Virus record (IMG/VR): IMGVR_UViG_2695420485_000005 | DNA from: a virus | Taxonomy: Duplodnaviria; Heunggongvirae; Uroviricota; Caudoviricetes | Direction: 5' to 3' (one strand) | Length of the DNA: 5,936 nucleotides | Shown here: in pieces, positions 1 to 5,936 of the stretch | Position numbering within the stretch: the first letter of the stretch is position 1 | How the letters are laid out: each line of letters begins with the position of its first letter | Made by a program: the position numbers and the translations under genes | The notes under the pieces: model-generated | What the model was told of the DNA's origin: nothing | Databases searched by the model: none | Seen by the model: the letters and a program-made list of their open reading frames with translations, nothing else

Positions 1-34
1 CCTGGCACGGCTGGGACGGAAGTCGCTGTCGTTC

Positions 35-208
35 TCAAAATCGGTGGAGCTGCATGACAAAGTCATCGGGCATTATCTGAACATAAAACACTATCAATAA
101 GTTGGAGTCATTACCCACCCAGGCAAACTCTTTTAATTCATCGTCTTCTGTAAACTGGCTTTTGTCTTTTGACCACCAGTTTTCAAACTGTCGGTAGCTA
201 TCGTTCAC
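35..208 (-). CDS. Hypothetical small protein downstream of ren (about 57 aa from GTG at 206-208; the maximal ORF 35..223 would start at TTG)
   Basis: ORF track 35..223 (-). The first codon is TTG (rc of 221-223) and abuts the terminator T-tract, so I prefer the in-frame GTG (rc of 206-208), which has a G-rich Shine-Dalgarno-like stretch (GGGGGAG) about 6 nt upstream on the minus strand. I do not recognise the protein; coding status is uncertain. Confidence 0.3.
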
Positions 209-220
209 TTCCCTCTCCCC

Positions 221-253
221 CAAATAAAAAGGCCTGCGATTACCAGCAGGCCT
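221..253 (-). terminator. Rho-independent terminator downstream of ren (tR2-like position)
   Basis: Perfect 8-bp stem AGGCCTGC (230-237) / GCAGGCCT (246-253) with an 8-nt loop. On the minus strand the hairpin is followed by TTTTTATTTG (rc of 221-230). It sits just downstream of the ren stop, where lambda carries tR2. Confidence 0.55.
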
Positions 254-278
254 GTTACAAGCTCAGTGATGTAGATGG

Positions 279-569
279 TCATCTTTTAACTCCATATACC
301 GCCAATACCCGTTTCATCGCTGCACTCTGGCGACACTCCTTAAAAATCAGGTTCGTGCTCACCTTTCCTTCCCGTTCTTCCCTGGTAGCAAACCGGTAAT
401 ACACCGTTCGCCAGACCTTACCTTCGATAACCAGAAGACCTGCCCGTGCCATTTTAGCCGCGGCCTGATTTATGCTGGTTACTGTTGCGCCTGTTAGCGC
501 GGCAACGTCCGGCGCACAGAAGCTATTATGCGTCCCCAGGTAATGAATAATTGCCTCTTTGCCCGTCAT
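279..569 (-). CDS. ren: Ren protein (lambda ren homolog, 96 aa)
   Basis: The 96-aa product MTGKEAIIHYLGTHNSFCAPDVAALTGATV... matches lambda Ren almost residue for residue as I recall it. Its start overlaps the P stop (ATGA overlap at 566-569), as in lambda. Confidence 0.85.
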   Translation of the reverse strand: MTGKEAIIHYLGTHNSFCAPDVAALTGATVTSINQAAAKMARAGLLVIEGKVWRTVYYRFATREEREGKVSTNLIFKECRQSAAMKRVLAVYGVKR

Positions 570-1267
570 ACACTTGCTCCTTTCAGTCCGAACTTAGCTT
601 TAATTTCTGCGATCTTCGCCAGCGCCTGAACATGATTTAGAGGTCTGCCGCCCATGACAGGAAGTTGTTTTACTGGTTCAGGGATCACCTCACCACGATT
701 AATTCTCGCAGTCATATGGACAAGCTCATCTGCGGCCTTGCGCCGTAATTCCGCGTCAGTCAGCGCATTGGCCCGCATGTTCTGGTACAGGTTGGTAACC
801 AGCCAGTAGTGCGCGTTTGATTTCCACGGATAAGACTCTGCATCCGGATACAGGCCACGCTTCCGGCAATACTCGTAAACCATATCAACCAGCTCGCTGA
901 CGTTTGGCAGTCCGGCGATAACGGATGCTTCTTCCCGGCACCATGCAACAAACTGCCCGGGTGATGGAAGAAATGGTCGATTCTGCCGACGGGCTACGCG
1001 CATTCCTGCGTTAACCTGTTCCATTGTGGTGATCCCGTTTTCCCGGAAAGCCAGAACCCACTGGCGGCGGATTTCGTTCAGTTCGTTCTGGTCACGGTTA
1101 GCCAGGCTCGCCGGGAAAGTTGCCAGTAACTGGCTGAACACACCGTTGATGATCTGCGCTACCTGCTGTACCTGCGGCTTTTCGTCGTACTGTTCCGGCA
1201 TGTTGTTGGCGATCCGACGCATCTGCTCACGGTCAAAATTAACCATCTGTGCGGCGATGTTTTTCAT
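566..1267 (-). CDS. P: Replication protein P (DnaB helicase loader), 233 aa
   Basis: The 233-aa product MKNIAAQMVNFDREQMRRIANNMPEQYDEKPQV... has the same length and near-identical sequence to lambda P from memory. Its start overlaps the O stop (ATGA at 1264-1267). Confidence 0.95.
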   Translation of the reverse strand: MKNIAAQMVNFDREQMRRIANNMPEQYDEKPQVQQVAQIINGVFSQLLATFPASLANRDQNELNEIRRQWVLAFRENGITTMEQVNAGMRVARRQNRPFLPSPGQFVAWCREEASVIAGLPNVSELVDMVYEYCRKRGLYPDAESYPWKSNAHYWLVTNLYQNMRANALTDAELRRKAADELVHMTARINRGEVIPEPVKQLPVMGGRPLNHVQALAKIAEIKAKFGLKGASV

Positions 1268-2202
1268 AAATCCACCCCGTAAATCCAGTCAGTGTTTGTC
1301 AGGTCGAGTTTTGGTTTTCCGGCTGTCACGCCTGCCTGTTGCTTGTTACGGTTGATTTCGAGTTGGGTCCACTTGTCGCGGAGTTTGGCCGGACTTAGCA
1401 CGTTACCGGACCAGAAGTTGTCCTGGCATGCCCAGCGGAACAGCACGCACATGTCGCGGTGGTTACGTCCGTCACGTTCACGCATCAGGCGGATATCGTT
1501 AGCCCACCCTGCAAAATTCGGTTTTCTGGCTGATGGTGCGATGGTCTTCACCATGTCAAACATCCACTCTGCGGCGGTCAGGTCTTCTGCTGTTCCCCAC
1601 TTGCTGCCGCTCTGAATTGCAGCATCCGGTTTAACCACAGAAAGATCGTTTTCTGGCTGGTCAGAGGATTCGCCAGAATTCTCGGACGAATAATCTTTTC
1701 TTTTTTCTTTTGTAATAGTGTCTTTTGTGTCCCCCTGTTTTGAGGGATAGCAATCCCCTAATTTGAGGGATGTTTTATCCCTCGTTTTAGGGGATTTTCC
1801 CTCGTTTTGAGGGATGTCCCTCATTTTAGGGGAACCTCCCTCGTTTTGAGGGATGCACCATTCTGAGATGTTTTTATTTGGTCCAAACATGCCGCCTTGC
1901 TGCTTGATAATATTCATTCTGACGAGTTCTAACTTGGCTTCATTGCACCGTTTGACAGGTAACTTTGTAATCTCGCTAAGTTGAGAATCGGTGATTCTGT
2001 CCATTGGTTTATTCCACCCATAGGTTTTACGCAGAATGGCAAGCAGCACTTTAAACTGTCGCTTGGTCAGATCTGCGCCTGAATAAGCCTCAATCAGCAT
2101 ATTTGATAGTCTGGCGTAACCATCATCGAGATCTGCCACATTACGCTCCTGTCCGGCAAAGTTACTTCTGCCGAAGTTGAGTATTTTTGCTGTATTTGTC
2201 AT
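1264..2202 (-). CDS. O: Replication initiator protein O, 312 aa (lambda O is 299 aa); contains the origin iterons
   Basis: Product MTNTAKILNFGR...DWIYGVDL matches lambda O from memory. It carries an in-frame 13-aa tandem duplication in the linker (IPQNEGGSPKMRD / IPQNEGKSPKTRD) that corresponds to extra iterons. The iteron array and AT-rich segment lie inside the ORF as in lambda. Confidence 0.95.
   Translation of the reverse strand: MTNTAKILNFGRSNFAGQERNVADLDDGYARLSNMLIEAYSGADLTKRQFKVLLAILRKTYGWNKPMDRITDSQLSEITKLPVKRCNEAKLELVRMNIIKQQGGMFGPNKNISEWCIPQNEGGSPKMRDIPQNEGKSPKTRDKTSLKLGDCYPSKQGDTKDTITKEKRKDYSSENSGESSDQPENDLSVVKPDAAIQSGSKWGTAEDLTAAEWMFDMVKTIAPSARKPNFAGWANDIRLMRERDGRNHRDMCVLFRWACQDNFWSGNVLSPAKLRDKWTQLEINRNKQQAGVTAGKPKLDLTNTDWIYGVDL
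1684..1730. other. AT-rich DNA-unwinding segment of the replication origin
   Basis: The tract TAATCTTTTCTTTTTTCTTTTGTAATAGTGTCTTTTGTGT lies immediately downstream of the iterons in the O reading direction, the same arrangement as ori-lambda. Confidence 0.7.
1731..1853. repeat. ori iterons: six tandem O-binding repeats (consensus on the O-sense strand TCCCTCAAAACGAGGGA)
   Basis: Six copies at about 20-bp spacing: 1731-1748 CCCCCTGTTTTGAGGGAT, 1754-1770 ATCCCCTAATTTGAGGGA, 1777-1794 TCCCTCGTTTTAGGGGAT, 1798-1815 TCCCTCGTTTTGAGGGAT, 1817-1833 TCCCTCATTTTAGGGGA, 1837-1853 TCCCTCGTTTTGAGGGA. Each is an internally palindromic 17-18mer. Lambda has four. Confidence 0.85.
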
Positions 2203-2205
2203 AAT
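2178..2205 (+). promoter_or_regulatory. Candidate pO promoter for the oop antisense RNA
   Basis: -35-like TTGAGT (2178-2183), 16-bp spacer, -10 CATAAT (2200-2205). The -10 overlaps the O start codon on the opposite strand, as in lambda. Confidence 0.4.
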
Positions 2206-2211
2206 GACTCC

Positions 2212-2291
2212 TGTTGATAGATCCAGTAATGACCTCAGAATTCCATCTTGATTTGTTCAGAACGCTCGGTCTTGCACACCGGGCGTTTTTT
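2212..2291 (+). ncRNA. oop: oop-like antisense RNA (about 80 nt) complementary to the 3' end of cII
   Basis: A candidate promoter sits upstream and a strong intrinsic terminator ends at 2291. The transcript would overlap the last ~57 nt of cII (2235-2291) in antisense. Size and position match lambda oop (77 nt). Confidence 0.55.
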
Positions 2292-2534
2292 ATTGGTGAG
2301 TTCATCAAGCGCATACTTAAAAGCCCTGCTAATCGGACTGATGTCTGATGCCATTCCGAAAGCACACAAGACCGAAGCAATAAATCTCCAGTCCGTTCTG
2401 CTTATCTTCGATTCATGACAGCCAATCATCTTTGCCAGACCGCGCTGGGTAAGCGTTGACAGGTTGATGAGTAAATCAGTTTCAGCGCGATCAATTTCTC
2501 GCTGTGATAGTTTGCTGTAACTTGTTTGTTCCAT
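2235..2534 (-). CDS. cII: cII transcriptional activator (99 aa)
   Basis: The C-terminus ...LTNKKRPVCKTERSEQIKMEF matches the lambda cII C-terminus (TNKKRP..TERSEQIQMEF) from memory, while the N-terminal two thirds diverge. Position between cro and O is canonical. Confidence 0.9.
   Translation of the reverse strand: MEQTSYSKLSQREIDRAETDLLINLSTLTQRGLAKMIGCHESKISRTDWRFIASVLCAFGMASDISPISRAFKYALDELTNKKRPVCKTERSEQIKMEF
2262..2291 (+). terminator. Rho-independent terminator (t_oop)
   Basis: Stem ACGCTCGG (2262-2269) / CCGGGCGT (2279-2286) with one mismatch and a 9-nt loop, followed by TTTTT(T)ATT on the plus strand. It lies inside the cII 3' coding region on the opposite strand. Confidence 0.7.
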
Positions 2535-2550
2535 TTCTTAAGATTTCCAA
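2512..2550 (+). promoter_or_regulatory. Candidate pRE (cII-activated promoter) with a cII-box-like direct repeat
   Basis: TTGC-N6-TTGT (2512-2525; lambda cII site is TTGC-N6-TTGC) within the 5' end of cII on the opposite strand, oriented toward cro and cI as in lambda. The -10 is not clear. Confidence 0.35.
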
Positions 2551-2619
2551 TAGTGAATAGCTAGTTGAAAGGTATGCGTGGAAACGCATATGGCCTTAGT
2601 TGGTCAGATATATTGGGAC

Positions 2620-2665
2620 TCGCTTTGTCAGCGACGTAGGACGAATGTCCATTGTGAAAAGAGCG
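2620..2665 (-). promoter_or_regulatory. nutR: boxA (CGCTCTTTT) plus boxB hairpin (TCGCT-GACAA-AGCGA)
   Basis: On the minus strand, boxA CGCTCTTTT (rc of 2657-2665) begins 7 nt after the cro stop. boxB is a 5-bp stem with a GACAA loop (rc of 2620-2634), separated from boxA by a 22-nt spacer. The same CTACG-N-CGCTGACAAAGCG core recurs upstream of N. Confidence 0.6.
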
Positions 2666-2672
2666 GTGTTAC

Positions 2673-2906
2673 TTATGCAGCCGATGCTCTACGCGATACG
2701 AACACTAGGTTTTCCTTTTTCACAGGTTTATAACCCGTGAAATTACGAGTAGCTTCTTCGATTGCATTCGCTTTATCAGGGGAAGCTCTTCGAAATCCAT
2801 ATGCAATCTGGTCAAGATAGCCAACTGAAGTTTTCGCTAATGCGGCGAGTCGCTTCCATTCCTCACTAGAAGCCTCTTTTCGCCAGCGTAGTAGTTCATT
2901 ACTCAT
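2673..2906 (-). CDS. cro: Cro-like HTH repressor (77 aa), non-lambda
   Basis: Small protein with a helix-turn-helix-like segment (TSVGYLDQIAYGF), first gene leftward of the operator region and divergent from cI. Good SD (GGAGG, rc of 2911-2915) 5 nt before the ATG. Confidence 0.75.
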   Translation of the reverse strand: MSNELLRWRKEASSEEWKRLAALAKTSVGYLDQIAYGFRRASPDKANAIEEATRNFTGYKPVKKENLVFVSRRASAA

Positions 2907-2933
2907 TAGTGCCTCCGTTTATCACACAGAACA

Positions 2934-3003
2934 ACTTTACCATTTTGATAAATAATCCGCAATGTAAATTTATCATATTGCGTATTTATCCATTTGCTAA
3001 ATA
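2934..3003. promoter_or_regulatory. OR operator region with divergent pR / pRM (17-bp TTTAYC-N5-GATAAA-type sites)
   Basis: Between cro and cI. 17-bp near-palindromes: 2936-2952 TTTACCATTTTGATAAA and 2985-3001 TTTATCCATTTGCTAAA, plus a weaker site 2969-2985 TTTATCATATTGCGTAT. Candidate pR on the minus strand: -35 TTGCGG (rc of 2957-2962), 17-bp spacer, -10 TAAAGT (rc of 2934-2939). pRM could not be pinned down. Confidence 0.55.
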
Positions 3004-3019
3004 GAGGGAAAATTGTGAG

Positions 3020-3724
3020 ATGGAAAACAAAGATATTCGCAAATCGAATCTGGCGTTTTTGCTAGATGAGCATAAAAAAATCGCGGGTAACACTAATGCA
3101 AGCTTTGCCGATAAGCTTGGGGTTAGCCCTTCTCAACTCACGCAAGTCTCCGGTGAAAAAAGCACTCGAAACATAGGGGATAAACTAGCAAGAAAATTTG
3201 AAGCCGCGCTTGGGTTACCTAATGGGTGGCTTGATTTGGTACATGATGTAACACCAATTGCATCATGCTCAGATTCTTTAACTTTTGTCGGTCAGGTAAG
3301 AAAAGGGTTAGTGCGCGTGGTTGGTGAGGCAATTCTTGGTGTTGATGGTGCCATCGAGATGACCGAAGAGCGCGATGGGTGGCTCAAAATTTATAGCGAT
3401 GATCCAGATGCCTTTGGTCTTCGTGTGAAAGGAGACAGCATGTGGCCCAGAATAAAATCAGGAGAATATGTACTCATTGAGCCTAACACCAAAGTATTCC
3501 CGGGTGATGAGGTGTTTGTCAGAACCGTTGAAGGACACAACATGATTAAGGTTCTTGGCTATGACAGAGATGGAGAATACCAATTTACAAGCATTAACCA
3601 GGATCACAGGCCTATAACGTTGCCTTATCATCAAGTAGCAAAGGTGGAGTATGTAGCTGGTATTCTGAAGCAATCTCGCCATCTGGATGACATCGAGGCA
3701 AGGGAGTGGCTGAAAAGTTCGTGA
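3020..3724 (+). CDS. cI: cI-type prophage repressor (234 aa): N-terminal HTH plus C-terminal LexA-like S24 autopeptidase domain
   Basis: N-terminus has an HTH-like segment (SFADKLGVSPSQLTQVSG). C-terminal domain has the Ser/Lys dyad context typical of LexA/cI (GDSMWP ... NMIKVL). Divergent from cro across the operators; SD AGAGGGA upstream. Confidence 0.9.
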   Translation: MENKDIRKSNLAFLLDEHKKIAGNTNASFADKLGVSPSQLTQVSGEKSTRNIGDKLARKFEAALGLPNGWLDLVHDVTPIASCSDSLTFVGQVRKGLVRVVGEAILGVDGAIEMTEERDGWLKIYSDDPDAFGLRVKGDSMWPRIKSGEYVLIEPNTKVFPGDEVFVRTVEGHNMIKVLGYDRDGEYQFTSINQDHRPITLPYHQVAKVEYVAGILKQSRHLDDIEAREWLKSS

Positions 3725-3784
3725 CTTCATCGTCACATAGCTGGTAACCAGTGGCCAGAAGAAACGTTTGGGTGAGGAGGATAG

Positions 3785-4126
3785 ATGGCGTTCACTGACC
3801 TTGAATATCAAGCGGTCAAAAAAGAAGTTCACCAATTCATTGAAAGCATAAGGCCGCCTGAACATATCCGCAATGAACTGGATATTGTTTATAGCATCAA
3901 TGACCAAACGATAGATATCGGCGAACAGCGCCCCGTGTGGCAGGGCAACCCAGGTGAAACAAACATCCTGCCATCAGCAAGAATCAAGTACATACGTTCT
4001 CTGGATAGATGGAAAATCTATTGGATGCGGAAGGATATGAAATGGCATCAGTACAGTACTGAACTTTCGCTGACTGATGCGCTTGAGCTTGTGCGTGCTG
4101 ACCCGGATTGCTGCTTCTTCGGATGA
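3785..4126 (+). CDS. Hypothetical protein (113 aa), first gene of the cargo cassette downstream of cI
   Basis: SD GAGGAGG (3774-3780) 4 nt upstream of the ATG. Same strand as cI, 60 bp after the cI stop. No motif I can assign; ends in ...DPDCCFFG. Confidence 0.6.
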   Translation: MAFTDLEYQAVKKEVHQFIESIRPPEHIRNELDIVYSINDQTIDIGEQRPVWQGNPGETNILPSARIKYIRSLDRWKIYWMRKDMKWHQYSTELSLTDALELVRADPDCCFFG

Positions 4127-4196
4127 GTGAAGAGACGTTTGGATGATGGATGATCGCAGAGATGCTCGTAGAGCATACAGCGATGCAGGAGAATTT

Positions 4197-4631
4197 ATGG
4201 CACTTAATTTAGAAAGAATATCTTTTATAACCCCATTTGATAGCAGCGAAGAACCCAACCAACCGACGCTTAATTTTACATGCAATGAATTTCCTGCGCG
4301 GCTATCAATTGATTTCAGGGTTGGTATGATCGGGTTGAAACCAAATTCAAGATATAATTTGGGTATTATGGTAATCCCCGCGCACCTAATTATAAAAAAA
4401 GGTGAGGAAATTCAATTCCCTGACGGCTCTTCGGAATCAGTTTCACTTTTCATCGATACGAAAGATAGCCATTTTGAAACAGGGGTTGGCGGACAGGTAA
4501 TAGTAACATTGAAAGAAATTAGGGTCCCAGCTAAAGGGCTGTATAGTGTTATAGGGATATTGCAAGATAATGAAGACCCTAAAAATGAACTTCATAAAAA
4601 TGAATCATTTTTCACCGTAGAGCTATTATGA
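4197..4631 (+). CDS. Hypothetical protein (145 aa from ATG 4197; maximal ORF from 4143 = 162 aa), AT-rich, translationally coupled to the downstream gene
   Basis: The in-frame ATG at 4197 has a good SD (AGGAG 4187-4191, 5-nt spacer), whereas the ATG at 4143 has none, so I prefer 4197. The stop overlaps the next start (ATGA at 4628-4631). The region is visibly AT-rich compared with the flanking phage genes. Confidence 0.55.
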   Translation: MALNLERISFITPFDSSEEPNQPTLNFTCNEFPARLSIDFRVGMIGLKPNSRYNLGIMVIPAHLIIKKGEEIQFPDGSSESVSLFIDTKDSHFETGVGGQVIVTLKEIRVPAKGLYSVIGILQDNEDPKNELHKNESFFTVELL

Positions 4632-5248
4632 GTGACGACAGTAATTTAAATAATCATGGAAAGCAAGACACCAACATATCTGAAAGCCGGAGGTTGAAGG
4701 TTGTTGGCGGTTCCGATTTTGAGGCTGAATTTGATAATTCTCCCACCAAGGTGCAAAATAATTACATAAAACCGCCACAAACGGAGGAAGAAGTGGGAAC
4801 GATCAGCAGAGAGGAACTTGATGCTCGCTTAGCTGCTAATAAAGCAGAGATGGAGTCTATTGCTTCTTCCATTAGGGCTGACATGGCTCTATCTCGTGAA
4901 AGCGTTAATGTCCAATTTGCATCACTTAATGCAGCCATAAGCTCTCTATCGTCCAAGATCGATGGAAAGATGGATAGCGCTGCTGGCGATATAAAAGCAA
5001 TTAATGGGAGATTCGAAGGAATTCAAGGACAAATAACAGGGGTTAATACCGCAATTAGTGGTGTTCAGTCGGGTATTTCTATACGATTAGCCATTTTTAG
5101 TGTCATTATCGCTGTAATAGTTGCGATTCCCGGGCTGGTATCAGCTTTAAAGTCAGACCACGTACCTTTGCAACAGCCTTCCACTTTGCAAGCGCCGCCA
5201 CAAAATACCCAGCCAACAGACAACAAAAAAATCACTCCCCAGCATTAA
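4628..5248 (+). CDS. Hypothetical tail-anchored membrane protein (206 aa): cytoplasmic coiled-coil/repeat region, single C-terminal TM helix, Pro/Gln-rich tail
   Basis: Hydrophobic stretch LAIFSVIIAVIVAIPGLVSAL near the C-terminus. The preceding region shows an ~11-residue periodicity (GDIKAINGRFE / GIQGQITGVNT / AISGVQSGISI). C-terminal tail is PLQQPSTLQAPPQNTQPTDNKKITPQH. No signal peptide. Confidence 0.6.
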   Translation: MSDDSNLNNHGKQDTNISESRRLKVVGGSDFEAEFDNSPTKVQNNYIKPPQTEEEVGTISREELDARLAANKAEMESIASSIRADMALSRESVNVQFASLNAAISSLSSKIDGKMDSAAGDIKAINGRFEGIQGQITGVNTAISGVQSGISIRLAIFSVIIAVIVAIPGLVSALKSDHVPLQQPSTLQAPPQNTQPTDNKKITPQH

Positions 5249-5256
5249 CGCATTAA

Positions 5257-5282
5257 CCCGGCCTCAGCGCCGGGTTTTCTTT
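5257..5282 (+). terminator. Rho-independent terminator ending the cI/cargo operon (tIMM-like)
   Basis: Stem CCCGGC (5257-5262) / GCCGGG (5269-5274), 6-nt loop, followed by TTTTCTTTG. It lies 9 nt after the stop of the 206-aa gene. Confidence 0.7.
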
Positions 5283-5462
5283 GCCTCACGATCCCCACAC
5301 CTAAAAACACATAACCAATTGTATTTGTTGAAAAATAAATAGATACAACTTGCTAAACAACGCAATCCAGATCTCCCTCAAATCTCTTTATTTATCCTGT
5401 CGAATTCCTACAACAAAATAAAACACCATAAGAATCAATACGATATTTGAAAACCAAGAGAA

Positions 5463-5505
5463 TTTATCATTTTGCTATTGTCATTAATTTATCATTCCGA
5501 TAAAG
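5463..5505 (+). promoter_or_regulatory. OL operators with candidate pL
   Basis: A perfect 17-bp palindrome TTTATCATTCCGATAAA (5488-5504) and an adjacent site TTTATCATTTTGCTATT (5463-5479) 25 bp apart share the half-site used in OR. Candidate pL: -35 TTGTCA (5478-5483) with a poor -10 (ATAAAG/GATAAA, 5499-5505), oriented toward N. Confidence 0.5.
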
Positions 5506-5574
5506 TTCACCCATCAGCAGGACGCACTACTCACCAGGGCGGTGAATATACAACGATTCGAATATGAATCTACG

Positions 5575-5589
5575 GCGCTGACAAAGCGC
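5575..5589 (+). promoter_or_regulatory. nutL boxB hairpin (GCGCT-GACAA-AGCGC)
   Basis: 5-bp stem with a GACAA loop, preceded by CTACG exactly as in nutR. It lies in the leader between the putative pL and N. No convincing boxA was found upstream (best is a weak CGCACTACT at 5523-5531). Confidence 0.6.
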
Positions 5590-5754
5590 AATAACCAAAG
5601 TGAACTTTGGGGTGTGGTGAAGGGTTCATGGACGGGAATATGTCGCACGTAAAGCGGCGAGGCCTGCGGGACTATTGCCGAATTGAAGTAGGCCGAAACA
5701 GGTCGAAATGGGTCTCCCACCTACCACACCACCAAAGTTCATCAGGAGGTCTAT

Positions 5755-5936
5755 ATGACACGCAGAACTCAGTTCAAAGGCAATTCACGTTCTCGTCGTC
5801 GTGAGCGTTTAAAGGCAAAGGCATTAGCTAACGGCGTACTGGCCCGCGAAGAAGCAATAAGTTCAGAAGTATTACACCGCCCTACTCTAAGCAGAGCGCA
5901 GATTCAGGCTAAAGGTACTCACGAAACGCCTGAGCG
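5755..5936 (+). CDS. N: N-type transcription antitermination protein, 5' portion (runs off the window end)
   Basis: ATG at 5755 with SD AGGAGG (5744-5749). The translation MTRRTQFKGNSRSRRRERLKAKALANGVLAREE... has an arginine-rich motif near the N-terminus as in N proteins, and I recall this N-terminus from Stx-phage (H-19B/933W-type) N. The open frame continues to the window end. Not in the ORF track because there is no stop in the window. Confidence 0.8.
   Translation, partial: MTRRTQFKGNSRSRRRERLKAKALANGVLAREEAISSEVLHRPTLSRAQIQAKGTHETPE

Follow-up and report, generated by a model that had tools for sequence, protein, structure and literature searches.

The closest known relatives of the origin reported here are those of Shiga toxin-converting (Stx) phages and of lambda. 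Kozlowska et al. 2020 (PMC7466680) described six iterons in Stx phages, designated 1, 1', 1'', 2, 3*, and 4 (3* being their name for the third canonical iteron), versus four in lambda, and 13 additional residues in the Stx phage O proteins. That paper cites Nejman et al. 2009, 2011 and Kozlowska et al. 2017. High Shiga toxin output requires replication of the Stx phage, and the origin has hence been studied as a possible target (PMC7466680); because of this interest, the six-iteron arrangement has already been annotated and characterized. In the GenBank record of 933W (AF125520 / NC_000924), "ori iteron 1" to "ori iteron 6" are annotated as protein O binding sites. Lambda (J02459, iterons at 39034-39118) has four iterons and an O protein of 299 aa, without the 39-nt unit described below.

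We analyzed a 5,936-nt stretch of DNA (the window), which spans, in reverse orientation, the part of a lambdoid prophage that governs immunity and replication (Table 1). Both O and P are open throughout, the P frame overlapping the end of O by 4 nt. The O protein has an N-terminal Phage_rep_O domain (PF04492, residues 22-115, E=1e-35) and the P frame follows it, the organization of a lambda-type O/P module.

Table 1. Features of the window, with coordinates counted from its first base.
Feature	Position	Strand	Remarks
IS1 element, terminal 115 bases	1-115		100% identical to IS1A/IS1B copies in >5,000 plasmids
ren	279-569	minus	
Gene P, 233 aa, helicase loader partner of O	566-1267	minus	ORF list; matching records annotate replication protein P
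Gene O, replication initiator, 312 aa, origin inside	1264-2202	minus	ORF list; DNA match to 933W O; Pfam Phage_rep_O
AT-rich tract, presumed unwinding site	1684-1730 (approx.)	minus	Purine-rich on the O-coding strand
Iteron 4, ATCCCTCAAAACAGGGGG	1731-1748	minus	Adjoins the AT-rich tract; centre 23 nt from iteron 3*
Iteron 3*, ATCCCTCAAATTAGGGGA	1754-1771	minus	A versus lambda G; centre 24 nt from iteron 2
Iteron 2, ATCCCCTAAAACGAGGGA	1778-1795	minus	Centre 20 nt from iteron 1''
Iteron 1'', ATCCCTCAAAACGAGGGA	1798-1815	minus	Centre 19 nt from iteron 1'
Iteron 1', TTCCCCTAAAATGAGGGA	1817-1834	minus	Extra versus lambda; centre 20 nt from iteron 1
Iteron 1, ATCCCTCAAAACGAGGGA	1837-1854	minus	Farthest from the AT-rich tract; same sequence as iteron 1''
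Tandem 39-nt duplication, units 1817-1855 and 1778-1816	1778-1855	minus	Tandem Repeats Finder, alignments
cII	2235-2534	minus	
cro-like gene	2673-2906	minus	
cI repressor with Peptidase_S24 domain	3020-3724	plus	
DUF3024 protein ORF, after cI	3785-4126	plus	
162-aa ORF, after cI	4143-4631	plus	
206-aa ORF, hydrophobic C-terminal stretch	4628-5248	plus	Pfam hit sub-threshold only
N, start only	from 5756	plus	

The motif TCCCYYAAAWYRRGGG has six exact matches on the minus strand (1732-1747, 1755-1770, 1779-1794, 1799-1814, 1818-1833, and 1838-1853), and none is expected by chance, based on 200 shuffles. To these we transferred the 18-bp iteron coordinates annotated in 933W, which gave six iterons spanning 1731-1854 within O. 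Each has dyad symmetry at 6 to 12 of its 16 core positions, and this array of imperfect palindromes lies inside the initiator gene, as in a lambda-type origin. As is also typical of that type, an AT-rich tract lies directly downstream of the last iteron, with an A+T content of 72% over 1684-1730 and 78% over 1690-1730, compared to 54% for the window overall. The initial annotation had placed an origin with six iterons, instead of the four of lambda, inside O, and our motif matches and alignments agree with it; the range it gave, 1684-1853, covers the AT-rich tract and the iterons and ends one base short, at 1853 instead of 1854.

We aligned positions 1640-1900 of the window (minus strand) with 933W and lambda. 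All 261 positions around the 933W origin are identical to the window, and the order of the iterons (1, 1', 1'', 2, 3*, 4), including the extra 39-nt unit, is thus the same base for base. The lambda origin aligns with a single 39-nt gap and 3 substitutions (222 aligned bases in 261 columns); one of the substitutions is the G in iteron 3 of lambda that is A in the window. The AT-rich tract is identical in 933W and differs from that of lambda by one base. Comparison with lambda and a Stx phage had been proposed as a check on whether the additional repeats are degenerate, and by these alignments they are not. It is very likely that the window carries the origin of a lambda-type O/P module, in the allele of 933W, H-19B, and P27, within a lambdoid prophage from E. 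coli or a closely related host, and that its distal iterons are auxiliary sites.

The excess over lambda is one 39-nt unit, in frame; it accounts for two iterons and for the peptide IPQNEGGSPKMRD. At 1778-1855, Tandem Repeats Finder reported 2.0 copies of a repeat with period 39 and 89% matches, and a separate repeat search agreed. The two units have 35 of 39 bases in common; two of the four differences are in the spacer (GG versus AA), and the other two affect iteron 1', at its outermost and its central base. The differences leave the C- and G-tracts in the palindrome arms untouched. Iteron 1' is nearest to iteron 2 (16 of 18 positions) and further from iteron 1. We infer that the array probably arose by tandem duplication of a unit of iterons 1 and 2, followed by slight divergence. 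By sequence, the extra copies are equal in quality to the canonical four. The idea that they are degenerate and nonfunctional was rejected on these grounds, and published work reports weak occupancy but a genetic requirement for them (PMC7466680).

The origin is part of a coding sequence, and the duplication therefore makes O 13 residues longer as well. The DNA and protein alignments bear out the proposal that the extra iterons are translated in frame into 13 duplicated residues, for a total of 312 aa versus 299 aa in O. The inserted codons (aa 117-129) map to 1816-1854, and in the protein alignment with lambda the insert immediately precedes IPQNEGKSPKTRD. No solved relative of O turned up in a sequence search of the Protein Data Bank, and the place of the insert in the structure is therefore taken from the Pfam domain boundary: it begins two residues past the end (residue 115) of Phage_rep_O, the conserved DNA-binding domain.

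A six-copy array in a short tandem repeat carries the general risk of an assembly or sequencing artefact. We consider that explanation hardly credible here. The identical array occurs in the independently sequenced 933W, H-19B, P27, and many Stx1a/Stx2a phages; the O frame stays open; and differences at 4 of 39 positions argue against collapse or expansion of an identical repeat. The six-iteron junction, searched as a 95-nt query with records counted at 80% coverage or more, is present in 72 phage records, those listed including H-19B, P27, 933W, and many phages named as Stx converting, and in 363 of 5,426 complete E. coli genomes (about 7%), compared to 1,134 with the four-iteron junction; these genome counts are approximate, as the 80% cutoff barely separates the forms and one genome may hold both. 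Based on this distribution, we rejected an artefact. The initial annotation had linked six-iteron origins to Shiga toxin phages, and this link is correct, given the 933W annotation, the presence of the allele in H-19B, P27, and dozens of Stx1a/Stx2a phages, and the published description (PMC7466680).

We extended the survey to GenBank phage records and IMG/VR. The O gene matched 171 phage records, and in 126 the match covered 80% or more of the gene length; the top hits, at 99.6%, were 933W, Stx2 phage I, PA28, and many Stx1a phages. The other 58 matching phage records, including lambda, 434, and DE3, have the four-iteron form only. At least 120 IMG/VR contigs have the left flank of the array, and the 120 listed made up our sample, which is not random. 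The 86-nt four-iteron array was found in 90 of 120 and the 125-nt six-iteron array in 22 of 120, and the array lengths in the sample were 19, 59, 86, 109, and 125 nt. The 13-aa insert occurs in this sample on several O backgrounds (Gly, Glu, or Lys at residue 17; Leu or Ile at residue 37), which points to recombination within O or repeated gain. From these sequences, the six-iteron allele is common and appears to recombine onto different O backgrounds.

Arrays of unusual length were rare. One contig (L105; minus strand, array beginning 29 nt after 464) has a 109-nt array in which a 23-nt duplication of iteron 3 and spacer gives five iterons; as its length is not divisible by three, this duplication shifts the O reading frame. 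Another (L063, after 7882, plus strand) has a 19-nt array with one hybrid iteron 1/4, and in a third (L038, after 7124, minus strand) the six-iteron form has given rise to an array of 59 nt with three iterons. Judging by such rare length variants, the iteron array is evidently prone to unequal recombination. Two further contigs depart from O within the array: O turns into unrelated sequence within iteron 2 in one (L092, left flank 10193, minus strand) and within iteron 4 in the other (L031, left flank 5815). Their sequences suggest that mosaic recombination joints or deletions may end at iterons.

This variability bears on whether the two extra iterons matter. They could be a neutral length polymorphism, generated by unequal crossover or slippage, in frame and harmless, with four iterons doing all the work. 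The range of natural array lengths fits this view, and the occurrence of the insert on several O backgrounds is as expected for a freely recombining segment. Binding experiments also fit: single iterons each bind O in isolation, while DMS footprints on the whole origin showed strong protection of only the four AT-proximal iterons (PMC7466680). In addition, PMC7466680 cites Moore et al. 1981 for normal growth of lambda with three iterons, and other work for a need of just two or three. However, synonymous disruption of iteron 1 or 1' reduced transformation by a P27-derived plasmid from ~5x10^4 to <10 per microgram (PMC7466680, Table 2). Natural arrays are conserved at the same sites: among the 24 six-type arrays in the IMG/VR sample, variation was mostly in spacers and only 2 were altered inside an iteron. 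Iteron 1' was unchanged in 23 of 24 and iteron 1 in all 24, while the adjacent spacers vary. We therefore regard neutrality as unlikely.

A second possibility is that the protein change is what matters, with the 13-residue insert lengthening a linker and loosening the packing of the O-some, and the extra DNA sites incidental. The start of the insert just beyond Phage_rep_O is consistent with such a linker. The authors of PMC7466680 likewise propose a spacer role for the extra residues, which would make the O-some less tightly packed. Relative to lambda O, the Stx O proteins show weaker binding and are less prone to forming higher-order complexes, even when the template is the lambda origin with its four iterons (PMC7466680). 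Two points weigh against this reading. Plasmid establishment was abolished by iteron mutations that are silent at the level of the O amino acid sequence, and the Stx O proteins tested also carry point substitutions relative to lambda, from which the effect of the insert was not separated (PMC7466680). The synonymous-mutation result thus weakens this explanation as well as neutrality, and we judge it improbable that the linker is the whole account; it is nevertheless compatible with an auxiliary role for the distal iterons, and the two are not mutually exclusive.

The preferred reading, with iterons 1 and 1' as auxiliary sites, would work as follows. Transcription from pR would pass cro, cII, and then O on the minus strand. 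O dimers would bind the 18-19-bp imperfect palindromes inside the O gene, with iterons 1'', 2, 3*, and 4 (1731-1815) as the high-occupancy sites on which the O-some is built. The O-some would bend the DNA and destabilize the AT-rich tract (~1684-1730), where P would deliver the host DnaB helicase to the opened strands. Iterons 1 and 1' (1817-1854), derived from the 39-nt duplication, would be low-occupancy auxiliary sites that raise the local concentration of O or stabilize the O-some of a weaker-binding O, as the authors of PMC7466680 proposed for the extra iterons. The hierarchy of binding, and the dependence of the P27-derived plasmid on iterons 1 and 1', were shown in vitro and with plasmids for the 933W and P27 origins, whose sequences are identical to that of the window (PMC7466680), and would presumably apply to the copy in the window. 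By that published analysis, the extra copies, which are not degenerate, would be weakly bound in vitro on the whole origin yet needed for plasmid establishment.

The O protein of the window has Ser13, Gly17 (codons at 2152-2166, minus strand), Ile37, and Gly295. Gly17 is the lambda residue, where 933W and P27 have Glu17, while Ile37 and Gly295 are as in 933W; the window thus pairs a lambda-like residue 17 with the Stx-type insert. Ser13 was found in none of ~110 O proteins translated from the sampled IMG/VR contigs, and none of the 120 IMG/VR contigs listed encodes an O protein identical to that of the window. Given these differences from the tested alleles at residues 13 and 17, its affinity may differ from theirs. 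More speculatively, an allele that combines six iterons, the insert, Gly17, and Ser13 could separate the effects of insert and iterons on O-some strength from those of point substitutions. More broadly, the requirement for distal iterons might act via something other than O occupancy, for instance DNA structure or a host factor, which would make iteron number a naturally variable replication setting in lambdoid prophages. We think this improbable.

The closest relative among the matches is a prophage of E. coli O55:H7 USDA5905 (L123), 99.5% identical over window positions 116-5936, which encodes a 312-aa O and has the six-iteron array. In Stx phages, stx lies in the interval between Q and the lysis genes. 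The window stops short of the Q-stx region, and in the USDA5905 prophage no stx gene is annotated in the interval from Q to the lysis genes. A six-iteron origin is present in this prophage without annotated stx, and therefore stx carriage is an association, not a requirement: the six-iteron allele is associated with Stx phages, and it is neither diagnostic of them nor restricted to prophages with annotated stx. Conversely, some Stx phages use no O/P module at all (PMC8044961). Just past the region corresponding to the end of the window (5936), downstream of the N start, the USDA5905 annotation has only a 69-nt pseudogene, "regulator, incomplete" (7455-7523), and N is not annotated as intact; N is either disrupted there or was missed by the annotation pipeline.

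Two other parts of the window are of note. At its start, IS1 is inserted 163 nt downstream of ren, where it breaks a small hypothetical gene; the closest relative (L123 1315-1593) and 933W (L0091) both have this gene uninterrupted. Among the best-matching E. coli prophages listed, no alignment crosses the IS1/prophage junction, and matches begin at position 116 or later. The insertion suggests that the prophage is possibly decaying, and the origin may therefore not be in active use. After cI, three ORFs (3785-5248) occupy the position of rexA/rexB in lambda and are candidates for exclusion or defense genes expressed in the lysogen. A Pfam scan of the 162-aa ORF gave no match. A terminator-like hairpin followed by a T-run (~5255-5285) lies after the three ORFs.

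The six-iteron origin with its 13-aa insert is real, ordinary, and already known, from the 933W annotation and from experiments. Work on plasmids with altered extra iterons, essentially the comparison suggested by the initial annotation, is already published (PMC7466680). As one further copy, the window offers nothing new in principle; its value lies in a correct annotation and a small survey, whose additions are minor: several O backgrounds, a prophage without annotated stx, and rare one-, three-, and five-iteron variants.

Among described phages, 933W has the same gene order as the window, cII-O-P-ren, and likewise a 312-aa O with the 13-aa insert. The two O genes are 99.6% identical, with four nucleotide differences, all outside the ori region, and 933W has Gly13 and Glu17 where the window has Ser13 and Gly17. 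The phages differ more widely elsewhere: the 933W immunity region and its genes from cI to N are unlike those of the window, the genes after cI are another set that includes a Ser/Thr kinase, and IS1 downstream of ren is found in the window. H-19B, P27, and many Stx1a/Stx2a phages have the same six-iteron allele as 933W and the window. Outside the insert, the lambda O protein is 99% identical to that of the window, and the 933W O protein is likewise 99% identical. The lambda origin resembles that of the window in lying within O, in the sequence of its iterons, in its AT-rich tract, and in its flanks.

Follow-up and report, generated by a model that had tools for sequence, protein, structure and literature searches.

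The window, i.e., the whole stretch of 5936 bp that was analyzed, is a lambdoid prophage's early control region and is oriented in the direction of pL. Positions 116-5936 showed up to 99.5% identity to prophages in complete E. coli genomes, and the section from 2400 to 3020 was 99.4-99.7% identical to H-19B, BP-4795, ST2-8624 and many Stx1a phages. The genes and control elements flanking the site of interest were located as follows:

279-569, minus strand: ren.
566-1267, minus strand: P.
1264-2202, minus strand: O.
2235-2534, minus strand: cII (Pfam Phage_CII, E 3e-35), the first gene downstream of nutR/tR1.
2673-2906, minus strand: cro, an ORF annotated as cro in H-19B, BP-4795 and ST2-8624 (99.4-99.7% DNA identity).
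2972-3000, minus strand: pR-like sigma-70 promoter TTAGCA-17-TATGAT, found by a consensus scan and driving cro, nutR and cII.
3020-3724, plus strand: cI (Peptidase_S24).
3785-5248, plus strand: three accessory ORFs.
5255-5276, plus strand: terminator upstream of the pL-like promoter.

In ST2-8624 and HK106, pR/oR features are annotated at the position that corresponds to the pR-like promoter. An earlier note on this DNA had proposed a nutR with a boxA and a boxB of the form TCGCT-GACAA-AGCGA at 2620-2665, and both the coordinates and the motifs held. This nutR is read on the minus strand, corresponding to the pR transcript, and its boxA begins 7 nt after the cro stop codon, upstream of cII. 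The minus strand carries, in this order, the pR-like promoter (3000-2972), cro (2906-2673), nutR (2665-2620) and cII (2534-2235), which places the site in the early transcript after pR and cro and before the first terminator and cII. It is composed of these parts, followed by the tR1 region:

2657-2665, minus strand: boxA CGCTCTTTT (RNA CGCUCUUUU) with a C at the critical BoxA position 4; the identical 9-mer is annotated as nutR boxA in HK106.
2635-2656, minus strand: spacer CACAATGGACATTCGTCCTACG of 22 nt (RNA CACAAU-GGACAUUCGUCC-UACG).
2639-2650, minus strand: spacer hairpin GGAC-AUUC-GUCC of 4 bp, from RNA folding.
2635-2638, minus strand: linker UACG between the spacer hairpin and boxB.
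2620-2634, minus strand: boxB UCGCU-GACAA-AGCGA, supported by folding, shuffles, the HK106 annotation and stem covariation.
2535-2619, minus strand: tR1 region from boxB to cII, identical to H-19B.

The boxA resembles the CGCUCUU(U)A of known nut sites and agrees with the consensus GYTCTTTAANA at positions 1-7, including the critical C4, while positions 8-9 depart from it. The boxB has a 5-bp stem and a loop of the G-first, GNRA-like kind with 4-5 nt that is typical of nut sites, and its RNA structure is supported. RNA folding predicted the boxB hairpin and, in addition, a spacer hairpin that the earlier note had not mentioned. The spacer between boxA and boxB (2656-2635) indeed measures 22 nt, compared to the roughly 8 nt that had been given for lambda, where the actual spacers are 8-9 nt long. 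Since 12 of the 22 nt are occupied by the spacer hairpin, about 10 single-stranded nt are left, a number near that of lambda. With GGAC-AUUC-GUCC, the nutR spacer shows the dyad symmetry that characterizes long spacers of the H-19B type.

At the other end of the window, the pL operon begins with a second nut site and the start of gene N:

5478-5506, plus strand: pL-like promoter TTGTCA-17-TAAAGT, from a promoter scan; inferred transcript start at about 5513.
5523-5531, plus strand: nutL 'boxA' CGCACUACU (CGCACTACT), assigned according to the HK106 and 933W annotation; a poor match to the BoxA consensus.
5532-5574, plus strand: nutL spacer of 43 nt with two hairpins by folding and then UACG at 5571-5574.
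5531-5545, plus strand: predicted spacer hairpin 1, UCACC-AGGGC-GGUGA.
5555-5570, plus strand: predicted spacer hairpin 2, GAUUC-GAAUAU-GAAUC; relatives keep the stem, and the loop varies.
5575-5589, plus strand: nutL boxB GCGCU-GACAA-AGCGC; its loop is that of nutR, and the whole boxB is identical to the nutL boxB of P22.
5755-5936, plus strand: beginning of gene N with its first 60 codons, cut off by the end of the window.

The pL-like region is identical to that of H-19B except for 1 base, and pL and its transcript start are given by the HK106 annotation. Up to position 5613, the leader with its nutL shows no difference from H-19B. Over its first 60 codons, the N protein encoded in the window matched H-19B N at 59 of 60 residues, and the arginine-rich motif FKGNSRSRRRERLKAKALANG is identical. 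H-19B N itself matched the Pfam family PF25694 (N_peptide) with an E value of 1.6e-15, whereas a search of the 60-aa N fragment against PDB sequences gave no matches even at E ≤ 10. The window thus holds a cognate N, cut by the window end, together with a nutL that has the same boxB loop. The boxB hairpin of nutR is the predicted binding site for the arginine-rich motif of N, and the H-19B-type N whose gene begins in the window would act at nutR.

To relate the site to known systems, it was compared with the nut sites of named phages. In HK106 (EF120461), boxA, spacer and boxB were identical to the window in 46 of 46 positions, including the C in boxA, and are annotated as 'nutR boxA' and 'nutR boxB'. 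In 933W (AF125520), the annotated nutR (13096-13141) has the same extent of 46 nt and matched in 45 positions. The same value was obtained for H-19B (AF034975), to which the earlier note had linked long-spacer nut sites and which shares the position of nutR, the 22-nt spacer, the spacer hairpin, boxB, the tR1 region and the cognate N. Over the whole cro-cII interval, 140 of 141 positions were identical between H-19B and the window, and the single difference is a base of boxA. The site is therefore nearly identical to the experimentally characterized nutR of H-19B. Differences to H-19B were present in the interior of the N leader and in the accessory genes that separate cI from pL, and those to HK106 and 933W in the cI/cro immunity genes and the cargo genes.

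Lambda shares with the window the order of boxA, spacer and a boxB with a 5-bp stem, a G-first, purine-rich pentaloop, the location of the sites after cro and after pL, and the overlap of nutR with a Rho-dependent tR1. Its sites are CGCTCTTA-CACATTCCA-GCCCTGAAAAAGGGC for nutR and CGCTCTTA-AAAATTAA-GCCCTGAAGAAGGGC for nutL, both with spacers lacking a hairpin. The loops of lambda are GAAAA or GAAGA, in line with the earlier description of the GACAA loop as different from a GAAAA-type one, and the stem GCCCU/AGGGC and the N motif are lambda's own as well. A sister class formed by VT2-Sakai, epsilon34 and g341c is identical to the window in the spacer hairpin, the UACG linker, the boxB stem and the position of the site. 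This class, to which S107 also belongs, has a 4-nt GAAA loop in both nutR and nutL, and its N proteins carry the motif FKGTAASRRRARRANLQ or FNGSAAGRRRERRAALQ instead of FKGNSRSRRRERLKAKALANG.

Non-conservation of the hairpin in related phages had been named beforehand as a ground for refutation, but the boxB hairpin proved to be conserved. In diverged Salmonella and Enterobacter phages, whose flanks were only about 72% identical or could not be aligned, the block GGACATTCGTCC-TACG-TCGCT...GCGA was kept. Among 120 viral contigs containing the 23-nt core, the loop was GACAA in 56 and GAAA in 64. As the core scan fixes the hairpin by construction, conservation was re-tested on loci chosen by N alone, i.e., viral contigs with an N at least 98% identical to H-19B N and at least 4.5 kb of upstream sequence (n = 60). 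The same nutR was found in all 60 of them, at distances from N of 1.4 to 3.8 kb, and this variable distance shows that many different immunity cassettes lie between the two. A further GACAA hairpin, CUCCG-GACAA-GUGGA in the O gene, was encountered at 19 loci only when G.U pairs were allowed and was judged to be a chance match in coding sequence.

The loop class co-segregated with the class of the N arginine-rich motif in 61 of 61 contigs, these being the ones among the 120 that had N on the same contig. The GACAA loop was paired with the motif FKG[NT]SR[SA]RRRERLKAKALANG and the GAAA loop with the two motifs of the sister class; the third residue after the conserved Gly is Ala in the GAAA class and Arg or Lys in the GACAA class. 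Where a nutL boxB was detected, it shared the loop class of nutR, with GACAA accompanying GACAA, and GAAA, or GCAA in three contigs, accompanying GAAA. This coupling of loop type and N motif type supports the proposal that the site has an N specificity unlike that of lambda.

The boxB stems covaried across nut sites, the outer pair being U-A, G-C, C-G or A-U. For a small, hand-picked set of seven gap-free boxB sequences of 15 nt, the covariation score was 0.571 versus 0.143, with 94% of the cells paired, and none of 500 shuffles reached this score. When 15 nutL and nutR sites were aligned with MAFFT, the 4-nt and 5-nt loops were misplaced against each other, and this alignment was left out of the pair counts. 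In SPN9CC, the nutR boxB has a U.G closing pair, which is compatible only with an RNA of the nutR strand. The spacer hairpin of nutR was almost invariant at the N-selected loci; the one variant, GGAC to GGGC at 3 loci, changes an A-U to a G.U pair and keeps the pairing. The nutL sites have hairpins of unrelated sequence at the same place (GAUUC...GAAUC, GUCGA...UCGAC) with variable loops, followed by UACG and boxB, an arrangement that speaks for the spacer hairpin having a structural role. Folding, published footprinting and the analogy with these nutL hairpins support the structure of the spacer hairpin at nutR. All nutR and nutL sites of the two loop classes (loci L021-L140) had the UACG linker directly after the C at the end of the spacer hairpin, though the hairpin sequences differ.

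The nutR of H-19B was reportedly studied by Neely and Friedman in 1998 and 2000. According to their later work, H-19B N is said to require NusA but not NusB or S10 and to dispense with boxA, whereas lambda N needs NusB, S10 and boxA; the dyad symmetry of the spacer reportedly acts as a 'reducer' that draws the flanking elements together. Reporter fusions and templates with the nutR/tR1 region of H-19B were used by the Sen laboratory (PMC3526286; PMC4499122). In the former study, tR1 of H-19B was Rho-dependent in vivo and in vitro, wild-type N gave about 34% read-through at nutR/tR1, and the N motif mutants R3H, S11F, R15C, R15P and R18P were defective in antitermination at this site (PMC3526286). 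Two hairpins were described in the H-19B nutR, and RNase H and T1 protection revealed that N together with NusA/NusG shields the spacer and the G of the boxB loop, and that Rho alone shields the spacer of about 22 nt (PMC3526286). N-dependent antitermination was thus demonstrated for a nearly identical nutR/tR1, and by analogy it would be expected at the nutR of the window.

In the proposed mechanism, transcription from pR through cro would give an RNA with boxA, the 22-nt spacer with its small hairpin, and the boxB hairpin. N would be expressed from the pL operon, which has the matching nutL in its leader, and the arginine-rich N-terminus of N would bind the GACAA loop of boxB, while NusA would bind the nutR spacer. 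Tethered to RNA polymerase, the complex of N, NusA and RNA would confer resistance to the Rho-dependent terminator tR1, which would overlap and trail nutR, and to later terminators. The resulting read-through would allow cII, O, P and the genes further downstream to be expressed.

Taken together, we are highly confident that positions 2620-2665 on the minus strand represent nutR of a lambdoid prophage of E. coli of the H-19B/933W/HK106 type. A chance inverted repeat, or a palindrome acting at the DNA level, e.g., as an operator for a protein, with no RNA function, might be considered because the stem is short (5 bp) and the boxA 9-mer taken alone is not significant (1 match in the window with at most 1 mismatch versus 1.7 expected). 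However, perfect 5-bp/GACAA hairpins occur exactly twice in the window, at 2620-2634 (minus strand) and 5575-5589 (plus strand), in agreement with the positions and strands to be expected of nutR and nutL, whereas 2000 dinucleotide shuffles contained 0.016 such hairpins on average and none of them two or more. Together with the compensatory changes in the stem, the strand-specific U.G pair and the conservation at all N-selected loci, this has effectively refuted a chance repeat, the probability of which we consider negligible.

Another explanation is that the segment serves only as a rut or terminator element of tR1, the likeness to boxA and boxB being incidental and N having no role. The lambda annotation has rutA overlapping boxA plus spacer and rutB located behind boxB, the footprint of Rho on the H-19B spacer fits such a function, and a scan of the cro-cII region for intrinsic (T-tract) terminators found none, consistent with a Rho-dependent tR1. 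Yet the two roles do not compete: nutR overlaps the Rho loading region of tR1, and nut and rut functions coexist there, N and NusA protecting the spacer and boxB of H-19B as well. Moreover, the N motif mutants lose antitermination at this same site in H-19B, and changes in the loop go along with those in the N motif type and in nutL, which is not accompanied by a tR1. An exclusive rut function is therefore very unlikely. A site of the P22 type, served by a P22-like N (gene 24) with standard host-factor needs, was suggested by the loop: as the earlier note had stated, both nutL and nutR of P22 have GACAA, and the nutL boxB of P22 (GCGCUGACAAAGCGC, within GCTCTTTAA-CTTCGATGAT-GCGCTGACAAAGCGC) is identical to that of the window. 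Furthermore, H-19B N and P22 gp24 align and are homologous in the arginine-rich motif F.G....RR..R and in the C-terminal residues VALYAAG.RKSKQ.TAR. Over their full length, however, the two proteins were only about 40% identical in this alignment, compared to the 59 of 60 residues shared by the N of the window and H-19B N. P22 has a consensus boxA (GCUCUUUA), spacers of about 10 nt without a hairpin, and a nutR boxB with a C.C closing mismatch (CCGCC-GACAA-CGCGG), while the window site has its 22 nt with a hairpin and an H-19B-type N and is identical to H-19B, 933W and HK106 in 45-46 of 46 positions. The assignment to P22 is thus highly improbable and, judged by the near-identity of N and the short P22 spacers, the nutR of the window is to be classed with H-19B despite its P22-like loop.

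The nutR boxA occurs in two forms that are one base apart, CGCTCTTTT in the window and HK106 and CGCTATTTT in H-19B and 933W. The base in question lies at the critical BoxA position and is C in the window and A in H-19B and 933W. In the N-selected sample, 37 sites had A, 21 had C and 2 had another base; among the GACAA-class contigs of the core scan, the corresponding numbers were 27, 23 and 2. The 46-mer was present in 435 of 5426 complete E. coli genomes, and the exact nutR allele of the window was found in 99 records, including an O104:H4 strain. In the BoxA consensus GYTCTTTAANA, C4 is critical, and C4A has been used to inactivate BoxA (Baniulyte et al., bioRxiv 10.1101/091223). The allele of H-19B and 933W therefore corresponds to a natural C4A exchange, whereas the window keeps C4. 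Given two natural alleles within the H-19B N family, the reported independence of boxA, NusB and S10 might be partly allele-specific, an idea that we consider rather unlikely. If true, the nutR of the window could recruit NusB-S10 and differ in its host-factor dependence or efficiency. We infer that the single base difference in boxA would leave an H-19B-like behavior of nutR unchanged.

In nutL, the counterpart of the annotated 'boxA' CGCACTACT in an alignment with lambda is not lambda's boxA but CGCACTGAC, the 5' end of the pL leader. Probably, the 'boxA' in the nutL of H-19B-type sites is not a true BoxA and would not function as one, which fits boxA independence. In contrast to the H-19B-type nutL, that of the VT2-Sakai type has a near-consensus boxA (GCTCTTTAAAC).

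In nearly identical phages, nutR with its long structured spacer and N specificity has already been described, annotated and tested, and the element thus reveals no new biology. Mildly new points are comparative and represent modest refinements, namely that N motif and boxB loop are coupled over a large number of immunity cassettes, that boxA has two alleles, and that the UACG linker is conserved. The site controls delayed-early expression in a prophage family that includes the Shiga toxin phages H-19B and 933W, in which N-dependent read-through from pR ultimately feeds the expression of Q and the toxin. Recognition of nutR also aids prophage annotation, because PGAP does not annotate the site and, in the present case, misses even N. 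For the closest complete genome (E. coli O55:H7 USDA5905, locus L141, 7455-7523), PGAP gives a partial 'regulator' pseudogene of 69 nt where N is expected. N and the nut sites are under-annotated in RefSeq prophages. In all of the listed E. coli genomes, nutR was without any feature.

Rfam contains no nut or boxB family; at a permissive threshold, no match to a nut or boxB family was obtained, and the only matches were spurious, sub-threshold snoRNA-like ones on the O-gene iterons. These iterons, at 1735-1855, consist of repeated TCCCTCAAAACGAGGGA-like units and form the replication origin. Positions 1-118 of the window are the terminal part of an IS1 element inserted downstream of ren; this end is 100% identical to the IS1A/IS1B ends on thousands of plasmids, and in related prophages the match to the window starts only at position 116. 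The accessory cassette on the plus strand (3785-5248), between cI and the terminator preceding pL, encodes a DUF3024 protein, an unknown ORF of 162 aa and an ORF of 206 aa with a hydrophobic segment at its C-terminal end. The same slot is occupied by stk in 933W and by hicAB in HK106, compared to DUF3024 and two unknown ORFs in the window.

Two further structures were observed in the early transcripts. Within the tR1 region, a 7-bp hairpin (UAUGCGU-UUCC-ACGCAUA, 2573-2590, minus strand) is present that is not followed by a T-tract, and hairpins of different sequence were found at the equivalent place in g341c, where it is annotated as a putative tR, and in S107, P22 and lambda. In the N leader (5596-5745, plus strand), a long-range stem was predicted in which AAAGUGAACUUUGGGGUG... 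pairs with ...CACCACCAAAGUUCAU around about 100 nt, with a fold z-score of -3.35. The flanks of the stem match H-19B exactly, whereas unrelated sequence has taken the place of the interior, and each version lengthens the stem by complementary bases of its own. This stem sits where lambda has the RNase III-sensitive hairpin of its N leader.

Follow-up and report, generated by a model that had tools for sequence, protein, structure and literature searches.

Analysis of a 5,936-nucleotide stretch of DNA from a virus of the class Caudoviricetes (IMG/VR record IMGVR_UViG_2695420485_000005; here called the window) revealed three co-oriented open reading frames (ORF1, ORF2, and ORF3) 3' of a cI repressor gene. 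All three are present where a first-pass annotation of this DNA had placed them (Table 1). The DNA is that of a lambda-like E. coli prophage whose repressor is of the BP-4795/Stx1a-phage immunity type; its cII-cro-cI module shares 97.5% identity with the BP-4795 counterpart. The cI gene is presumed to be the first gene of a pRM operon. It is separated from ORF1 by 60 nt and ORF1 from ORF2 by 70 nt; the overlap between ORF2 and ORF3 is 4 nt. ORF1, ORF2, and ORF3 are real genes, and all of them are under purifying selection, with pN far below pS and dN/dS values of 0.10 to 0.23 where these could be calculated.

TABLE 1 Features of the cI-distal interval and its flanks (window coordinates)
Feature	Position	Strand	Remarks
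cI repressor, 234 aa, HTH + S24 peptidase	3020-3724	+	Pfam Peptidase_S24, E=3.8e-16
Fossil 3' end of lambda-type cI	3737-3775	+	reads ...IAGNQWPEETFG*; translation matches lambda CI C-terminus VIASQWPEETFG
Linker repeat, left copy	3757-3775	+	AGAAGAAACGTTTGGGTGA; last 19 nt of fossil cI end
ORF1 ribosome-binding site	3774-3780	+	GAGGAGG
ORF1, 113 aa	3785-4126	+	DUF3024 / PADLOC PDC-S43 / phrog_3467
Linker repeat, right copy	4128-4146	+	TGAAGAGACGTTTGGATGA
ORF2, 144 aa	4197-4631	+	HK542 c105 / phrog_5893; 162 aa if read from in-frame ATG 4143
ORF3, 206 aa	4628-5248	+	HK542 c104 / phrog_5820; start overlaps ORF2 stop (ATGA)
ORF3 transmembrane helix coding region	5084-5152	+	residues ~153-175, RLAIFSVIIAVIVAIPGLVSAL
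Intrinsic terminator, right slot boundary	stem 5255-5276 + U-tract, to 5284	+	consensus scan
OL operator-like repeats + pL-like promoter	5387-5506 (promoter 5478-5506)	.	ATTTATCA half-sites

The flanks of the interval identify its location. On the left, the remnant of a lambda-type cI 3' end follows the intact repressor gene; the same stretch forms the genuine cI end in HK542 and SCU-104. On the right, the terminator (5255-5284) has exactly the sequence of lambda tImm, which lies after lambda rexB, and the HK542 copy is annotated as Timm. It folds at -17 kcal/mol (z=-3.8 relative to shuffled sequences). Flanked by the lambda CI C-terminal remnant on one side and lambda tImm on the other, the interval corresponds to the rexAB slot, as had been proposed from position. 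The strong terminator that had been described ahead of OL/pL is likewise present and is followed by OL/pL-like elements, with the stem starting at 5255 and not, as given earlier, at 5257. The ATTTATCA half-site motif of OL recurs at OR (2941-2997). The early leftward operon begins with the region 5387-5506, which falls outside the cassette; N starts at 5755. Scanning of the plus strand from the cI stop to the terminator revealed no other terminator-like site, and the only promoter-like site in this interval is a weak one at 4731-4759, within ORF3.

The first-pass annotation had assigned none of the three proteins to a nameable family. This does not apply to ORF1, which matches Pfam family DUF3024 (PF11225) over residues 4 to 113 of 113 (E=2.4e-31; 108.7 bits against a cut-off of 24.9), PADLOC PDC-S43 over its full length (residues 1 to 113; E=7e-42), and phrog_3467 (E=4.5e-67). 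Its counterpart L0084, the first post-cI gene of phage 933W, is 98% identical. PDC-S43 is a computational PADLOC "phage defense candidate" modelled as a single gene; no sign of a basis beyond genomic context was found for this label, and literature searches on DUF3024/PDC-S43 returned a predicted candidate only, with no functional data or experimental validation. Structural modelling predicts that ORF1 is a soluble alpha-beta5-alpha sandwich resembling small protein-binding or inhibitor proteins. A weak likeness to PsiB is one among many matches to alpha/beta sandwiches. An AvrPto-like match in a PDB sequence search was insignificant and was attributed to chance or composition.

For ORF2 and ORF3, no PADLOC model, no above-threshold Pfam family, and no solved structure was matched. 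The slot of phages HK542 and HK244 carries both genes, whose products had earlier been entered as hypothetical proteins. ORF2 matches phrog_5893 (E=3.3e-50) and is 100% identical in amino acid sequence to HK542 protein c105. Its start codon is probably ATG 4197. The longer reading from ATG 4143 was rejected: a strong AGGAG site serves 4197, the homologs comprise 143 to 144 aa, and position 4143 lies within the linker repeat. ORF2 is acidic and soluble and has no signal peptide. It models as an Ig/FnIII-like beta-sandwich (moderately confident model, pLDDT 68). The GC content of the gene is low (0.375), which is typical of imported cargo. A PDB sequence match to RuvB-like 2 was insignificant and was likewise taken as chance or composition.

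ORF3 matches phrog_5820 (E=3.6e-76) and shares 98.5% amino acid identity with HK542 protein c104. The protein opens with a variable N-terminal region bearing the motif LKVVGGSDF, continues with a conserved core of helices and heptad repeats rich in G, and ends with a single C-terminal transmembrane helix followed by a short P/Q-rich tail. Alignment of the family revealed 7-residue indels within the heptad repeats. The Kyte-Doolittle 19-residue maximum is 2.71 for ORF3, compared to 1.0 or less for ORF1 and ORF2. ORF3 is thus predicted to be a tail-anchored coiled-coil membrane protein with a single transmembrane helix. The motif QPIIIQVPQ in the tail, which is taken to be periplasmic, is conserved in most members of the family. 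Several candidate relatives were rejected. Coiled-coil matches in the PDB to SmhB, haemagglutinin HA2, and reovirus sigma-1 (sequence and profile searches) were insignificant and are ascribed to chance or composition, and matches to Baculo_PEP_C, Rota_VP6, SlaB, MakE, MakA, and LmuB fell well short of threshold. Membership in the ClyA family of alpha-pore-forming toxins (MakA/MakE/SmhB) was also judged to be a compositional signal, with an NCBIfam score of 15.6 bits (cut-off, 360) and E values of 0.15 to 0.25 for SmhB in the PDB.

The three genes had been described as a single cassette. Their distribution speaks against this, since ORF1 and the ORF2-ORF3 pair assort independently across prophages and E. 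coli genomes. Five arrangements were recorded: the order cI-ORF2-ORF3 is found in HK542/HK244 and in CP53, cI-ORF1-L0083-stk in 933W, and cI-ORF1-ORF2-ORF3 in the window; the same three genes lie behind a different cI in SCU-104. Among 5,426 complete E. coli genomes, 227 carry ORF1, 51 carry the ORF2-ORF3 pair, and 18 carry all three genes. The slot is a mosaic hotspot of accessory genes, which is already recognised in the literature. The linker repeats flanking ORF1 offer a route for this exchange. Their motif occurs twice in the window against an expectation of zero. In CP53, which has no ORF1, the alignment contains a single copy; in 933W, the repeat and about 22 nt are shared with the window before the sequence diverges into L0083-stk. 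The right repeat is evidently where recombination has joined the ORF1 module to the sequence that comes next. The interval is best explained as two independent accessory (moron) modules located between the cI 3' end and tImm. Module 1 is ORF1, a small soluble stand-alone protein whose gene lies between 19-bp direct repeats that stem from the 3' end of a lambda-type cI. Homologous recombination within these repeats allows ORF1 to be gained and lost separately. In this way, the shuffling of cargo at a hotspot becomes visible at the base-pair level.

An integrated defence system in which ORF1 to ORF3 act together would accommodate the co-orientation of the genes in one presumed operon and the exact layout in the 18 E. 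coli genomes, where it lies behind at least two different cI genes. Such a system is largely refuted by the distribution and is considered highly improbable. The pair occurs without ORF1 in HK542, HK244, and CP53, in some 33 additional E. coli genomes, and in all relatives examined outside E. coli; conversely, ORF1 occurs without the pair in about 209 genomes, mostly together with L0083-stk, and stands alone in Rahnella. The direct repeats around ORF1 account for its separate gain and loss.

The company that ORF1 keeps with stk raises the question of whether it is an accessory or regulatory part of the Stk kinase module, left over from recombination and functionless by itself in the window prophage. 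L0083-stk is present in 225 complete E. coli genomes, a count that nearly coincides with that of DUF3024, and a four-gene block (DUF3024, a 153-aa protein, a kinase, and a short ORF) is common to 933W and an Erwinia prophage, where it occupies a different prophage site and the ORF1 identity has fallen to 59%. We regard this explanation as quite improbable. In the absence of stk, ORF1 is intact and under purifying selection both in the window type (100% identical in several lineages) and where it stands alone, in Rahnella and Yersinia ruckeri, and PADLOC models PDC-S43 as a single-gene candidate. Friedman et al. 2011 and Vassallo et al. 2022 are said to have found the kinase by itself enough for exclusion.

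The second module is the translationally coupled pair ORF2-ORF3. Relatives of ORF3 are encoded in Escherichia, Citrobacter, Yersinia, Pectobacterium, an Arsenophonus MAG, and viral contigs, always with a small, tightly linked upstream partner. In a scan of viral contigs with the family profile, combined with exact-protein look-ups (a profile scan of genome contigs gave only 2 loci), the ORF3-family gene directly followed a repressor in about 11 of 13 distinct contexts, the repressor being either of the HTH+S24 type or a short CI-type HTH protein. The partners belong to three mutually unrelated families; remote homology between ORF2 and the type-B partners of about 97 aa was rejected at a profile-profile probability of 0.2%. 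All 18 non-redundant pairs of the ORF2 type overlap by 4 nt. The N-terminal motif L[KR]V[VI]GG[ST]xF of the ORF3 family was present in 18 of 18 members with an ORF2-type partner and in none of the 10 with other partners, a co-variation that is confounded by physical linkage, as adjacent DNA is co-inherited, and that covers only about five diverged lineages. ORF2 and ORF3 constitute a conserved unit, and it is somewhat probable that the two proteins form a physical complex. Both modules were also observed at cargo sites at prophage ends, beside DinI and tail genes.

Co-transcription of both modules with cI in the lysogen is plausible because the gaps are short, ORF2 and ORF3 overlap at ATGA, and no internal terminator is present; by analogy with related phages, we consider it likely. 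In 933W, stk is co-transcribed with cI (PMC3564112). L0084, the ORF1 orthologue, must be part of this cI-stk mRNA because it is located between cI and stk. In the transcriptome of phi24B lysogens, cI and stk behaved alike, and neither changed on induction.

Comparison with other occupants of the slot revealed shared positions and different proteins. Lambda rexA-rexB lies in the same slot, flanked by the lambda-type cI 3' end and by tImm, which the window has retained as well. Its two genes are expressed together with cI in the lysogen and have been described as encoding one cytoplasmic and one membrane component; Rex exclusion acts on T4 rII and other phages by way of a loss of membrane potential. 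As the first-pass annotation had stated, ORF1 to ORF3 bear no likeness to RexA, RexB, or Stk: BLASTP found no homologue of RexA or RexB (E>0.1), and neither Pfam nor PADLOC detected a kinase domain. For RexA, the best BLASTP match had an E value of 0.12 over 16 residues, and PADLOC gave no match; for RexB, BLASTP gave none. RexB is polytopic, and ORF3 has one C-terminal transmembrane helix. RexB has been reported to be an ion channel, in contrast to the single-pass, tail-anchored coiled-coil protein predicted for ORF3. The closest relatives of the pair, c105-c104 of HK542/HK244 (EF120458, EF120457), share both genes, the slot, and the terminator with the window but follow a lambda-immunity cI, lack ORF1, and are annotated as hypothetical only; searches of the literature on these phages found no functional data for the ORF2/ORF3 homologs.

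As the first-pass annotation had stated, 933W carries stk in this slot of its cI operon, in the layout cI-L0084-L0083-stk. The 933W block L0084-L0083-stk-L0081 shares with the window the first post-cI position of the ORF1 counterpart and the linker sequences, but L0083, stk, and L0081 are missing from the window, where the right repeat is followed by ORF2-ORF3. The 933W stk gene, a proven exclusion gene, matches the PADLOC PD-T4-6 models and has no counterpart in the window. BP-4795 has the same immunity module and slot as the window and also carries three genes there. Two PADLOC models, PD-Lambda-2_A (E=2.5e-42) and PD-Lambda-2_B (E=3.8e-50), match BP-4795 slot genes; PD-lambda-2 is a validated abortive-infection system. 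The BP-4795 slot proteins (HigB-like toxin, Xre-type antitoxin-like) are unrelated to ORF1 to ORF3, in which neither PADLOC nor Pfam matched any HigB-like toxin or Xre-peptidase component. BstA of Salmonella prophage BTP1, encoded downstream of cI and transcribed from the cI promoter, confers abortive-infection defence. It differs in being a single protein, and it has been reported to localise at phage DNA replication sites. Searches for SieB homology in ORF1 to ORF3 gave a best BLASTP E value of 1.9 (lambda SieB) and no Pfam match. Hex of phage 434, encoded in the pRM transcript, stabilises lysogeny, the activity at issue being a block of RecA-stimulated repressor cleavage, and is comparable to ORF1 to ORF3 in position.

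A role in defence or exclusion is plausible for both modules and is our best guess, because other occupants of the slot include validated systems (RexAB, Stk/PD-T4-6-type, PD-lambda-2-like, and BstA); by this analogy, we give it roughly an even chance. Searches of the literature turned up neither experiments on ORF1, ORF2, or ORF3 nor functional data in favour of defence. Within such a role, ORF2 and ORF3 would exclude phages or abort infection as a two-component device. ORF2 would serve in the cytoplasm as the subunit that senses or confers specificity, bound to the N-terminal motif of ORF3, and ORF3 would be the conserved membrane-acting subunit, probably oligomeric, in the inner membrane. 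On activation, ORF3 might perturb the membrane in a Rex-like manner, or it might interfere with genome entry. This membrane-effector mechanism is proposed with low confidence. A more far-reaching reading is tentative and somewhat short of an even chance: ORF2-ORF3 may represent an undescribed repressor-linked family of two-component exclusion or abortive-infection systems with a tail-anchored coiled-coil inner-membrane effector, in which the N-terminal docking segment and the small partner are swapped together among at least three unrelated families, changing what is sensed, and ORF1 may be a separate single-gene defence factor or modulator that hops between post-repressor cassettes via the 19-bp cI-derived linker.

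If ORF2-ORF3 is a defence system, it would add a compact family of membrane-anchored proteins whose sensor partners are interchangeable, provide a natural experiment on swapping specificity modules onto a fixed effector, and explain what the genes found in place of rexAB do in HK542 and HK244, both phages of lambda immunity. Shiga-toxin phages of the 933W type carry ORF1, and any effect that it has on exclusion or induction would bear on the ecology of Stx phages. That post-repressor cargo is often a defence system is already established, and the gain would be incremental rather than conceptual.

Against defence, the predicted folds are those of generic binders or scaffolds and display no effector chemistry that could be recognised, and other roles are known for post-repressor genes: 434 Hex stabilises lysogeny, and bstA was first tied to virulence phenotypes.

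The proteins could instead be products of lysogenic-conversion genes that alter the physiology, envelope, or virulence of the host and do not themselves act against phages, in the manner of lambda bor and lom; ORF3 would then serve as a scaffold anchored in the membrane, with effects on the envelope or on stress tolerance. The membrane location of ORF3, its conserved periplasmic tail motif, and the prophage-end locations of the modules are consistent with this, as is the presence of virulence factors among the lysogen-expressed accessory genes of prophages described in the literature. We nevertheless consider it unlikely, since the characterised occupants found for the slot are mostly exclusion or defence systems, and swappable partners are better suited to recognising a variable target than to housekeeping. 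Still less probable is that at least one of the proteins modulates lysogeny or induction by tuning repressor stability or the SOS/RecA induction threshold, in the manner of 434 Hex. The PsiB likeness of ORF1 lends this little weight, and DUF3024 proteins are found away from any repressor too. The ORF2-ORF3 pair occurs behind repressors both with and without the S24 autocleavage domain, which is a poor fit to RecA-mediated cleavage.

Comparison of the interval between cI and tImm across related prophages revealed that its gene content varies (HK542, CP53, 933W, SCU-104 and BP-4795). In the window it holds three co-oriented genes, as the first-pass annotation had described, but they form two modules rather than the single cassette proposed there. 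Alignment of the joints revealed 19-bp direct repeats flanking ORF1, with two occurrences of the core motif against none expected by chance. The repeat corresponds to the final codons of a lambda-type cI, and its left copy is the actual cI end in phage HK542 and Escherichia coli SCU-104; SCU-104 carries all three ORFs behind a different cI. In E. coli CP53, a cI of the window's length and type is followed by a single repeat copy and then by ORF2-ORF3, and ORF1 is absent. In phage 933W, cI is followed by L0084 (98% identical to ORF1), the right repeat and approximately 22 nt, after which the sequence diverges into L0083-stk-L0081, whereas the window continues into ORF2-ORF3. Among 5,426 complete E. 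coli genomes, ORF1 was found in 227, L0083-stk in 225, the ORF2-ORF3 pair in 51, and all three ORFs together in 18. The pair was detected in only two of 50,697 phage records, HK542 and HK244 (HK542c105/HK542c104 in HK542), annotated as hypothetical proteins. E. coli S1-IND-01-A (NZ_CP145657.1) is 100% identical to the window across 3700-5300. The anatomy and history of these modules are well established.

Features of the immunity and replication region (window positions)
Feature	Position	Strand	Remark
ren, P, O		minus	
cII	2235-2534	minus	Phage_CII, E=3.3e-35
cro	2673-2906	minus	
cI	3020-3724	plus	Peptidase_S24, E=3.8e-16
Left linker copy	3757-3775		AGAAGAAACGTTTGGGTGA
ORF1	3785-4126	plus	113 aa
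Right linker copy	4128-4146		TGAAGAGACGTTTGGATGA
ORF2	4143 or 4197 to 4631	plus	144 aa from ATG 4197
ORF3	4628-5248	plus	206 aa
Terminator	5255-5276	plus	followed by U-tract
Operator-like repeats			between terminator and N
N	start 5755		

Both flanks confirm the proposed location at the lambda rexAB slot. On the left, a fossil downstream of the cI stop (3725-3775) reads ...IAGNQWPEETFG*, matching the lambda CI C terminus VIASQWPEETFG; it is the footprint of an earlier recombination event in which the body of cI was exchanged and the downstream joint retained. On the right, the terminator and following bases (5255-5300) are identical to the lambda tImm region just 3' of rexB (1360-1430 of the lambda record), and the equivalent element in HK542 is annotated Timm. 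This flank is identical to that of lambda despite the different immunity type. Part of the 3700-5300 query was matched by 918 E. coli genomes, for which the shared tImm flank probably accounts. The strong intrinsic terminator reported after ORF3 is present (fold of -17 kcal/mol, z=-3.8), with its position corrected from 5257-5282.

Non-synonymous divergence of ORF1, ORF2 and ORF3 from homologs in other genera is far below synonymous divergence (dN/dS of 0.10 to 0.23 where calculable), a coding signature that marks all three as genuine genes. ATG 4197 is the most likely start codon of ORF2, given the AGGAG motif 6 nt before it and the homologs of 143 to 144 aa that begin at the equivalent position. 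The reading from ATG 4143 was set aside because this codon lies inside the recombination linker. ORF2 and ORF3 overlap by ATGA, and gaps of 60 and 70 nt separate cI from ORF1 and ORF1 from ORF2. No plus-strand terminator-like site was found between the cI stop and 5255, and the sole promoter-like site before the terminator is weak (9/12 match) and lies within ORF3. These signals point indirectly to a likely coexpression of the three genes with cI in the lysogen. The GC content of ORF2 (0.375) is markedly lower than that of cI (0.445), ORF1 (0.459) and ren-P-O (0.503), which suggests import from a lower-GC source.

None of the three proteins resembles lambda SieB or, in line with the first-pass annotation, lambda RexA or RexB; the statement of that annotation that no family could be named does not hold for ORF1, which matches Pfam DUF3024 (108.7 bits; cutoff, 24.9), phrog_3467 and, over its full length, PADLOC PDC-S43 (E=7e-42). 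Among predictions for an O157:H7 strain also carrying PD-T4-6, PDC-S43 is listed as a "phage defense candidate"; this was the sole mention of the family found in the literature, and no experimental test was found. A confident AlphaFold2 model (pLDDT, 90.9) predicts a helix at each terminus and, between them, a five-stranded antiparallel sheet, with no enzyme fold prominent. Invariant positions gather at both ends (N-terminal MAFxDxE and C-terminal D...CF[FW]G). Elsewhere, DUF3024 genes occur in Erwinia, where the four-gene block with a 153-aa protein, a kinase and a 47-aa protein is found again, adjoining DinI at a prophage end (L013 3071-6130), alone next to DinI and tail genes in Rahnella (L014 3089-4342), in a Yersinia ruckeri island near smpB, and in one metagenomic copy lacking phage context. 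An ORF3-family pair (Yersinia, L007 4016-5699) likewise adjoins DinI at a prophage end, as DUF3024 does both with the Stk block and without it, which looks like a second cargo site where these modules are traded with the slot behind the repressor.

ORF3-family genes were found on 45 viral contigs and in Citrobacter, Yersinia, Pectobacterium and an Arsenophonus MAG; a Xenorhabdus contig that is cut short carries an ORF2-like gene. Upstream of each full-length ORF3 gene, abutting or overlapping it, is a small partner of the ORF2 type (143 to 144 aa, always with a 4-nt overlap), a loosely conserved type (about 92 to 101 aa) or a CxxC-motif type (112 to 135 aa); no relationship among the three types was detectable. 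Of 13 distinct contexts, about 11 place the pair directly 3' of a repressor gene, and Pfam searches confirmed these repressors as HTH_3 plus Peptidase_S24 proteins or as short HTH_3/Phage_CI_repr proteins with divergent YdaS/YdaT-type genes; the remaining contexts are other prophage cargo sites, one beside DinI. By these comparisons, the pair constitutes a conserved unit that sits behind repressors and whose small partner can be swapped. All 18 nonredundant ORF3 proteins with an ORF2-type partner, which represent about five diverged lineages, carry the N-terminal motif L[KR]V[VI]GG[ST]xF, compared with 0 of 10 with other partners. This covariation fits a partner that would dock on the ORF3 N terminus, and could also arise from linkage of adjacent DNA.

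Beyond its variable N-terminal region, ORF3 has a conserved helical core running into G-rich heptads (KIDGKMD, SVDGDIK, AINGKFE, GIQGQIT, GINTAIS and GIQSGIS), where family members differ by 7-residue indels. The profile retrieved only insignificant trimeric coiled coils from the PDB. One strong transmembrane segment (residues ~153 to 175; Kyte-Doolittle, 2.71) precedes a short P/Q-rich tail. Because a signal peptide is absent, a tail anchor with a cytoplasmic N terminus is expected. Most members carry QPIIIQVPQ in the tail; the allele of the window, E. coli and HK542 is degenerate (QPSTLQAPPQ; window 5189-5215, residues ~188 to 196), which hints at altered or lost periplasmic contact.

Published work describes the cI-to-N interval as a mosaic-diversity hotspot in which accessory loci are commonly found, with RexAB and BstA as examples. 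In 933W, stk is reported to be cotranscribed with cI (PMC3564112); its product matches PD-T4-6 models and is reported to abort HK97 infection. BP-4795, whose cII-cro-cI module, like that of Stx1a-converting phages, is 97.5% identical to the window's, carries in place of ORF1-3 matches to PD-Lambda-2_A (HigB-like; E=2.5e-42) and PD-Lambda-2_B (E=3.8e-50) and a PD-T4-9_C-like third gene. Abortive infection by PD-lambda-2 has been validated experimentally. In the BP-4795 set (L064 5159-6500), the B component has only 218 aa, covering positions 3 to 125 of a 402-position profile, and this copy may be truncated or variant. With RexAB, BstA, stk and PD-lambda-2-like occupants, at least four validated defence systems occupy this slot, and this raises the prior for defence in uncharacterised occupants. 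Against such a role for post-cI genes stands 434 Hex, a pRM-encoded protein that instead stabilises lysogeny. Defence or exclusion is the best single hypothesis, with about an even chance of being correct; a sensor plus membrane-effector mechanism for the pair is speculative and rather unlikely. The genes, the slot and the listing of ORF1 as a defence candidate are already known. In 933W, L0083 (L003 4495-4956; 153 aa) has a faint, below-threshold RuvC-like resemblance (Pfam E=0.042), is called a "RuvC family protein" in one RefSeq record, and had no PADLOC match.

The window comprises the immunity and replication region of a lambdoid prophage. A 149-aa antisense ORF (3458-3907, minus) overlapping the 3' end of cI and the beginning of ORF1 is unannotated in every matching record and probably spurious. 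In the parent genome, the N antiterminator ORF is intact (127 aa; window 5755-5936, L001 8056-8439), with a weak N_peptide match (21 bits; cutoff, 27.9); the RefSeq annotation at this position shows just a 69-nt "regulator" pseudogene fragment. The O gene contains ~20-nt tandem repeats (1778-1855; 3.8 copies), consistent with ori iterons as annotated at the equivalent 933W site. The half-site motif ATTTATCA(T) occurs in both the cro/cI intergenic region (2941-2997) and upstream of N (5387-5500), two sites that presumably serve as OR and OL in this immunity type.

Follow-up and report, generated by a model that had tools for sequence, protein, structure and literature searches.

A repressor-linked DUF3024 gene in the lambdoid immunity region and its possible role as an accessory cassette of the lysogen

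Introduction

What is the small gene that directly follows cI in a lambdoid immunity region, and does it belong with the repressor in front of it, with the genes behind it, or with neither? We address this question for a 113-residue reading frame (ORF113) in a 5,936-nucleotide stretch of the IMG/VR virus record IMGVR_UViG_2695420485_000005 (Caudoviricetes), referred to here as the window. An earlier note, made from the sequence alone, had suggested that ORF113 is expressed in the lysogen along with the repressor, either as a regulator or sensor for the two genes downstream or as an independent moron. The gene itself is already annotated (WP_000885926.1; L0084 of phage 933W), and its family is represented in Pfam, PHROGs and PADLOC. 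What is new here is the strict linkage of the family to repressors across many immunity types, the anatomy of the junction with its fossil cI ends and flanking repeats, the independence of ORF113 from the downstream pair, a subfamily of helix-turn-helix (HTH) fusions, and the identification of the Phi24B protein P3 as the ortholog of ORF113. As a type of element ORF113 is ordinary, a hotspot moron.

Layout and mosaic composition of the window

Gene layout and a Pfam scan identify the window as a lambdoid immunity region, with the following features.

279-569, minus strand: ren
566-1267, minus strand: P
1264-2202, minus strand: O, with iterons
2235-2534, minus strand: cII
2673-2906, minus strand: cro
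3020-3724, plus strand: cI repressor, 234 aa, HTH and S24 peptidase (Pfam Peptidase_S24, E 3.8e-16), H-19B/BP-4795 immunity type from DNA matches to H-19B and BP-4795
3785-4126, plus strand: ORF113, DUF3024 protein, 113 aa, 13.46 kDa, pI about 5.3, PHROG 3467 and PADLOC PDC-S43, ortholog of 933W L0084 and Phi24B P3
4197-4631, plus strand: first gene of an HK542/HK244-type pair, 144 aa, from the HK542 annotation and PHROG 5893, separate cargo
4628-5248, plus strand: second gene of the pair (ORF206), 206 aa, predicted coiled coil and C-terminal transmembrane segment, PHROG 5820, separate cargo
5255-5286, plus strand: intrinsic terminator closing the cI-ORF113-pair unit, 8-bp stem with 6 GC pairs and a T-run, analogous to tM of 933W
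5755 onward, plus strand: start of the N gene

ORF113 lies between cI and N, co-oriented with cI and with no terminator between the two; the first plus-strand terminator is the one at 5255-5276, and the layout of 933W is alike. The window is a mosaic, in which an H-19B-type cI is joined to a 933W-type ORF113 and an HK542 pair. The 3′ end of its cI is identical to that of 933W cI, and the C-terminal half is common to both, in agreement with the 100% identity described for this half of cI (Smith 2012). BP-4795 has the same cI type, other genes behind cI, and no DUF3024. The closest relatives of ORF113, L0084 of 933W and P3 of Phi24B, share with it 98% sequence identity, the same 60-nt junction and a cI with the same C-terminal half, and differ in what follows, L0084 being succeeded by L0083-stk-L0081 and ORF113 by the HK542-type pair.

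At the left edge, window positions 1-115 are the terminal part of IS1 and match thousands of IS1 copies (with the annotation 'IS1-like element IS1A family transposase', and with a median of 10 matching places in each E. coli genome). From position 116 on the matches are to phage DNA again ('hypothetical protein', 'protein ren'), which places an IS1 insertion just downstream of ren in the window prophage. E. coli 2013C-3342 (NZ_CP027766) matches window positions 3600-4300 at 100%; it has no IS1 beside ren, so the window prophage is probably a closely related but different copy. In the N-gene region of NZ_CP027766 (8471-8539) the sole annotation is a short partial pseudogene ('regulator', 'missing N-terminus').

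ORF113 is a genuine gene of the DUF3024 family

The reading frame proposed earlier is a genuine gene under selection, far beyond chance: it starts with ATG, runs from 3785 to 4126, matches DUF3024 over its full length, and shows dN/dS values of 0.04-0.16 against its homologs (Nei-Gojobori), indicative of purifying selection. The remote homology search suggested in the earlier note assigns ORF113 to Pfam DUF3024 (PF11225; E 2.4e-31, 108.7 bits against a cut-off of 24.9, residues 4-113 on profile positions 2-112 of 112), to PHROG 3467, a family of unknown function, and to PADLOC PDC-S43 (HMM PDLC05018; E 7.2e-42, residues 1-113 on profile positions 1-115 of 115), which PADLOC lists as a computational single-gene defence candidate. 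L0084 of 933W carries the annotation 'DUF3024 domain-containing protein'.

The C-terminus of ORF113, ...DPDCCFFG, had been singled out as unusual; it is present as described, and it is the signature of the family, whose members end in D-x-x-[GC]-C-F-[FW]-G. Across an alignment of 82 sequences F111 never varies, D106 and G113 each reach at least 90% conservation, and all of the signature residues (RPP..IR..LD, WK.YW.R.D.KWH.Y and the C-terminal D..[GC]CF[FW]G) occur in ORF113. Our literature search found no functional study of DUF3024 or PDC-S43, no match to the name 'DUF3024', and only unrelated catalogue numbers for 'L0084'. Scans of Pfam, PADLOC and NCBIfam returned no match to Rex families for ORF113 or for the downstream pair. 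Matches of ORF113 to AvrPto (E 0.07-0.16) and to a pentraxin (E 0.06) were treated as chance.

Remnants of cI on both sides of ORF113

The interval between cI and ORF113, and the sequence just past ORF113, contain the following elements.

3721-3736, plus strand: hairpin with a 5-bp stem and 6-nt loop (GTGAC 3721-3725, GTCAC 3732-3736), overlapping the cI stop
3727-3775, plus strand: fossil of a lambda-family cI 3′ end, from the spacer translation and alignment with intact lambda-type loci
3758-3775, plus strand: upstream copy of an 18-nt direct repeat, GAAGAAACGTTTGGGTGA, from a repeat search
3774-3780, plus strand: Shine-Dalgarno sequence GAGGAGG, read from the sequence
4129-4146, plus strand: downstream copy of the repeat, GAAGAGACGTTTGGATGA, reading EETFG and a stop, a second lambda-type cI-end fossil

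The spacer has the length given in the earlier note, exactly 60 nt from the cI stop (TGA, 3722-3724) to the ATG of ORF113, and the strong Shine-Dalgarno (SD) sequence noted there lies 4 nt before that ATG; an equally strong one, TAAGGAGG or AAGGAGG, stands ahead of every homolog inspected. The hairpin at the cI stop also exists, but it folds no better than shuffled sequence (z = +0.51, with 136 of 200 shuffles folding at least as well). We rejected it as a terminator or regulatory element, as its fold is at shuffle level and it has no T-run, draws no terminator call and is not conserved across junctions; it is common only to phages with a wholly identical cI 3′ end and is absent from SE1, lambda-type and other cI-DUF3024 junctions. 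A scan of the window against Rfam, spacer included, matched no RNA family.

The gap is not neutral sequence. Continued in frame past the cI stop, translation of these 60 nt gives LHRHIAGNQWPEETFG and a stop, which matches the lambda/HK542-type cI C-terminus, ...VIASQWPEETFG and a stop. Positions 3727-3747 read SSSHSW and a stop, matching one type of viral cI end (L100), and positions 3749-3775 read QWPEETFG and a stop, matching lambda and HK542 cI, with the fossil stop (TGA, 3773-3775) abutting the SD. In eight viral contigs (a cluster of seven represented by L099, and L154) an intact lambda-type cI ends in TGA-GGAGGATAG-ATG; here DUF3024 starts 9 nt after the repressor stop and the stop abuts the SD. 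Longer gaps of 37, 60 and 66 nt align to this 9-nt junction; in these loci the join to another repressor lies further upstream. The window spacer is therefore a fossil cI 3′ end of about 50 nt plus the 9-nt SD linker.

A pattern search for the 18-nt repeat gave 2 matches against 0.00 expected. Its downstream copy, the second cI-end fossil, lies 2 nt past the ORF113 stop, and homology to HK542 and CP53 begins at this copy (4129). The same flanking repeats occur in 933W, where they are 15 nt long and perfect, and a Kluyvera prophage has a different 21-nt repeat pair in the same geometry. E. coli CP53 represents a precise empty site, in which the same cI is followed by a single fossil copy and the downstream pair comes immediately after it.

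Past the second cI-end fossil, a conserved element GGTCGCAGAG(A/G)TGCGG follows in 933W (L001 3360-3385), in an Erwinia prophage (L007, about 6365-6390) and in Stx2 converting phage II (L090). The equivalent stretch in the window (4147-4176), HK542 and CP53 holds a perfect 6-bp hairpin, ATGCTC-GTA-GAGCAT (window 4162-4176). This post-fossil element might serve as a linker, be processed, or bind a protein.

The Sakai-type Stx2 phages (Stx2 converting phage II, L090 2469-2810; 51 phage records in this class, at 80-90% identity) have kept the ancestral lambda-type cI with the 9-nt junction, and their DUF3024 is an unannotated pseudogene with several frameshifts and stops. This decay and the recombination fossils on both flanks would be expected if ORF113 were a functionless reading frame, hitch-hiking or decaying in a recombination-prone junction. 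The strong purifying selection on ORF113 argues against such an origin, as do the intact gene in all of the 80 viral loci sampled, the 1314 family representatives at 50% identity in many phyla, and the detection of the ortholog protein, and we consider it highly improbable.

DUF3024 follows the repressor across immunity types

To describe the phage context of the family we used 80 IMG/VR contigs, taking as the upstream gene a co-oriented ORF ending within 200 nt and clustering proteins at 80% identity. The DUF3024 gene is intact in 80 of 80 contigs, and 77 of them have a qualifying upstream ORF, in 15 clusters. An S24 repressor stands directly upstream in 73 of the 80 loci and accounts for 13 of the 15 clusters, as judged by cluster representatives; the remaining two are represented by DinI and by DUF333. 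Behind DUF3024, the ORFs form 17 clusters, with 31 combinations of upstream and downstream cluster. ORF113 therefore essentially travels with cI and not with the downstream genes, the outcome that the earlier note had named as speaking against its proposal.

Diverged homologs occupy similar positions. A Morganella phage homolog with 33% identity lies 38 nt after its repressor, and in a lineage with 38-39% identity the 9-nt stop-SD-ATG junction is preserved behind a cI whose C-terminal domain is 64% identical to the lambda type and whose N-terminus is unrelated to it. In Kluyvera and Yersinia prophages, DUF3024 comes after short HTH-only repressors without S24 (127 aa and 137 aa, respectively).

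The constant feature in phages is 'repressor, then DUF3024', and the cargo behind it varies. Known or candidate defence genes are frequent among this cargo (Stk, PD-T4-6; an OLD/PtuA-like ATPase with a cytosine methylase; a PD-T4-9_C match). ParA-like, NYN and DUF6932 proteins and toxin-antitoxin (TA)-like genes also occur, and genes with a P63C domain follow DUF3024 twice. DUF6932 follows DUF3024 in two divergent viral contigs (L171 and L172, about 3360-3950). The C-terminal halves that heteroimmune cI genes have in common and the cI-end homology on both sides of the cassette indicate that repressors are swapped in front and cargo behind, with DUF3024 staying at the repressor 3′ end. Recombination at cI ends can thus mechanically explain part of the adjacency to repressors.

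In enterobacterial prophages without a repressor ahead of DUF3024, dinI is found nearby in three contexts. One is a Rahnella prophage, in which DUF3024 stands alone before a tail-fibre gene and near dinI. In Erwinia aphidicola (L007 5071-8130), DUF3024 is followed by an L0083-like gene (153 aa), a Stk kinase (348 aa) and a small ORF, in the order of 933W. The DUF3024-L0083-Stk-L0081 order is shared by Erwinia and 933W at 59% identity and in a different prophage location, lying in Erwinia at the prophage end, near dinI and tail genes. Diverged cI-end fossils flank DUF3024 on both sides there, and the four-gene block thus seems to have moved out of the immunity region.

The close association with repressors raises the possibility that DUF3024 is a repressor-linked modulator, which might bind, for example, the repressor C-terminal domain or, among host factors, RecA* and so tune the maintenance or induction of lysogeny, by a logic that may resemble that of 434 Hex, DinI or PsiB. 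Such a role would account for the position directly behind an S24 repressor in 73 of 80 loci and 13 repressor clusters, for the co-divergence of the cI C-terminal domain (64%) and DUF3024 (39%) in the lineage that keeps the 9-nt junction, and for dinI in the three contexts just mentioned. However, the same repressor types work without DUF3024 in BP-4795, CP53 and HK542, DUF3024 has decayed to a multi-frameshift pseudogene in the Sakai-type Stx2 phages, and it also stands behind the HTH-only repressors of Kluyvera and Yersinia, which lack S24. LexA boxes ahead of DUF3024 were found in 0 of 61 loci, and neither PsiB or DinI homology nor LexA-box control, as would be expected of a RecA/SOS modulator, was found. 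We consider a modulator possible, though on the present evidence rather unlikely.

ORF113 is independent of the downstream pair

In HK542, HK244 and E. coli CP53 the pair lies directly behind cI, which is of the lambda type in HK542 and HK244, and ORF113 is absent. Among complete E. coli genomes, the cI 3′ end joined to ORF113 occurs in 199 of 5426, compared with only 18 of 5426 for the junction of ORF113 with the pair, so the co-occurrence with the two downstream genes that the earlier note proposed to check across prophages does not hold. Because the HK542-type pair occurs without ORF113, and at least 17 other downstream gene clusters lie behind ORF113, the suggested role as a regulator or sensor for this pair finds no backing. 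The other suggestion, an independent moron, is supported, ORF113 being separable both from a given cI and from the pair.

In a broader form, ORF113 could be a regulator or sensor of the downstream two-gene module or a shared adaptor for whatever cargo follows. DUF3024 always precedes cargo, P63C-domain genes stand behind it twice, and the DUF3024-L0083-Stk-L0081 order is kept between 933W and the Erwinia prophage at 59% identity and in a different location. Nevertheless, the pair occurs without ORF113 and ORF113 without the pair in most loci, the cargos are unrelated to one another (kinase, ParA-like ATPase, OLD-like ATPase with methylase, NYN, DUF6932, TA-like), and DUF3024 stands alone before the Rahnella tail-fibre gene and in many phyla. 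In addition, stk alone reportedly suffices for HK97 exclusion, a result attributed to Friedman et al. in 2011, which counts against an adaptor. We regard this reading as very unlikely.

The listed 162-aa form of the first pair gene, from an ATG at 4143, begins inside the junction fossil. Its true start is likely the ATG at 4197, given AGGAG 6 nt upstream, the 144-aa annotation in HK542, and the PHROG 5893 profile, which begins at residue 21 of the 162-aa form. A hydrophobic stretch, AIFSVIIAVIVAIPGLVSAL, is visible in the translation of ORF206, and the protein weakly matches the NCBIfam models for MakE (E 0.006) and MakA (E 0.16), which are subunits of pore-forming cytotoxins. PADLOC gave no significant match for either pair protein. 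Located in the rexAB slot of HK542 and HK244, ORF144 and ORF206 might form a membrane-acting two-gene exclusion module.

Probable expression in the lysogen

The suggestion that ORF113 is expressed in the lysogen along with the repressor is supported by three observations: ORF113 and cI share a strand, no plus-strand terminator was found between cI and 5255, and the protein of the 98% identical ortholog has been detected in lysogens. No promoter of its own is apparent, the scanned region holding 5 promoter-like 9/12 sites against a shuffled expectation of 6.9, and the sole such site upstream of ORF113 lies inside cI (3603-3631). The 933W annotation places pM upstream of cI and tM after L0081.

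In stable Phi24B lysogens, 2D-PAGE and MALDI identified two proteins, P3 (13,472 Da, 'p24 of 933W') and P2 (17,096 Da, 'p23') (Riley 2012, PMC3342100). Their masses are the exact computed masses of 933W L0084 and L0083, and Phi24B P3 is the L0084 ortholog of ORF113. The P2 and P3 genes lie downstream of cI and showed a cI-like qPCR pattern, higher in the lysogen than after induction, with transcript levels reported far above those of cI; no promoters of their own were found, and the authors proposed pRM or pRE (PMC3342100). Two features of that data set count against expression in the lysogen, namely that the lysogen-restricted qPCR pattern was not statistically significant and that the MASCOT score of P3 was not flagged as significant (PMC3342100). 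Further down the same operon, stk is under pRM control (Smith et al. 2012), and the expression of cI, stk and ten genes of unknown function was unchanged on induction (Veses-Garcia et al. 2015).

Predicted structure

The structure search proposed in the earlier note yielded a predicted fold, an alpha-beta5-alpha sandwich, but no informative solved relative. AlphaFold2 with 28 homologs gave a model with pLDDT 87.9 and pTM 0.79, in which a helix (5-22) is followed by five strands (within 33-93) and a second helix (96-105), and the last three residues are disordered. We found no membrane segment and no recognisable catalytic motif in ORF113. The conserved residues are rich in arginine and tryptophan (R23-P24-P25, R29, D33, R49, W76, Y79, W80, R82, W87, D106, C110-F111-x-G113). 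The model supports a binding module.

The nearest folds to the model are alpha+beta sandwiches of the frataxin/CyaY, YkuJ/1ylx, CapZ and PsiB types. The weak likeness to PsiB is in favor of a modulator acting on RecA or the repressor, but PsiB is one of a generic cloud of similar folds, to which frataxin, CapZ and OspA also belong.

DUF3024 beyond phages

An exhaustive profile search returned 1314 DUF3024 representatives at 50% identity. Almost all of these are about 115 aa long and consist of DUF3024 on its own. They are carried by many phyla, including Gamma- and Betaproteobacteria, Desulfobacterota, Bacillota, Verrucomicrobiota, Nitrospirota, Bdellovibrionota and Spirochaetes. We sampled the neighbourhoods of 63 non-phage loci, using crude gene calls, and found no conserved partner gene, the 335 neighbours falling into 309 clusters, none of them recurrent. 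Pfam assigned 131 different families to 141 neighbours, a few TA genes (HicB, PIN, Fic) among them, and no HTH was found among the small ORFs adjacent to DUF3024. The conserved adjacent partner expected of a toxin-antitoxin or effector-immunity system is therefore lacking for DUF3024 in this sample. A minority of neighbours match defence models (DpdF, AbiEii, DRT, PsyrT and several PDCs).

One subfamily joins an N-terminal XRE HTH to DUF3024 in proteins of 251-290 aa (at least 20 clusters, 56-100% identity; P0055 and P0196-P0214). Its members (loci L092-L094) lie on metagenomic contigs, in islands with EcoRII-type restriction-modification, HsdM, MazEF and PIN genes, and in two loci the fusion precedes a 114-aa unknown protein, the same in both, and a DUF1801 protein. 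One further family member (P0142) is a DUF6933-DUF3024 fusion. For the modulator, these data cut both ways, since the XRE fusions place DUF3024 in the position that the S24 domain holds in cI, and yet no HTH, S24 or SOS gene is adjacent to DUF3024 in the 63 non-phage loci.

What ORF113 may do

The explanation that we favor, tentatively and at slightly less than an even chance, is that ORF113 is an autonomous, lysogen-expressed DUF3024 accessory cassette on the repressor 3′ end, most likely protecting the lysogen from other phages. It would be transcribed from pRM (and pRE) through cI, the transcript ending at the 5255 terminator, and its translation would start from the strong SD of ORF113 itself; where the ancestral 9-nt gap sets this SD against the cI stop, translational coupling would be possible. 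The product would be a small, soluble, acidic protein that binds another macromolecule, presumably through the conserved Arg/Trp-rich beta4-beta5 face and the flexible C-terminal CF[FW]G tail. That it acts alone and by binding is most likely, given that neither a catalytic motif, nor a membrane segment, nor a conserved partner gene was found. The cassette as a whole would move by recombination at the fossil cI ends.

Protection of the lysogen, as by other occupants of the cI-N hotspot, is the most likely role and the weakest step in this account. What points to it is that PADLOC lists the family as a candidate, that the surrounding cargo is rich in defence genes, and that BstA and RexAB set a precedent for this repressor-linked position. 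The classification of PDC-S43 as a single-gene system agrees with the absence of a conserved DUF3024 partner, and PDC-S43 has the status of a candidate label only. BstA (in BTP1 and other prophages) and lambda RexAB are lysogen-expressed, as ORF113 probably is, and like it they lie directly downstream of the repressor in the cI-N mosaic hotspot, presumably under a shared promoter. BstA homologs are 'strikingly' tied to repressor loci, as DUF3024 is, and about 21% of them are prophage-independent. In contrast to ORF113, a soluble single domain of 113 aa, BstA and RexAB are larger, act by abortive-infection mechanisms, and have no sequence or family relationship to it.

Several points weigh against a protective role. 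PDC-S43 is only a computational candidate; for a defence effector that works by itself, a cytoplasmic protein of 113 aa with no enzymatic activity would be unusual; and defence genes are only a minority of the non-phage neighbours. Moreover, DUF3024 is almost without exception the first gene after the repressor and has co-diverged with the lambda-family cI C-terminal domain at a fixed 9-nt junction, which could mean a functional tie to the repressor itself. In this respect 434 Hex offers a precedent for a modulator, as a small protein encoded with the repressor on the pRM transcript that modulates RecA-mediated repressor cleavage (PMC3564112). The likeness is one of description, and the Hex frame overlaps the cI coding region, unlike ORF113, which is a separate downstream cistron.

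A more specific idea along these lines, which we put forward as speculative and improbable, is that DUF3024, with its place 9 nt after lambda-family cI genes and its HTH fusions in one bacterial lineage, is a hitherto unrecognised small partner module of XRE/S24-type repressors, binding the repressor or its inactivating signal and thereby setting the threshold for induction or sensing superinfection.

Significance

Of 5426 complete E. coli genomes, 199 (about 4%) have ORF113, for the most part within 933W-type Stx-converting prophages. Few prophage proteins are made during dormancy, and the ortholog of ORF113 appears to be one of them. The fossil cI ends, in their layers, provide an unusually clear record of immunity modules being swapped before a fixed cassette. 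If the accessory cassette on the repressor 3′ end is a single-gene defence, it would be very small and would probably work by a new mechanism. Should DUF3024 modulate the repressor instead, this would bear on the induction of Shiga-toxin phages, and if it is a partner module of the repressor, it would be a third widespread component of the lambdoid cI/Cro switch, including that of the Shiga-toxin phage 933W.

Follow-up and report, generated by a model that had tools for sequence, protein, structure and literature searches.

A candidate two-component exclusion module with apparently exchangeable parts in the rexAB slot of lambdoid prophages

Two overlapping genes, here called ORF-A and ORF-B, lie downstream of the repressor gene in a lambdoid Escherichia coli prophage and form a pair whose relatives share a modular architecture. 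The small partner protein and the N-terminus of ORF-B are variable, and the core of ORF-B is constant. This architecture is the main new result of our analysis. Judged by position and architecture, the pair is best explained overall as a two-component prophage exclusion module, a plausible reading that we nevertheless hold tentatively.

The DNA that we analyzed (the window; 5,936 nucleotides, IMG/VR record IMGVR_UViG_2695420485_000005) comes from a lambdoid E. coli prophage and spans its immunity and replication region. Over its whole length, the best matches are E. coli chromosomes, for example O55:H7 USDA5905 (99.5%). The window contains the following genes, joints and signals.

279-569, minus strand: ren-like gene
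566-1267, minus strand: P
1264-2202, minus strand: O, which carries the ori iterons
2235-2534, minus strand: cII
2673-2906, minus strand: cro
3020-3724, plus strand: cI repressor gene (234 aa) with an S24 peptidase C-terminal domain (Pfam Peptidase_S24, 3.8e-16)
3749-3778, plus strand: linker copy 1, fossil of a lambda-type cI 3' end (CAGTGGCCAGAAGAAACGTTTGGGTGA; lambda cI 3' end, 89% over 27 nt)
3785-4126, plus strand: DUF3024 gene (113 aa; Pfam DUF3024, 2.4e-31)
4128-4165, plus strand: left joint, comprising linker copy 2 and leader (from blastn junctions and aligned sequences)
4187-4191, plus strand: AGGAG Shine-Dalgarno sequence of ORF-A, read directly from the sequence
4197-4631, plus strand: ORF-A (144 aa), a class-1 partner
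4628-4631, plus strand: ATGA stop/start overlap (ORF-A TGA 4629-4631, ORF-B ATG 4628-4630)
4628-5248, plus strand: ORF-B (206 aa), with one C-terminal transmembrane (TM) helix
5254-5375, plus strand: right joint, which contains the terminator (HK542 98%, lambda 89%, 933W 85%)
5255-5284, plus strand: intrinsic terminator AACCCGGCCTCAGCGCCGGGTTTTCTTT, equivalent to t_imm / tM (stem of 8 pairs, 6 of them G-C, then a T run)

The plus-strand order is thus cI, DUF3024, ORF-A, ORF-B and the terminator, followed by the PL/nutL region and the start of N, and cI heads the transcription unit that contains the pair. The C-terminal part of cI (from 3271) is 98% identical to 933W cI, and the N-terminal domain does not match. 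The DUF3024 gene is an independent neighboring cassette that lies outside the ORF-A/ORF-B pair and its slot. HK542 lacks this gene, and the pair there adjoins cI directly. In the window, the linker copies at 3749-3778 and 4128-4165 indicate that the DUF3024 gene is itself bracketed by linker. DUF3024 matches the PADLOC candidate PDC-S43 at 7e-42, and the presence of a defense candidate next door was counted in favor of an anti-phage reading.

ORF-A and ORF-B are both under purifying selection. In comparisons with homologues, the synonymous sites of both genes are saturated (pS 0.73-0.84) and non-synonymous change remains low (pN 0.11-0.43), which rules out a single frameshifted pseudogene. Together with the conserved overlap, this pattern indicates two real genes. 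The ATGA overlap at 4628-4631, already reported in a preliminary description of this DNA, is plain in the sequence, and the same -4 arrangement is kept in all class-1 pairs surveyed, even in Citrobacter (66% ORF-A identity) and Cedecea (37%). ORF-B is preceded by only a weak Shine-Dalgarno sequence, which fits coupling by termination and reinitiation. The coupled translation that had been proposed from the overlap is therefore supported. ORF-A had been described as approximately 145 aa, in agreement with the 144 aa given by the true start at ATG 4197. We rejected the alternative start at ATG 4143 (a listed ORF of 162 aa), because it has no Shine-Dalgarno sequence and lies within the shared linker, and because every homologue is 143-144 aa long and begins at the equivalent of 4197.

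No other coding stretch of the window is as AT-rich as ORF-A, which has 37.5% GC and a GC3 of 31.7%, compared with 44.5% GC for cI, 45.9% for DUF3024, 47.6% for O and 53.1% for P. Its GC content differs from that of cI (Fisher p = 0.019), cI plus DUF3024 (0.006), O (5e-4) and P (3e-7), and positions 4197-4640 fall within the lowest 1.2% of same-length windows. ORF-B has 43.2% GC, near that of cI. The stretch from 4200 to 4640 had been called conspicuously AT-rich relative to cI, O and P. The GC comparisons confirm that composition differs from all three genes, so the statement holds, modestly so against cI, and the AT-richness is confined to ORF-A.

By its junctions, the pair evidently fills exactly the slot that is occupied by rexAB in lambda and by L0083-stk-L0081 in 933W. 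Window positions 4128-5375 are 98.2% identical to HK542 and HK244, in which both genes stand directly after a lambda-type cI and before PL and N. Positions 3271-4165 and 5254-5936 match 933W at 98% and 85%, respectively, and the gap in this alignment is filled in 933W by L0083-stk-L0081. The left joint is a crossover zone common to HK542, 933W and the window. It opens with GAAGAGACGTTTGG-TGA, the 3' end of a lambda-type cI (..PEETFG, then stop), and this fossil linker stands 3' of DUF3024 in the window and in 933W alike. At the other end, the terminator closes the cI-DUF3024-ORF-A-ORF-B unit and is homologous to the lambda sequence directly after the rexB stop codon. To all appearances, the pair is exchanged via recombination within these short conserved flanks. 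The site at 5255 is the sole terminator-like site on the plus strand between cI and PL, none was found between cI and 5255, and promoter-like sites upstream of the pair are no more frequent than expected by chance. Thus, co-transcription with cI is the simplest reading, and the pair is probably expressed from P_RM in the lysogen. We are highly confident of this cassette and operon anatomy.

The distribution of the pair marks it, as far as sequence comparison can tell, as a mobile accessory cassette of lambdoid and Rac-like prophage repressor operons. The cassette occurs in 51 of the 5,426 complete E. coli genomes (about 1%), once in each and always on the chromosome; two of these copies are interrupted by IS1 and another two are partly deleted. 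Across 22 loci whose cassettes are at least 96% identical, we found six different repressor contexts, with DUF3024 either present or absent. We also compared 18 representative loci drawn from Escherichia, Citrobacter, Cedecea, Salmonella, Yersinia and Pectobacterium. The pair is nearly always directly 3' of a repressor, the type of which varies: a Rac-like HTH repressor in Citrobacter and Pectobacterium, an S24 repressor in Cedecea and Yersinia, and an HTH protein in Salmonella. The exception is one Yersinia copy, which is found at a prophage end near tail genes. In every host, the GC content of the pair is 4-10 points below that of the surrounding locus. The preliminary description had suggested a separately acquired insertion, and this view is borne out by the low GC content, the six repressors, the short shared joints and the 98% identical cassette that follows a lambda-type cI in HK542 and HK244.

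ORF-A is predicted to be a cytoplasmic all-beta protein with an Ig/FnIII-like sandwich fold (model pLDDT 70.7, moderate). It contains no strongly hydrophobic segment; its Kyte-Doolittle maximum is 1.01 versus 2.71 for ORF-B, and the predicted folds agree with the soluble-plus-membrane layout that had been proposed for the two proteins. Neither Pfam (E ≤ 0.1) nor PADLOC-DB v2 gave a match to ORF-A, and HTH, RHH and AbrB domains were not found. A fold search returned hundreds of unrelated Ig, FnIII and CBM domains together with a few uncharacterized small phage proteins. The modeled fold therefore looks like a generic binding module that carries no sensor signature. Deep profile searches recovered only about 20 relatives of the same size. 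Further profile matches were discarded as repeat-protein noise, an example being a 4,194-aa protein with 22 matching stretches.

ORF-B can be divided into five regions, all on the plus strand, which differ in their conservation across the family.

4628-4792, plus strand: residues 1-55, variable and predicted-disordered N-terminus (conservation 0.30)
4793-4963, plus strand: residues 56-112, conserved coiled-coil helix (SREELDARLAANKAEMESIA...; conservation 0.69)
4964-5080, plus strand: residues 113-151, Gly-heptad segment (conservation 0.85, the family maximum)
5081-5149, plus strand: residues 152-174, sole TM helix or tail anchor (Kyte-Doolittle 2.71 at 154-172; predicted helix 150-174)
5150-5248, plus strand: residues 175-206 and stop codon, short Pro/Gln-rich tail (conservation 0.46)

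The N-terminal region carries the class-1-specific motif LKVVGGSDF..F(D/E)N and is the proposed docking site for ORF-A. A helix is predicted from residue 61 to 139, with pLDDT values of 81-91 at residues 61-110 in a model whose overall pLDDT is low (58.8). Glycines of the heptad segment recur at positions 113/120/127/134 and 131/138/145. Conservation of the TM helix is 0.74, below the 0.85 of the Gly-heptad segment. The contrast between that segment and the N-terminus (0.85 versus 0.30) was counted in favor of an effector core joined to a variable module. In the alignment, the tail carries a degenerate form of the family motif PIIIQVP, and the tails of relatives are Pro-rich or consist of (AP)n. 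ORF-B lacks a signal peptide, and its large N-terminal part is acidic; it is therefore likely anchored by its tail in the inner membrane with the N-terminus inside, and the tail itself is predicted to be periplasmic.

Relatives of ORF-B form 67 clusters, which are confined to Enterobacterales and are without exception unnamed or annotated as "hypothetical". Searching genome contigs with the ORF-B profile gave one confirmed locus, in Xenorhabdus. The fold search found no PDB match for ORF-B, there were no informative matches in Pfam, NCBIfam or PADLOC, and the PHROG families that matched are all labeled 'unknown function'. Weak hits to LeoC, LmuB and JetC were rejected as coiled-coil noise, including the match to LmuB in PADLOC-DB v2 at E = 0.016. 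Thus, searches of PADLOC, Pfam, NCBIfam and PHROGs gave no significant homology to a characterized defense, toxin or channel family, which counts against reading the pair as an exclusion module.

A small partner gene precedes ORF-B on the same strand in all intact homologues that we surveyed except locus L046, for which the mechanical ORF survey recorded none. We distinguish at least five partner classes, between which no similarity was detectable.

ORF-A family (class 1), always with the ATGA overlap
Salmonella 149-aa protein, with marginal ORF-A similarity (hhalign probability 37%, C-terminal hairpin only)
Protein of about 96 aa
Protein of about 99 aa
Protein of 112-120 aa with CxxC..CxxC (Zn-ribbon-like)

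Comparison of the ORF-A profile with the 97-99-aa classes by hhalign gave no match, and no informative family was found for the other partner classes in Pfam, PHROGs, PADLOC or NCBIfam. PADLOC gave either nothing or weak coiled-coil matches for those classes and for the ORF-B variants. The N-terminal 40-110 residues of ORF-B cluster exactly by partner class, and the classes are never mixed. For example, the motif L[KR]V[VI]GGSDF..F[DE]N is found only with ORF-A-type partners. The coiled coil, Gly-heptad segment and TM helix, however, remain constant across partner classes. The relationships among these cores are incongruent with partner class: the core linked to class 5 is 74-78% identical to the E. 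coli and Klebsiella-type class-1 cores, whereas the class-1 cores of Cedecea and Citrobacter are 35-67% identical to other class-1 cores, and a class-4 core (L052) is closest to the class-3 cores. This incongruence indicates that a partner gene and the 5' end of ORF-B have been recombined as a unit onto different cores. As judged from these alignments, the system thus consists of a variable module and a constant module. The recombination of the variable module as a unit argues strongly, if indirectly, that the partner docks on the ORF-B N-terminus, and we consider a physical A-B partnership quite likely. The co-function anticipated in the preliminary description also gains support, because the two genes are always found together, their overlap is conserved and the ORF-B N-terminus co-varies with the partner.

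Based on the slot and the architecture, we favor an exclusion or abortive-infection model, and the parallel with abortive-infection pairs of sensor and effector drawn in the preliminary description is plausible. In this model, the lysogen would transcribe both genes together with cI and couple their translation. The bulk of ORF-B (variable N-terminus, coiled coil and Gly-heptad segment) would be cytoplasmic, with a single passage through the membrane and a short periplasmic tail, and ORF-A would bind the variable N-terminal region as a small cytoplasmic beta-sandwich. Together, ORF-A and the ORF-B N-terminus could act as a swappable specificity or regulatory module that restrains ORF-B until it senses a phage product, with the constant coiled-coil/Gly-heptad/TM core as the effector. 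Once activated, ORF-B may oligomerize and compromise the inner membrane, thereby aborting infection in a Rex-like manner and excluding heterologous superinfecting phages. By analogy with other occupants of this position, we lean towards an anti-phage function of some kind. Abortive infection through membrane damage is a possible mechanism that we propose with considerably more reserve. It is more doubtful whether the pair represents a new modular abortive-infection family, with a tail-anchored Gly-zipper coiled-coil effector, perhaps a miniature relative or analogue of alpha-pore-forming-toxin heads, and interchangeable sensor/docking cassettes.

We considered the possibility that these roles are reversed, such that, as in the Butters system, ORF-A and the other partners are the active, target-binding components and neutralize a phage or host protein, while ORF-B serves as a constant scaffold or regulator by which they are positioned or kept in check at the inner membrane. 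Interacting pairs of soluble and membrane proteins are known from prophage defense, Butters gp30/gp31 being an example (PMC7542560). The partner is the component that has diversified, which would suit contact with a rapidly evolving target, and ORF-A has a predicted beta-sandwich binding fold. However, in a passive anchor one would not expect conservation to peak (0.85) in the Gly-heptad segment next to the membrane, and the Zn-ribbon-like, ~97-aa and beta-sandwich partners would each need an effector activity of their own. We therefore regard role reversal as improbable.

P22 SieA, HK97 gp15 and T4 Imm block the entry of incoming phage genomes at the inner membrane, and known entry blockers are usually single genes whose products have periplasm-facing domains. 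ORF-B could exclude superinfecting phages at the envelope in a similar way, assisted by ORF-A. ORF-B is a predicted inner-membrane protein from a prophage immunity region, and its family has the conserved short periplasmic motif PIIIQVP as well as relatives with Pro-rich or (AP)n tails. Yet only about 32 of the 206 residues lie past the TM helix, the tail motif is degenerate in the window's own ORF-B, and diversification affects the cytoplasmic side and a cytoplasmic partner. Two genes with so little beyond the membrane differ from the usual single-gene, periplasm-facing blockers, and no family match to HK97 gp15, P22 SieA or T4 Imm was found. Because the diversified parts are cytoplasmic and the periplasmic part is so short, post-entry sensing is favored over an entry block, which we judge to be about as improbable as role reversal.

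A third explanation holds that the pair stabilizes the prophage as a toxin-antitoxin or addiction module. ORF-A would then be the antitoxin and ORF-B a membrane toxin, and neither would be dedicated to sensing phages. The arrangement has the layout of a type II toxin-antitoxin system, in that a small upstream gene overlaps the downstream gene, though the resemblance is one of layout only. The obligatory pairing and the match between N-terminus and cognate partner would also be expected of such a module. Against this, ORF-A lacks DNA-binding domains and any labile-antitoxin hallmark, the pair relies on the repressor operon, with no dedicated promoter scoring above chance, and the occasional IS1 insertions and cassette deletions are evidently tolerated. 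This explanation seems less probable again than an entry block. The preliminary description had also listed holin-like pairs as a parallel, which is unlikely because the pair sits in a repressor operon rather than a lysis cassette. In all loci but one, it is in the immunity region 3' of the repressor, whereas holin/antiholin pairs belong to the late lysis cassette beside the endolysin and spanin genes.

The pair could instead serve lysogenic conversion unrelated to defense, modulating the envelope or stress physiology of the host, or the induction of the prophage as Hex does. With its cytoplasmic coiled coil and C-terminal anchor, ORF-B presumably resembles the tail-anchored host proteins ElaB and YqjD, a likeness that we counted for this alternative. 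Accessory genes of repressor operons can affect induction (PMC3564112). Shuffling among at least five partner classes and mobility between immunity types are nevertheless typical of arms-race genes, rexAB and stk in the same slot are exclusion genes, and the neighboring DUF3024 gene is a PADLOC defense candidate. We give a non-defense role the same low probability as an addiction module. Finally, the idea that these are chance ORFs or a decaying pseudogene, to which the lack of annotation alone might lead, can practically be discounted given saturated pS against low pN, conservation of both families across Enterobacterales and the conserved overlap.

The rexAB slot is the textbook site of prophage exclusion genes. 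Its occupant in HK542, HK244 and roughly 1% of the complete E. coli genomes, the ORF-A/ORF-B pair, has so far not been characterized. If the pair is a defense system as our exclusion model proposes, it adds a family with a single-TM, tail-anchored effector and exchangeable partner/docking modules, and it offers a natural model for the re-wiring of specificity through recombination. Prophages could then re-target one killing device to different invaders by recombination. Such a system would explain some of the phage resistance, until now without explanation, of lysogens of pathogenic E. coli, Klebsiella, Salmonella and their relatives, and would be relevant to phage therapy and to the ecology of Stx phages. 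The conserved linker and terminator joints also define the slot precisely and can be used for systematic mining of its cargo.

The pair did not come up in our literature searches, which covered HK542 and HK244, DUF3024, the slot, and abortive-infection systems of prophages that use single-TM coiled-coil proteins. We also compared it with known systems. Residues ~117-174 of ORF-B, which span Gly-heptads and the hydrophobic helix, align locally with SmhB 151-210 (E = 0.013 over 58 residues) and MakE 95-209 (E = 0.006). These matches are weak, possibly compositional, and fall where the model has low confidence; the scores are far from the curated cut-offs (MakE, 15.6 bits versus 360; MakA, 10.9 versus 320). 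We take the aligned region of SmhB and MakE to be the membrane-inserting head of ClyA-family alpha-pore-forming toxins. None of 23 ORF-B family members has an HBL/ClyA-type match in Pfam. ClyA-family toxins are secreted helical bundles of roughly 350 aa, unlike ORF-B, which has 206 aa, one long helix and an anchored, cytoplasmic disposition. A single TM helix would be unusual for a pore former, a point that weighs against membrane damage by ORF-B.

Genes on the P_RM transcript of lambdoid phages typically encode heterologous exclusion functions, such as RexAB, Stk and 434 Hex (PMC3564112). Hex also modulates induction and 434 repressor cleavage (PMC3564112), and position in a repressor operon is by itself no proof of defense. 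A counterpart in position is L0083-Stk-L0081 of 933W, which occupies the slot after cI-DUF3024 with the same linker and terminator flanks. Stk provides an exclusion function of the lysogen that aborts HK97 (PMC3564112), but it is a soluble eukaryote-like kinase with no similarity to ORF-A or ORF-B. In organization, the pair resembles Sbash gp30/gp31 and Butters gp30/gp31, prophage-borne two-gene defenses against heterotypic phages that each consist of a cytoplasmic and a membrane protein (PMC6426596, PMC7542560). These systems come from Actinobacteria and have no homology to the pair, and swappable partner classes are not reported for them. Moreover, Sbash gp30/gp31 is a true Rex relative with DUF4747 and four TM helices.

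There are also parallels with lambda RexA/RexB, whose hallmark is exclusion of T4 rII accompanied by membrane depolarization. Both pairs lie between the cI 3' end and t_imm within the P_RM transcription unit, with the soluble gene first, the membrane gene second and presumed expression with the repressor, and both follow a two-component logic of a cytoplasmic partner and a membrane protein. RexA carries DUF4747, as does Sbash gp30, and RexB and Sbash gp31 have four TM helices (PMC6426596). ORF-A lacks DUF4747 and ORF-B has one TM helix rather than four, and we found no sequence or domain relationship. Membership in the RexAB family was therefore rejected. Unlike RexA, the partner in this system exists as several unrelated, exchangeable classes.

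The DUF3024 gene (window 3785-4126), which adjoins the ORF-A/ORF-B pair, is bracketed by two copies of a fossil lambda-type cI 3' end, so that these copies form a direct repeat. The linker reads ..GAAGA(G/A)ACGTTTGG.TGA and was found at the following positions.

Window 3749-3778: fossil lambda-type cI 3' end, copy 1
Window 4128-4146: fossil lambda-type cI 3' end, copy 2
933W locus, at 4059 and 4430: fossil lambda-type cI 3' end

In lambda and in HK542, a phage whose pair directly follows a lambda-type cI, the same sequence is the genuine end of cI. This sequence appears to serve as a universal linker for recombination of the cassettes that follow cI. The DUF3024 gene itself matches the PADLOC single-gene defence candidate PDC-S43 (7e-42), and its presence or absence is independent of the pair. 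Two candidate defence cassettes are therefore stacked in the repressor operon.

The pair is interrupted by IS1 in two E. coli genomes (NZ_CP063473.1 and NZ_CP031134.1) and is partly deleted, with 73% coverage, in two others (NZ_CP027459.1 and NZ_CP027445.1), indicating that the lysogen tolerates loss of this cassette. In other prophages with the pair (L012:9639-10612, Cedecea; L007:1269-1917, Salmonella), additional defence or counter-defence cargo lies close by, in the form of a Gad1-family (anti-Gabija) protein and a TumE/HVO_A0114 pair.

Several relatives of ORF-B, the membrane-protein partner of the pair, end in long (Ala-Pro)n repeats within the predicted periplasmic tail.

L003:6429-6998: ORF-B relative with long (Ala-Pro)n ending, Citrobacter
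L050:3782-4489: ORF-B relative with long (Ala-Pro)n ending
L053:3782-4495: ORF-B relative with long (Ala-Pro)n ending

The Citrobacter variant is divergent in its core as well, sharing 30-40% identity with the others. The (Ala-Pro)n tails are reminiscent of rigid periplasm-spanning spacers.

The O gene carries the ori iterons, which are identical to those annotated in 933W.

Window 1731-1834: five TCCCTCGTTTTGAGGGAT-like iterons within the O gene

Of the six iteron sequences in 933W, two are the same and fall on a single site in the window, so that no sixth copy is resolved. At the left end, positions 1-115 fall outside the alignments, since 933W and all of the E. coli genomes that match best align only from position 116 or beyond; this end is an additional mosaic segment. 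The PL/nutL/N region (window 5254-5936) shares only 85% DNA identity with 933W. The N protein, whose start lies near 5754, continues past the end of the window, and its 60 visible residues are identical to 933W N.

Searching against 933W with blastn gave no match for cro, the OR region or the N-terminal, DNA-binding part of cI (window 2683-3270), and the cI C-terminal domain (from 3271) showed 98% identity with its 933W counterpart. The window cI is a hybrid repressor, and the immunity specificity of this phage therefore probably differs from that of 933W.

Follow-up and report, generated by a model that had tools for sequence, protein, structure and literature searches.

A repressor-linked two-gene prophage accessory or possible exclusion module with a tail-anchored coiled-coil protein and exchangeable partner genes

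What might a gene for a small, membrane-anchored coiled-coil protein be doing behind the repressor of a lambdoid prophage? We considered this question for the window, that is, the whole stretch of 5,936 nucleotides analysed here, which is the immunity and replication region of an Escherichia coli lambdoid prophage. Its genes, called from the listing of open reading frames and from family scans, and the associated sites are as follows.

279-569, minus strand: ren
566-1267, minus strand: P
1264-2202, minus strand: O
2235-2534, minus strand: cII
2673-2906, minus strand: cro-like gene
3020..3724, plus strand: cI-type repressor with HTH and S24 peptidase domains (Pfam Peptidase_S24, 3.8e-16; phrog_4, 'transcriptional repressor')
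3785..4126, plus strand: DUF3024 gene, 113 aa (Pfam DUF3024, 2.4e-31; PADLOC candidate PDC-S43, 7.2e-42)
4128..4146, plus strand: fossil of the 3′ end of a lambda-type cI, reading EETFG and a stop (the translation ends in SEETFG)
4197..4631, plus strand: 144-aa partner gene, phrog_5893, with AGGAG 5 nt before its ATG at 4197
4628..5248, plus strand: gene of the 206-aa coiled-coil membrane protein, from the ATG at 4628 to the stop codon at 5246-5248
5255..5284, plus strand: intrinsic terminator closing the cI operon, an 8-bp GC-rich stem followed by UUUUCUUUG

The plus strand of the window corresponds to the leftward direction of lambda, and the 206-aa gene therefore occupies the position of rexAB in lambda, after cI and before PL and N. 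The repressor, which RefSeq labels a LexA family regulator, heads the lysogenic operon that contains this gene, and the order within the operon is cI, DUF3024 gene, 144-aa partner gene, 206-aa gene and intrinsic terminator. In phage HK542, which has lambda immunity, the order is cI, 144-aa gene, 206-aa gene, terminator, PL and N. The terminator (folding energy -17 kcal/mol, z=-3.2) is the sole terminator-like site on the plus strand within 2500-5936, none being predicted on that strand between cI and 5255, and the immunity-region records of HK542 and HK244 label the homologous site 'terminator'. An Rfam scan of the window found nothing. The GC content of the cassette is 0.39-0.44, against 0.50-0.55 in the O and P genes, and such a low value is typical of an acquired accessory gene (moron).

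Where does this cassette begin? A three-gene cassette including the DUF3024 gene was considered and rejected in favour of one of two genes, at 4197-5248. In Stx phages of the 933W type, cI is followed by the DUF3024 gene only, which stands alone behind cI in many of them at 98% identity; the gene is missing from HK542 and HK244. Because it occurs solo in the Stx phages and is missing from the two HK phages, we take the DUF3024 gene to be a separate accessory module, independent of the two-gene cassette. It is also the only gene in the neighbourhood of the cassette that PADLOC matches (candidate PDC-S43). The cI-end fossil, just after the DUF3024 gene, aligns with the end of HK542 cI; similarity to HK542 starts at window position 4128 and similarity to the Stx phages stops at 4165. 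The fossil marks the recombination joint at which the cassette was captured. In a 100%-identical prophage of E. coli S1-IND-01-A, the three genes after cI are annotated as DUF3024 or hypothetical only.

The first gene of the cassette has two conceivable starts. The alternative upstream ATG at 4143 would give a partner of 162 aa, the form called in RefSeq; a start at 4197, and hence a gene at 4197-4631, is likely, because AGGAG lies 5 nt upstream and the homologues are all 143-144 aa. Its AF2 model (pLDDT 71, pTM 0.65) is a seven-stranded beta-sandwich, so that the product is predicted to be a soluble beta-sandwich protein, and this model matches only generic Ig-like, FN3 and CBM sandwiches and uncharacterised phage proteins. 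The stop codon of the partner gene overlaps the start of the 206-aa gene as ATGA, as it does in Cedecea, and elsewhere the gap between partner and core gene ranges from -1 to 20 nt. We read 54 loci, from Escherichia, Klebsiella, Enterobacter, Cedecea, Leclercia, Salmonella, Yersinia, Pectobacterium, Xenorhabdus and metagenomes. A small ORF on the same strand (84-162 aa) lies directly upstream in all 54, and the membrane gene was found without an upstream partner at none of them.

Such tight coupling, and a membrane gene that never occurs without its upstream partner, might suit a toxin-antitoxin-like or holin/antiholin-like pair, in which a membrane toxin would be checked by the partner and would serve prophage stabilisation or lysis timing; the layout of the 206-aa protein is indeed like that of XhlA and of small membrane toxins. 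We nevertheless consider this most improbable: the partner has no antitoxin-like features, such as a DNA-binding domain, the pair lies in a lysogenic operon far from the lysis genes, the family has no XhlA match, and toxins of the type I or holin-like kind are far smaller than this 206-aa protein with its long, conserved coiled coil. The sequence-only reading had described the resemblance to XhlA and holins as architectural only, and we agree. In XhlA (PF10779), too, a coiled coil on the N-terminal side precedes one C-terminal transmembrane (TM) segment, but XhlA is shorter and belongs to a PBSX-type lysis cassette with holin and endolysin, whereas the gene described here sits in the repressor operon. 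The XhlA profile matched neither the 206-aa protein at E<=0.1 nor any of 50 relatives at E<=0.01, and membership was rejected on this lack of a Pfam match and on the neighbours, namely cI, the DUF3024 gene, the partner and the terminator.

What kind of protein does the second gene encode? The open reading frame at 4628-5248 behaves as a real gene: across homologues from other loci, pN in the core is 0.11-0.29 against a saturated pS of 0.77-0.91, which points to strong purifying selection. The protein can be divided as follows.

4628..4804, plus strand: N-terminal head, aa 1-59, variable and predicted to be disordered (pLDDT <50 for most of the region)
4805..4963, plus strand: conserved helix, aa 60-112, SREELDARLAANKAE... 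(AF2 helix, pLDDT 84-90)
4964..5086, plus strand: Gly-rich heptad repeats, aa 113-153 (self-similarity greater at offset 7 than at offset 11; 7-residue indels)
5087..5149, plus strand: single TM helix, aa 154-174 (hydropathy; AF2 helix 149-174)
5150..5248, plus strand: Pro/Gln/Thr-rich tail, aa 175-206, with the stop codon (composition, family motif)

The layout that had been predicted from the letters, a long N-terminal region with a coiled coil, then one C-terminal TM helix and a Pro/Gln tail, was thereby borne out. The hydrophobic helix, LAIFSVIIAVIVAIPGLVSAL, spans aa 154-174 and is the sole such segment, its Kyte-Doolittle mean over 19 residues being 2.71; it has a small-xxx-small face (S158, A162, A166; S/G at 158) and a Pro-Gly pair. 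Hydropathy stays low throughout the first 30 residues, and no signal peptide is present. Lacking an N-terminal signal and having its one TM close to the C-terminus, the protein has the tail-anchored layout, although a tail of 32 aa is among the longest that are usually so classed. That tail had been described as 33 aa of Pro, Gln and Thr; its composition is half P/Q/T (6 P, 6 Q, 4 T), but its length is 32 aa. From the absence of a signal peptide, the approximately 150 charged-region residues before the TM and a weak positive-inside bias (K/R 1.46 before the TM versus 1.0 after), an N-in/C-out topology is predicted, and the tail is presumably periplasmic. The AF2 monomer, of low confidence (mean pLDDT 58), has one helix over 61-139, where pLDDT reaches 90 within 61-100, and another over 149-174, with a break between them and disordered ends, and a Foldseek search of this model against viral structures gave no match. 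On the cytoplasmic side, no other segment is as conserved within the family as the helix at aa 60-112, with R61, E63, A66, L68, K72, A73, E74, M86, R90, E91 and Q96 invariant or nearly so. For the head, comparisons between proteins with different partner types give pN and pS of about the same size.

The region before the TM had been read as at least three tandem 11-residue repeats of the kind typical of amphipathic membrane-binding helices. The peptides on which this was based are present, at aa 120-130, 131-141 and 142-152. The period, however, is seven, that of a Gly-rich heptad coiled coil. First, self-similarity within aa 120-152 has z=5.0 at offset 7 versus z=2.9 at offset 11. Second, the hydrophobic Fourier power over aa 60-152 is 1.58 at a period of 3.5 and 0.24 at 3.67. 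Third, the core positions alternate strictly by 3 and 4 (122, 125, 129, 132, 136, 139, 143, 146, 150). Fourth, indels among homologues in the repeat region are of exactly 7 or 14 residues. The secondary signal at offsets 4 and 11 arises because Gly occupies heptad positions 1 and 5. The units within aa 113-153 are GKMDSAA, GDIKAIN, GRFEGIQ, GQITGVN, TAISGVQ and SGISIR, and G127, G131, G138, G145 and G149 are invariant; TRF detected no tandem repeat at the DNA level beneath them. These repeats are canonical a/d heptads, which suggests a coiled-coil stalk, and the hendecad membrane-binding helix was rejected on the dominance of period 3.5 and offset 7. The hendecad pattern (period 3.67, offset 11 above offset 7) is lacking in the window protein and occurs only in a distant subclade (P0055, P0056, P0058, P0061 and others), where true hendecads give an offset-11 signal of ~2.2 versus 0.2-0.6 at offset 7. 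Heptads here and hendecads there therefore indicate that the stalk of this family is built from either unit, in variable number.

The sequence-only reading saw no sequence match for this protein. It matches phrog_5820, a family with no characterised member, at E=3.6e-76 and over its full length (residues 1-201 of the protein, profile positions 1-199 of 200). A word search gave 28 homologue clusters, all in Enterobacterales, and an exhaustive HMM search gave 288 representatives at E<=1e-3, 100 of them at E<=1e-10 and most 150-270 aa long; all 50 relatives sampled match phrog_5820. One C-terminal TM is found in 49 of these 50 members and a second hydrophobic segment in none. The common layout comprises a variable N-terminal head of ~40-110 aa, a strongly conserved helix (S-R-E-E-L-D-A-K-L-x-x-N-K-A-E...), Gly-rich repeats that vary in number and end in G-I-Q-S-G-I-S-T-R/K-L, one TM helix, and a tail of 5-65 aa that is rich in Pro and Gln (19.5% and 17%, respectively, across the family), often with the motif QPIIIQVPQ. 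A degenerate copy of this motif, with P184 conserved, is present in the tail of the window protein.

Might this tail be the working part? In envelope superinfection exclusion, a membrane-anchored protein would block the entry of phage genomes across the inner membrane without killing the cell, perhaps through the TM and a conserved periplasmic tail of the PIIIQVP type (compare P22 SieA, HK97 gp15 and lactococcal Sie2009). Such a role would agree with a protein predicted to be expressed in lysogens and located in the membrane, with the conservation of QPIIIQVPQ after the TM in 29 of the 50 members, and with the tendency of Sie genes to adjoin repressors (reviewed in PMC11436027). We regard it as unlikely, since the prediction, in the absence of a signal peptide, places about 150 of the 206 residues in the cytoplasm, since the tail motif is degenerate in the window protein itself, and since it leaves no role for a cytoplasmic, swappable partner and head. 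In addition, several clades have tails of just 5-8 aa; the periplasmic part would therefore be dispensable, which weakens mechanisms that act through it.

Scans of the 206-aa protein, the partner and the 50 relatives against Pfam, NCBIfam, PADLOC and PHROGs returned nothing beyond PHROGs of unknown function and noise from coiled coils. The CCDC90-like proteins (DUF1640, PF07798; MCUR1/CCDC90B), Baculo_PEP_C and NPV_P10 share the succession of head, coiled-coil stalk and C-terminal TM anchor, and sub-threshold matches were seen among the 50 relatives (CCDC90-like in 16, Baculo_PEP_C in 29). The best CCDC90-like match, that of the distant P0123, scored 32.9 bits against a gathering threshold of 33.5; the window protein had no match to PF07798, and its generic coiled-coil Pfam match scored 19.6 bits against a cut-off of 38. 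These coiled-coil matches probably reflect shared composition, not homology. From PADLOC-DB 2.0, only LmuB was returned for the 206-aa protein, at a noise-level E=0.016, and nothing for the partner. The ClyA-family alpha-pore-forming toxins gave weak matches only (MakE, 15.6 bits versus a cut-off of 360; SmhB, E=0.014), which serve as a lead only; the SmhB match was the best from a PDB sequence search with the family profile, which returned nothing significant. A literature search, with most subscription journals outside its coverage, yielded nothing on the 206-aa family, on genes 35/36 of HK542/HK244 or on DUF3024.

ElaB, YqjD and YgaM are tail-anchored coiled-coil proteins of E. coli that act in stationary-phase physiology. 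With these in mind, the pair might be a moron for host fitness that lies outside phage-phage conflict and serves in envelope stress, in ribosome tethering of the ElaB/YqjD kind or in colonisation, and many prophage accessory genes are in fact not defences. The three E. coli proteins (DUF883) resemble the one studied here in their small size, their location in the inner membrane, their helical N-terminal part on the cytoplasmic side and their C-terminal TM, but they end right after the TM and are encoded by core genes of the chromosome to which no partner gene is coupled; furthermore, no DUF883 match was found among 50 family members. Considering also that the family is strictly prophage-borne, and that a fast-swapped, sensor-like head and partner fit an arms race better, we find a role of this kind very unlikely.

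How, then, do the two genes vary together? There are at least five partner families, with no detectable similarity to one another: a beta-sandwich superfamily (phrog_5893/5881) that includes the partner in the window, a family of ~95 aa, another of ~99 aa, a 120-aa CxxC...CxxC family (phrog_4293) and an 84-aa helical type. When the heads of the membrane proteins are clustered, the clusters (N) track the partner families (U), as U0-N0, U2-N1, U3-N2 and U4-N6, and partner U1 pairs with four head clusters of its own (N3, N4, N5, N7). The identity of the cores, in contrast, is independent of partner type. The core of the window protein is 70% identical to cores of the U3 type, which have a Zn-ribbon partner, versus just 59-66% to the other cores of its own partner type, U0, and one U2-type core is nearest to a U1-type core in a neighbour-joining tree that carries no support values. 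Because the heads track the partners and the cores do not, we deduced that the unit of exchange is the partner gene together with the 5′ part of the 206-aa gene, shuffled against a conserved core. If partner and head are exchanged jointly, they should therefore work together, most simply by binding, and head-partner binding is accordingly what the co-variation and joint shuffling would predict; the co-variation could instead reflect linkage.

The module is also found behind different repressors. A cI-like repressor precedes the small ORF in most of the 54 loci, and the repressors concerned are unrelated (lambda cI, the 933W type, short HTH-only proteins and others). At the Xenorhabdus locus, no repressor gene was found before the pair within the ~3.3 kb read upstream, and at a degraded Yersinia locus DinI is in the repressor's place. 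These observations bear on the possibility that the pair is an accessory of the lysis-lysogeny switch or of prophage maintenance, modulating repressor stability, induction or host proteases, with the membrane anchor perhaps sequestering the partner or a host factor. Phage genes of this kind have been reported: 434 Hex is said to affect RecA-mediated cleavage. RexA provides a further precedent, as it is reported to act on, and bias, the lysis-lysogeny switch (bioRxiv 10.1101/2021.04.19.439022). Judging from the layout, moreover, the pair is counted as co-transcribed with cI across the genera examined, apart from the Xenorhabdus case, and the binding site for a conserved host protein could lie in the charged conserved helix at aa 60-112. 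Unrelated repressors upstream nevertheless make a repressor-specific role unlikely, the Xenorhabdus and Yersinia loci argue in the same direction, and diversifying, swappable heads are atypical of housekeeping regulators; we therefore think a switch accessory distinctly unlikely.

On the strength of the rexAB slot, the coupling, the synteny, the modularity and the low GC, we rate the pair as a repressor-linked two-gene prophage accessory or exclusion module. Our best explanation, put forward tentatively and with somewhat less than even confidence, is that the phrog_5820 gene and its 144-aa partner form a Rex-like exclusion module expressed in lysogens, which would make the pair a plausible candidate for a new anti-phage system. 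Like rexAB, the two genes lie in the slot after cI, on the same strand, with an intrinsic terminator before PL/N, as was found here, and they specify one soluble and one inner-membrane protein, both presumably made in lysogens. RexB is polytopic, with four TMs, and RexA is a 279-aa DNA-binding protein (PMC11077077), whereas the 206-aa protein has, family-wide, one C-terminal TM and a coiled coil, the soluble partner is a 144-aa beta-sandwich, and partner and head are exchangeable among at least five families. No RexA or RexB homology was found for either protein in Pfam, PADLOC or NCBIfam. Because of this lack of homology and the different membrane topology, the module is not a member of RexAB; as proposed, it works like RexAB without belonging to it.

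How might such a Rex-like module operate? A PRM transcript would run in lysogens from cI through the DUF3024 gene, the partner gene and the 206-aa gene to the terminator at 5255-5284, and translation of the partner and the 206-aa protein would be coupled via the ATGA overlap. The 206-aa protein would insert N-in/C-out by its single C-terminal TM and could form oligomers through its heptad coiled coil and through the TM face that has the small-xxx-small pattern. The soluble beta-sandwich partner would then bind the variable head and act as the part that confers specificity or sensing. We speculate that an infection cue alters the partner-head complex, and that the core then acts on the inner membrane, possibly by depolarisation or leak (abortive infection), or possibly by blocking some step of the invading phage that depends on the membrane. 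In this scheme the variable sensor would consist of partner and head and the constant membrane effector of the coiled-coil/TM core, in keeping with the usual logic of defence systems, which combine a variable sensor with a constant membrane-anchored core. An effector role for the 206-aa protein is plausible and is strengthened by the constancy of the core while partner and head vary. The more specific proposal that phrog_5820 and its partner are an unrecognised modular anti-phage system, with a constant tail-anchored effector that disrupts the inner membrane and with interchangeable sensor cartridges (partner and matching head) swapped by recombination inside the effector gene, seems to us rather doubtful, though worth stating.

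Several points count against the Rex-like explanation. No recognised fold of a pore or channel consists of a single TM with a coiled coil; confidence in the AF2 monomer model is poor, and homology to RexA, RexB or PADLOC entries is lacking; the module is rare among E. coli genomes and phage records; and genes in the cI-N slot can serve the switch, as is reported for RexA and 434 Hex.

The cI-N interval is the classical home of RexAB and is now recognised as a prophage-defence hotspot. To our knowledge, the mechanism of RexAB has remained unresolved after decades, and the module described here places in the same slot a much simpler two-protein arrangement of one TM helix, a coiled coil and a 144-aa beta-sandwich. 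Other lysogen-expressed accessory genes beside the repressor in this mosaic hotspot are comparable, namely BstA (BTP1), RemAIN and GiPD474 (Gifsy), and gp30/gp31 of mycobacteriophage Sbash; the last, an immunity-region defence, is described as combining a soluble sensor with a membrane protein. In PMC8585504, with reference to Degnan 2007, the cI-N interval is presented as a mosaic hotspot with RexAB and BstA, and the immunity regions of prophages also house the defences RemAIN and GiPD474 (PMC13043305, PMC12724215). BstA, however, is a single DNA-binding Abi protein, and RemAIN combines an ATPase and a HEPN nuclease with an immunity protein (PMC13043305); all these proteins are unrelated to the present pair, and a tail-anchored coiled-coil component is found in none of BstA, RemAIN, GiPD474 and Sbash gp30/31.

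What is new is the modular pattern of the cartridges; the function suggested for it is putative. The shuffling predicts that the cartridge confers specificity and that the core carries out the action. Should the module prove to be a defence, it would show how prophages diversify sensing without re-inventing the effector; the core would be the first defence effector of tail-anchored coiled-coil architecture, and the cartridge would be a natural plug-in exchange of sensors across a gene boundary. If it is not a defence, the 206-aa gene would still be a conserved gene of the repressor operon, probably expressed alongside the repressor. A profile search of genome contigs gave one locus only, that of Xenorhabdus, and among 50,697 phage records the pair occurs in HK542 and HK244 only. 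In complete E. coli genomes, the pair is present in 51 of 5426 (~1%), always as a single chromosomal copy annotated as 'hypothetical protein (x2)'. Its presence in these genomes and in HK542, a cultured and sequenced phage, makes the module directly testable.

How might the two-gene cassette, consisting of the coiled-coil membrane protein gene (4628-5248) and the partner gene directly upstream, have come to lie behind its present neighbours? We considered a short remnant in front of the partner gene to be informative:

4128-4146, lambda-type cI 3′ fossil, reading EETFG-stop, directly after the DUF3024 stop codon

The fossil is near-identical to the end of the cI gene of HK542, a lambda-immunity phage that carries cI, the partner and the target. 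This shows that the cassette formerly stood directly behind a lambda-immunity repressor and was later recombined behind a 933W-type cI and the DUF3024 gene. The latter (3785-4126) matches PDC-S43, a candidate single-gene system in PADLOC, and dozens of Stx1/Stx2-converting phages have a gene 98% identical to it as the sole gene following cI; no publication naming DUF3024 was found in a literature search, which had most subscription journals outside its reach.

The partner gene has two candidate starts within 4143-4199. ATG 4143 is the RefSeq start, giving 162 aa, and in HK542 the corresponding ATG overlaps the cI stop codon. ATG 4197 is preceded by a strong AGGAG, and the protein read from it agrees in size with the homologues, all of which have 143-144 aa.

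The repressor is not always found in front of the partner-target pair. In a Xenorhabdus locus (L013, positions 2900-4435), the genes ahead of the pair encode a protein of 656 aa and a lipoprotein, and in one Yersinia locus (L006, positions 5000-6700) it is preceded by DinI and lies beside Mu-like tail genes. In E. coli ESDR8 (NZ_CM169472.1), an IS3-family transposase is inserted somewhere in the stretch from cI to the terminator (window 3700-5400).

Downstream, a perfect 8-bp direct repeat (two copies of GCATTAAC, 5242-5257) spans the target stop codon and extends into the terminator stem. From the terminator to the window end (5285-5936) there is no annotated gene; this interval contains a promoter-like site, which could be PL:

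5478-5506, + strand, promoter-like site

Next in the source prophage comes a truncated 'regulator' pseudogene, and therefore the N-like antiterminator may have been degraded there.

Residues 51-170 of the target match NCBIfam MakE (E=0.006) and PDB SmhB (E=0.014) weakly, both far below threshold. The two hits are independent, and both point to ClyA-family alpha-pore-forming toxins, specifically to their head region; we treat them as a lead only. A distant relative, P0123, combines a signal-peptide-like N-terminal segment with a coiled coil and a C-terminal transmembrane segment; if the first is a signal peptide, its coiled coil would be periplasmic. P0123 may also be a mere coiled-coil look-alike (E=3.7e-11). 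In a subclade of relatives (P0055, P0056, P0058 and P0061), clear 11-residue sequence repeats, such as LNAKFDGIDKS, LNAKVDGISES and INGKIEGLNTA, occupy the place of the window protein's heptads, and their number varies widely, with protein lengths from 159 to 365 aa.
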